A DNA stretch of 64,000 nt, taken from positions 2,340,989-2,404,988 of the forward strand of contig CAVNZM010000011.1 of assembly GCA_963693365.1 (NCBI GenBank), read 5' to 3'. Origin of the DNA: Amoebidium appalachense. Its lineage: Eukaryota; Protista; Ichthyosporea. The translations under genes were made by a program, and so were the position numbers. The notes below the pieces were generated by a model. That model did no database searches, was not told the origin of the DNA, and saw nothing but the letters and a program-made list of their open reading frames with translations. Shown here in pieces: positions 1 through 64,000 of the stretch (its first letter is position 1; each line of letters opens with the position of its first letter).

Positions 1-90
1 TATCACGAACATAACCATGCAAGCATACACACACCACTCAACGAGAAAAATATTAGAGGATCACAGGCATAGGCTTACTGTGGCGACCCC

Positions 91-134
<44 letters not shown>

Positions 135-270
135 AAAAAAAAAAACTTGGATGACATATATATATATATAAGAATACTCCCCCTTCCCCCCCTTGCCACC
201 CACCCATATCAACCGATCACACACACAAACACATATACACACACACACACACACAGACACACACACACAC

Positions 271-1007
271 CTGACTTTTGCCGCTGCGTTACCGGTCCTC
301 TCCACCGATATGTTCCCCCTGGGTAAAACCACCGTCTCCCTCATATATGCCTCGACTGTTGCTTCGTATGTTGCCGCGGTTGCAGTGAGCTTCCGTGTGG
401 CCTTGCACGGTAGCAGCTTGTCAAACCCCACCCCAAACACAACACTGCCCGCACACGTGCCCGTGTGCAGTCGAAACTGGGGTTCCCTGAGTACGCTTTT
501 ACTATCGGTGATGTTGCAGGCGCCAAAACTCACGCCCTCCAGCACCCTGCTAGTGAACCACTGGCCCAGGTTCATATTCACCCATAGGCCCCCCTCATAC
601 AGGTCCACCCCCTCCAACTGCCCGCTGAAATTCGCCCTCAGAGCCTGGGGCGTGGCCAGACTGCACGTGCTACCCTCCAGGCCGGGGTCCCTCACAACCA
701 CATAGTCGACCTGTACCCCCAACGTAGACGCCACAAGCACGTGTGCGTGTGTATTGGAGTCCACCACCAGCTCGCTTAGGGGCTGCCCAGTGGTCCCCCT
801 GGCGCCGACTATTTTCAATGGCACGGTCACGTTGAGTGGGGCGTCAAGGGGGTATGCCCCCGCCTCCAGAAATATGACGTCATTTGCGCTGGCGTTGGCA
901 ACCACCTGCTGCAGGAGTGCTGGGCCGGGGGCAACGTTGTGTACTCTGGCTAGGCATTTACCAGACAGCCATGCAAGAAGCATGCATGGTAGCCAAAGGT
1001 TGTGCAT
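271..1007 (-). CDS. First coding exon of a predicted secreted/cell-surface protein with a right-handed beta-helix (pectin-lyase-like) start; gene continues past the left window edge
   Basis: ATG at 1007 gives a signal-peptide-like N-terminus (MHNLWLPCMLLAWLSGKCLA), then LQQVVANASANDVIFLEAGAY..LNVTVPLKIVG, typical of the cap/first coil of parallel beta-helix proteins, then a Cys-containing beta-rich segment with N-glycosylation sequons. Non-repetitive ORF ends at a GT donor (275 or 270) before a (GT)n tract. Confidence 0.65.
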
Positions 1008-2331
1008 GGCGAACAAAGTCGCCACTGCGAGGGCACACGGAAGAGAGAGTAGATTGCCGTCAAAGTGTACGACGAATAATGGTAGCCGGCAAGTCTGGTG
1101 GTGCCTGGTCTATGGCTATTATTGACAGGTTTTTTGGGGATAAGAGCGTAGATGGCTTGGTATGCGAGCTGTATTGGAGCTTAGCTTCTGGCTCGCAATT
1201 TCATTGCGAGTGAAAAGAAGCCATTTTGAAGTTACGTTATGTAGGTGCAATTTTTGCGTACCATTTATTGATCAACAGCACATTAACTCAACCTAGTGTG
1301 CCTGAAATCATGAGAAAACGAATCAACCTGTTTCCTTGCGTCACCTAGAGCCTTCAGTTGGGAAAGATGAGCTATTTAGTGCTACAGCCTGTAACAAAGG
1401 TGGCGGGCCCCGTTGAACTTCAACTCCTGGCCAGCAGTCAGAGAGCGCCTGCCTTCTTGTGAAAGAAACTAGAGCCCTTAGATTAGTGATAAGATTGTTG
1501 AGCACCCTGCGAGTGGAAACTATAGGCTTGCTGAATACTCTACACAACGACACGTGTGAACTTGTCGGCACAGACGCATACACAACACTAACACGTGTAA
1601 GCGGAAGGCGGTGTGTGTACTGAGTCTGTGACTGGCAGGTGTGTGAAATAACACGGCATTCCAGTATTAGTAAAATCAACCAATCAGCGGGCGGCATCTA
1701 CTAGATGGCGGTGCGTAATAAAGCTAGGGGGATTCTTTCATCAACTAGGGGGCCAAAAGTCTTCGGAGCAAAGCCTTGCAAGGCAAAATGAAAACCTTGA
1801 AAGCTTAGCACGTAGGTTATGCAGGGTGGCAAAAACATACTGCAGCAATACAAAGCCTAGGTCTTGCAAACTGTTCTGCTAAAGTAGCTTGGCAGAGATT
1901 TTTATGCTCACCCGCGAGAATCTCTATGGTTCCTAAACATTTCAACGAAAGGATTGATTTGACAGCAGCTCACCTTGTTCCATTAGAATGACGGCCTACA
2001 GATGAGCAGAGAGCCGCACGAGAATCTAGCGTACATGGTCTTATATTGTTAAAAGGGGATCTCCCGTTGGTCTGCGTGCACACAGGTTGCAGGATGCATA
2101 CAGCCCCTGCTCCATCATTTACGTGCTGAATGTGGGTGACGTTATATTGCTGCACTTACAAAGTAACGAGGGAAAACAAATACATCGCTCTGTGGAGTTG
2201 TTTGCCGAAACGCCGTCACCCTGCCTACACCAATGCAACCGTAGCGAGGTAGACAATACTTATGTGGCTCCACACTTCCCTGGACAGAGTATTCGTGTCT
2301 TGACACCAGTCACTCTTTCACCCATGACAAC

Positions 2332-3183
2332 ATGAACGACACCACCGACACTGAGAAAGTCTACTGCCCGCTGCACTATGCGCGGCCCACGTGCGAAGAG
2401 TCCTGGGCCGAGTCCCTAGGCACCCAATACTTAGCATGGCAGATAATTCTAGGGATTACCGCCGGGTCACTTGCCTTATTTGGCCTGGTTAATCTCTACC
2501 GTCTGGTACGTTACGACATACGTACGTTCCCCTTTGCACTGACGGCTCAGCGTGTGGTTAACCTGTCGGCCACGTTCATCACCATTCTGCTGCTGCTGAG
2601 TGAGCCGGACCTGTGGGGATTTAGAAACATCGTCCCTAAGGACTTTGTCACCTTGACAGAGGGTAAACCCCTCCCCCCCTCCCCCCCTTCCCCCACCCCT
2701 CCCCCACCCCACCCGCCAGATTTCTTTGCGCTCCTTGTCACCAGCCCCGTTCCCAACCCTGCCCCTGCCACTACTGTCCCGTGCACATCTGCCACTGGCA
2801 CCCGACTTAATCTATAGCACTCTCCCTCCCCCCCCCTCCCCCTGCTCCCTCTCCCATCCTCCACCTCATCCTTTCTGTGTCGACGTCTGTGCACATAATT
2901 TTGGATATCACTCCCTTAAGGTGAAAATGGATGCTAATTTCATAATTTGACCATTGACCTTTGTGGTTATCTTCTATCACATTCTGCTGTCATCCACCCC
3001 CTTGCTTTCCCCCCCCCCTTCCCCCCCCCAACCTCCACCTGCACAGGCAACACACACACCCTCTCTCACCTTCTTACCCGCTTTTCAAAGTACATACACG
3101 CTTTCTCTCCGCCTATGAGCATCCATATCTTTCTTTGCCCCCCCCTATCTCTCCTCTCTCTCTCTCTCTCTCCTCTCGCTCTC

Positions 3184-3260
<77 letters not shown>

Positions 3261-3284
3261 TCTCTCCCTCTCTCTCTCGCTCTC

Positions 3285-3327
<43 letters not shown>

Positions 3328-4736
3328 CCCCCCTCTCTCTCCCTCCCCCTCCCCCCTCCCCCCCCTCACTCTCTCTCCCCTCTCCCCCGTTCTCTTCTTC
3401 CCCGCCCCGCCCTCCGCAACCCCCCCCCCCCCCCCCCCCCACCCCCCCCACCACCTGATCCCGTCGCTCGCTACCTCTGCTAATGATCCTTTTCCTGACG
3501 ATATCCTAATTCATCTCCTCTCCCCCCCTTCCCCCCCTCCTCCCCCCTCCTCCCCACCCACCCACCCACCCCCGCCCCTCCATCCCTCCTCTCTCCCCGC
3601 CCCCAACACCACCCCTCCATCCCCCCTCTTCCCCCCAGGTCTCCTAGCGACTGCTGTCTACACAACACTGTATGTTGTGACTCTGGACTGGGTGGGACTG
3701 ATTGCCCGGCTGGGGGGAAATGACACCTGGCTGGGCCGACACATAACGTGGGTCAGACGCACAAACATTGTGCTATTAATAGGATTCTGGGTGGGCCTGT
3801 GGGGGTTGCTCATATTGGAAGCCATTATGGACACCAATAATTGGGTGTGGGGGGTCAAGTTTGCTAAGACAATTCTATTTATGTGCAATGTTGCATGTGT
3901 GCTGGGCCTGGCCATGCTATTAATAGCTACCATCATCAATGTGCTGAGGACCGTGGAGGCACCCGAAGACAGCCACCAGCATGTGCAGGTAGTGGGCCAA
4001 GCACCCTCACTTCATGCACACACACACAAGCACAGCTGTGCACACACACACGCACCGAAAGAGAGAGAGGGAGAGGGAGAGGGAGGGAGAGGGAGACCAC
4101 ACATGCACACACATTTATGCCTCAAGTACTCCCCAATAAGCTACCCCGCTGAACACACACACGGCACACTTTCCCTCCTACACGTTCGTGGATTATCCCC
4201 CCCCCCCCCCCCCTCCCCCCACGGGGGGAGCCACCATGCTTACTGGCACACACTTGTACTCTGGGTGGGAGCACACACCGGATTTATGCAGTCGGTCAAG
4301 AATCACGTAACCAACTCATGACATGCCCATCCCCTGCACCCATCCCCCCCCCCCCCCCCCCCCCCCCCCCCGTGCGCTCAGCCCAACTCTCCACTAGCCC
4401 TCAGACCATACATTCACCATAACTCTTGGGGGTGTGATTGTTGTGTGCATATGTGTTGCCTGCTGCCCCCTCTACTTGCTCCCCCCGCCACCAGTATCCT
4501 CATATCAACATGTGTCCATCTGCCATCATCTCTCATCCCCCCCCCCCACCACCACAACCACCACCACGGTACCGTAAACCCTCACTATTCCCGTACGTGC
4601 CCCCCCCACCCCTCCCCTCCTCCTCCTCCGCTACTTCCTACATGAAAGTTCAACCCGGCCGTCATGTTTCATTACCTACCCCTTTCATCTCTTCCCACAC
4701 GTGCTCTCCCGTGCTCTCGGATTCTGACCCTCCCCT

Positions 4737-4807
<71 letters not shown>

Positions 4808-7800
4808 TCAAGTGGCAGTGGCGAGCAGCCCAAACAGCGCCCGGTGTCAATCCTCCTTCCCCCAACCGTCACAGAAGAGAGAACCAGAAGACTCCAAGAC
4901 CGCATGGGGGCTACAGGGTTAAAGTGGTGGTGGTTCATGTTGGTGTCGAACCCAAAGGGACATGGGGTACAGGGGGGACGTAAACATGGGGTGAGGGCAG
5001 TGAGAAATATGGCTATGCTACAGACGATGGTTAGGCTGGGCACGGTGTTTGCTGTGGGGGGACTGGTGGCGTTTGGTTGGTTGGGATATAATGCGGTGTG
5101 GATCATGATGAAGAGGAGGACCGATAAGGAGCCCGATCAGGTGGGTGAATATGCCGACATGTTTTTTATTTATTCCTTTTTTATTTGTACTTTTCTCCAT
5201 TATTCTTTTTTCTGGCTTTGGCTTTGGCTTGGCTTTGGCGACTTCTTCTTCTTTTTCTTCTTCTCTTTTTTTCTTCTCTTTTCTCTCTCTCTCTCTCTCC
5301 TTTTTTTTTTTTTTTTTTTTTTGGTTGTTGTTGTTGTTGTTGTTGTTGTTGTTGAAGTTTTTTTTGGGGGGGGGGGGGGGGGGGGGGGGGGGGAGGGGAG
5401 GGGGGAGAGTGGAAGGGGGGGGTTGCTCTTCTTGATTGGTTTGCTTTCATATCCCCTTGTTCCATATGGCCTCAATCAAGCTTGCGAGTTGCATCTTTGA
5501 TTGACCCTTCACCTCTCCCTTATGCTGTCGTGTTTCAGATCTTCGATGGCTAATTGCTTATTCGTAGCCATTGGTAGCAGTCTTCCCCCCCCCCCCCCCC
5601 CCCCTCTCCCCCCCCTCTTCCCCTAAATAGCCAACCAACCAACCACCCACCCACCCACCTGCACATTTCTCGATCTATTTTATTCATCAGGACGGTTTTG
5701 TTATTTGACTATCTCTTACACACACCTCATCCTACCCTCACCTGAATATCGGCCCGGTTTGAAAGTCTGCTTTGTCTGCCCACTTGTTTTTTTTTCTGTT
5801 TTATCGAGTAAGTTTTTCTTGTCTTCATGCATCCTCCCCCTCCACCCCCCCCCCCCCCCCCCTCCCCGCTCCGCCCCGCCCCTCCCTGCCCGCTGCCCCT
5901 CCTCCTTCGCCATTTCCCTTCCCCCCTCCCCCCCCCCCCCCCCTCGTACCGTGTTCCGCATTCAAACCCCCCCCCCCCCCCCTCCCCCCACCCCCCTCCC
6001 TCCCCCCAATGCCCCTCACCACCACATCTACTAACAACGTGTGTCTGTGCAGGTGCCCACGACCTGGTACGGCTTTGTAGCGCAGTACGTTATCCCCCAG
6101 CTGGCATACAACATGGTTGTACTGTTTGGCTTCTTCTTCTTCCGCTACAGAGCACTGCATAGGGGCAGTGTCAGGCCTACAGACTTTGTGGTGTTGGATA
6201 GGCTGGGCGAGGGCCAGTTTGGTACGGTATACAGGGGGGTGTTGACGAGGGGTGCTGCAAGGTTACCTGTGGCTATAAAGCAGGTGTGTGGGTGGGTGGC
6301 ATGTGTTGTTGGCTATGAAATGTGACGGTGGAATCTTATTAAACTGACTAGTCAACATGTGCATGCCCATTGTTGCTCAGCGTTCTAATATTAGTCTTGC
6401 ATGGTTTTGCACACCTGGGACCAACCAATCAACATCCATTTCTTTGGAGCTAGCCAACCAGTCACATTCATTACTGTGGAGTTAACCAATCACATCCATT
6501 ACTAGGAATCTGATCATTATAACCAATCGATTGCATCCATTCTGTGGTGCTATCAAATGGCAGCTCAAGGATACGGTGGCCAGTCGTGCCGATGAGGCTG
6601 CCCTGCTCTGGGAGGCAGACATGATGATGGCCGTGTCGAGTGAGCATGTGGGCAGGTGTGTGTGTGTGTGGTGTGTGTGTGTGTGTGTGTGTGTGTGCAC
6701 GTGTGTGTGCCTGAGTGCATGCTTGTGTTTGCGTGATGTGTCTGTGTCTGTTTCTCTCTGTGTATGGGTGTGTGTAGATGTCTGTGCATATGGGCGTGCC
6801 TGCACATTGTTGTGTATGTGTATCTTTTTCCAACAGTTGTGTGCGGGTCTCTGTGTGTGCATGTATGTATGTGTGGTGCTCACTTCCGGGGGGAGTGGGG
6901 GGAAGGGGGGGGAGGGGGGGGGGGGGGGGTGTTAACAAACGGATATGGTGCTCATGCTTTGTCTCCTCCCCCCCGCCCTCACCCCTGAATGGATCGAAAC
7001 TCGGGTACTGTGGATGACTTGGGCGCACCCTGATGATGGGCTCTGCTTTTTATGCATACTCTTTATGTGTGATTTACACTCTGCATCGTGTTCATCGATT
7101 TTAATATGTGCTTCATACTCTATACGGCATTCTAACCCTTCCCCCCCCCCCCCCCCCCCCCCCCCTCCCCCGCTTTACTTCCATGCAACCGGGCATGGTT
7201 GCTCTGTGTCGTGCATCTGTAAGCACATACGCATTTTTCGCTGCACTGCATTAGTTTGCACACACATATTCACCGTTTTGCTCACCTTGCTTGCATAAGC
7301 AACCCTGCTCGTCTTTGATCAAGACGGGTTGACCCTCCCAAGTTCAGTTGATGCTGCTGTCTGAGTTGGAGAGTCGTATATACGCGGGCTAAGGGGTCGA
7401 AACTCAGACGCAATTGATGACTTGGGCCCTCCCTGAGGATGGGCTCTGCTTATGACGCATACTGTGCGCATGGCTATGTTGCATACTTGAATGTTTGCCT
7501 TTGCATGTGTCCTTTGTGTATGCGTACTTCGTACCGTGTTCCACATTCAAACCCCCCCCCCCCCCCCCCTCCTTCCAGGCTTGAGGGACTATCCTATGCT
7601 GATGGTGCCCTGTACATGCTGATCGAGTTTGTGGAGGGGGGTGACCTGAGGGCTCATGTGCGCAGACTGGCCCAGCAGGGCATACCTATGCCACTGGGCC
7701 AAAGGCTATTTATAGCTGCACAAATAGCAAATGGCATGGCTGCAGTGGCAGCGGCTGGGTTGGTGCATAGAGACCTCGCGGCTAGGAACTGCATGGTGCA

Positions 7801-7950
7801 AGTGGTGTGTGCTTCCTCCCCCCCCCCCCCCCCCCCCCCCTCCCCCCCTCCCCCGGTAACCAAAATATACACACACACACATGCATATGTGTGTGCGCGC
7901 GTGCACGTACACACACACACACACAACACACACACACAACACACACACAC

Positions 7951-8022
<72 letters not shown>

Positions 8023-9342
8023 ACCACCACCACCACCACCACCACCACCACCACCACCACCACCTTCCTGCCCTTCTCACTCCGTGTGTAATGTCTTGAA
8101 ACCAGTGAAAACATTATGTAGGGTGAATGAGAGAGTGGATAAACCCATGTGGTGTTGCGTGTTTTGTCTGGGTGCGCATTGGTGGGAATGTGCATTGTAC
8201 CTATCGTTTGAGACCGGTAAGTACTCTCCCCTCTCCCCTCCTCCCCCCGGGTCCTCCTGTCCGCCTGCCAATCTAGCTCCTTTCCCTGCCCCATTTTCAC
8301 CGCTCTCCATATGTTTAACCCCCTTCCCCCCTACCTTCTCCCCCCCCCCCCCCCCCCCCCCCCCCTTCCCCCTCCCCTTTCCTCTCTCCATCCACCCCCT
8401 TTTCCCCACACACACAGACGCCCAGTGGGCCACAAATCAAGATCAGTGACTTTGGGCTGGCCCAGAGGATGGGCCCCAATGGGCAGTACGTCAACCCAAG
8501 AGACAGCGCCCTACTGCCTCTGTGCTGGTCGGCACCAGAGGCACTAAAGGGGGGAGTGTGGAGTGAGTACAGCGATGTCTATGCATTCGGCATCACCTGG
8601 TAAGTGCTATGGTATATTTAGTGCTTTGCATCTATATTTGGGTTGCTCCTGGGTGTGTGGGATGTAGTGCACAAAGATATTTGACAAGGCACCACATGTT
8701 TTGCTTTCGTTACTGCCCAATCATTCCCTAAGCTGATGCCTGTCTGTTCCTTTTCCTCTGTGTGTGTTGGCGAAGTTAGAGCGTGCACTTTATTGTTTTT
8801 GTAGTGATGCTTTACCACTGCATGGAGGGTATGGTGGTTCGATGGTGTAGTGTGTGGGTGGCTGGACACAGTTATCAACACAACTGCTGTCACCGAAATA
8901 CATGGTGCAGCTACGGCAATAGGAAGTAAACCTACACGTGTACACATTCACTGATATTACCCGCCGCCCTCCCTCTCCCCCCTCCCCCGTCCCTCTCTTC
9001 TTTTTTTGCTTTGCCCTCATGCTTGCTCCTCCCATGGCTCCCGAAATTACATGCAGAAATATCCCTGAGAACTCGTAAATCCAAGCAACCTGGATATCAG
9101 TAATATCCGCATAGCTACAATGGTGTTTGCACGCTCACACACACAGATGTACGAGCACGCAAGGTGTGCACAGATCGGCGCGCACCTTTAGCAACCACGG
9201 CACTTTGGACACGTTACTTTTTGTAATTCTAGTTGGCTGGGCATGCAGGTGGGAGCTGGAGCAGAGCACCGGGGAGACACCAATGCGGGGCAAACCTGAC
9301 AGGCAGATGGTCGAGGCCGTGGTGAATGGTGCGTTTGTGGGT

Positions 9343-9393
<51 letters not shown>

Positions 9394-9499
9394 GGGTGGG
9401 TGGGTGTGGGTGGGTGTGGGTGGGCGGGTGGTTGATGGGGGGGTGGTTGGTGGAGGGGGGGGGGGGAGGGGGAAGACCTTGGTGTGTTTTTTTTTTTTT

Positions 9500-9530
<31 letters not shown>

Positions 9531-10813
9531 GGGGGGGAGGGGGGGGGGGGTGTACGTGCGTGCGTTTTTGTGTGGGCGTGGGTGTTGGGGTGTTTGTGTG
9601 CGCGTGTCTGTGCATGTGTGTATGTGTGGGTGTGTGGGTGTGTGGGTGTGTGGGTGTGTGGGTGTATGTGTGCGCGCGTGTGTGTGTATGTGTGTGTGTT
9701 GTGTTGTGTATGCGCAGGCACAGGCGCATGCATGTGTGTTGTGGATGGATGTGGGTGTGGGTGGGTGGGTGGGTGGGTGGGTGGGTGGATGGGTGGATGG
9801 GTGGGTGGGTGTGCATGTGCCCCTGCACATGGCACGTACCGTGCATGTGGCCTGTGCATATGCATGCAGGCCGGGCGTAGGTAACATTTGCATATACATG
9901 ACTGTGTGCATCTATGTATACATGTGGGGTGAGCTGTATGACAGAGTTGACTGGCTGATGTGGCAAACTCGCAGATGGAGAGATTGTGATTGTGGTTGTG
10001 TGGTCTAGGTGCATACATGCTCCAGCGTGTGTGTGCATTAGTGTGTGCACGGTCAGTGTGAGCATGTGTACGTGCATCTGGGTTGTAGGTTGTGACAGTG
10101 GCCGCGGTGCGCTGGTGGATGTGCGTGTGTGGCTCCTCCAAGGGGGGGAGGGGATGGAGTAGTACAGGAGGTGGGATCAGGGGAACGAAGAGTATGAATT
10201 CTGTTTTTTGACATGGTCAGATTCACAACATAGGTCTTTTTCTGACCCATCCCCCCCCCCCCCCCCCCCCTCCCCGCCCCCCTCCCCCTCCCCAAATGCA
10301 GGATTAAGACCTGTGAGGCCCCCCAATACCCCCACGCCCATCTGGCAGGCAATGAGCAAGTGTTGGCATGGGGATGTGAGGCAAAGGCCCAGCTTCAAAG
10401 AGATAGAGCGGGAGATAGCAGCCATGGGTGAAGGAAATGAACTAAATTACAGTAGAGACGTTGTAGGGTTGAAGGTCATACCAAGTATGACTGGCAGCGT
10501 GGATGGGGGTTTATATACGGAAATGGCGGGTGTGGGGGGGTTGTATACGGAAATGGTGGTAGAGCAAGATGATACATATGTGGAATTGTTGAATGCGGCG
10601 AATAATACGCAGGCGCGGATGTCCAGGCCTGTGAGTATGTGGGCTGGGCTGTCAGCAGCATTGCAATTTGGGAGGATGGCTAGGGCAAGTGGTGATACTC
10701 TGAGTATTGGGGGGGCATCGGTAGCTATGAATGTAAGGAGGAGGAGTGAGAGTGGGGCAGGGGCGGGTAATTTAAAAGTCATGGAGAATGATGTTATTGT
10801 GGGTGATGCATGA
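2332..10813 (+). CDS. 7-transmembrane (GPCR-like) receptor fused to a protein tyrosine kinase, ~779 aa, 9 exons
   Basis: Exons 2332-2662, 3639-3988, 4805-5140, 6053-6283, 6564-6655, 7579-7804, 8418-8599, 9249-9328, 10302-10813. All introns GT-AG with matching phases (1,0,0,0,2,0,2,1); total 2340 nt. Seven hydrophobic segments, then GEGQFG, VAIK, alphaC Glu (LLWEADMM), HRDLAARN, KISDFGLA, LPLCWSAPE, SDVYAFG, WEL..GETP, CW...RPSF. TM7 and the kinase G-loop share one exon (6053-6283). Exon 3 acceptor and exon 6 donor are slightly uncertain. Confidence 0.9.
6029..6052 (+). promoter_or_regulatory. Perfect TACTAAC branch point and 3' splice site of intron 3 of the 7TM-kinase gene
   Basis: TACTAAC at 6029-6035; acceptor AG at 6051-6052 precedes the in-frame exon VPTTWYG. 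Confidence 0.75.
6996..7141 (+). repeat. Dispersed ~150-bp intronic repeat, copy A
   Basis: GAAACTCGGGTACTGTGGATGAC..CCTGATGATGGGCTCTG..TTATGCATACT..GCATCGTGTT..CATTCTAACCC aligns by eye with 54678-54843 and 7399-7553. Confidence 0.75.
7399..7553 (+). repeat. Dispersed intronic repeat, copy B (diverged); its 3' end recurs at ~5945-5968
   Basis: GAAACTCAG..GATGACTTGGG..CCCTGAGGATGGGCTCTGCTT..TCGTACCGTGTTCCACATTCAAACCCC; TCGTACCGTGTTCCGCATTCAAACCCC occurs at 5945. Confidence 0.7.
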
Positions 10814-11359
10814 GAGTGGATGGATTTGCATGTACTGTACATATACTAGTATCACTCTTAGTGATGAATGGCTATTGAGAATGACTGGTTCATATGAGAG
10901 CTCTGAATGTATGTAGACTTTGTGTACATGCCGACATTTGTTCATTGACTGTAAAAAAATAACGTAGGCTCTCATTTTCTACAGTTCGACCATGTATCAC
11001 ACTTTGCTGTTTCCATGTGTCATTTCTGAGACTACACGAACCCCTCCCCCCCTCCCTCCGTCCCTCCCGTACCTTCTCCCCCCCCCCCCCCCCCCCCCTC
11101 CCCCCCCCCCCCCCCCCCCACTCTCTCTCCCTCCGTCCCTCCCCCCTCCCCCTCTCCCCCCCCTTCCTCCGGACCCGGTGCCCTCGTCATATCCACCACG
11201 TGCAACATTACACCCTCGAAAGGTTCGGTATTTTGTATTTGCGTGTGCACATGTGTGGAGTCACATTTTGTGTGATGTGTGCGTGTGTGTGCCGTGGTTG
11301 TTGTTGTTGTTGCTTTTGTGGTGGTGGTGGTGGTGGTTGGGGGGGGGGGGGGGGGAGGG

Positions 11360-11414
<55 letters not shown>

Positions 11415-11846
11415 AGGGGCTGCTACTCGGCTAAAACGAGGCTACCGTTAATGTAGCACGAGTGCTCGGTTCAATTTGGCACTTCAAGATCATCAAGATT
11501 CTTCAGCTGAAGACCGCACAGCTTAACGGATTAATTAACGTCGATGATTCCCGTTCTGCCTGCAAGGAACGGGAATAAAAACAGCCATAAAGAGGGACTG
11601 CAATTTTTTATTGGCAAGTGTTGCTGTTGGACCAGTCGAGCTCCACGTTATCCCTCTTTCCCCCCCCCTCTTCGACACCACACAACCATATCTAAGTGAC
11701 ACGTGTGTATATAGAGCATGCATTCACATGTTCTACATGCACACGGTGCCTTCTAGTAATATAATACACCGCAGGTTTACAAAGTTTTAACACGGCTATG
11801 TGGCCGGACCGATCCCAGTTCACATAAGTAGGTGACGCAGAGGGGA

Positions 11847-11880
<34 letters not shown>

Positions 11881-12401
11881 GATTTTGGAGTGACTTTCGG
11901 GAGCCGCCTGTACAATTCAAGTGCTGAATCAGGCCAGGCACCTCGACACTCATGTTGATCAGATTCTGCGCAGTACAAAGGCGATTTTTTTGATTAGCAA
12001 AAGGGTGTCTTCTCGGACTGGGTGTTCAGTTGCATGTCCACGTTCAGATACAGTTTTTACAGCTATGCTTCCCTGCAGCAGCATGTAGTCGATATGTGCC
12101 CAATTGCTGGGAAAGAGAGTAAGTGAGTGGGTCTGAGCGAGTGGGTGAGTGAGTGAGTGTGCGTGCACGTGTGTGGGTGTGGGTGTGTGGGTGTGTGGGT
12201 GTGTGTCAGTGTGTACGGTGTGTGTGTGTATACATATGTGTCAGTGTGTGTGTGTGTGTCTCTGTGTTTTTTTTTTTTGGAGGGTGGGGGTTTGGGGGCG
12301 GAGGTGGGTTTGTGGTGTGTGCATGTGCCTGTGTTTGTGTGTGCGTGTGGGGCCGTGGGGACAGGGGGGAGGGGGGGAGGGGGGGAGGGGGGGGGGGGGG
12401 G

Positions 12402-12433
<32 letters not shown>

Positions 12434-12962
12434 TTAACTTTTTCAACCGTTTCTTTTTTCATGCCCCTTCTTGCTGCAGATTCACTGTCTGCATATCCTA
12501 CCTAGTTGTTATTTTTATTCAACTTTAAGCCCCTTTGTGTAATACGTTGCTGGGCTGGATTCAATTATCACCATTTGATCAGTGACACGGTACAGGCGGT
12601 TAGGACGGTCTGGTATCTAAGACTTGTATCTCTTCTTGTTGCACGAAATACTACCTCTTATCTCTATAATTAGAACTTGCATTTTTACGTACACTCCAGC
12701 TTATCTATAAAGCTGCTATATACTACGATGGTAAATCTCCAAATACCTGAACACCTCCGGGGGGCACTAGGCAAGCCCTAAAATTACCTCCTTACTACCT
12801 GAGATTACCTCATTACTATAGTATAATTGCCTCTTGAATCATTATATCCATCTTTGCCTAAATCTACATAATCGTTCCTTCAAAACTACGGGTACACACG
12901 TCTTCATGTGTCATTGCATAAAACAACCTAGCTTTTTTCCCCCAAACCTATCCACAAACTAT

Positions 12963-13405
12963 CTAAGGGTAACCTGGGTGGAGGTTAGGCATGTTTGTGC
13001 CGAAAGCAAAGATGAGGCCAGCCACCGTGCCGGCCAAAGGCAGAGTCAAAATCCACCCAAAGAGGCAGATGGCCACCATCTTCAGTTGACGGCCTTTACA
13101 CCTCCATTCTGCAGCAGAGCAAAATAGATCAGTAATGTAAACCAGGGTGTAGATATACTTAATTACTGTAATTATAAAAAAAATGAAAGAAAAAGGATAG
13201 GAAACCGGCCCCGTTTTTGTCAGGCCCGACTTAATTTCAGCATGGTCAAGCCTTTTTGTTTTTGTAATCTCTCATACACATTTGCGCGCGTGAATGTGCC
13301 ACTTAGGTTGTGATCTAATGTCAGTAAAGACAGGCAAGGAAATGTTATAGCGCGTCATTGAGGTGATAAGGTAAATATATGCAATTGTGTGTGTGTGTGT
13401 GTGTA

Positions 13406-13462
<57 letters not shown>

Positions 13463-15128
13463 CTGTGGATGGGGGCCGGGGGGGGGGGGGGGGGGTTCAA
13501 TACGGCATGCCTTAAGATAGGTATATCTAGAGGCATTTTGAAACAAAGGTCTAATTTTTTTTCCTAAAAGCCTTTTTTTACTTTTTTTTTTTTTTTTTGT
13601 GTGTATTTTCTCGGTATGCGTGTGCATGTGTGTGTCTGACGTCTGTGTGTGTGTTCGGTGGTGGTAGCTGAGGAGGAGGTGCATGTGCAGCGTAGGACGA
13701 TTTGAAAGGAAGGAGCGTTGCTACTTGACGGGAGGCGGGAAGAAACCTGTGTGCATATATATGCGTGTTCGCTCGCGCATCAATATCTCTCGGCTCACAC
13801 TCACGCGTATAGGCGCGTGACAGCTTGTTTTTTGTGGGGTATGTGTGTGTGTGGGGAGGGGAGGGGGAGGGGGGGGGGGGAGGGGGGGGGAGGGGGGGGG
13901 GGGGGGGGGGGGCAACGTACACAAAGACCAACGGCAGCCGTAGCACCCGTGATGCATTGAGCGGTGGATACTGGCAGACCGAGATAGGAGGCAGTCAGCA
14001 CAGTCACCATGGCTCCAAGCTCCATGGAGAACCCACGGGAGGGCGACATGTAGGTGACGTTATTGCCAAGTGCACGCATGATGTGGTAGCCGTAGAGCAT
14101 GAGGCCTGTACGTGTATGTGTGTGTGTGTTAGTGTATGTTAGTTTACTCTCCTTTAAGAATGATGGGTAGGGGGAAGGCCCAGGTTATGCGCTTCCGGAA
14201 GGTGGGGACAAACAGGGAGGGAGGCCATAAGGTAAAGCAAAAAGAAGTACAATGACGCCGCTACAGTCGTGCAGGCATGAATGATTTGCCCGCAAGCGCG
14301 CGCGCGCACACACACACACACACACACGCGCGCGCGCGCCCGCGCACCCGCGCGCGCGGATGCGCGCCCGCGTGCGCGAGAGTACACAAACCTCAAAAGT
14401 GTTGAGAAAGAAAGAGTGGGGTGGGTGCAAGGCGACCCAGTGGTACTCAGCGGTACCAAGTTTAACACAGACATATACACATGTTCACTCGCACACAAGA
14501 AAAGGGGAACAGAAGGGGTGTGTGTGTGTGTGTGTGTGGTGGTGGTGGTGGTGCTGGTTGGGGGGGGGGGGGGGGGGGGGGGGGGAGGGGGGGGGGGGGA
14601 GGGGGGGAGGGGGGGGGGGAGGGGGGGGCGCAAGAGGGCCGAAGGGAGTGCAGGTGTGTTAAGTAGTGGCTGTGGAAGAGTTGCTAGGTATCTTACCGAG
14701 CACAATACCAGCACCGCCATAGGCAAGCATCCACGTAGGCACCACGGATGCCTTGGGGATCACGCCAGAATGGTAAATGGAATAGATGGTGGCTAGGGGG
14801 GCCATGGCATTGCCTACGTCATTGGCACCGTGCACGTGGGAGAACGAGGCCATTGCACTGGTGAGCACCTATGGGTAGGCGTATGTGTCAGATCATTTGT
14901 GTTTTGCTCAAGTCTGCCGTGAGATATGTGTAGTGATAGTATACTATACACAGTAGATTTTTTTGTTTTTATATCAACGCCCTCCCTCCCCTCCCCCTCC
15001 CCATTTATTGATCTTACCCCCCCCCCCCCCCCCCCCCCCTCTCTCTTCCTCCCCCCCCCCCCCCCCCCCCCCCCCCCCAAGCATTTATTATTTGTTACTA
15101 TGTTACCGTCATTAAAAAATTTGGCGGT

Positions 15129-15195
<67 letters not shown>

Positions 15196-15478
15196 AATTG
15201 GGGCAGTGAAAGAAAGAAAACCGAGGAATAGGGTGTCTAGGGGTATTTTTTCAGCGGTTGTGGGGGTTGCATGCGCAGAGGTTGCCCATGACGGGGATAC
15301 TGATGCAAGGCATATTCAGAGAGCCGGGGTGGGGGGGGGGGAGGGAGGGGGGGGAGGGGGGCACAATAACTCTCTTTCACTGAGGGAAAATTCTGCGTAC
15401 GCACCTGAGTCCACTGGAAGACACGCTCAGTCCTGGGCTCATACTTGGATGCGCGGCCATGCACAGCTGCCATCTTGT
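12963..15478 (-). pseudogene. PiT/PHO4 (SLC20/Pho89-like) phosphate transporter, C-terminal half only, frameshifted
   Basis: Phase-consistent exons 15478-15405 (KMAAVHGRASKYEPRTERVFQWTQ), 14868-14697 (SFSHVHGANDVGNAMAPL), 14105-13921 (MSPSRGFSMELG..LPVSTAQCITGA) and 13108-12963. The last reads NGGVKAVN-TGA-AG-MVAICLFGWILTLP, one base short of AVNWKM. No N-terminal GANDVAN repeat found upstream before the myosin tail. Confidence 0.8.
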
Positions 15479-17536
15479 CTGCATTGTATAATAAAACGGG
15501 ACAGATCTGGGTGCCCCAACGTCACGTGTGCCCGCCCACACCTCCTATTTGCTGCAAACGAGCGTGTTCACTGAGTCAGTGGAGTGGGGCCGGGTATGTG
15601 CTCTTTGTATATCGACAGGGACTCATGGGTACACATATGTGGTGCTGTAGGTGGTGCAGGCACCACCTGGGGCAACACATACTTCCACTAACCAACGAGG
15701 CACAAGAGTGTAAATATTGTGTATATGTGGAGATAGGTGGTCTTTTGGTTATCGGATATTGCCAAAATTTCCTGATTAGGTTTCTACTACATTGGAAAGC
15801 ACATATTTTTTTGTGTGTTAAATTTTCAAAGTTTAGCCCGGTTGCGACACAGTGTGATCACCAGGCTGAGCTCTGAGTGGATTGCCGGGAGGCGAGCAGG
15901 ATATATTTTTTCCGGGTAGGACCCCCACCCCACCACACACACACAAACAGACATCTTCCCCCCCTGCAGCTGAATGTGGGAAGGGGCTGGACACAAGTGC
16001 ACCATCCGATCACGAGCAGGTGGGTCCCCCTAAGCCAAAGTGTCCTGATGCTTATAAACCCCCCAAGGCCTCCCACACAAGGACCCCCCAAAGGTCTCCG
16101 GCTCAAAAATTTAGCATGTCTTTGTGCCCTCTCCAGACACCAGAACACCGAGCTCAGGTCAATAGCACCCCCTCGGCACCGCGAATCCGTGGCAGTCGGA
16201 GATATCCCCCACTTGATTAAGGCGGAAAGAAAAAGTTTACCTACTACATAATGACCATCTCGTCACCGAAAAGGGTATATCCTATATCCAGCAGCAGCAG
16301 CATGCATTTGAGCAAATACATCTCTTCTCAAAATATTACTTCAAATACATGTTACAGCTTTTTTATGGCTTCATACTCAATTAGATAAACAATATATTAT
16401 TTGACGTCGGTCGGTCACGGGCTTGAACGCAAGTAACCTGCAGCTGTTGCCCTTTTCATTTTATATATTCGTTTGATATATATCTGCAGCTAGCCCCCAT
16501 GTAAACTAGCTAGCTACCTACATCTCTTCGAAATGTGTGATTGCGAGAATTGACCTCTTCAGGCCCGCTCTAATTGATTTGTCTGCCATTGGGTCTCCCT
16601 CTCTGTCCCTCTCTCTTCCCCTCTCCCTTTCACATCTCTCTCTGTCTCTCTCTCTCTCTTTCCGGAAACTCCCCCCCCCCCCCCCCCAAAAAAAAAAAAA
16701 AAAAATTCAATTGCAAACTCTGCCCCCCCCCCCCCCCCCCCCCCCTTCCCCGTCCCTCTTGCACACGTGCCACACGCATGCCATTGGGTCGCAACCAACA
16801 CACTGAAGCCACTCGATTACATATACAGTATTCAAGGCTTAAAAACCATTACGAAAGTTCAGTCTAAAAGACAGCATTGCCTACACCACGTGCATCAATC
16901 ATGTTCTAATCCAGCACAATGTCAATTCAGCTTGCTTGCGACTACTTTACTATACATCCAGGGCAGCTGGTAAAGCTTATGTTGTCAAAAGAAGTGTCTG
17001 TACATATTTCCATAGCTACTGCGGGAAAACTCAACCGTTCAACTAACATACATTCAGAAAACGGATTCACAAAACTGACTGTAAGAAACTCATAGGAAAG
17101 GCCCCACTCAGCTCCAGCAAAACATACTTCGATACAATTGGGCATACGGATCGCTTCAATTACAACCAGCATACATACGACCGAGCCATTCGTTCCTGTC
17201 TACTTGACCTTATAATGTATTACAGTACTTTGTGCTACACAAACAGTCCTTCATGTTTCTACATAGCCATACATCACCATTAAAGGAAGCTACCAGATAT
17301 ATATATCTGTGTGGGCATATTGCACCGTGTGTTTATCTACTTATTTGTCCTTGTTATTTGTAGCCCTGACTGTGCTTCCTCAGGAGCCCGGTGCGGAAGA
17401 TTTACCCTAACTAGCAAGTGGCTAAGGCTGCTGTGTGGGTGTATTTGTGTGCGGGTATATTGTATCCCTGCCCAATTTGATGTGCACAGCCGCGGTGGGT
17501 AAGGGGAAAAGCAGACGGGAAGGGGGGAGATGCGAA

Positions 17537-17599
<63 letters not shown>

Positions 17600-17643
17600 G
17601 GAGGAGAAGGGGAGAAGGGGACGGAAGGTACGGGAGAAGGGGG

Positions 17644-17677
<34 letters not shown>

Positions 17678-18255
17678 AATGGAGAAGAGGATGGGTTGGT
17701 TGGCTAAGCAGGATGACTGCTGTCGCTTGGGGGCTGTGGTGGTCTCTGGGGTGTAGCACCCCACCGTCCAAACCCAAGACCCAACGCCCCAAGTAGACCC
17801 TTTCGAAGTAAATGCATCAGTAGCTGCCTTTGCCCCCCCCCCCCCCCCCCCCTCCCCCCCCCCGGGGGCCCACCCCCCTGTGGGCCCCCTGCTGGATCTT
17901 GATCAATATATGTACCCTCGAAGACAAAACACGGAAAAGAAAAATCGAGAAAGGGTAAATCTGTGAAGTTACGGGTGGCCAATAGAATAATATTTTAAAT
18001 GTGGGTAAGTTGTGTGTGCCGTATTGATTTGAGTTTTAGTTTTTTGTCAACCTGTCTCTCAACACTGTTAGGCAACTAGGAGGCTTCAACCAGCTAATGT
18101 AATTATTCCTTGTTGTGGGTGTAATGCGAATAAAAAGAAAAACCAGCTTTCAAACTCTAGTAAGTGAAGGAAGTCTGAACCACAGTGACAGTGGGTGTTC
18201 GGAGGGAAAGGAGAAAGCAGGGGGCCACTGGCGTTGGGGTCGTGGTGGTGTGGTG

Positions 18256-18319
<64 letters not shown>

Positions 18320-18375
18320 GTGGGAGGAGGGTGGGGTGGGGTGGGCTGGGGTGGGCTGGGGGGTAGGAGTGGGTG

Positions 18376-18422
<47 letters not shown>

Positions 18423-18496
18423 CATGATTATTATTAATTTTATTGTTTTTTGGTGGTGGTGGTGGTGGTGGTGGTGGTGGTGGTGGTGGTGGTGGT

Positions 18497-18541
<45 letters not shown>

Positions 18542-18846
18542 AACAGGCCCAGGCGAAGACAAGGAGGGCCCAAGACCCGAACCAACCACATGAGGTGTGC
18601 CATACAGCTGACCCCTCACCACCCCCCTGCACCCGAACATTAGACATAGGCCATAACTCATAACACAAAAAAACAGGTACATTCGATTACATACAAGCAA
18701 TGAGGGGGACTAATATAAACCTTTTCGCTTGAGCCCGCGAAAGCCTTGTGTATATGTGCGCAAACGTCTAAAAGGAAGCACACAACAGTATTTCAACCAT
18801 GCACATGCAGCGTATCTGTACCGTGGATCGTAGGTGGAGCACTTAC

Positions 18847-41509
<22,663 letters not shown>

Positions 41510-42952
41510 GGGTGCTGTTGGCTGGAAGCCTCGCTGTTGATTGGCTTATGCCGGGCCTTAATCTCTACAACCGCTGGAGTGGTCTATTATTCTGTTTACC
41601 AAATACAGCCTTCTCCACGGAATCACCCCCAACTCTCCGACCGGTAGGGCTCCAAGAATTTTAAGGGAACGTGTTGATGGAAACAAGGAGCAAAAAACTG
41701 GCACAGTGCTGGACTCTGGATTTGCTACTGAGAGCATCCCTCTTGCTGTGCACCTCGTTCCATGCCCAGCGTGAAACAGTCATATGTTCTAGTGTGTGTG
41801 AACGGTAGAGAGGAGCTGTAGAGAGGGCAAGCTGAAACCCTTGAATGGTGTTCGTCTTTGCGTGCGCGTCTCAGAAACAGCAGAAGCTGTGTACGTTGCG
41901 TGCCGTGTGTCCCAAGCTTGGCTGTGCGGGGCTGGTGCGGGCACAGCCAATCACCAGCCTGGCCCAGTATCATTACCGCCCCGCACTTATTCTTGGTCAT
42001 ACTTATCTCGCCGGATATCGCCGCCGAGGCCAGTATCCGCATGTTTATCGGTTCTTTCACACTGCCTTTATGTGCTGCCTTCAAATTTTTATTATTGCAT
42101 TTTTATTTATTTTTATCCCGTTTCACTCCCGGCGAGGCACTGCCTCAGGGGAGCTCACTGTCTTCCGCCTAAACACAGATCGTACTGTATAGAGCTACTG
42201 TATAGCACACTCATAAGTCAGGATTCTAGTTGACCCCAACTGGCACTATTTTTAGTTACGCCTTATCCCACGGTTCTGGCCGCAGCAACGCTACACCATG
42301 GCCAGCCGGGAGCGAGCCGGGACACATACACAAACATAAAGACTTGAAAGGGAAAACCCCATGCCGATTGGTCCCCCACTTGAACGATGGGCTGGGATGC
42401 CCAAGCGGCGCGCCGTTGACGTCAGAGGGCCGGTGCTGTTTATGACGTCATGTCTTGCGGTCGGATGATAACAAATTGGTGGTGCTGCTTGACGTGGTCT
42501 GGGGTGATGGCTTCTAGGGGGCGGCCAGACCGGTGGACTGATCGAGGCAGAACAAAAATCGGAAGTAACCAGGATCGATCCTACGCCTTTGAGCCTCCTT
42601 AACACGCAGAGATCTTACCATTGCACCAACCCGCCCCCCTCCCTCCCCAGTCTGACCCCCCCCCCCCCCCCCCCCCCCCGGTGCTGCCTTTAAATACCAG
42701 GCATCTTTCTTGTAGCCCTTGCTTTTCCTCTATCTTATTTTCCTTCAAGAAAAAAGGGGAAAAGGGCACCTATTCCGCAAGCTTCGCGATCGCGACAAAC
42801 GGGTTCTTCGAAGAACAAACATTCATAGCGTAGTAAAGGCCCGTGTATCGTAGGGCAAACTTGACGTGCACGTGGCAACTGCAAATTAAATAGCTCAGTG
42901 AATAAATTCAGTCTGAGTGTGTAATCGGGCGGGGGTGGTGGTAGTGGTGGCG

Positions 42953-42983
<31 letters not shown>

Positions 42984-43455
42984 GTGAGTGTGTGTGAGCG
43001 TGTGGTGTGTGTGTGTGTGTGTGTGTGTGCGTGCGCGTGGCACGTGTGTACGTTTGTACGTGTGTGTGTGTGTGTGTGTGTGTGACTGTGAGTGTGCTGG
43101 AGTGGGCGTCGATGACTGAATGTATGTGTGTATGCGTGCGGGTGTGTGTGCGTGTTGGGGGGTAGGGGGGTGGGGTGGGGTGGGTGGGTGATGGTGGGTC
43201 GGTGGGTGGGTGGGTGGTGGGGGGCACATACAACGACATAGACTCGAACTGGAAAGGGCACTGTGATGTACATTCATTGCACTCTTAGGTTGGGGCGGGC
43301 TGCCCGGCTGCCCGCCAGGGGCACCATGTTTTAGATACGTATCAAGAATCGGACTGGATATTGCTCATATGCATACTTGCCAAGTGTGATTTGCCTTGTC
43401 TCTCAGCCAACAAAAAAAAAACTAACCTCAGGATCAAGCTCTGCTCCGGTAATTA

Positions 43456-46246
43456 TTAGTCAATTAGAAGTTCTTCACATGTCCAGTCTTCATAACTGCC
43501 ATCGGGGAGGTAGCGCCGCACAATGATGGGAATCTTGTGTTCTGCAAAAGTTGAAAGGAAGAAAATGTATTAGTTATGACGCAACTTCGATATCGAGGAG
43601 GAAAGAAACGAAAATGTTCACGTCTCAAAGCGGACATGCACTGGGCAAATGGCAGACTGCAGACGGACACATCAACCCATGGACACACATAAATATCTGA
43701 ACCCCCCAAGGCCAACATGTACCATTCTGACGACACGTACTTGCTCTCACCTTCTATACAAGCGGAAAACGAACCCTGCAATGCCCTCCCACATTCTCTA
43801 CCCCACTACCCCACACTTACAATGTCTTTGCAGAACTCTCCTTCCAGCTTATACGCTACTTATGATTAGCCATACACCAGAGCATCTGTACATTGAGCAT
43901 CAAATAGCTTGCTTTGCGACCACACATACCAGCACACTGTGGGTATGCATGGCCTCACAGCCATAAACATTTGAAGTCTGCGTGCAAATACACAAGTGTG
44001 CATACACAAACATAGGGGCGCACAAACACAAACAGAAACACACACACACACACGCACACACACACACACACACAGACACACACACACACACACAAGCGTG
44101 CACACATAAACGTACGAGCGCGCACGCACGCACACGCACACACGCACGCACACACGCACACACATTCACACACATTCACACACACACACACACACACATT
44201 CACACAAGCACACACACACATTCACACACACACACACACGCACACACGCACACACTCACACGCACACGCACACGCACACGCACACACACACACACACACA
44301 CACACTATAACAGACACACACACACACACACACACCTACCTTTGAGCTCCTTCATAGCAATTTGCAGCGGATCTGTCTCACCACCCAACTCCACCATGAT
44401 CGGCGCGTTCATACTGGACGCAGACCAACATCGTCAAAAACTATCATTGTATTAACCCACAGAACTACTTCCTTCCCTCGGCATGTTTGCAGCCACATCC
44501 CATTTGTGCAGCACGAGGCTTCAGTCTTTTTGCCTTAGCACTATCAGGAGCTCAACAGCCTGGAAAAGCAAAAAAACCAACGACTTGCAGCACATTTAAC
44601 TCACACAGCCATTACACATTCAAGAACACCTGACTGCATAAGCCACAAACAGAACACACATGCACGCGCACCAGTCAGTCACATGACATTCATAGACGAA
44701 GTATGCAGGGGTCCTCATGCAAGCAGACAAATTCACAAAACGTCACCCCCAGCTGAGGCTAACAGCCATGAGAACCATCCCCAGCACATACCTAATCTGC
44801 AGTGCCCGTGTGCCCAGTACACGTGCCCTCTCATACTTGGTCATGTACGGTGTTGTTGTGCGCTGCTTCTTTGCACCCTCGCCTATGTAATGTCCCTCTG
44901 TCGTGCCAAATCAGTTCATGCCCATCAGCCGTGCTAGCCCAACTATCAAAAGCGTGTACACACGCACAGATACACGCAACCACCCACCAAATCCACCCAC
45001 CCACCCCACCCAACCCCCAACCACACTCACTTTGTCTCTACATACATTGCATGCACAAATGTGTATGTGTACACACCCACCCACCCACCCACCCACCCAC
45101 CCAATTTCACTCCCGATAATATCACAGAATCGAAAGGCTTTTACTGTCGAAGCAAGCCGTCAGCTTTACAACCTCCCCTCTGCTTCCTTCCCCCCTTAAC
45201 CACCTATCATCATCATATGGGGACGAAACCATTTTCCAACCTGCCATAAATCCCTACACGATGTGCTCCACAATAATTCTTCCGCACGTACGGTGCCCAT
45301 ACCCAATTACAACAAAGAAAGAACTATAGCCCCCCCCCCCCCCCCCTCTCTTTCTCACAATGAAAGGGGGAAGGAGCAGACGTGCAAACACATGTTTGGG
45401 TGCAGACCCTACCTGCATCAAGAAATTCTACGTTCTCTTCTTCCTCGTTCTCCTCTTGTTGCTGCATCCCACAAGTCTAGTGTTAACCTCCCCCCCTCTG
45501 CCCCTTCCCCCCCCCCCCCACCACCACCACACACAACACACACCCCTCTCCCTCAAATGCCCCAAACACACACACACATACACAACGCATTGAAAAAAAC
45601 AATCCAAACCTTGCAGTCCATATCCCCAACTTTTACCATTCGACGGCTTCTATCAACTCCTGCTCGTATTACCAGTATTCACACGCTCCAGGGCCCAAGC
45701 GCCTTGCTTGCCACACAAAACTGCCAACCCCGCCTCCCCCCCTCCCCCCTCCCCCCCCCCCCCCCCCCACACACACACCCTTCCCAGCCCTTTTCCAAGG
45801 GAGTGGCGGGGGGGGGGGGGGGGGGGGGGGAGGGGGGGAGGGGGGAGGGGGGCAACGGAGGCGAGGAATTGCCAGAAGAGGTAATAGAAGCCACATGTCG
45901 GGTTAAGTGATTATAAAATCATGAGAGTACAAGAGACACATACGGGATCAAGAAACAAATACCCAGCCACAAAGTACAAGTGAAAGCGGACCCCCCCCCC
46001 TCTCCCCGGCCCCCCATTCCCTGGACATCAGCACCGGCTAAAGGCCACCACCGGTCTATCCTTCCCCTCTCTCCCCTCCCCCCAACCCCACGCACTTTGG
46101 TTCATCACCACAAGCACAGCCACAAACTATCTAACCCCCCCCCCCCACCCACCCACCCACACACACACACCCCTTGCCCTCGCCACAACAAAAGCCTACT
46201 GCCATCATTGTATCCTCCCCTCCCTCCCCCTCCTCCCCCTCCCGCC

Positions 46247-46312
<66 letters not shown>

Positions 46313-47152
46313 ACACCTCCCTTCAAACTCTTCTTGTCCCGTCAGAACAACAACTGTCCCACTGCCATGTGGCCAAAATCTCTTTCCTCCTCCCCCTCCC
46401 CCCCCCCCCCAACACACACACACACACACACACGCACACTCACACGCACACACACCGGGCACGTCACAACTAACAGATGTCGCAACCGTGCTTTGGTCGG
46501 ATAGGGTTTACGAATATAAGTGCCAAGTTTTCTTTAGTAGCTGACAGGTCCTCAAATTGCTTATTCCTTGACTACCTTACTGCATGGACACAGGTTATCC
46601 ACTCGCGAGTTATCACTGCCAACTTCCTGCCCACGTGTGTCCTTTCGTGCCAGGTATGCATGATGTGCACTTTGCACAAAACAAAGTGCGAATGCTCGAG
46701 TGTGTTGGTGTGCAAGGTTTGTTTCAGCATGTGTGTGTGTACCTGCACTGGTACGTATGTGCTTGTGTATGCGTTCCTATCGGTGTGTAGGTGCTCGTAA
46801 GCGTACCCCCACCCACCTCCATTTCTTCGTCAAAGTTGTCGTCCATTTCATAGTCGTCCATGTCTCCCCCGTCTCCCCCTCCATATCTGCAACCCCTACT
46901 TTAGTTTTCGACCCAACCACCTGTGTACCATTCTTGTATCTCTGTTTTATAGTGCCAACCTTGTATCTCTTTTTATAGTGCAGTCTGCGCATAACACAGA
47001 CAGCCTGTTCCACCACCATAGACACAGGTAGCTTGATCATTCGTCGAGTACAGGGGGGACTTCAAATCTTGGCACTTATTCGTTTGGAAAAAATCTGAAG
47101 AGCCACATAGAAATTGTGATGCTGCTGCTTACCCTCCCTCGTCGTCCGACAT
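43456..47152 (-). CDS. RPB6: DNA-directed RNA polymerases I, II and III subunit RPABC2 (RPB6), 129 aa, 6 exons
   Basis: Exons 47152-47133, 46886-46817, 45461-45413, 44882-44792, 44413-44340, 43541-43456, all GT-AG and in phase (390 nt). Product: [106 protein letters not shown], the diagnostic RPB6/POLR2F sequence. Confidence 0.97.
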
Positions 47153-49536
47153 TCTTGGTGGTCAGTGCCTTGAGCAGTGCCGGGACTTCGTCAGTGTGTG
47201 TAAATTGTATATTCCGATTGAAAGCTGGGGAGCATATGGTATAAACACAATTTGTGGCCAAAATGGCGTGCGACCTCTGAAACAAGTATGCGGCTAAACT
47301 GGCGTCTCTTGTCACTATCACCAAATACGAAAAAAAAAAACGTTCAGCTGATTATGCTTCAATTGAACAAGTGAAATCCAAGTAAGCACAGAGCATCTCC
47401 TACTGTTCTGTTCTCACAGACCGGGTAGTGACGTGTCACATGCACAGTCGTACCTAATTATAGTAGCTTAAAGATCTTTAATATCTATTTATAGAAGAAA
47501 TTGGCCCAACTAATGATGTCGCAAACTTTTTTCGCGCCAAAACTTTCACCGGAACAGTCGCAGTCAAACGTTGTCTGAGTAAGGAGGCCTTGTGTCTGAG
47601 ACGTCCGAGTCTGGACTCAAGCTTGGTTTGGTTTCTAAAGCTTGACTTGGAGGTCCTACAGCCTCAGGCCGAACGTACACTACAGTAATCATACGGCACA
47701 GTGTAGTTGCTCCCGTGCCCCTGCTATTTTTTTTGCACGCGAATGGTGTGCGAGTAACTCCAGATTCTGCTATGTTTCAGAGGGCACTACGGCAAGCTTG
47801 CAGACTTTTCACTTCAGTGCACCATGAACGCCTTCACAGGGGAGCCATAACCCCACCTTAGCCGGTTGTCAGTATTCATTTGTGTGGCCTAGACAGCAAC
47901 TAAACTTACACACGAATACGCACACGATTCAATACCCGGATGATATTCCTACTTTTTTTTAATGTTTTATAAAGACTTTTTTTTGGCGCGCAAAAGTTTC
48001 ATGCCATGGTTCAGCCAGATAATTATTTATTTAAATTCAAAAACGCCTGCTGCCAGTTCAGGCATCGCAAGGACAAATTCTGCCCTGGGCTACAACGCTG
48101 CACCTACGTCTATACATAAACTCGCGCAATCCAAACACACACTGCTAAAAGGGTGGAACACGCGACTAGAGCAAGCTTTTCACTTGGTGTTGTGGTGAGT
48201 ACAAAAACTTTGAGATCGAACTATCCCGGGACCTGCCTTTGCAGGAGATCACAGTTTTTCAAACATGTGACTAACAACTTCGCGGCAACACAGTTATGTG
48301 AGCACAGGTATATTGGATTTCTGTGCTTTGGAACCCCCCCGCGCCCCCCTCCCCCACCCCTCCTCCCCGCACTCGTCTCCCTTCATGAGTTACCTGATCC
48401 CCCCCCCCCCCCCCCCCCCTCCCCCCAGGGGCTTAGCATGGCTCCTAATACGCACAGCTGTGCAAAAGGCAGACTCAACCTTAGTAATTTGTACGCATTT
48501 GAAAGGCACAATCTTGGAACTTTCTTCAAGTCTGGTGTCTCACTCTCCGTGTCATAATTTTTGTGCTGTGTGTACCAGTGGCTCATTCAAGGCAGTTCAA
48601 ACACGTATACTGTGTGGCAAACAGGTAGTATTGAGATAGATGCTTGCCTGGGAAGGCCCTTGGAAGGACCATCACGTGGTTGCCACACCCACGGCTATTG
48701 AGAAGAGAGAAACCCCTTCCCGCCCAATTCTGCAGATGCAGCTGCCTCGCTAGGCCAAGAGATATCCCAAACTTTCCCGGAAAGACGTACACTGTAAGTG
48801 ACTATTGCGTTCCTTTGCAACCAAAAACCCGTGCACCAGACATGTTATACTTCGTTTTTTGGGACGGTGGAAGCGGTTATGGGAGGATCATCGAGTCAAG
48901 CCTGATTTTTTGGTTTACTAGGCTACTGCATCAACCTACTTGACGAGGCTACATAGTACAACTATCACATCTTGAGCTGAAGCTAGGTATACGCACCGTT
49001 ATCCCTTGTCATGACGAGTTGTGTGGCCAGTTCACATGCAAACAGATTGCAGATAGTAGTTTTTATTTACCAGGGCAGTATATTTTGCATAAACACCTGT
49101 GTACTTCAACAAATAAGATGCATACTTAGTTGGGCACCAGGCTCAGGGGCCTCCGTTGCCGTTGGTCTTTGGCAGGGCCCTTGCAAAAAGCGCTGCAGTC
49201 GTGCACGGGCTGTCTCAGTTGTCAGTAGTACGTACGTGACAGGGTCGTCGGCTATTGGATAGCGCTTGGTCTTTCATATTTATGATACAGGGAGTCTTTA
49301 ATTGGTTTAAAACACTTTGTAAAGGTTTGTAAAGATTATAATAATTGTAAGACTATATATATATTTTAATGCGAGCACTAGTTTTGGCCGGTTCGTTTTT
49401 GACCTCTCCTGAGTCGTCTGAGCGACGCCATCCTTGCCGTGGCGCCAAAGAAATTTTTTTTTGTCTGCACTCGAGCCATTCAGGCTGCCGACAACTCGTG
49501 CGTCTCTGTCTGTCTACCCCCCACCTCGTCGCAAGA

Positions 49537-52428
49537 ATGTTCGCCCTCGCCCGCACCTCGCAGGTCTTCGCGGCCTCCGCCAGCTTCATGGCTGTGCGTG
49601 GAATGGGTGAGTGGTGCACCACATCTTTCTGATAGTTATTTTCCAGAGTTGTTGAAACTCTGCTCTGCTAGTGCTCATGAGAAGAGTGCTTGCAGTAGAG
49701 AACGCGGGGGCTTTACGGAGGCAAATATACTTCCCGATGTTTGTTCTTGATTTTCATTTTCTTATGACTATGAGTTGTTTATTTTTTATGGCTTGCTGAT
49801 TCGCGAGGCTGCAGTCGGAACGGACACCCCAAAAGTAGCCCTCCTCACCACCTTGGGATGCTATCCCTACTTCTCTCTCTTGTCGCTCCTTGTTAATTTA
49901 GCCTCAATTTTCATGGTTGCGTCTCAACAAGGTTCGGAGGGCATTGAGGTGATAGACTTTCCCTTTTCTGATAGTAGACTTTCCCTTCATTACTTCTATA
50001 AAAAAAAACAAAGAAGGCCAGTCCCTATTACCATTATGGGATGTGGGTTAGTACCCAATCCACTGTGTAACATCATTTGAGCCGTACTGGGCTAACTATC
50101 AGGTCTGCAGCCACACACAACTACCAGATGATCAACATCACAAAGGCAGGCCAGAAGCACGAGGTCGGCCTCATCCATCTCAACCGCCCCAAGGGTGAAT
50201 ACCTCCTCCCCCCCTCCCTGCCTCCCTCTCTCCCCTCCTCCCTCCCTCCTTCTCCCCCCCCCCCTCCCCCTCCCGCCCCGTCCTCGCCCTCAGAGTGTAT
50301 GTCCCTGTGTTCTCGGTTTGAAACCCATTCCCCGTTTCTGACTCCCTTTCCCTTTAAACTCCATGCCCCCTTATCCAAACACATCAACTCCCCCCCCCAC
50401 CTCCCTGGACCCCCCCCCCCCCCCTCTACTCGGGGGACAAATCCATGACTCCGAACCTGCCAACTCCTCCCTCTCCAGGTCTTCTCTTCATTTCACTTTG
50501 CCCCCTCTCTTACCCGCACCTCAACCGTGACCTCCCCCCCCCCACTCCCCCCCCAACACACACACATACACGCACACACACACACTGCCCTCCGTCCCCT
50601 TCCCTCTCTCTCCTGTACTTTCCGCATAACCACAACTTCTGCAGTGTGCTTCTTCTCGTGCATCTCATTTTATTCATTTTGTGCATCCTTGATTTGGCTA
50701 CCATACACTACTTGGGGATCGGGTCCCCCAGGATGTGTGTGTGGTGACGGGAAGGCAGGGCCGGGCGCAGGGGGGAGGGAGGGGGGGGAAGGGGGGGAAC
50801 ACGAACACGTACACGGCATGGTGATTGTCTGGCACCATTGAGAATTTGAAGCCAAATCTGTGGGTTGTTTTGAAAGGTGCCAGTACTGACAGTAGCAGGT
50901 AGTTTGTGGGGTCGTATTTGTGTCTAGAGGGGACATAGTTCATTCCATGTGTGTACAGTTATGCAAGTAACTTTTGACACTTTGCATTGCAAGTGATGGT
51001 GGGGTGGGGGAGGGGGGAGGTTATGAGGTAGATGTCAAGGGGAGTGGTGAAGAGGGAGGCGGGGGGGAGGGGTTGGTCAGGTCGGTAGAAAAGATGGCTA
51101 AACTGTTTCATTGATCATTCCCCTTTGTGTCATGTGTACTGACTTCTTGCATGTGCAGCGCTCAATGCGCTGTGTGACCAGCTGATGCGTGAGGTTGGTG
51201 CGGCCCTGAAGGAGTTCGATGCCGACAAGACCGTCGGTGCCATTGTGCTGACCGGCAGCGAGAAGGCTTTTGCCGGTGGGTGCATGCACTCATAGACACG
51301 CACAGAAAATGTTCATGAACACAGGAAGTTTAATATAAAGACGAGCAGATTACACATACACGCAGAAAGACAGAGGGCTTTTTTTGATTGCCACTTGCTT
51401 CCTCTCCGTGATGCAGCTATTGCTGAATTCTTGTTTGGTCTGTTGAAACTAGGGAACTCCACCTTTCCCTTGGAAATATTTGTGGCTGACATGGTGTGCA
51501 GCTGGTGCCGACATCAAGGAGATGAAGGATCTGGACTTCAAGGATGTCATTGGGTGAGTGCATCGCCACACACACCCCCAGAGCTTTCTTAGCTTGCTTG
51601 GACTCGTACACAGGCACAAACACACACGCGCACACACATGCACACGTATACCTAGCCCATCCCCCCTGTGCTTCGTTCGGGAGCAGCAATGTGATAATTG
51701 CGTGCAGCTTTTCCCAGGCTAAAAAAACTTGCAGAATCGTCGTACTACACTGTACCTTATTTCCCTTTCCTTTTGTTGTTTGCGGTTCATCTCCCCCCCC
51801 CCCCCCCCCCCCCCCCATGTATGTGTGTGTGTGTGTGTATAAGAACTCGAGCTATCTTCCCTTTTATTAAAAGGAATTAAAATCGTTTGGAAAGGGATAT
51901 GTGTGTTCCCCCCCCCCCCCCCCCCCCTCTCAAACACACACACACACCCCTTCTCCCGATTTCATCTTGGGATTCCGATTTGGAAGGAAAGGGGTGAGAG
52001 GTTGGGGGAAGGGGGGGGGGGGGAGGATTTGCAGAGGGCCATAGAGGGATTTGAGTGTGCCAATCTAGGAAGTTGGAGGTAGCTGACTTGTGGCTGTGTG
52101 CAGGTCCAACTTCCTCAGCCACTGGACCACCGTGACTACCATCAGCAAGCCCGTCATTGCCGCTGTCAACGGCTTTGCGGTGGGTTTTTGGTGTTGAAAT
52201 GTGTGGTGTGAAGTATTATATGACGTGTGCAAATTTAGGGAGTAAAACAGGGCGGGCCATCTTCTTTGGTTGTCTGGTGATGTGATCGATTTGCACTGAG
52301 AGTGATTTGAACATTTTTATGTGGAATGACAGTCTGAGCTCACGGTTACTTGTCTATGTGAGGCTTTTTGTGAAACCCGAAGTTTGGGTGCATTGAGATC
52401 TTCGGAAAGACGTGTAGGAAGTGAAGTG

Positions 52429-52462
<34 letters not shown>

Positions 52463-52990
52463 TTCTCCCACATACACACAAACACACACAATCCCTTTGT
52501 GTCCTTTTTTTGCTGTGTATCTTGCAAGTGTCTGACCTGCCTGGGTGTAGCTCGGCGGTGGCTGCGAGCTTGCCATGATGTGTGACATCATCTATGCCGG
52601 TGACAATGCCAAATTCGGCCAGCCCGAGATCAAGCTCGGCACCATTCCGGGTAACCCCCCCCCCCCCCAATTGAAACTATATTTTTGTTGGGTTTTGAAA
52701 TCGAGTTGAATGGCGTGAAACTTGCATGCTGTGAATAACTGGTCCCCCCCACCCCAACCTGCTGGAGAATGGGATCTACTTGAAATAGTTGCACATAGTG
52801 AGCACTTTGCAAAATCCCCATTGTGTTGTAAGTCGTGTGTGTGTACTTTGTTCTCTGTAGCACATTATTACCCCCCCCCCCCCCCCCCCCCCCCCCCCAC
52901 ACACACACACCAAAAAGAAACTACACATACACAAGCGCTTTAGTACTCTGCAATCCTTTTTTCATTCAGTTATGAGCAGCATCAATCCAC

Positions 52991-53059
<69 letters not shown>

Positions 53060-53373
53060 AAAAGAAAAAGAAATGAAAAGAAAAGACACCCGTGTTCCAC
53101 GCAACACACCATGCATGATGTCTTCTGACCCTAACCCGTACCTGCAGGTGCCGGTGGCTCCCAGCGTCTGACCCGTGCCGTGGGCAAGTCTCTGGCCATG
53201 GAGATGTGCCTGACTGGTGACATGATCGATGCCAACACCGCCCTTGCTGCCGGTAAGCTACGGTCTGGTGTTATTGTGCAGAATCTCGGATCCTTGTTGC
53301 ATGATGAAATGCAGTGTTGCTGTTGAATGAGGCTTGGTTAAGCCAATGTTTGAATGAAATTGCTGTTCCATTA

Positions 53374-53428
<55 letters not shown>

Positions 53429-53572
53429 ACACAACCCACCTACCCTAGTCCCTTCCCTTCTTTTCACAGGCTGCATCTTTGCACACTTGGGTGATCGTTG
53501 TTCTTAAGCAGCTTTTTCGTTTAGTTTGTGTTGTGATGCAAGCACGTTTGGATTACCTATCAGTGCTTCTGT

Positions 53573-53613
<41 letters not shown>

Positions 53614-54701
53614 TTCCTCCTCCTCACACACACACACGCACCCGCACCTAACCTCCCATTACAAATTATTTCTTTTCAAGGGAGCAACAAGGCTAATGCA
53701 AGTGGGTGCTCGTTTTGTCTTTCTGGAATGCTTGCACGAAAGTGCCCCATGACAGCATGGCTGGTAGTTGGTTGGAGTGATGGTGGTGGTCTCGGGGCAC
53801 CTTTCTTTTATACGTGTTTAAGACGTGCATGCTGACGGGTGGGTGGGACAGGCCTTGTGTCCAAGGTGTTTCCCAAGGAGAAGACTTTGCATGAGGCCAT
53901 CAAGACTGCTGGTGGGTGGCTGCCTTGGACCGGAAAGGGGGGAGGGGGGAGGGGGGGGGGGGGGAGGGTGTTCATAGGACATGAATTGCCGTGTGTGAGC
54001 AATAGGGGTTTGATCACTGCCGGTAGGGGGGAAGTGATGGGGGGGGGGGGGGCGGGGGGGCTCTATCGGTATGTGGTGTATACAAGTTCGTTGATTGTTG
54101 TGACGGGCTGATGGAATGGTGGTATCCCGAATCCTGTCGGAGCGAGTTTGTTATGGGTGGGAGTGTGTTCCGCTAGGCCGTCAGTAAGTCCAAGGTTTTG
54201 TGGGTTTACACGGGCATGCGAGCTTTTATGTCGAATATGGTATGGCAGTTGAGGCAAACCTATAATCAGTCAGCATAATGGCATTTTGGACTGGCAGAAT
54301 TTGTAGCAAAGTTATCACCCCCAAAAGGCGCTTTTTTGGTCGTAAAAATTATATTTCCTGGGCAAATTTGATTTTTATTATTTTGTTTTGTAGAAATGAT
54401 AGTCCTGCAGGCACCGCTGCAGCCAAAACAATTAGCCAACGAGGTGGCAAGACTAACCTTTTATGGTTAGCCACCTGCCCAAAATGGCGCTTAAATACTT
54501 GGCTAATTTTGATTGGGTAACAACTGCCATTATGCTCAATCAGTCTGACTTGCCTTTCCATTGCAGAGAAAATCGCATCTATGTCTCAGCCCATTACTGC
54601 TCTGTGCAAGGAGGCAGTTAACACCGGTAACATGCCCCCCCCCCCCCCCCCGTTTTCGTTAACGAGGTGAATAGGTAGAAACTCGGGTACTGTGGATGAC
54701 A

Positions 54702-54735
<34 letters not shown>

Positions 54736-55488
54736 TGAGAATGGGCTCTGATTATTATGCATACTATTTATGTATTGTTTGCATTCCGCATCGTGTTATC
54801 CGTTGTTCTTGTGTACTTCGTACTTTATGACGCATTCAAACCCCCCTCCCCCCAGCCCGGCTTGCCTCCCGTGCTTTTTCTGCCTGAGCCTTTGCTCCTT
54901 TCGACGCCCTGGCAGTTCTGTTAGTATTGTGTGCTGGCGCAAATGGCTTTTTCATAAAGCATTGCCGTTTAGATTTTTGTCCACCGCTATTGATACTGCA
55001 CGGCGATCTTCCCTTGTCGAAATCCATACCTAACTCATCCCCCCCCCCCCCCCCCCCCCCCCCCACCCACCCACCCACCCACCCACCCACCCCCATCCAT
55101 CCAATGTCCCCAGCTTACGAGACGACGCTTGCCGAGGGTGTGCACTTCGAGAGGCGCATCTTCCACGCCACCTTTGCTGCTGTAAGTGAAATGCAAAGGA
55201 TTCATGTTGGTGCTGGTGAAACGGGTTGTGTAAAAGGGTTGGTGGAAGGTGAGGTGATGGGGGATGATGCATAAAATGAGATGACTATCTGGATGTATGC
55301 TGTTTTTTTAGCTGTTTGTGCTTTGCATGCACTGTGATACATGATCATGGCATCTAATGAAACGCTCTTTTTTTTTTTTAAGGTTTTATTTACTTACTTG
55401 TTTTTTGTTTTTTTTTGCCCAGGCTGACCGCAAGGAGGGCATGGAGGCATTTGCCGCCAAGCGCGCCCCCCACTTCAAGAACGAGTAG
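49537..55488 (+). CDS. ECHS1: Mitochondrial short-chain enoyl-CoA hydratase (crotonase), 11 exons
   Basis: Exons 49537-49606, 50111-50194, 51159-51275, 51502-51553, 52104-52179, 52551-52650, 53148-53252, 53852-53911, 54567-54626, 55114-55181, 55423-55488, in phase. Presequence [23 protein letters not shown]; motifs [85 protein letters not shown] at ~55733. Confidence 0.97.
54678..54843 (+). repeat. Dispersed intronic repeat, copy C (in ECHS1 intron 9)
   Basis: Shares GAAACTCGGGTACTGTGGATGAC exactly with copy A, then ATGGGCTCTG, TTATGCATACT, GCATCGTGTT and CATTCAAACCCC, with an internal poly-C expansion. Confidence 0.75.
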
Positions 55489-57047
55489 ATACCCCCCTCG
55501 AAGGACCCAACAACAACCGTAAATGGTGCGGCAACACGTAGCCGCTGACAGTGTGCAGGCCGGAAATTGGCCGTGACCACGCTGATTCCTCTTTTCAGTT
55601 CTTCTTTCGATATGAAAGAATGTAGTTATAGTATACTTCTGTGATTCTGCCTAAGGTGCTCGGCTGCCATACGACATGTTTACCAAGTGTGTGCGTATGT
55701 GCGCGCATGTATGTGAAGGATTCCTAAACGTCAATAAAATGTGCAGAACCGCTGTTTAATCAATATGATCATGAGCAAATAGTGTATGTCCTCTTTTTAC
55801 ACGTACCATGGCAACATCCCCCCCCTTCTTCACCTCCCCAAACACGTGCACACCGGGTGTGTGCATGGCGCACGTACCACACACACCACCACCACCAGGA
55901 CCATGACATGCACACACATGCACACCAATACCAGCTACCACCGTACAACTATTGATACTGTGACTATATTCCTCCTAACGGCTCTTTGCTTTTTTGCCCC
56001 GGCCCACCAACGGCATCATATCACAAGTAGGGCTAACGTCTCCGAGGCATTGAACAGGCCGGATGGACTCGGACCGTCATGTCGAAAACAGCTCGGTCGC
56101 GCGCACACACCCGGGCCTACACAAGCACACCCAAACACACGTGCGCGCGCTCGCCTTGCGCATGCCCTCCACCCACGTACATCATACCCGGCCCACGTTA
56201 TCGTCATGACAACTTGGCCCCACCCCTTCTCCCACGTACTGCCGTGGCCACCTTTTTCCGGGGTGGTGTGGGAGGTGCATGTCATGTGTGTGTGTGTGTG
56301 CAGTGTACGTGTGTGTGTGTGTGGAAGGAGGTGCCACGGTGTGTGTGTACTGGGGGGGAGGGGGGGGCCGGAGGGGGGGGGGGGATGGGATCCGGATATA
56401 ATGTGGTATTGCCCTATACCGGTACCATGTTGCTCTGCAATTGCCTACACGTACGGTAGCCTAATTATAAATGCACTGGCGTGTAGCGTGGGCCGGCCAA
56501 TCCGCATGACCATATGCATGTGCGCGCATGCCGCATGATGCGGTATATGGAAGCAAAAAAAATTGCCATGATCATGTGCTGCATCAATATTCAAAGCCGC
56601 ACACAATACGATATGAGTGTACTTAACATCACCATAATCATACCCCGTATACTTAAAAAAAACACACGTCCATAAAGGCTTACCTTGTGTTTTTGAACTT
56701 AACTCGGATATTTCGAAATACTGTCTATGAGCTTGGTTTTTTTTTTTTTTGTACGTCGTCGTCATCGTCGTACGCGTTTCACCGTGTCTTGCTTTGGTTT
56801 TCTGCTCAATACTATAGTATACGGATTGTACATTATCGGTGACTTTTTTCCCTCCTCGGACGACGTGTTGGCTTGGGGTTTTTTTGAAGAGCGAACAAGC
56901 ACGCGCCACAAAAGCACCCACATATGTCCCCGCGCGCACACACACACACACACACACTCACTCACACACCGACCACACACGACACACACACACACACGGT
57001 ATAAAGCATGCACATGCAAGCGCACACGCATGCACACACACAAAAGA

Positions 57048-57094
<47 letters not shown>

Positions 57095-57237
57095 TGTGAC
57101 ACACACACACACACACAATGTGTGACACATGCACACGTGCACAGACGTCATGCATGTTCACAAACACAGCGTGTCACACGCATCATTGTTAACCGTTGGC
57201 AAAGGTACAACACACACATACATGACACATACACACA

Positions 57238-57283
<46 letters not shown>

Positions 57284-57284
57284 T

Positions 57285-57342
<58 letters not shown>

Positions 57343-57364
57343 AAGAGAAGAAAAGAAAACAAAA

Positions 57365-57713
57365 GCCCTACAAGAGCCCAATTACATCGGCAGAGTCAAC
57401 TTGCAAAAAAGCAGAATATTCTGCAACAGCGGAATTATTCTGCAAAAGCGAAATTATTCTGCAAAAAGCAGAATTAATTTCGGCAAAAGCAGAATCACTC
57501 TGCTTTTAGCAGAATTACTATGATTTTAGCAGAATTATTCTGCAAAAAGCAGAATTATTCGACGAAAAACAAAACTGTTCTGCTTTCGACAGCAGAATAA
57601 TTTTGCTTTTGGTAAAGTATTTCTGCTTTTAGCAGATTGATTCTATTTTTGGCAGAATGATTCTTCTTTAAGCAGATAGATTCTGCTGTTTGCAGAATGA
57701 TGCCCGCTAGGGC
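57365..57713. repeat. Array of degenerate ~20-bp palindromic units (GCAGAATTATTCTGC-like) bounded by short inverted ends; foldback/MITE-like
   Basis: About 15 units of AGCAGAAT(T/G)A(T/C)TCTGC separated by A/T runs; ends GCCCTA (57365) and TAGGGC (57708-57713), each flanked by AAAA. Confidence 0.75.
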
Positions 57714-58388
57714 AAAAATCCACGTAGTCTTATTTTCAGCCTACCCCGGAACACGGCCATACATCAGCCTGAAATATCGACAGTAGATTATTATTATTTT
57801 CACTAGTATGATTATTATTAGAAAAGGAAGAAACCTCGAGCTCACTGGTCACTAAGTTGGTGAGCTGGTAGCATTTTGTGTATTTAGGTGCGTGCGCAGG
57901 TATTGGAAATAGAGCTGAGCAGTTAGGTAGTCACCGATGTAAAGAAGACAGTCAATGATGGTGAAGTGTTGTGCAGGGTGACGGGAAGTAGGAAGGCAGA
58001 CGTGCACGTTGGTGAGAACTTTAAGGGCGGTGCGCAGTGGAGTCCAAGTGTACGTATACATGTACGACTATAGCTATGTATCGGAACAAAGGGAACACAA
58101 TACCGCATCAACTACGGCACCCAGGGTGCTACCCGCCAGGGCACTACCGTCTGGGAAAAAAGCTATCTTCTTAGGCTTAAAGAGACCGTGTCACGGATTT
58201 AATATTACGGAGCAAACATCAGCTGGGCGTTACGGAAAAAACCGTTCTTACGAAAGGTAGCCCTACGTGTTCACTTGTAAGCGGGTGCGTGCGTTAATTT
58301 AATCTGGTAGAGATGTGTTTTGTGATGTGCGTGTAAAAAGCGGTCTATACGTGTATGTAGGCTGGGGGAGCGTCATGGGGGTTTCGGT

Positions 58389-58630
58389 GAGGGGGGGGAG
58401 TGTGGTGCATTACCCGAATCAAAAGAGGATCCTTGGGGCAAGGCGGCAAGGCCACCCCTTGCCCTAATAGGGCCCGCCAGCCCGGACGTGCTGCTGGAAC
58501 GCCTTGCACGGTCGCGATTCCTGTTTCATTGGTTCGGAACGCACCGGTCTTTATAAGCTCCAATGTTTCGACTTTCCAATTGGCTATCTCCATCGGCTCA
58601 CTGACTCGGGCCCGCAGACAGGGCCTCACA
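58389..58630 (+). mobile_element. Possible LTR-retrotransposon remnant: polypurine tract plus ~230-bp TG..CA segment
   Basis: GAGGGGGGGGAG directly followed by TGTGGTGC (58401); segment ends GCCTCACA (58630), a 6/8 inverted match; internal TTTATAAG. No second LTR or pol ORF visible. Confidence 0.35.
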
Positions 58631-58967
58631 GAACCATGACCTTCAGTGTAGTAGCAGTAGCACCCGGCAAGGTCTTACTAGCTTACTACTATTACTAAAG
58701 AGTGGTGTTGACCCAACATGAGGATAATAAATAGAAACACAACGCCATAGGTTAGGAGGGCAATATTCTGCAAGCGCGAATGTTAGGAAGGCGATAGTTT
58801 CCACGCAAAATTGCCTGAAAAGCAACAGCGTGCTCAATGGCCACCTAAACCGGCCGTCGGACCCAGACAGTGTGCACAGGTGTTTGGTTTTTGGGTTTGG
58901 GCTATAAGCTCAGAGTAGTTTGCATTTTGGGCCAATAGCCTGCACCCACCTGCCATAGGAAACCACC

Positions 58968-63420
<4,453 letters not shown>

Positions 63421-63425
63421 GTGAT

Positions 63426-63460
<35 letters not shown>

Positions 63461-63830
63461 ATATCCAGCTAGCTGAAACTTGGTCTTGCACACTTGCCTG
63501 AGGTAGGATGGCATTTCTCTAATCACCCTAATCCCTCAACCCTTCGACACATGCGAAGATGAAGATGAACAATCGCGTTGCCTAGGTTATATTTTTATTA
63601 GCATATTTGGTTATGCCGGCCATGAGAACAAAGCACGACACAGCCTTGCCACAGCTCATCTCCAGCTTTAATGTGGGTCCCTGTGCTCACTGACTGGGTG
63701 CAGGTTCAAAGAGTCGGGGCTGAGTAGCGACACATACTTTGCTACCAGCGAGGGAAGACGCTACCTGCACTATGCCGGTATGGATGTGTATATGCACGCA
63801 TGTGTTTGTGTGTATACATGTTCCTGTGCA

Positions 63831-63871
<41 letters not shown>

Positions 63872-64000
63872 ATGTGTATGTGCATGTCTGTGTGATGTCT
63901 GTTTTGCATCTATGTGCAGATGTCTCTGTGCGTGTCTGCGCCCGCATGTGTGTGTGTGTGTGCCCCTGCATTGTTGCAACTAGGCCTTTGTGCATGTGGT

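Follow-up and report, generated by a model that had tools for sequence, protein, structure and literature searches.

Proteins in which a seven-helix membrane part is followed by a tyrosine kinase have been named GPCR-TKs and were described for choanoflagellates (11) and sponges (PMC12716839, 2025). According to the sections of this survey used here, GPCR-TKs do not share a single 7TM family, none of them has been characterised functionally and 7TM-kinase fusions arose repeatedly. GPCR-TKs were reported there to be absent from other holozoans, among them six surveyed ichthyosporeans that did not include Amoebidium. For Amoebidium itself, a multi-pass receptor tyrosine kinase (RTK) family had been introduced as IchRTK19 (Suga et al. 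2014, PMC4342544). In the parts of that paper considered here, this Amoebidium-specific family comprises four listed entries with a group A tyrosine kinase and "six putative TM segments", which were predicted manually, and its membrane part is not given a family. The same parts place all ichthyosporean RTKs in one clade, describe frequent shuffling of their receptor parts and count 22-56 SH2 domains per ichthyosporean. More distant relatives by architecture are GPCR-TKL/K of acanthoecids and GPCR-TKL of oomycetes and amoebozoans (PMC5784254, as far as its text was available), which also combine a 7TM part and a kinase in one chain.

Here, we analysed a window of 64,000 nucleotides of Amoebidium appalachense (contig CAVNZM010000011.1, positions 2,340,989 to 2,404,988 of the forward strand), which carries at 2332..10813 (+) a gene for a protein of this type. 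As in the GPCR-TKs of choanoflagellates and sponges, with which it was compared by architecture, a 7TM part precedes a C-terminal tyrosine kinase in a single chain. The earlier note on this DNA had presented the architecture as novel, conceding that membership of a described family would remove the novelty. Since GPCR-TKs and, from 2014 on, an ichthyosporean multi-pass RTK are already in print, this concession applies and the protein is not a new class. New are the predicted count of seven helices instead of six, a weak TOM1/GPR137-like lead for the membrane part, the tail motifs (YTEM twice, YVEL) and the occurrence of a 7TM-tyrosine kinase outside the lineages allowed by the 2025 survey, as far as its available sections go (PMC12716839). 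In our literature search, IchRTK19 and GPCR-TK were never found linked and each term was met in a single work; by title or abstract start, no further description of a multi-pass RTK was found, and the portion of PMC8662651 at hand does not mention GPCR-kinase.

Gene model and splicing

Nine phase-compatible exons encode a product of 779 aa with a single stop codon and all introns (8/8) are of the GT-AG type, which confirms the gene model of the earlier note. On the + strand, exon 1 (2332..2662) encodes a short acidic N-terminus (sequon N2, Cys12/Cys21), predicted TM1 (2434-2499), basic loop 1, TM2 (2545-2598) and a short post-TM2 helix. TM3 (3641-3706), TM4 (3767-3829) and TM5 (3869-3946) lie in exon 2 (3639..3988), and exon 3 (4805..5140) contributes TM6 (5030-5107) and the bulk of a basic, presumably cytosolic loop. 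TM7 (6074-6142), a 14-aa linker, the kinase G-loop and the VAIK Lys415 share exon 4 (6053..6283; Pfam PK_Tyr_Ser-Thr, E 0.0018). The remaining kinase elements are distributed over exon 5 (6564..6655; alphaC helix with Glu433), exon 6 (7579..7804; hinge, alphaE and the catalytic loop HRDLAARN with Asp512, Arg516 and Asn517; Pfam E 3.5e-14), exon 7 (8418..8599; DFG, activation loop with Tyr546, P+1 loop with Pro556, Cys558 and Trp559, APE, Asp575; Pfam E 1.2e-13) and exon 8 (9249..9328; end of alphaF to alphaG). Exon 9 (10302..10813; Pfam E 3.1e-05) completes the kinase (to 10417) and adds a 131-aa tail with Tyr659, YTEM at Tyr681 and Tyr691, YVEL at Tyr702 and the stop codon.

Spliced contigs were available from one sample of one study, the source of which is not recorded as RNA; run X3 contributed none. 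Introns 1, 3, 4 and 7 (4/8) appear directly as GT..AG joints in these contigs, so that exon 4 is joined on both sides; the joints 6279-6560 and 8598-9248, which lead into exons 5 and 8, were each present in two runs. Introns 2, 5 and 6 (3/8) were deduced from where contig pieces lie in their records, with 7, 93 and 0 letters between the pieces in agreement with the model; the 7-letter gap, seen in two contigs, falls at the exon 3 acceptor (4805, after an A-run), length arithmetic supports exon 5, and the donor at 7804 is fixed by a contig. Intron 8 lies beyond the stretch covered by the contigs and the exon 8-9 junction is length-consistent only. One contig of 1728 nt (X1 record 1) carries exons 1-2-3-4 in a single piece and thus all seven helices together with the G-loop and VAIK. 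A second one (X2 record 8) starts inside TM7 (6112), covers exon 5 and extends to exon 6, exons 6-7 are connected by X1 record 3, and overlapping contigs reach exon 8. The earlier note had asked for the junctions to be confirmed by transcripts and had denied that two gene models were merged; with these contigs, which tie the 7TM exons to the kinase exon 4, the merger was rejected.

A start further upstream in the same frame, which could have supplied a signal peptide, was rejected, since no in-frame ATG was found between 2332 and the preceding stop. Alternative in-frame acceptors of exon 3 at 4829 or 4838 were likewise rejected, as the contigs align from 4812. A tblastn search for paralogs within the window matched the gene itself alone.

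Intron 4 (6284..6563, +) was also covered over its full length by a single contig without splicing (X1 record 2, 6254-6589), which may represent pre-mRNA or DNA. Translation reading through this intron meets a stop after 14 codons and, if the intron were retained, a 7TM part without a working kinase would be expected.

The membrane part

The number of helices was derived from two simple hydrophobicity scales and from structure models made exon by exon. Residues 1-375 contain seven hydropathy peaks, a number reached by 4 of 1000 shuffles (mean 3.4) at a threshold that was chosen after the peaks had been seen. On an approximate insertion scale, seven segments are at or below about +0.8 kcal/mol, compared with +2.3 for the best kinase helix, and TM3, TM6 and TM7 are marginal. 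The single-sequence model of exon 1 (pLDDT 64) shows helices at 18-60, 68-89 and 93-98, and that of exon 2 (pLDDT 68, pTM 0.41) shows three long helices. These results support the seven helices of the earlier note.

The charge distribution argues for an N-out/C-in topology, with 17 K/R near the inner and 10 near the outer helix ends, but three basic residues after TM6, on the predicted outer side, count against it. In this prediction the N-terminus faces the outside or a lumen, while the kinase, the TM5-TM6 loop and the tail are cytosolic, as had been proposed for the kinase before. The loop, previously put at about 85 aa, measures 89 aa and is basic indeed (13 K/R, 7 D/E). The predicted outward face consists of a 34-aa N-terminus and loops of 13-21 aa, and the kinase starts 14 residues past TM7.

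Rhodopsin-class GPCRs are marked by DRY, CWxP and NPxxY motifs and by a disulfide between TM3 and ECL2. No [DE]R[YFW], [ND]PxxY or CWxP motif was found in the 7TM part; its TM4-TM5 loop lacks cysteines, which occur only at positions 12, 21, 193 and 197. Judged by these motifs, the 7TM part would not be rhodopsin-class, in line with the earlier note. When exons 1-3 were scanned exon by exon, neither Pfam (E up to 1) nor NCBIfam returned a family. Exon 1 had 0 matches at E up to 0.001 among 1.84 billion representatives, and for exon 2 none of 413 candidates matched when longer proteins were searched. A sequence search of the PDB gave nothing for exon 1 and two chance-level rows for exon 2 (CCR7, E 0.71). 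With the exon 2 model (pTM 0.41), Foldseek found no match at E up to 0.001 and the best hits in VIA (Z 8.9) were unrelated helical hairpins.

The language-model clusters nearest to exon 1 were THH1/TOM1/TOM3, GPR137, GPR175/Tmemb_40 and PRRT3 7TM proteins (0.90, 0.89, 0.85, 0.83), and exon 2, a separate exon, led to the same THH1/TOM1-GPR137 group (0.92, 0.92). The recognition values (1780 and 1968) are under the tool's mark of 2300 and there is no HMM match to these families, PF06454 included, so that the resemblance noted earlier recurs as a weak lead. The TOM1/GPR137-type family has been associated with membranes of lysosomes and vacuoles rather than with G proteins. According to a table in PMC12716839, GPR137 is lysosomal, has an unknown ligand and carries no extra domain. 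The latter also holds for two other groups described in the available sections of that survey: RSF, which has an NxLQxxMNxL helix between TM6 and TM7, and GPRch2, which has a large ICL3. By inspection, the RSF motif is missing from the TM6-TM7 loop here; the 89-aa loop occurs together with a kinase in the same chain.

Kinase domain and tail

The catalytic set (G-loop, Lys415, Glu433, HRD, Asn517, DFG, APE, Asp575) is complete. HRDLAARN at residues 510-517 is one of the two catalytic-loop sequences (HRDLAARN/HRDLRAAN) that define group A tyrosine kinases in the Methods of PMC4342544, and the AAR motif, according to the consulted part of PMC4771162, occurs in tyrosine kinases only and is missing from TKLs. 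Among the PDB matches listed, tyrosine kinases made up 59/60 for exon 4 (EGFR, 59/60), 55/60 for exon 6, 60/60 for exon 7 and 60/60 for exon 9 (FAK, MET, EGFR, VEGFR2); the other five matches of exon 6 were LIM kinases (TKL) and its best match was insulin receptor-related kinase (E 6.6e-11). A word-indexed search with exon 6 gave 14 Ser/Thr-kinase-like proteins among 982 candidates, which were read as crowding and set aside. By sequence, the kinase belongs to the tyrosine kinase group, as claimed before, and its catalytic motifs are intact. A TKL kinase was rejected because of the AAR catalytic loop and the nearest PDB matches. This distinguishes the protein from GPCR-TKL and GPCR-TKL/K, which have TKL or other non-tyrosine kinases; many oomycete GPCR-TKL also carry a DEP domain (PMC5784254, available text), for which there was no Pfam match here.

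The P+1 loop keeps Pro556 and Trp559 but has Cys558 in place of a conserved Lys/Arg. This position corresponds to Arg789 of EphA3, one of three substrate-binding residues named in the part of PMC4771162 considered. Arg516 is intact and the activation-loop Tyr546 is present. The tail motifs amount to YxxM twice and YxxL once, which are SH2 docking-type motifs. A 30-nt tandem duplication (10505..10559, +; two 25-nt copies, 88% identical, spacing 30) doubles the YTEM; it was seen in a separate repeat search and not picked up by Tandem Repeats Finder. The Arg-to-Cys change and the tail tyrosine motifs were absent from the earlier note. Kinase sequence, activation-loop tyrosine and tail docking tyrosines resemble single-pass animal RTKs (INSR/IRR, ROS1, EGFR, MET), but the present protein has no signal peptide, no ectodomain and seven helices rather than one.

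A receptor model and its rivals

We consider it probable, though far from certain, that the gene is expressed and spliced and that its protein, with seven predicted helices and a domain of the tyrosine kinase group, is likely an RTK that senses by its helix bundle and probably a member of IchRTK19. Since the outward face is small, the receptor would likely respond not to a protein ligand but to a small molecule, a lipid or a membrane state, which the bundle itself would sense. An altered shape or clustering of the bundle could be relayed by the 14-residue linker and bring the kinases close to each other; they would trans-phosphorylate Tyr546 and then Tyr681, Tyr691 and Tyr702 of the tail, and the phosphorylated tail tyrosines would recruit SH2 proteins. 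Signalling would likely proceed through the receptor's own phosphorylated tyrosines and G proteins would be unnecessary. Domain shuffling within ichthyosporeans is the likely origin of the fusion, independent of the GPCR-TKs of choanoflagellates and sponges. A more specific and doubtful version holds that an ichthyosporean RTK kinase acquired a 7TM part of the TOM1/GPR137 type. The product would sense nutrients or lipids at endomembranes and write phosphotyrosine directly, would represent an independent origin of GPCR-TKs in the earliest-branching holozoan lineage and would be tuned by a kinase-less intron-4 splice form acting as a decoy.

Such a model competes with a true GPCR of dual output, in which G proteins or arrestin couple via the long TM5-TM6 loop in addition to kinase signalling. 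Seven helices, the N-out prediction and a long basic loop at the ICL3 position fit this idea, as does the expanded G-alpha/RGS set of ichthyosporeans (PMC3971589, in part). It is nevertheless unlikely: DRY-, NPxxY- and CWxP-type motifs and a cysteine in the TM4-TM5 loop are lacking, exons 1-3 have no Pfam family at E up to 1, the sole family lead is TOM1/GPR137-like, GPR137 being listed as lysosomal with an unknown ligand (PMC12716839, table), and a kinase 14 residues past TM7 would occupy space that a G protein needs. The GPCR-type sensing of the earlier note finds nothing here beyond the helix count, and G-protein coupling lacks support.

"TM7" could instead derive from an ancestral RTK as its only helix, with a six-helix module attached at the phase-0 intron 3, and the bundle need not be GPCR-like. 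Exon 4, which follows this intron, encodes the kinase N-lobe together with TM7 and a basic stretch of stop-transfer type, a GPCR TM7 motif is absent and ichthyosporean RTKs often shuffle their receptor parts (PMC4342544, sections used). Juxtamembrane regions of RTKs are usually longer than 14 residues, however, and exons 1 and 2, the TM exons tested, both point to 7TM families; we regard this origin as quite improbable. A third rival is a membrane-anchored scaffold with a weak, degenerate or altered kinase, the tail of which is phosphorylated by Src-family kinases. Cys558 and the possible kinase-less intron-4 form speak for it, but with all catalytic residues intact, including Arg516, Pro556 and Trp559, and an activation-loop tyrosine in place, it appears very unlikely.

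A transcript-supported 7TM-tyrosine kinase, catalytically complete by sequence, in an ichthyosporean widens the known range of such fusions and joins the separate literatures on IchRTK19 and GPCR-TKs. It would serve as a compact test case for the switching of a tyrosine kinase by a helix bundle that has no ectodomain to rely on, and it bears on how receptor input modules were exchanged before the single-pass RTK became fixed in animals.

The gene is probably a member of IchRTK19, to which it was matched by the published description only. Both are ichthyosporean RTKs with multiple TM segments and a tyrosine kinase, but seven helices are predicted here and six there; as three helices (TM3, TM6, TM7) are marginal, six could plausibly have been counted by hand in such a protein. 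Membership is also made probable by a neighbouring myosin gene, since its product groups with an ichthyosporean (Creolimax) protein.

For this myosin, a single-HSP BLAST placed a beetle-labelled protein first and not the Creolimax protein. By summed bits, the top score (794) was obtained with CFRG6244T1 of Creolimax, and in a quick tree of sequences other than choanoflagellate and filasterean ones the myosin grouped with CFRG6244T1 (SH-aLRT 99), the beetle-labelled protein being in the same group.

Structure and expression of the 7TM-kinase gene

The gene model was built by three-frame reading followed by exon assembly. The assembled reading frames gave nine exons between positions 2332 and 10813 (+), which encode a product of 779 amino acids and are separated by eight introns of 280-976 nt, all of them GT-AG. 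Exons 1-3 and the beginning of exon 4 encode the membrane part (TM1-TM7), exons 4-9 the kinase and a C-terminal tail. No in-frame ATG was found between the upstream stop and position 2332. An out-of-frame ATG lies 8 nt 5' of the start and opens a three-codon ORF (2324-2335, +), the stop of which overlaps the start codon. Nine further ATGs are present at 1850-2323, and the leader is covered by contigs from at least position 2000. Translational control by these upstream ATGs is possible. Ahead of the exon 3 acceptor, a pyrimidine tract is replaced by a long C-run plus A-run (4737-4804). Similar runs of C followed by A occur elsewhere in the window and may in part be assembly artefacts.

As transcript evidence we used assembled contigs from two of three sequencing runs (X1, X2), all of one sample and one study. 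These contigs skip the GT-AG introns exactly and thus derive from spliced RNA. A single contig of 1728 nt (X1 record 1) carries exons 1-2-3-4 and with them all seven helices, the G-loop and the VAIK motif. The earlier note had proposed one polypeptide, and this contig, in which exons 1-3 are joined to exon 4, bears that out. X2 record 8 begins inside TM7, crosses exon 5 and reaches exon 6. The exon 6-exon 7 junction is contained in X1 record 3, and the joint to exon 8 was present in both runs. None of the contigs spans the whole gene. Four introns are supported by listed contig joints and three by record-coordinate arithmetic, while intron 8 lies outside the stretch covered by the alignment. 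An unspliced contig also runs the full length of intron 4 (6284-6563, +); its depth figure is 38 vs 96 for the spliced joint, figures that do not measure transcript level. Among the rows displayed, the other introns had no comparable unspliced contig. If the intron were retained, translation would reach a stop after 14 codons, but the contig could represent pre-mRNA or DNA. Contigs matching intron 5 at about 7000-7510 are very deep and differ in several letters; this region is a multi-copy repeat element.

A tyrosine kinase behind seven predicted helices

When the exons were searched one by one, Pfam reported PK_Tyr_Ser-Thr on four of the nine (exons 4, 6, 7 and 9) and no match on exons 1-3, 5 and 8. 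The set of catalytic motifs is complete and the catalytic loop reads HRDLAARN, the tyrosine-kinase signature. Among the PDB matches listed, tyrosine kinases accounted for 59/60 with exon 4, 55/60 with exon 6 and 60/60 with each of exons 7 and 9, the exceptions being five LIM kinases and one Stt7. By sequence, these data place the enzyme in the tyrosine group, as the earlier note had it. GPCR-TKLs are known from oomycetes and amoebozoans, according to PMC5784254. We rejected membership of this class because of the tyrosine-kinase matches and the AAR motif of the loop, which TKLs are stated to lack in PMC4771162. The activation loop contains Tyr546, and Cys558 stands where one named substrate-binding Arg is expected. 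In the tail, YTEM occurs twice, owing to a 30-nt duplication, and YVEL once. Judged from SH2 preferences, these three look like docking sites.

Kyte-Doolittle analysis yielded seven hydrophobic segments, a number reached by 4 of 1000 shuffles at a threshold picked afterwards. Seven were likewise obtained on an approximate scale of membrane insertion; TM3 (+0.5 kcal/mol), TM6 (+0.2) and TM7 (+0.8) were marginal, the best kinase helix scoring +2.3. Lys and Arg residues flanking the helices favoured N-out by 17 to 10, and an N-out topology with a cytosolic kinase is predicted. With an acidic N-terminus and a basic loop 1, TM2 must cross if the kinase is cytosolic, which argues for seven helices and not six. 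Against this stand three basic residues located after TM6 on the predicted outer side. Single-exon structure models had low pTM; all three helices modelled in exon 2 were long, and exon 1 had two long helices plus a short one. Fold searches with a single-exon model returned uninformative matches. Taken together, the seven helices of the original reading held up as a prediction.

We found no homologs of exon 1 among 1.84 billion representatives and none of exon 2 among 413 candidates. Language-model features led from exon 1 to clusters of GPR175/Tmemb_40, TOM1, GPR137_N and PRRT3, while the clusters for exon 2 were GPR137_N and THH1/TOM1, at 10% and 24% of members, respectively. The likeness to TOM1, GPR137 and PRRT3 suspected earlier reappeared, for TOM1 and GPR137 with two separate exons, but both queries were below the recognition mark of the tool, and the TOM1/GPR137-like affinity is a lead only. 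Rhodopsin-class motifs were sought and are absent from the protein; we rejected this class, in agreement with the earlier note.

Known proteins of similar design and a proposed signalling model

Fusions of this kind are already catalogued as GPCR-TKs in PMC12716839, and the novelty first attached to the gene falls away. That text describes 11 choanoflagellate and additional sponge members with heterogeneous 7TMs, none of them characterised, and reports none from other holozoans, its ichthyosporean sample being six species without Amoebidium. Our protein has both defining features, a predicted 7TM part and a C-terminal tyrosine kinase, and belongs to this class by architecture. The gene is probably IchRTK19, a multi-pass ichthyosporean family with six putative TM segments (PMC4342544), to which it was matched by description. 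In the literature searched, which covered few subscription journals, IchRTK19 and GPCR-TK each appeared in a single work. A real gene of an unusual yet already catalogued kind is well supported. It extends the GPCR-TK range to a likely ichthyosporean and offers a seven-helix reading for a family filed as six-pass, along with the lead to TOM1/GPR137 and a signalling model that can be tested.

For this single chain with a tyrosine-class kinase of intact motifs, we propose that the protein works like a receptor tyrosine kinase with the helix bundle as input module. The input might be a small molecule, a lipid or the membrane state, and the signal would pass via the 14-residue linker or by clustering. 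Tyr546 would then be trans-phosphorylated, followed by phosphorylation of the tail and SH2 recruitment. PMC4342544 gives 22-56 SH2 domains for ichthyosporeans. G-protein coupling, which the earlier note had raised, finds no support beyond the helix count.

Neighbouring genes

A myosin gene with an N-terminal SH3-like piece occupies about 19.7-41.2 kb (19700-41250, -) and is near myosin XIX. Compared with 82 references of at least 600 aa each, it scored best with the myosin CFRG6244T1 (794 summed bits), the prefix of which we take to mean Creolimax. A chytrid protein followed (734, apparently with a doubled match); scores then fell to 546 for a protein labelled as beetle, at most 525 for fungal myosin V and at most 449 for animal myosin XIX. 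In a quick tree of 21 rows, without choanoflagellate or filasterean rows, CFRG6244T1, the protein labelled as beetle and an unnamed fragment formed one group with the window myosin (SH-aLRT 99), and this group adjoined myosin XIX (support 80). PMC3942036 reports myosin XIX from eumetazoans and ichthyosporeans only. On the evidence of this one gene, the host is likely an ichthyosporean. The beetle-labelled myosin (P0062) comes from a 24-kb contig and may be an ichthyosporean contaminant or a long-branch artefact.

A divergent ORF at 78-1010 (-) has a signal-peptide-like start, a weak NosD-family match (E 0.004) and no Pfam match; it is possibly adhesin-like or a receptor ectodomain running off the window. 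Pieces of a PHO4 phosphate transporter (13900-15500, -), an enoyl-CoA hydratase (53135-53323, +) and a PXA-domain protein (62508-62993, +) were also detected, together with a weak piece of an EXS-family protein (46664-46975, +).
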